Assembly: GCA_043804695.1 (NCBI GenBank)
Contig: JAZDIV010000133.1
Coordinates: 1-14,605, forward strand
Direction of reading: 5' to 3'
Source of the DNA: PVC group bacterium
GTDB lineage: Bacteria > Auribacterota > Erginobacteria > Erginobacterales > Erginobacteraceae
Length of the DNA stretch: 14,605 nt
The translations under genes were made by a program, and so were the position numbers. Of this stretch, positions 1-14,605 are shown piece after piece. The first letter of the stretch is position 1, and each line of letters opens with the position of its first letter. The notes below the pieces were generated by a model, which did not search any database, had not been told where the DNA came from, and saw nothing but the letters and a program-made list of their open reading frames with translations.

Positions 1-34
1 GGTCGTTTCCGCGCCTGGGAAGCCCTCTTCCCGG

Positions 35-1360
35 CTATAGAGAGATGCTGTTGGTCGATTGCAGACCGTCGGCGACTTCCCGGATGATTCCCCGCTGCAC
101 GTAAATCGGGCGGACAAGCTTGCGCAGGGCCGGAAGTCGCCGGACGAAAGCGATGGAGCCGGCAATGCAGCAGGTTCCACCGAAGATCACCATCAGCGGT
201 GCCCCGATGAACTGCGCCAGGATGCCCGCGAGCAGGCTGCCAAGCGGCACCATACCCATGAACGCCATCGAGTAGAAGCTCATCACCCGCCCGCGCTTGT
301 CGTCGTCAACGATTGTTTGCAGGACGGTATTCGTTGAAGCCATCTGTACCATCAAACCGAGTCCGATCACGGACATCACCGGCAGCGTCAGCCACAACCG
401 CGTCGACAGCCCCAGTGTGATCAGGCCGGCGCCGAACACGGCGGGCGCCCAGGCGATCACCCGCCCGAGCCCGCGCACGCTGCGCCGCCCGGCCAGGTAC
501 AGGGCCCCGGCGAGTGCGCCGACCGCGGCGGCCGAAATGAGAAAGCCTTGCGTGCGCGCGTTGCCGTGCAGGATCTGCTGGGCGAAGATCGGCAGGAGTT
601 GCGAATAGGATGCGCCGGCCAGGCTGACCAGCGCGAGCAGGAGCAGCAGAGAACGGATCGGCGGGAAGCCGAAGGCGTAGCGGAATCCCTCCCTGAGGTT
701 ATCGAGGACCTTGGTATGACGCTCGACGCGCGCGTTCGGCCGGACGCGCATCATCAGCAGCCCGGCGATCACGGCAATGTAACTGAGCCCGTTGAGCAGG
801 AAGCAAAGGGCTTCGCCCGAGCCCGCGATCAGGAGGCCGGCGATTGAGGGGCCGATCAGCCGAGCGCCGTTGACTATCGAGGAGTTCAGGGCAATAGCGT
901 TGGTCAGATCCTCGCGCCGGTCGAGCATCTGGACGAGGAACGACTGCCGGGCAGGCATGTCCAGCGAGTGGATGAATCCGAGCAGGAGCGAAAGCACGAT
1001 GACGTGCCAGATCGCGAGCCGGCCGGAATACATCAGGGCCGCCAGCATCAGGGCCTGGGCCATCGACAGCACCTGCGTCAGGATGACGAGGCGGTACCGG
1101 TCCACGCGGTCGACGAGCACGCCGGCGAAGGGCGCCATCACGAACGTCGGGATCCGGGAGGAGAACCCGACGAAGCCGAGCAGCAAGGCGCTGTGGCTCA
1201 TGCGCCAGACGAGCCAGGCGACCGCCGTCATCTGCATCCAGGTGCCGATCAGCGAGATGCCTTGGCCCATGACAAAGAGCCGGAAGTTCCGGTGCTGCAG
1301 CGATCGGAACAGCAGGCGGAAGTTCAGAGACCATTTCGACTTTCGTTCTTCTTGCGCCAT
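35..1360 (-). CDS. MFS transporter (MFS_3/DUF894, EntS/YfiS-like efflux type)
   Basis: 441-aa ORF with about 12 hydrophobic segments; N-terminal 'LQHRNFRLFVMGQGISLIGTWMQ', motif A 'GVLVDRVDRYR', 'DMPARQSF', 'RGRVMSFY'. RBS AGGAG 4 nt before the ATG. Confidence 0.93.
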   Translation of the reverse strand: MAQEERKSKWSLNFRLLFRSLQHRNFRLFVMGQGISLIGTWMQMTAVAWLVWRMSHSALLLGFVGFSSRIPTFVMAPFAGVLVDRVDRYRLVILTQVLSMAQALMLAALMYSGRLAIWHVIVLSLLLGFIHSLDMPARQSFLVQMLDRREDLTNAIALNSSIVNGARLIGPSIAGLLIAGSGEALCFLLNGLSYIAVIAGLLMMRVRPNARVERHTKVLDNLREGFRYAFGFPPIRSLLLLLALVSLAGASYSQLLPIFAQQILHGNARTQGFLISAAAVGALAGALYLAGRRSVRGLGRVIAWAPAVFGAGLITLGLSTRLWLTLPVMSVIGLGLMVQMASTNTVLQTIVDDDKRGRVMSFYSMAFMGMVPLGSLLAGILAQFIGAPLMVIFGGTCCIAGSIAFVRRLPALRKLVRPIYVQRGIIREVADGLQSTNSISL

Positions 1361-1369
1361 GAATCTCCT

Positions 1370-1452
1370 CGCCAGCGCCTCGGCTGACCGGCGCCGGCGA
1401 GACGGGCCGAAGGCGCGGATTACCTGCGTACGTGTCGAGTCGGTTATTGGGC
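1370..1452 (-). other. Degenerate integron attC-like recombination site
   Basis: - strand: R'' GCCCAAT (1452-1446), spacer AACCG, L'' ACTCGACA ... L' GGTCAGC, spacer CGAGGC, R' GCTGGCG (1376-1370), followed at once by the MFS RBS and ATG. Geometry fits attC (extra base in L''), but the cores read AAT/GCT instead of AAC/GTT. Confidence 0.55.
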
Positions 1453-1495
1453 AGACTCTCTACGCGGTTGCCAGTTGATCTGAGAACTCGTTTGA

Positions 1496-1777
1496 TTACT
1501 TGTAGGCATCTTTTCGGTCGTCGATCGTGAGGATGTAAACTACTTGTTCTTCTTGATCGACGATATAGAAAAGCCTGAACTTGCCGATTCGGTATCTCCA
1601 GGTATCGGGGGAGTGCCCCTGAAGTTTCTTGATATTATTTCCCCAAAAGGGTTCTGTCTTGATTTGGGGGTAGACAAAGGAATCGAGTTTCTTCCTCAAG
1701 AAGGTGGCGTCGCGAGATGACAGTTTCTTGATCTTTTTCAAGAACTCGTCGGTCTCAAATATGCGGAAATCAGACAA
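1496..1777 (-). CDS. Type II toxin, RelE/ParE family
   Basis: 'IKKLQG..PDTWRYRIGKFRLFY.VD......YILTIDDRKDAYK' is a RelE-type signature. The likely start is TTG at 1777, overlapping the antitoxin stop; the ORF track extends to 1801. Confidence 0.88.
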   Translation of the reverse strand: MSDFRIFETDEFLKKIKKLSSRDATFLRKKLDSFVYPQIKTEPFWGNNIKKLQGHSPDTWRYRIGKFRLFYIVDQEEQVVYILTIDDRKDAYK

Positions 1778-2009
1778 AGCGACCCCGCTTGGCTTTCGCA
1801 TCGCGAAGACCGCTCTCGATACTGCGATTCAATTCTGCGTTATCTCTGATTTCTGCCATCTCGAATTCATCTACATACTCATGCTCTTCAATAAAGCGCA
1901 GGGCTGCGGTTTCGATAAAATTCGATAGCGGGCGGTTGTCATGTTCTGCCAAGCCTCGAAATCTCTTGTATACCTTGTCATCAAGTCTCAGTGTTACAGT
2001 TTTGGACAT
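1770..2009 (-). CDS. Ribbon-helix-helix (CopG-like) antitoxin
   Basis: 79 aa; 'MSKTVTLRLDDKVYKRFRGLAEHDNRPLSNFIETAA' is an RHH pattern and the C-terminal part is acidic. RBS AGGAGG; overlaps the toxin start. Confidence 0.88.
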   Translation of the reverse strand: MSKTVTLRLDDKVYKRFRGLAEHDNRPLSNFIETAALRFIEEHEYVDEFEMAEIRDNAELNRSIESGLRDAKAKRGRFV

Positions 2010-2040
2010 TATTCGCCTCCTGAACTGTATCTACTGTCTA

Positions 2041-2080
2041 CACATAGAATACAATAGAATACATAAGAATGCAATAGAAT
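2041..2080 (-). promoter_or_regulatory. Sigma70-type promoter and probable operator of the RHH/RelE operon
   Basis: - strand: TTGCAT (2074-2069), 17 nt, TATTCT (2051-2046), embedded in four 10-bp-period repeats ending in AGAAT (+ strand). Confidence 0.65.
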
Positions 2081-2096
2081 TTATGATTATTTTTCA

Positions 2097-2215
2097 ATGG
2101 AACGCTGAGCTCAACAGCGCCCGGCAGTATAGATGTTGATGAGTAAGAATGGTCTCATGGGCATATCGAAAAGCCTCATTTAATGCGGTACTCAGGACGT
2201 CCGTTACAACGCCTT
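2097..2215 (-). other. Integron attC-like site with its R'' end replaced
   Basis: - strand: AAGGC-GTTGTAAC-GGACGTCCTGAGTA ... TACTGCCGGGCGCT-GTTGAGC-TCAGC-GTTCCAT. L''/L' boxes, 5-nt spacers, two extrahelical bases and the R' GTT are present; the expected AAC core at 2216-2218 is absent. Confidence 0.72.
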
Positions 2216-2410
2216 AATCCTGTTTAAGGACTCCTCCTTTATCATGCCTATTGGTATGATGAAGAGACTTCTCAACCCTCATCAACCCCCCGACAAATCG
2301 GGGGGATCGGGGAAAGGAGGACCTGTCCAGTACATTTTTTATGACGGAGGCCAATGCAATTCTGTACCCAGCGACTTAAATTTTACTGCGGGGTGGATCT
2401 GCATGCAAGA
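2216..2410 (+). mobile_element. IS110-family element remnant (left end: non-coding region plus transposase 5' fragment)
   Basis: About 138 nt of hairpin-rich leader, then GGAGG and a frame starting MQFCTQRLKFYCGVDLHAR, which I recognise as an IS110 DEDD transposase N-terminus (GxDLH, first catalytic Asp). The left boundary is inferred from where the attC breaks off. Confidence 0.72.
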
Positions 2411-2473
2411 CCGAATGGGAGTAGACACTTCTTGTTCGATCGAATAAGAAGTGTCTACTCCCATTCGGTTTAA
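2354..2473 (+). pseudogene. Truncated IS110 transposase (19 genuine codons, then read-through of a palindrome to TAA)
   Basis: ATG at 2354; IS110-like to 2410; the remaining 20 codons come from the 60-bp palindrome. Too short for the ORF track. Confidence 0.7.
2410..2469. repeat. 60-bp near-perfect spacerless palindrome (REP-like)
   Basis: ACCGAATGGGAGTAGACACTTCTTGTTCGA|TCGAATAAGAAGTGTCTACTCCCATTCGGT; 29 of 30 pairs, with one G/T at 2434/2445. Confidence 0.95.
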
Positions 2474-2483
2474 GCTATCTTAT

Positions 2484-2909
2484 CTATGAATCGGCGCACA
2501 GGGCATTCACGTGTCCCGCACGGCCATACTGCAGGATCGCCTGATCGGCGGTGAGGAGGGATGCCCCGGATTCACGGGCGGTGGCAATGAGCAGGCGATC
2601 AGCGGGGTCGCCGGGGAAGACGCCGGGCAGCCGGGTGCTGGAGATCGCGATGCGAGGCGTGAGTTCCGCCAGCCGGATGCCCGGCGCGGCCAGCGCCTCC
2701 CGGATCCAGCTTTGGCAATCCCCCGCCAGGACCAGGCGTCCCCCGGTCTCCAGCATCGCGACTTCCCAGACGGAGATGACCGAAACCAGCAGCCGGCCGT
2801 CGGGAACGGCTTGTTCGAGCAACCGGCGATTTCTCTTGCCCAGGCGACTGTCCCCCAGCATCAGCCACACCCACACGTGGGTATCCAGCAGGACTGAGCG
2901 CGGCATCAC
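2484..2909 (-). CDS. vapC: Type II toxin, VapC/PIN-domain ribonuclease
   Basis: 'VLLDTHVWVW', 'SVISVWEVAML', 'GDPADRLLIATA', 'LLTAD' give the PIN acidic tetrad. The start (GTG 2909 or ATG 2906) overlaps the antitoxin stop. Confidence 0.93.
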   Translation of the reverse strand: MMPRSVLLDTHVWVWLMLGDSRLGKRNRRLLEQAVPDGRLLVSVISVWEVAMLETGGRLVLAGDCQSWIREALAAPGIRLAELTPRIAISSTRLPGVFPGDPADRLLIATARESGASLLTADQAILQYGRAGHVNALCADS

Positions 2910-3130
2910 TCCGCCTCCCAGTTCTCGCCGGTTGGGGCCACGATATCACCAGTGATCGTCCCCTTCCCCTTAAGGTATCCGAACAGCGGTTGTTCCGGGG
3001 CCGGGGAGACCGGGACCAGCCGCGCCACCGCCTTGCCCCGCTTGGTGATCGTGATCGTTTCATGCGTCTCGGCCACGCGATCCATGAGCTTCAAGCACCG
3101 CGCCTTGAATTGACCTGCCGCGATCTCCAT
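2906..3130 (-). CDS. Type II antitoxin, Phd/YefM family
   Basis: 'MEIAAGQFKARCLKLMDRVAETHETITITKRGKAVARLVP' is a Phd signature. RBS GGGAGG supports the start at 3130 rather than 3226. Confidence 0.92.
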   Translation of the reverse strand: MEIAAGQFKARCLKLMDRVAETHETITITKRGKAVARLVPVSPAPEQPLFGYLKGKGTITGDIVAPTGENWEAE

Positions 3131-3173
3131 AACCGCCTCCCGCGAACACTCGACTTTATACAACTTTATCCTT

Positions 3174-3214
3174 ATGACTATAGTTATATGACCATATTCA
3201 CAGTTGATTGTCAA
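3174..3214 (-). promoter_or_regulatory. Promoter/operator of the Phd-VapC operon
   Basis: Perfect TTGACA (3214-3209, - strand); ATGACYATA direct repeats at 3174 and 3188, each within an imperfect palindrome. The -10 box is ambiguous. Confidence 0.55.
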
Positions 3215-3236
3215 GCCCTGTTTCATTGAGCTGAGG

Positions 3237-3320
3237 GCGTCCCCGGCAGCGCTGCCCGGGGGGATGCGGGACTGCCCCGAAAAGGCCTTTCGGCCGTCGG
3301 GGTAAAAAGTCCCGCGCTAC
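3237..3320. repeat. Nested GC-rich palindromes including a GTAG-type REP-like unit
   Basis: GCGGGACT (3266-3273) and AGTCCCGC (3308-3315) followed by GCTAC enclose CCCCGA..GGCC-TTTC-GGCC..TCGGGG. A separate hairpin is centred on GGCAGCGCTGCC (3245-3256). Confidence 0.75.
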
Positions 3321-3334
3321 AAGCGGGCCGGGAG

Positions 3335-4942
3335 CTACGAGGAGGGGTGGAGGAAATGGAGGAAACGCCGGAGAATGTTTTCCCGCTTCAGGGATTCCGC
3401 CACCTCGCTTTTCTTGAGCGTCTTCAGGCGTTCCAGGGCGGCGGCGTTTTTTTCGGCCCGGTCAGCGACCAGGTCGGCCAGGCAATCCGGGATCTCCGGA
3501 CGAAGGCCAAGCAGGCGGGTAAAAGCGGCCGCGCTCACTTCCAACAGCTCCACCTCGCCCCGGGCGGTCACGGTGGCGGTCCGGGGGAGCCCGGTCAGAA
3601 GAGTCATCTCTCCCACCAGCGCCCCTCCCTCGACCTCGATCTCGTGGGCCGGGAGGTTGTCCTCCGCCGCGATCGTCACGCCCAACCTCCCCCGGGTGAC
3701 GATGAAGCAGCTCTCGCCCCCCTCCCCCTGCCGGAAGACAGGTTCCCCGTCCGTGTAGCGGACGAACCGGAGGTCGCCGGCCAGGGTCCGCGCGTCCTCG
3801 TCCGCCAGGAGCGGCCGCCCCTCCCCGTCGACCAGAACGGCGGTCATCAATTCTGAGTTTACCAGGGCCCGAGCCCGTCGCTCCAGCTCCCCGTCGTCGG
3901 GGGGAAGGCGGCGCTGTCGATAGACGACCGCCATGAAGTCGTTGAGGAGCTTGTCGCTCATCGGGAAGGGTATCTCGATCGAGCGACGCTTGAACTCGTA
4001 CCAGATCATCCGGCTGACATCGCCATCGAGGGGGACCCGGTCGTAATAACGCTTGCTCCAGTAGCGGAGAACGTAGTTGATCCCGAAATCCTTGTACTCA
4101 GTCACGTAGGCGGTCGGTTTCGGCTTGCGGAGCACCTCCGGCACGCTGAGGGCGGCGCTGACCAGGGCTTCGATCACCTCACCCGGAGCGTCGGAGTAGC
4201 TGGCACCGACATTGATTTCGTGCCGGCGGACCGGCGTCGGCGTGCTCAGGTTGCGGACCACGGTCGAGGAGACAACGCTGTTAGGAACCACGATCGTGTG
4301 GCCGCCCATCGTCCGCAGCCGGGTCTCCCGCCAGTTGGTCTGGATCACCCTCCCCTCACACTCCCCGACTGAAATCCAGTCGCCGGGGACCACCGAGCGG
4401 GTCAGGTGAAGGGACATCCCGGCGAGCAAGTTCCCGAGAACTCCCTGAAGCGCGAAGCCGATCACGGCGGTGAGGAGGGCGGTCGAGGCCAGCAGGGGCG
4501 AGATGTCGACCCCGAGACCGAAGCGGAGGATGGCGAAGAGGACGAGCAGGAGGCAGACGAACCGGATGATGTTCCGGAGCAGCGCCGGGATGGGGAAAGG
4601 CCGTTCCCGCCGGTCGTAGAACTGAAGAGCGAGCGACTCCAGGAAACTCAGGAAAAAAAGAGCGGCCCAGAAGACAAGCCAGTTCTGGAGGTGCGCCGGC
4701 ATCCCGGGGGGGAATTGAATCGCCAGCTCCCGGCGGGCCAGGAAGAAGAGAGGCGGGGAAAGGATCAGGACGGCCAGGGGGAAGGCCAGCCGGCTCGCCA
4801 GATAGCGCCCGGCCCCCTGCCAACCGGCAACGGCTTCCGCGCGTTTCGCCCAGCGCCGGCAGGGGATCGTCACCAGGAAAGAAAATAACAGGATAAAAAC
4901 AAAGAGACCGATTTCAGATATAACCGGAAGGTAACTGCTCAT
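3335..4942 (-). CDS. MscS-family channel with a C-terminal cyclic-nucleotide-binding domain (bCNG-like)
   Basis: MscS core 'IGFALQGVLGNLLAG...PGDWI...EGRVIQTNWRET...VVPNS'; cNMP domain 'VFRQGEGGESCFIVTRG...GEMTLLTGLPRTATV'. Confidence 0.92.
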   Translation of the reverse strand: MSSYLPVISEIGLFVFILLFSFLVTIPCRRWAKRAEAVAGWQGAGRYLASRLAFPLAVLILSPPLFFLARRELAIQFPPGMPAHLQNWLVFWAALFFLSFLESLALQFYDRRERPFPIPALLRNIIRFVCLLLVLFAILRFGLGVDISPLLASTALLTAVIGFALQGVLGNLLAGMSLHLTRSVVPGDWISVGECEGRVIQTNWRETRLRTMGGHTIVVPNSVVSSTVVRNLSTPTPVRRHEINVGASYSDAPGEVIEALVSAALSVPEVLRKPKPTAYVTEYKDFGINYVLRYWSKRYYDRVPLDGDVSRMIWYEFKRRSIEIPFPMSDKLLNDFMAVVYRQRRLPPDDGELERRARALVNSELMTAVLVDGEGRPLLADEDARTLAGDLRFVRYTDGEPVFRQGEGGESCFIVTRGRLGVTIAAEDNLPAHEIEVEGGALVGEMTLLTGLPRTATVTARGEVELLEVSAAAFTRLLGLRPEIPDCLADLVADRAEKNAAALERLKTLKKSEVAESLKRENILRRFLHFLHPSS

Positions 4943-4974
4943 TATAAATTAGCTCGCTACGCTCGAAAATTTAT
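4943..4974. repeat. TAAATTAGC-family hairpin, degenerate copy
   Basis: TATAAATTAGCTCGCTACGCTCGAAAATTTATA-type palindrome abutting the MscS ATG; resembles the copy at 13306-13338 in inverted orientation. Confidence 0.7.
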
Positions 4975-5066
4975 ATATTAAACACATTTTACGATAACGA
5001 ACAGAGATTGATTATGATTATGAGATTAGTTCAAGTACTCCGTGTCGCCTGTTGCTTAATTTTTTC

Positions 5067-5135
5067 CTCGTTCCCACGCTCTGCGTGGGAATACAACGCA
5101 GCAGCTTTCGTTACGACGCAGAGCGTCGTAACGAG
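5067..5135. repeat. REP/REPIN-like doublet of inverted hairpins
   Basis: CTCG-TTCCCACGC-TCT-GCGTGGGAA ... TCG-TTACGACGC-AGA-GCGTCGTAA-CGAG. Confidence 0.8.
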
Positions 5136-5178
5136 AGGGAAGGGGTAGCTTACTACTTTCAAAGGGCTAAAATGTTAC

Positions 5179-5231
5179 CAAATTCCAAACCCCAAATCAT
5201 AAACAAATCACAAATCCCAAATCACAATTCC
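5179..5231. repeat. Imperfect heptamer (CAAATYM) tandem repeat
   Basis: CAAATTC CAAACCC CAAATCA .. CAAATCA CAAATCC CAAATCA CAATTCC; 5201-5228 matches 14411-14438 at 27 of 28 nt. Confidence 0.8.
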
Positions 5232-5286
5232 GGCCTGGCGAATCCTGGATTTGCGACGGTACACTACCAAATGACATCGGCCTTTT

Positions 5287-6135
5287 TTATTTTAAGACCA
5301 CTTCCATCCCCTGCCGGCCCAGCCGGGCGGTTGGAGAGACCCGGGTCAGATTTTCTTCAATTTTCTCCAGGATCGAATCGTCGGCGAGGGGATCGTGGTG
5401 GGTGACGATGAGTTGTCCGGCCCGGACTCGTTCGGCGACATCGACCGCGTTCTGCCAGGTGCTGTGCCCCCAGCCCCGGTAGTCAGGGTAGTTCCGATCG
5501 TCGTACTGGCCATCGAAAACGAGGAGCTCCGGGGGAGCGGGTTCCTGGCAGAGCAGCTCGAATGCGGTTTTCTCCTCCGCGGACGATTCATTCCATTCGA
5601 CATCGGTCGCGAACACGAAGGAAGCCCCGGTTGCCGGTTCGTCGATCCGGTAAGCGGTGGCGCCGCCCGGATGGTGAAGACCGGTCCAGCGGACCAGAAG
5701 CCATCCCCGGCGGAAGGGGCCGCCGCCGTTATCGGGCGGGAGCGTCAGGAACGTGATCCAGGCGGGAATGGTATCAATCTGGAGTGGCCAGAGAGGGGCA
5801 TCGAAGATCTTCGACACGACCTCTTCCGGTGTCCGTCCTTTCCGTTCGGGTGAGGCAATGGTAAGGCGCATCGAATCCCGATAGAGCGGCGCGAAGGACG
5901 GCAGTCCGATCAGGTGGTCGAGGTGGTAATGGGTCATCAGGAGAAAAAGCGTCGGCTCATGAGGTTCCCTGATCAGCCGCCGCCCCAGGTTTCTCAGGCC
6001 GGTTCCGGCATCGATGATGATCTGCTCACCCCCGGCTCCTTCAACCAGCAGGGACGTGGTGTCCCCGCCGTACCGTGAAAAAGCCGGCTGGGTGACGGGG
6101 CTAGTGCCGCGCACACCGAAGAAAGTAACCTTCAT
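5287..6135 (-). CDS. MBL-fold metallo-hydrolase, putative cyclic-nucleotide phosphodiesterase
   Basis: 'MKVTFFGVRGT', 'YGGDTT', 'DAGTG', HxHxDH 'THYHLDH', 'HPGG', 'GWGHS', 'THHDP'. Start at 6135 (GGAG upstream) avoids overlap with the cyclase. The phosphodiesterase role is inferred from context. Confidence 0.88.
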   Translation of the reverse strand: MKVTFFGVRGTSPVTQPAFSRYGGDTTSLLVEGAGGEQIIIDAGTGLRNLGRRLIREPHEPTLFLLMTHYHLDHLIGLPSFAPLYRDSMRLTIASPERKGRTPEEVVSKIFDAPLWPLQIDTIPAWITFLTLPPDNGGGPFRRGWLLVRWTGLHHPGGATAYRIDEPATGASFVFATDVEWNESSAEEKTAFELLCQEPAPPELLVFDGQYDDRNYPDYRGWGHSTWQNAVDVAERVRAGQLIVTHHDPLADDSILEKIEENLTRVSPTARLGRQGMEVVLK

Positions 6136-6161
6136 ATTTTTTTGCTCCGCAAAAAAATATA

Positions 6162-8318
6162 CTATTTCTCTGTCAAGTTCCAGACGCCGTCCCAGGTCTT
6201 GCCGGGATCGTTGATAAGGGCTTCGCACCGCTCGGCATAGACCCGGGCTGCCGGATCTTCGGGCAGTTCCTTAAAGAGAGCGAGCGCTTCTTTCCACCGG
6301 CCTTGATAGCACATCGCCACGCCCTGGGCAAACGCTTTCCATCCGGGAGGTGGCTCTTCCTCCCTCGACCCCCAGGGCTGGAATACGGTGACCGGTGTTT
6401 TTCGCCCCACCACCCGGAGTTTCCCGAGTTCCCTCCCGGTAAATGCCCCGGCGGTCTGTTCCCAGGTCGCCTCCGAGACCATCAGGTAGGTTCCGAAGGC
6501 CTTGTTCGCCCCTTCCAGCCGGGAGGCGAGGTTGGCCGCGTCGCCCAGCACGGTGTAGTCGAACCGGTCGCGGGAGCCCATGTTCCCCACCACCACCTCC
6601 CCGGTGTTGAGTCCGATCCGCATGAAGAGATCAACCCCGACCCGTTCCCTGAAATCGGCGCGCCGGGCGGCCAGCTTCTTCTGACAATGGAGCGCCGCGC
6701 GGACGGTCCGCTCCGCGTGGTCATTCTGAGCGAGAGGGGCGTTCCAGAAAGCCACGATCGCGTCCCCGATGTACTTGTCGAGCGTCCCCCCTTCCTCGAG
6801 GATGATGTCGGTCATGTCGGAGAGAAAGTCGTTGAGGAGCGCGGTCAGGGTGGGCGGGTCGAGTTTCTCGGAGAAGGTCGAGAACTTCTGGATGTCGGAA
6901 AAAAAGATGGTCAGGACCTTCCGTTCGCCCCCCAGGGCAAGCTGGGAGGGGTCTTCAATCAGCCGCTCGATCACGGCCGGGCTGAGATAATACTTGAATG
7001 CCCCCTTGATGAAGGCCTTCTGGCGCCCCTCGGTCGCGTAGTTGTAAAGCAGCGCCCCGGCCAATGAAAGGACCACCGCGGCCTCCCCGGCGATGATCGG
7101 CCACCAGCAACCGGCCGGGTAGGCGGCGAACCCGAGCACCCACGGAAACGGAAGGCAGAGAGCCGAAATGACGGCGCTCTCCCCGGCTTTCCGGGCCAGG
7201 GAGACGGCGCTTCCGGCGGCGATCGCCAGGAGTACGATCAGCCCGGCCGCCGGAAGGGCCGGAGCATCCTGCAGGAAATCGCCGGACAAAAGGTTGTCAA
7301 GAACGGTGGCGTGGACGAGAACACCCGGTGATTTCGGGCTGAGCGGGGTCGCCCGCAGGTCGTGAAGGCCCGGAGCGCTGAAGCCGAAAAACACGTAGCA
7401 GTCCCGGAATGTCGCCGGGTCGATCGACGGTTCCGCCCCTTCCTGGATTCTGAGCTCGGACTGGATGACGGCGGCGGCGCTCAGCGGCCGGTAAACCGCG
7501 GTATCCCCCCGGAACCGGAGGAGCGCCCGGCCGGATGCGTCCAGCGGAACGGACTTCTCCCCGAGATGAAGCGTTGTCCCCCCGATCGAAAGCGGAACGG
7601 CCTCCGCGTGCAGCGGCGCCAGGTAGGCGGCGGTTCCCAGCGCGGGGATGCAGTGGTTATCGAAGACGCCGAAGAGGGCGGACCGGCGGAAGATCGCGTC
7701 CGGATCGGGCTCTTCGGTGACATTCCCCAGGAGGACGGCATTGAGGCCGACCTCCGGGATGGGGAAGGTCGCCCGGGGATAGACCAAGCTTTTCTCCCGC
7801 TCCGGGGTGGAAAGCCAGGATGAGAGCCCTTCGAGAGGGATCCCGCGGGGAGGAAGGTCGGGGGGCCAGGCCGATTCTCCGCCCGTCATTTTGCTGAGGG
7901 AAAGGGCGGCGGTGAACGGGGGCGAGCGACGGATCGCTTCCCCCAGGGCCACGTCCTGGGAGACGCTCTGCCGGTCGGACGACTCGGTGTAGAGAACGTC
8001 GAAGGCGACGGAACGGGCGCCTCCCCGCCGGCAGAAGTCGATGATCGGACCGTAGACCTCCCGCGGCCAGGGCCAGGACAGGCCCATCTCCTTCTCTCCC
8101 CAGTCGAGGCTCGCCTGGTCGAGCAGGATGATTTTAACCTGCTCGGTGGTCGGGGAGGGGCGGGCGAAATACCGAACCCGCCAGGCCCAGGAGGCCGACT
8201 CCCAGCGATCGAGGAGGCCGAGATGCCAGAAGAGCAAGGCGAGGATCGACGCCAGGAAACCGATCAGGATACCGCGGCCGATCTTTTTTCTTTGCTTGTT
8301 AAAATTTTTGCCTGACAA
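6162..8318 (-). CDS. CHASE2-domain class III adenylate cyclase
   Basis: N-terminal TM, CHASE2 ('WPWPR', 'VAFDVLY', 'PGVLVHA..LDNLL'), 3 TMs, then a cyclase domain with 'FSDIQKFS', 'DKYIGDA', 'DYTVLGDAANLASRLE'. The Lys/Asp pair predicts ATP as substrate. TPR-like tail ending 'WDGVW'; TTG start. Confidence 0.95.
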   Translation of the reverse strand: MSGKNFNKQRKKIGRGILIGFLASILALLFWHLGLLDRWESASWAWRVRYFARPSPTTEQVKIILLDQASLDWGEKEMGLSWPWPREVYGPIIDFCRRGGARSVAFDVLYTESSDRQSVSQDVALGEAIRRSPPFTAALSLSKMTGGESAWPPDLPPRGIPLEGLSSWLSTPEREKSLVYPRATFPIPEVGLNAVLLGNVTEEPDPDAIFRRSALFGVFDNHCIPALGTAAYLAPLHAEAVPLSIGGTTLHLGEKSVPLDASGRALLRFRGDTAVYRPLSAAAVIQSELRIQEGAEPSIDPATFRDCYVFFGFSAPGLHDLRATPLSPKSPGVLVHATVLDNLLSGDFLQDAPALPAAGLIVLLAIAAGSAVSLARKAGESAVISALCLPFPWVLGFAAYPAGCWWPIIAGEAAVVLSLAGALLYNYATEGRQKAFIKGAFKYYLSPAVIERLIEDPSQLALGGERKVLTIFFSDIQKFSTFSEKLDPPTLTALLNDFLSDMTDIILEEGGTLDKYIGDAIVAFWNAPLAQNDHAERTVRAALHCQKKLAARRADFRERVGVDLFMRIGLNTGEVVVGNMGSRDRFDYTVLGDAANLASRLEGANKAFGTYLMVSEATWEQTAGAFTGRELGKLRVVGRKTPVTVFQPWGSREEEPPPGWKAFAQGVAMCYQGRWKEALALFKELPEDPAARVYAERCEALINDPGKTWDGVWNLTEK

Positions 8319-8323
8319 AAATT

Positions 8324-9265
8324 TTAGATTCCTTTCAAGTTTCTCCCGAAGCGTTCCTGCCGGGGCGCGGGCACGGCGACGACCGTGTAGGTGTCGATGA
8401 TCGCCTCGACATCCTTGATCCGGTCGTTCGGGTCGGGATGGGTCTTGGCAAAATCAAGGCCGCCCGGCTTGAGCTGCTTCTTCATCTCCCGCAGCATCTC
8501 GACCAGGCCGTTCGGGTTGTACCCCACCCGTTTCACGATCACGATCGCCGATTCATCCGCTTCCCGTTCCGCCGAGCGGGCGTACCCGCTGTTCATCATG
8601 GTGGAGGTGATGTCGCTGATGCTGCCCTCGAAGGCCTCGGTCAGTTCGGCCAGTTCCTTCCCCCCGAAGCTCTTGGCTCCTTCCGCCGCCAGGATGGTCA
8701 GGGCGGAGGTGAGGCGGCCCGACTTGATCGCCTTCAGGCCGTGCTGGTTCTGGACATGGCCGACTTCATGGGCGAGCACCGCCGCCAGGTCATCCTCGTT
8801 CCGACAGAGCCTGATCATCCCGCGGGAGATAAAGATGAACCCGCCCGGCGCCGCGAAAGCGTTGATCTGGTCGGAATCAAGGATCAGGAAATGGTAGCCG
8901 GCGAAGGTCTCCGGCTTGTCGGAGGCCGCCGCCAGGGTCTGCCCGAGCAGGTTGAGATAGCGGATGGCCTCCTTGTCGTCATAGGGGGGGTAGGCGTGCA
9001 GAACCGTCGCCGCCACCGCCCGACCGATGTAGTACTCCTGCTCGGGGGTGATATCGGCAAACGTCTTGGCCACCGCCTTGGAGGCCCGGCCCAGCGATTC
9101 CGCCTGCTCGTCGGTCATCACCCCGGTCGCCTTGCCGACCTGGCCTCCCAGTTCCCCCATCGACTCCAGAGTCTTGCAGCCGCCGATCGCGGCCAGGCAG
9201 ACGAGAACCGCCAGGAGGCCAAATGTGCTCGCCGGATTCGTCTCCATCAGCTCTCTCTCCTTCAT
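8324..9265 (-). CDS. M48-family zinc metallopeptidase lipoprotein (LoiP/BepA-like domain)
   Basis: Lipobox-like 'IGG-C'; 'INAFAAPGG', HExxH 'HEVGH', 'YARSAEREAD', 'THP'. ATGA overlap with the upstream gene. Confidence 0.92.
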   Translation of the reverse strand: MKERELMETNPASTFGLLAVLVCLAAIGGCKTLESMGELGGQVGKATGVMTDEQAESLGRASKAVAKTFADITPEQEYYIGRAVAATVLHAYPPYDDKEAIRYLNLLGQTLAAASDKPETFAGYHFLILDSDQINAFAAPGGFIFISRGMIRLCRNEDDLAAVLAHEVGHVQNQHGLKAIKSGRLTSALTILAAEGAKSFGGKELAELTEAFEGSISDITSTMMNSGYARSAEREADESAIVIVKRVGYNPNGLVEMLREMKKQLKPGGLDFAKTHPDPNDRIKDVEAIIDTYTVVAVPAPRQERFGRNLKGI

Positions 9266-9753
9266 CGCCGTCCTCCTCCGGGCGCGGTCACCTGCCCGAC
9301 CTTCAGGAATCCCTCCATCTGCTCCGGCAAGATGATGATCTTTTCCATCCGGTCCACCCAGGTGAAATCAATGTCGGAGTTTCGGGTTTTGAACTCGGCC
9401 TCGACATCGGAGTTGAACCCCTTCCCGGCCAGGGCCAGCTCATCGCCGGAGGCGGCGGTTTCGACAGTTCCGCTCCCGGCCGAAAGCTCGATCTCGTCGT
9501 CGGTCAAAGCCGAGATGTGAATCCATCCCTGGGGCCCGCTTCCCTTGCGCCCCAGGACCCACTCTCCCTGTTCCTGGATGACGGTGACCCGGTCCCCGTA
9601 AGAGACCGAGCCGACTATCTGGCCGAGAAACGACGGCTTGGATCGAAGGGCGCCGTTCCTTACCTGCACGTTCAAAATATCGGCCCGGGTTCCCGCCGCC
9701 GTCCCGGCCAGCAGAAAAAACAGCAGCGATACCCCGATTACGCCTGTTTTCAT
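9262..9753 (-). CDS. Exported bacterial SH3-like domain protein
   Basis: Signal peptide followed by 'LRSKPSFLGQIVGSVSYGDRVTVIQEQGEW......QGWIH' (SH3b pattern). GAGGT 7 nt upstream of ATG 9753 favours this start over 9780. Confidence 0.85.
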   Translation of the reverse strand: MKTGVIGVSLLFFLLAGTAAGTRADILNVQVRNGALRSKPSFLGQIVGSVSYGDRVTVIQEQGEWVLGRKGSGPQGWIHISALTDDEIELSAGSGTVETAASGDELALAGKGFNSDVEAEFKTRNSDIDFTWVDRMEKIIILPEQMEGFLKVGQVTAPGGGRR

Positions 9754-9853
9754 TTCCATCACCTCATGGTTCCACTGCATTTTAACTCACTGTTTTCTTC
9801 CGTCTGCTTACCTTCCGTCTTATTAGAAGAAAAAACCGCGAAAAAATTCAATA

Positions 9854-10089
9854 TAAATTAGCGCCTCCGGCGCTAATTTAGAAGAATTGGAGTGAATTGT
9901 ACCTTTTAAACTTGTAACAGACTGATGATTACCCAAGAATTAGTTTGAATGCAACTGCTCAATAAACAACGGTAAGCCCTTAGCGTAATAAAACAAAACA
10001 ACATGTTTTCCTGGTTGCTTTTTCGCCTGTTTTGGGAGTTCAATAATCGGAAAGATCCAATTATTGAACTCCCGAAACAGTAAATTAGC
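9854..10089. repeat. Double-hairpin intergenic element, copy A
   Basis: Hairpin TAAATTAGCGCC-TCC-GGCGCTAATTTA (9854-9880), a conserved core, a 21-bp-arm hairpin (10027-10080), then a lone TAAATTAGC. Homologous to 12174-12404. Confidence 0.88.
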
Positions 10090-10094
10090 TGACT

Positions 10095-11051
10095 TCATTG
10101 CTCATTCACCGGGGTCTCGCTATCCGGCGGCGCGGGCACCACTTTCCTGATTTCCTCGAATAGGCCTCGAACGTCCTCCCGGAACGCCTCCTGTTCGCAC
10201 TGCTCTCCGGTCTCCACCGCCGAGGTGATCATCTCCAGGGAGGCGGTGATGTCACCCCGGGCAAAGAGGTTGCGGGCCGACCGGAAGAAACGGTCCCCGG
10301 CCGAGCAGTAATCGCCGGCCCGGCGGTAGGCGTCTCCGGCGCGGGCCAGGGCTCCGGCCATTGCCGCGTACCGGGCCGACCGGCGAAGGAGGCCGGCCTG
10401 CCGGTCGAAGGCCGCGCCGGCTTCGCTCGCGGAGCCTTCCCGGAGCAGGATATCCCCTTCCAGGGCGGCATACTCGGCCGCCGCGAGATCGTCCTCCGTC
10501 TCCTCCAGAAGCTGCCGGGCGGCGACCAGCTCGCTCGCCGCAGCCTGATCGTCATCCGCCAGAATGGCCAGCCGGGTCCTGAGAAAGGCGGCCTGGAGCC
10601 GGACCGCTGGAGTCAGGCTCCCCTGATCGACGCAGACTTCTTCCCGGAGCAGGCTCTCCGCTTCCTCCGGGCGACCCTGGAGAAGGGCGACCCGTGCCTG
10701 CAGCAGGGGAAGATCGGTCGGGATGCCGCCCGCCTGCAGGAAGGCCCGGCGGGCTTCCCCCAAAAGGTCTTCCGCCCGGTCGAGATCCCCCTCTTCCAGG
10801 CAACAGGCGGCCAGGTTATAGGCGCCGTTGCCGATCTCGCCGGCGTCATCCATCACCCGGGCCCGCTGCAGCGCCAGGCGGTAATGCCGGGCGGCCAGCT
10901 TGAACTCGCCCCGGTCATAGGCCATCCGGGCCGACGCGGCCGCCTGGGACAGCTCCGGGTCAATCCGCCTGGCCGGTCCCGAACTCGAACATGCCGTGAG
11001 AAGCAGCGTAAGAACTGCGGTGATATATCCGGATAACTTTACGGTATACAT
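10095..11051 (-). CDS. TPR-like alpha-helical lipoprotein
   Basis: Lipobox 'LLTA-C', then Ala/Leu-rich helical repeats ('GAYNLAACCLEEGDLDRAEDLLGEA', 'LARAGDAYRRAGDYCSAGDRF'). Confidence 0.78.
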   Translation of the reverse strand: MYTVKLSGYITAVLTLLLTACSSSGPARRIDPELSQAAASARMAYDRGEFKLAARHYRLALQRARVMDDAGEIGNGAYNLAACCLEEGDLDRAEDLLGEARRAFLQAGGIPTDLPLLQARVALLQGRPEEAESLLREEVCVDQGSLTPAVRLQAAFLRTRLAILADDDQAAASELVAARQLLEETEDDLAAAEYAALEGDILLREGSASEAGAAFDRQAGLLRRSARYAAMAGALARAGDAYRRAGDYCSAGDRFFRSARNLFARGDITASLEMITSAVETGEQCEQEAFREDVRGLFEEIRKVVPAPPDSETPVNEQ

Positions 11052-11101
11052 AGGAAATCCGAAGCGGAAGCTCGATCCACTCTCTGTTCGGACAACGTGC
11101 C

Positions 11102-11183
11102 GGAGTACGGGGGTGATGGAGCAATGGAGTGTTGGAGGCCGGATCTCCCATTACTCCACCACTCCATTACTCCACTACTCCAT
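11102..11183. repeat. Inverted arrays of an imperfect octamer (GGAGTRRT / CCAYYACT)
   Basis: GGAGTACG GGGGTGAT GGAGCAAT GGAGTGTT GGAG faces CCATTACT CCACCACT CCATTACT CCACTACT CCAT. Confidence 0.85.
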
Positions 11184-11227
11184 CTTTTCATAAATTCCGT
11201 TCTGCTCTCGTATATGTTTCTGCCTGC

Positions 11228-12160
11228 CTACTCACCAATCGAAATGGATGACACCGGAATCCGGGAACTCCCCTCCCCCCGGTCGACGTACCCTCGGATC
11301 AGCCAGTGCCGCTGCAGGGCTTCAATCAGCCGCTGCGTTTCGCGCAGGGTTTCCCGTGACTGGAGCACCAGCCCGGGGACGTCCTCGACTTCGCCGGCGA
11401 TGGTCTCCGCCATGGGGGGAAACGTGTGGACGGTCCGGGCGGCGTCGTCCGCGATCACCTGCAGCCGTTCGGTCATCTCTTTGAGTTTCCGGACAATTTC
11501 TTTCAGGTCCTCCGTCATCCCCGGGTCGCGGAGGACGGCGCCCGCCATCCCCTCCCCTGCCGCCAGCCCTTCGGTAATCCGATTCAGGTTGCCAAGCAGC
11601 TGCTGAAGGCTGCCCCCGGGGTCGCGGATGTCGGCGGCGAGGCGCGTGTACTCTTCTATCGCGAGCCTCGTCTGCTCGATGACCGGAATAACCTCCTCCA
11701 TGACTTTTTCCACCTCGATCTCCAGAAACTCGGTTATCTCGGTATCCTTCGCGCACGTCAGGGACGAACCTTCCGGGAGAGGGGCGCCCGTGCCCTTGGT
11801 GATGTCGATGTAGGAATCGCCGGCCAGCACAAACTTTTTCTTCACGATCACCTTGGAGTCTTCACGGACAAAACGGAAGAAATCGCCCTTGATCGCTATC
11901 CGTCCGGTCATATTCCCATCCGAGTCGACCGACAGCTTTTCCAGGGATCCCACCACCGCTCCCAGGATGACGACCTCGGAGCTCTCCTGGAGACCCAGGG
12001 AGCCTTCGGGGGGAAAGATCAGGGTGTATCGGTGGACGGATTCAAACCATTGCTGGGACTGCCCGGCCAGGAAGATCCCGACCAGGAGAATGATCAGAAC
12101 CAGGAGCACGAAGGTCCCCACGATCTCGTTGACATACCGGAACTTGAACGGCTGCGCCAT
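11228..12160 (-). CDS. MlaD/MCE-family protein with a long helical C-terminal region
   Basis: 'EIVGTFVL' TM; MCE pattern 'GLQESSEVVILGAVVGSL...VREDSKVIV...LAGDSYIDITKG'; heptad-rich tail with 'GEGMAGAVLRDP'. Confidence 0.9.
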   Translation of the reverse strand: MAQPFKFRYVNEIVGTFVLLVLIILLVGIFLAGQSQQWFESVHRYTLIFPPEGSLGLQESSEVVILGAVVGSLEKLSVDSDGNMTGRIAIKGDFFRFVREDSKVIVKKKFVLAGDSYIDITKGTGAPLPEGSSLTCAKDTEITEFLEIEVEKVMEEVIPVIEQTRLAIEEYTRLAADIRDPGGSLQQLLGNLNRITEGLAAGEGMAGAVLRDPGMTEDLKEIVRKLKEMTERLQVIADDAARTVHTFPPMAETIAGEVEDVPGLVLQSRETLRETQRLIEALQRHWLIRGYVDRGEGSSRIPVSSISIGE

Positions 12161-12173
12161 AAAATTTTTGCTC

Positions 12174-12404
12174 TAAATTAGCGCCGGAGGCGCTAATTTA
12201 TTTTATTAAAGAGAATTTTTCTTTTAAAAAATAGAACAGACTGATAATGATCCAAGAATTAGTTTAAAAATAACTACTCAGTAAGCAACGGCAAGCCCAT
12301 ATTATTATAATTCTAAAAAGACATAATCTCATCCCGGGTGCTTTTTCATCTGTTTCGGGAGTTCAATAATAGGATTTTATCCGATTATTGAACTCCCGAA
12401 ACAG
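12174..12404. repeat. Double-hairpin intergenic element, copy B
   Basis: TAAATTAGCGCC-GGA-GGCGCTAATTTA (12174-12200); core 12235-12298 matches 9916-9979 at 53 of 64 nt without gaps; perfect 21-bp arms CTGTTTCGGGAGTTCAATAAT (12350-12404). Confidence 0.88.
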
Positions 12405-12409
12405 TAATA

Positions 12410-13117
12410 TTAACTTTGTTCCAGGCGTGGACCTTTCAAGCGATACCTTTTCAGAGGGGATAACCGGACCGCCGAGAGATCCGGAAAATCACCGCTGATC
12501 CAGAGGACCGCCGCGCCCCGGACCAGCGCGCCGGCGATGCCCTTGATCAGATAATGCAGCACGTCAATATACGCATCCCTCAAGGGTTCTTCCAGTATAA
12601 TTAACGCCGGCTCGCCTAAAAAAGCCCGTGTCCACTCGGCGCGACGAAGGATCGCCTTCTGGAGAAGAGCCGGCCGAATGTTCGGCAGTTCTTTCAATCC
12701 GAAAAACTCCCCCGTTTTCCGGGCCGCGGCAGCGATCTCATCCGCCGAAAGCCCTGAGTGATGGCGCAGCGGGAGCGTGATATTCTCATCCACGTTGAGG
12801 TTGCTGATCCAGCCGCCGGTCATGAACACCCTGCCGATTTTTCCCCGGGCCCGAGCCGCGTCCCTCGGGCGAAGGGCAAGCCAGTTCTCCCCCAGGAAAA
12901 GGATCTCACCGCCGGCGGCTTCAACCAGTCCCTGGGCCGCATCGGCCAGCGGAGAGAGCCCGTGCCCTCTCTCCACGCTGACCAGGGCCAGCTCTCCGGC
13001 TTTGAGGAGCAGGCTGACATTTTCCAGCCCGTACTCATAGGGGGGAGGCGCGATCACCGATGCGTCCCGGAAAGAGAGGATTTCCGTCCCCTCGGTATGT
13101 GCAGTCCTTTCGTTCAT
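12410..13117 (-). CDS. MlaF-like ABC ATPase-fold protein with degenerate catalytic motifs
   Basis: ABC fold cues ('LENVSLLLKAGE', 'ISNLNVDENITLPL', 'RP..L', 'EPALIILEEP') between mlaE-like and mlaD-like genes. Walker A, signature and H-loop are degenerate. Confidence 0.82.
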   Translation of the reverse strand: MNERTAHTEGTEILSFRDASVIAPPPYEYGLENVSLLLKAGELALVSVERGHGLSPLADAAQGLVEAAGGEILFLGENWLALRPRDAARARGKIGRVFMTGGWISNLNVDENITLPLRHHSGLSADEIAAAARKTGEFFGLKELPNIRPALLQKAILRRAEWTRAFLGEPALIILEEPLRDAYIDVLHYLIKGIAGALVRGAAVLWISGDFPDLSAVRLSPLKRYRLKGPRLEQS

Positions 13118-13119
13118 GA

Positions 13120-13148
13120 TAAATTAGCTCCCTTCGGTCGCTAATTTA
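13120..13148. repeat. TAAATTAGC-family hairpin
   Basis: TAAATTAGC-TC-CC-TTC-GG-TC-GCTAATTTA, 2 nt upstream of the mlaF-like ATG. Confidence 0.8.
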
Positions 13149-13283
13149 ATGCTTCGGAATTTTAATAATAACTATGCAGATTTCAGTCTACAGATAACCC
13201 ATACTTTAAAGGTAAAACGTGGGCTGAGATTATAAGGCCTTCTTAGAGTGTTGCCTCTATGATAATAGTATCGTTAACCAACA

Positions 13284-13338
13284 GACCCGACGAAGTCGGG
13301 TCCATTATAAAGTAGCGAGCGTAGCTCGCTACTTTATA
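13284..13338. repeat. Two adjacent triloop hairpins after the mlaE-like gene
   Basis: GACCCGAC-GAA-GTCGGGTC and TATAAAGTAGCGAGC-GTA-GCTCGCTACTTTATA (13306-13338); the second overlaps the stop codon. Confidence 0.85.
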
Positions 13339-14134
13339 TATAGGTAAAAATAGAGACCAGGACCGAGACGATGAAAAGGGCGGTGACCGAACGGACGACC
13401 GCCCGGGTTGCCGCCTGGGGGACCTCGGTAATCGCGGCGCGCACCCCCAGCCCCTCGGTACAGCAGATGACCCCGGTCAGCAGACCGGGGATGATTGTCT
13501 TTGCCAGAAGGTTAAAAACGTCGGAGGGGGTGATCGCTTTGAAGACGCTCCGGAAGAAAAAAACCGGGCTGCCGGCGGTGGCGCCGAACAGGACCCCGCT
13601 CAGGTACCCGCTCCCGAAGGAGACCACGATGAAAATGATGCTCAGGCAGAAGACCGATCCGACCACACCCAGTACCCGGGGCACGACCAGGTAGAGGAAA
13701 GGATCCAGGCCCAGGGCGTCGAGCACCCTGACCTCGCCCGAGACGTTCATGTTCCCCAGTTCGGTCGCGATCGCCGTTCCCGAACGGCCGATCACCACAA
13801 AGTTGACCAGGAGGGGCCCAATCTCCCGGATGATGACCATCACCAGCACCGGCCCCAGGAGACTGGTCTGGCCGGCCCGGGCCAGCCAGACCTGGGTCTG
13901 GACCACCACCGAGATGCCGATCAGAAAGGCGATCAGGGCCACAAAGCGGACCGCTTCAAAACCGGTAAAGAGAATCTGCCGGGCTAAAACATTGCGGACC
14001 GTCGGCCGGAAAGTTCCCCGCTGTAAACAGGAGGCCAGGATCGCCCCGGTCACCGCGGCCAGATACCGGAAAAACCGCCACCGGCTCACGACATACCCGC
14101 CGATCGGAGAGACCGCTTTCATTCCACTTGACAA
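13334..14134 (-). CDS. mlaE: MlaE-family ABC permease
   Basis: 'IREIGPLL....VIGRSGTAIATELGNMNVSGEVRVLDALGLDP..YLVVPR' and 'VPQAATRAVV'. Start is TTG 14134 (AGGAG upstream) or ATG 14122. Confidence 0.93.
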   Translation of the reverse strand: MSSGMKAVSPIGGYVVSRWRFFRYLAAVTGAILASCLQRGTFRPTVRNVLARQILFTGFEAVRFVALIAFLIGISVVVQTQVWLARAGQTSLLGPVLVMVIIREIGPLLVNFVVIGRSGTAIATELGNMNVSGEVRVLDALGLDPFLYLVVPRVLGVVGSVFCLSIIFIVVSFGSGYLSGVLFGATAGSPVFFFRSVFKAITPSDVFNLLAKTIIPGLLTGVICCTEGLGVRAAITEVPQAATRAVVRSVTALFIVSVLVSIFTYI

Positions 14135-14202
14135 CCCGCTCCTGATCCCTTATTTCTTTATTAAGTTCGCTGAAAAACTCAACCTCTCAATAAACAAGCA
14201 CC

Positions 14203-14403
14203 TCAGCCAAAGGCTGATCTCCGCCAGAGGCGGATCTCCTCCCGAGGCGGATCTCCTCCCGAGGCGGATCTCCTCCCGAGGCGGATCTCCTCCCGAGGCG
14301 GATCTCCTCCCGAGGCGGATCTCCTCCCGAGGCGGATCAGCCTCTGGCTGAAGCCTCTGGCTGAAGCCTCTGGCTGAAGCCTCTGGCTGAAGCCTCGGGC
14401 TGA
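14203..14403. repeat. Compound VNTR derived from REP-like palindromes
   Basis: TCAGCCAAAGGCTGA; then 6 full copies plus 10 nt of GAGGCGGATCTCCTCCC (14227-14338); then 5 copies of AGCCTCTGGCTGA (14339-14403, last copy with 1 change). Confidence 0.95.
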
Positions 14404-14405
14404 AA

Positions 14406-14580
14406 ATAACAAACAAATCACAAATTCCAAATCACAATGACCAAAACGGTTAAGCTGCGCTATCAGATGTAGACCGACTGTTTGTTATTTTGGTCATTGG
14501 AATTTGTTTGTTATCCGCCTTCGCGAGAGCGCCATAACCGCTTCGGCGGAGGCGCTTTGGGATTTGAAATTTGGAATTTT
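14406..14580. repeat. Inverted heptamer-repeat element with a nested GC-rich palindrome
   Basis: ATAACAAACAAAT (14406-14418) pairs with 14502-14514; AATGACCAAAA (14436-14446) pairs with 14488-14498; a GC-rich CCGCC...GGCGGAGGCG insert lies at 14515-14554. Confidence 0.78.
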
Positions 14581-14605
14581 GTCAGTAGTCATATTCAAGG
14601 TATCG

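Follow-up and report, generated by a model that had tools for sequence, protein, structure and literature searches.

The locus analysed here raises the question of what kind of mobile element lies broken off beside a lone toxin–antitoxin cassette, and by which rule such an element comes to sit at so exact a position. The window, that is, the whole stretch of DNA under study (14,605 nucleotides from a PVC group bacterium of the Erginobacteraceae), had been read without database searches as holding an IS110-family remnant inserted at the R'' core of an attC site, antisense to the cassette. This sequence-only reading had further proposed that the remnant may belong to a separate attC-targeting lineage whose guide RNA would be encoded in an upstream non-coding region. 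The best explanation as a whole, to which we assign a probability of roughly 0.85, is that positions 2216-2409 of the window are the dead remains of the left end of an IS1111-type insertion sequence that targets attC. The kind of element, its target and its orientation have thus been upheld, and the novel lineage with an upstream guide has not.

The remnant and its neighbourhood

The remnant lies in a small low-GC island (~1420 to 2480), which includes a ParE-type toxin gene and a ribbon-helix-helix (RHH) gene, on the strand opposite to these two genes (Table 1). GC content is 0.39-0.49 in the island, and likewise in the ParE/RHH cassette, versus ~0.65 in the flanking genes. The toxin is recognized by Pfam model PF05016 at 31.9 bits, and for the antitoxin candidate, the RHH families all stayed under the Pfam cut-offs. 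On the other side of the remnant, the VapC gene (2484-2909, minus strand) ends 14 nt from a long palindrome, and the toxin–antitoxin pair to which it belongs has a host-like GC content of 0.55-0.72. The genes bordering the island are an MFS gene and an MscS/cNMP gene. In a genome of the same genus (G018), these two genes are located on separate contigs and neither has adjoining cassettes; the island is therefore specific to the window's genome.

Table 1. Coordinates of the remnant, its neighbours in the window and the related right-end footprints on other contigs of the same genome.
Feature	Position	Strand	Description
Low-GC two-gene cassette	1496..2009	-	ParE-family toxin 1496-1801; ribbon-helix-helix antitoxin candidate 1770-2009
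Remainder of a putative decayed attC	2097..2215	+ (= bottom strand)	R'' box missing here; read from sequence
IS left end	2216..2353	+	7-bp extension AATCCTG 2216-2222; left subterminal repeat TTTAAGGACTCC 2223-2234; leader
Transposase start	2354..2410	+	First 19 codons of a DEDD (IS110-superfamily) gene; homology stops here
Near-perfect 60-bp palindrome	2410..2469		30-nt arms, 1 mismatch, no spacer; at truncation point
VapC (PIN) and Phd/YefM-type antitoxin pair	2484..3226	-	PF01850 52.3 bits; PF02604 34.7 bits
Right-end footprints	C24:22919-22993, C24:22012-22086, C30:16901-16953	-	
Right-end footprints	C110:15705-15830, C110:18471-18570, C90:21652-21738		

Read along the plus strand, the putative attC remainder starts with an R'-side heptamer (ATGGAAC, 2097-2103), followed by the spacer GCTGA, by GCTCAAC and by a variable part. 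On its L'' side, GTTACAAC (2203-2210) precedes a 5-nt spacer, GCCTT (2211-2215), and at 2215/2216 this spacer switches to AATCCTGTTTAAGGACTCC. The left end of the element, delimited by alignment with two further copies in the genome, the intact copies and 70 left ends of relatives, comprises a terminal extension, a subterminal repeat that is retained in decayed form and a leader of 138 nt with two small hairpins and a GGAGG run ahead of the start codon. The ATG at 2354 opens the peptide MQFCTQRLKFYCGVDLHAR, of which 16 of 19 residues are those of the N-terminus of an intact 347-aa transposase (P0001) from another genome. A Pfam scan of the 39-aa window frame returned no family, as expected for so short a piece, and the stump was likewise too short to be picked up by an HMM search of the genome.

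At the truncation point, the palindrome begins exactly where transposase homology ends. As DNA, it is predicted to fold at -30.1 kcal/mol (z -11.4). Its sole match in the genome is itself; it is absent from eight related genomes and has no similarity to anything in the intact element. Its one-base imperfection speaks against an assembly artefact, and it may, as a guess, be the fold-back scar of the deletion that took the rest of the element. The palindrome was also considered as an attC site and rejected, with a score of 11.6 bits (E 0.02 in 2 kb, 0.39 in 35 kb) and no AAC/GTT boxes. Beyond it, no right end or R'' box could be named with confidence, GTTTAAG at 2468-2474 being a candidate only.

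Elsewhere in the window, two adjoining tandem arrays (14185-14403) are built from a 17-nt unit, CTCCTCCCGAGGCGGAT (~7 copies), and then a 13-nt unit, AGCCTCTGGCTGA (~5 units); they are followed by AAATCACAAAT-type repeats, which are also present at 5169-5228. Moreover, an intergenic element of ~250 bp occurs twice, 2.3 kb apart (9841-10083 and 12161-12407, 73-97% alike), and carries palindromes such as TAAATTAGCGCCnnnGGCGCTAATTTA and CTGTTTCGGGAGTTCAATAAT, with related short palindromes at 4940, 13115 and 13303.

Intact relatives of the remnant

A conserved hairpin motif of the leader led to two intact elements (L013 and L014) in one other genome. These elements, of 1707 bp each, are 99.6% alike and have different flanks. 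Both encode the 347-aa protein P0001, which is recognized at 180 bits (cut-off 140) by NF033542, the NCBIfam model for IS110-family RNA-guided transposases, and by PF01548 and PF02371 at 47.7 and 55.9 bits, respectively. With the match of the window's 19-codon peptide to P0001, the assignment of the remnant to an element of the IS110 superfamily, made in the sequence-only reading, is supported.

The ends of L014 read GATACTG-TTTAAGGCCTCC...GGAGGCCTTATAA-GGG, with an extension of 7 bp on the left and of 3 bp on the right outside a 12/13-bp subterminal inverted repeat. The right extension is GGG or GTG, its final G being shared with the GTT of the target. A metagenome scan with an alignment of 11 proteins yielded 80 loci which, together with four reference elements, make 84; both ends were located for 39 of them, the left end only for 31, the right end only for seven and neither for seven. 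The same type of subterminal inverted repeat pair is found in all 39 elements with both ends, a count to be read with the fact that the end-finding pattern required part of it. Elements with both ends measure 1563-1820 bp.

The two non-coding regions of these elements differ markedly in size. Leaders span 73-148 nt (median 86, n = 70), and a Shine-Dalgarno-like run lies within 20 nt of the start codon in 68 of the 70. The 3' non-coding region, by contrast, spans 439-692 nt (median 526, n = 39) and contains a conserved module. The leader of the window, at 138 nt, is thus an ordinary leader and not the long non-coding region of the family, so that the proposed new lineage, targeting attC with a guide encoded upstream, is not supported. 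In the 70 relatives, the leader ends in a ribosome-binding run (GGAGG) to which the sequence ..GGCCTCC of the left subterminal repeat is complementary. The leader could, as an idea only, mask the start site in transcripts reading in from outside.

A fixed insertion point in attC

The junctions of the relatives define the target with base precision. All 70 left junctions begin with GATA directly after the flank, and T occupies position -1 in 63 of the 67 relatives for which 20 nt of left flank were available. Within the metagenome set, the left-flank logo consists of G-17 T-16 C-15, C-12 T-11 G-10 C-9 A-8, T-2 and T-1. On the right, the flank starts with G+TT in 43 of 44 cases; it reads GTTRRRY in 22/44, and GTT followed by at least two of three purines in 39/44. 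The joined flanks of relatives, which read ...TT and then GTT..., accordingly rebuild attC sites, as had been predicted. Insertion is always on the bottom strand of attC, with the unpaired 5-nt spacer to the left of the element and the GTT of R'' to its right. The transposase gene is on this strand, as shown by the extrahelical bases, which are found in the 3' half of the site; therefore, the element lies antisense to the cassettes.

Recognition of attC sites by a home-made scanner (RYYYAAC...GTTRRRY, with paired arms) proved too strict, giving 23 candidates with none in the relevant contigs, and the scanner was replaced by a motif search combined with a covariance model. This model (R1) was built from five intact attC sites of the window's genome (G000). 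It finds eight sites in that genome and scores attC sites of relatives at 64.7-129 bits. Two occupied sites, those of L013 and of a deletion derivative (L020), reach 117.6 and 119.6 bits, respectively, with GATACTG exactly in place of GTTAGG; they belong to the attC family of this lineage. Empty sites read ...GAGCGACTG GTTATG or ...CTTGAGCGACTG GTTATG, and the occupied form reads ...CTTGAGCGACTT[GATACTG...TATAAGG]GTTATG. Empty sites carry the flanks once, so no target duplication is formed. The same target rule is followed by plasmid copies from Vibrio campbellii, Alteromonas and Pseudoalteromonas (51-54% protein identity).

The window's own site has to be judged against this rule. On a target matrix built from the 67 foreign left flanks, which themselves have a median of 14.16 bits, the 20 nt that precede the break reach 12.46 bits, a value attained by only 204 of 5.94 million positions in the genome (top 3.4e-5). 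The window's flank thus fits the family target logo. The attC as a whole is no longer recognizable: the attC covariance model gives only 6.6 bits on 2161-2260 (E 0.5 to 9), versus 17.4 bits (E 0.011) and 13.7 bits (E 0.11) for the sites of the two other left-end copies in the genome, on contigs C65 and C154, respectively. Its halves pair poorly (weak fold, -13 kcal/mol), and the pairing of R'/R'' and L'/L'' boxes expected of an attC was not found in it. The window site is therefore probably a decayed attC, a label that derives from its flank logo, its position and the analogy with other copies. With this qualification, the sequence-only reading holds as to position and orientation: the remnant is found on the bottom strand of an attC, at its R'' end, and runs antisense to the cassettes.

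A candidate guide module in the 3' region

The conserved module of the 3' region is located ~150-200 nt ahead of the right end. It consists, in order, of a hairpin, (A/T)TGAN-CCTCnATAnnnGTTTGG, a second hairpin starting with GTGCAG, and GAAA(T/C)CAAGTCAG, its conserved core being CCTCnATAnnnGTTTGG-hairpin-GAAAYCAAGTCAG. Within the module, ATAnnnGTT copies the right terminus of the element together with the first bases of the target. The variable triplet equals the element's own right-terminal triplet in 19 of 29 cases (shuffled mean 9.6; 19 reached in 0 of 10000 shuffles), a count from related sequences whose independence is overstated. Rare triplet variants, such as CGT, TGT and GGC, match between the module and the right end. 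In addition, two internally deleted derivatives, one in the window's genome (C65) and one elsewhere (L020), retain the module. By analogy with ISEc11, ISKpn4 and ISPst6, as set out in the available part of PMC11187229, the module is inferred to be the seekRNA region.

The derivative L020 is part of a cassette array (G017:C207, 628-3259) with three attC sites of the G000-type family. The middle attC of this array is occupied by the 700-bp deletion derivative, which has both ends as well as the 3' module.

How the module might address the variable part of the target was examined in several ways. The motif CAAGTC in the 3' region was considered as a guide pairing with the spacer GACTT and was rejected, being kept in most relatives whatever their spacer. 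When the 14 nt of left flank were compared with the 3' module, the longest shared antisense words averaged 4.79, versus 4.87 for shuffled pairing; in the same sense, the mean was 5.03 versus 4.44, with 19 of 300 shuffles as high. No covariation was detected between the variable left flank and the module. Target recognition may rest on conserved landmarks only, namely the TGCA of L'', the TT and GTTRGG. RNAalifold on 28 module sequences returned just three pairs, and Rfam, searched at gathering thresholds, gave no matches in the window and L014.

Copies and integron debris in the same genome

The genome of the window holds no intact copy of the element; found instead were three left stumps (the window and contigs C65 and C154) and six right-end footprints (Table 1). 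The copy on C65 (11106-11310) is 82% identical to the window (E 1e-51) and that on C154 (9498-9551) 85%, with similarity to the window starting at 2217 and 2210, respectively. The left end therefore lies where it had been predicted, in agreement with the junctions of the relatives. Both leader hairpins are common to the window and C65, and C154 has just the first.

The right-end footprints are 53-126 nt long and represent nested truncations, each ending ...GGCCTTATAAG(G/T) before GTTA. On C24, two of them are found immediately between neighbouring cassette ORFs, in the place expected for a complete attC. Just to the right of one footprint on C110, from ~18690 onward, a different IS110-family gene starts (MDLYTGIDLHSNN...), a gene that was not reported by the Pfam HMM search of the genome. 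As for the C65 copy, the full locus (C65:11104-11456; L002/L042) is internally deleted, with the left end and ~27 codons fused to a 76-nt core of the 3' module, 91% identical to the intact element; its right end is missing.

Remains of the integron itself are also found in this genome. An integron-integrase-like gene (L006, C32:273-1178) is recognized by the N- and C-terminal parts of TIGR02249 at 99.6 and 88.6 bits and lacks model positions 111-247, its middle being deleted. In tyrosine recombinases, these positions should hold catalytic residues. The gene is located at the very start of its contig and adjoins metK. The attC sites of the genome form one homogeneous family, with three sites at the end of C106 (740 and 1280 bp apart) and others in C53 and C30. 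In each, the R box (CCTAAC/GTTAGG) is paired and a 5-nt spacer is unpaired; an L box, in whose 3' half a T and a G are extrahelical, and a variable loop complete the site. Paired boxes, 5-nt spacers, extrahelical bases and unidirectional arrays were found on C106, C53 and C30 and in the relatives. The three C106 sites (62694-64844) are intact, nearly identical (128-131 nt) and point in the same direction at the end of the contig. The strand on which they lie would be compatible with a junction to the start of C32, but the two contig ends do not overlap. Overall, the integron of this genome looks like an invaded and decaying one. Such an outcome, with decayed footprints in cassette arrays, was reportedly described by Tetu and Holmes for IS1111-attC elements.

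Spread of the clade and relation to known elements

In the phylum of the window, six of 79 genomes have a match at E<=1e-30, four of these at 72-100% identity. The clade is very large, with at least 8000 scored clusters at 90% identity, all at E<=1e-10; the best 120 of these at least 8000 clusters are at least 62% identical, and most lie on contigs of one-element size. It spans several phyla as well as marine Gammaproteobacteria.

Protein similarity places the transposase only distantly from the reference elements. P0001 aligns with the IS4321 transposase at 25% identity over 208 aa (33.9 bits) and reaches 24.3 bits with ISEc21, 26 bits with IS621 and 20 bits with ISCro4. IS4321 and ISEc21, the latter of the IS110 type, score 32.7 bits against each other. 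Since the distance between P0001 and IS4321 is about that between IS4321 and ISEc21, the family placement is made by architecture and not by protein similarity.

According to the part of PMC11187229 that was available, the IS1111 family is characterized by a DEDD transposase with PF01548 and PF02371 domains, by subterminal inverted repeats 11-13 bp long, by terminal extensions measuring 7 (or 6) bp on the left and 3 bp on the right, by a longer non-coding region downstream of tnp and by a seekRNA from the 3' region that movement requires, and IS110 proper is without subterminal repeats. The clade has DEDD domains (in the intact relative), subterminal repeats, terminal extensions, no target duplication and a downstream non-coding region. 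It thereby shares with IS1111 elements such as IS4321/IS5075, ISEc11 and ISPa11, which use a seekRNA, the 12-13-bp repeats, the 7/3-bp extensions, the lack of a target duplication and the longer non-coding region after the gene. Compared with the 1.3-kb IS4321, its 3' region is much longer. With IS110 proper (IS621, ISCro4 and ISEc21, which have an upstream bridge RNA), the clade shares the PF01548 and PF02371 recombinase and presumably an RNA-guided logic; it differs in its subterminal repeats and its long downstream non-coding region, features that set it apart from IS110 proper.

Two other kinds of element target the same end of attC. Group IIC-attC introns share the attC end and the antisense strand (PMC3001079, as far as the accessible text goes) and differ in being retroelements with a ribozyme and a reverse transcriptase; none was found here, and Rfam finds none. 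The second kind is the IS1111-attC group. This group reportedly comprises ISPa21, ISPst6, ISKpn4, ISPa25 and ISUnCu1 and is said to have been treated by Tetu and Holmes in 2008 and by Post and Hall in 2009. Its members share with the clade the 5' (R''/L'') end of attC and the orientation antisense to the cassettes, in the accessible text of PMC3001079, and an IS1111-type layout with the guide region downstream, in the available part of PMC11187229.

Alternative explanations

Among the alternatives, the strongest is that the clade is a plain member of the IS1111-attC group, a reading that we consider nearly, though not quite, an even bet. It is favoured by the shared attC end and orientation. 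Moreover, in the portion of a 2026 review that was accessible (PMC13604230), the ISPa25 target listed in a table, GACCTTGAGCGACTTGTTAG, is the target seen here, and the three listed 20-mers, which span -15 to +5, share C-15, C-12, T-11, A-8, T-2 and T-1 with the clade logo. The difficulty is the point of insertion. The same table, a secondary source, marks the insertion of ISKpn4, ISPst6 and ISPa25 as AA*CG or AG*CG, that is, 6 nt to the left of the boundary between the spacer (TT) and GTT at which the clade inserts. To hold, this explanation has to ascribe the 6-nt offset to an error of the source or to the way in which the ends were drawn, whereas in the present elements, CGACTT is unambiguously to the left of the element and empty sites hold CGACTT once. 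Size also differs: ISPst6 with 100 bp on each side measures 1713 bp, which leaves ~1.5 kb for ISPst6 itself, versus 1.56-1.82 kb (~1.65 kb) here. The apparent agreement of "1713 bp" with the size of the present element was rejected, as this span includes the flanks. Furthermore, a tblastn search of 72,556 plasmids with P0001 revealed nothing between 33.5% and 49% identity, and neither Klebsiella nor Escherichia was among the ten commonest hosts of the plasmid matches, even at E 5. A nucleotide search with the complete element led only to the same clade, and a tblastn search with IS4321 gave at least 5000 near-identical records.

The converse proposal is that the clade forms a second attC-targeting lineage of the IS1111 type, distinct from ISKpn4, ISPst6 and ISPa25 as compared by published descriptions, extremely abundant, integrating exactly at the spacer/R'' boundary, 6 nt from the published point, whatever the spacer sequence, and equipped with a 3' module that copies its own right terminus and GTTTGG. 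We put this forward tentatively, as possible and rather unlikely. The feature in the window is itself unremarkable debris from a known kind of element, and the offset raises a modest question at the level of the clade.

Much less probable is that the stump and the palindrome were kept for a function in the host, either as a 3' stabiliser or terminator of VapBC or through expression of the leader and the 39-codon frame. The great stability of the palindrome, its place 14 nt after the VapC stop and the frame that remains open would suit such a role. Yet the hairpin is not followed by a U-run on the VapC strand, the sequence is specific to the present genome, the arrangement of stump plus palindrome is absent from eight genomes of the family, and the terminal repeat (AATCCTG..GGACTCC, versus GATACTG..GGCCTCC of relatives) has changed as neutral decay predicts.

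Least probable of all is the separate attC-targeting lineage of IS110 proper with a bridge RNA in the leader kept in the window: the two small hairpins of that leader, both shared with C65, and the few IS1111-type elements with an upstream or double non-coding region in the available part of PMC11187229 lend it some colour, against which stand the little room left in short leaders with a Shine-Dalgarno-like run, the long 3' region of all 39 complete elements with its module tracking the right terminus, the subterminal repeats that IS110 proper is described as being without (same partial source), and the retention of the 3' module by the deleted derivatives.

Proposed history of the locus and its significance

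For the preferred reading, that of a dead IS1111-type stump, the following history can be proposed. The intact element, of ~1.7 kb and with a 347-aa DEDD transposase, would have inserted into the bottom strand of an attC site between the spacer and the GTT of R''. If ISEc11, ISKpn4 and ISPst6 are taken as models, a small seekRNA derived from the 3' region would direct the transposase, and movement would proceed via a circular intermediate with no target duplication (PMC11187229, in its available part). A later deletion would have removed all that follows codon 19, and with it the 3' region and the right end, leaving the 60-bp palindrome at the breakpoint. Because the 3' region and the right end are deleted, the stump can neither move nor make a guide. 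The attC that was struck would have been split from its R'' box and would have decayed since, a split that would leave the adjacent ParE-type cassette frozen within a small low-GC island flanked by core genes.

At the level of the family, the junctions yield, for a very common environmental element, a candidate guide module and a base-precise target rule (T at -1, then the GTT of R''). If the clade is indeed a second lineage, it would be a natural case in which an RNA-guided recombinase is directed to a conserved structural landmark of a folded recombination site rather than to one particular linear sequence. If the 6-nt offset is real, two RNA-guided lineages would have converged on the same end of attC, which would offer a natural comparison for how a seekRNA reads a structured target.

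At the locus itself, the stump is a trace of how an integron cassette site was invaded and decayed, and it helps to explain how a lone toxin–antitoxin cassette came to be stranded between core genes. Elements of this kind interrupt attC sites and may render cassettes immobile.
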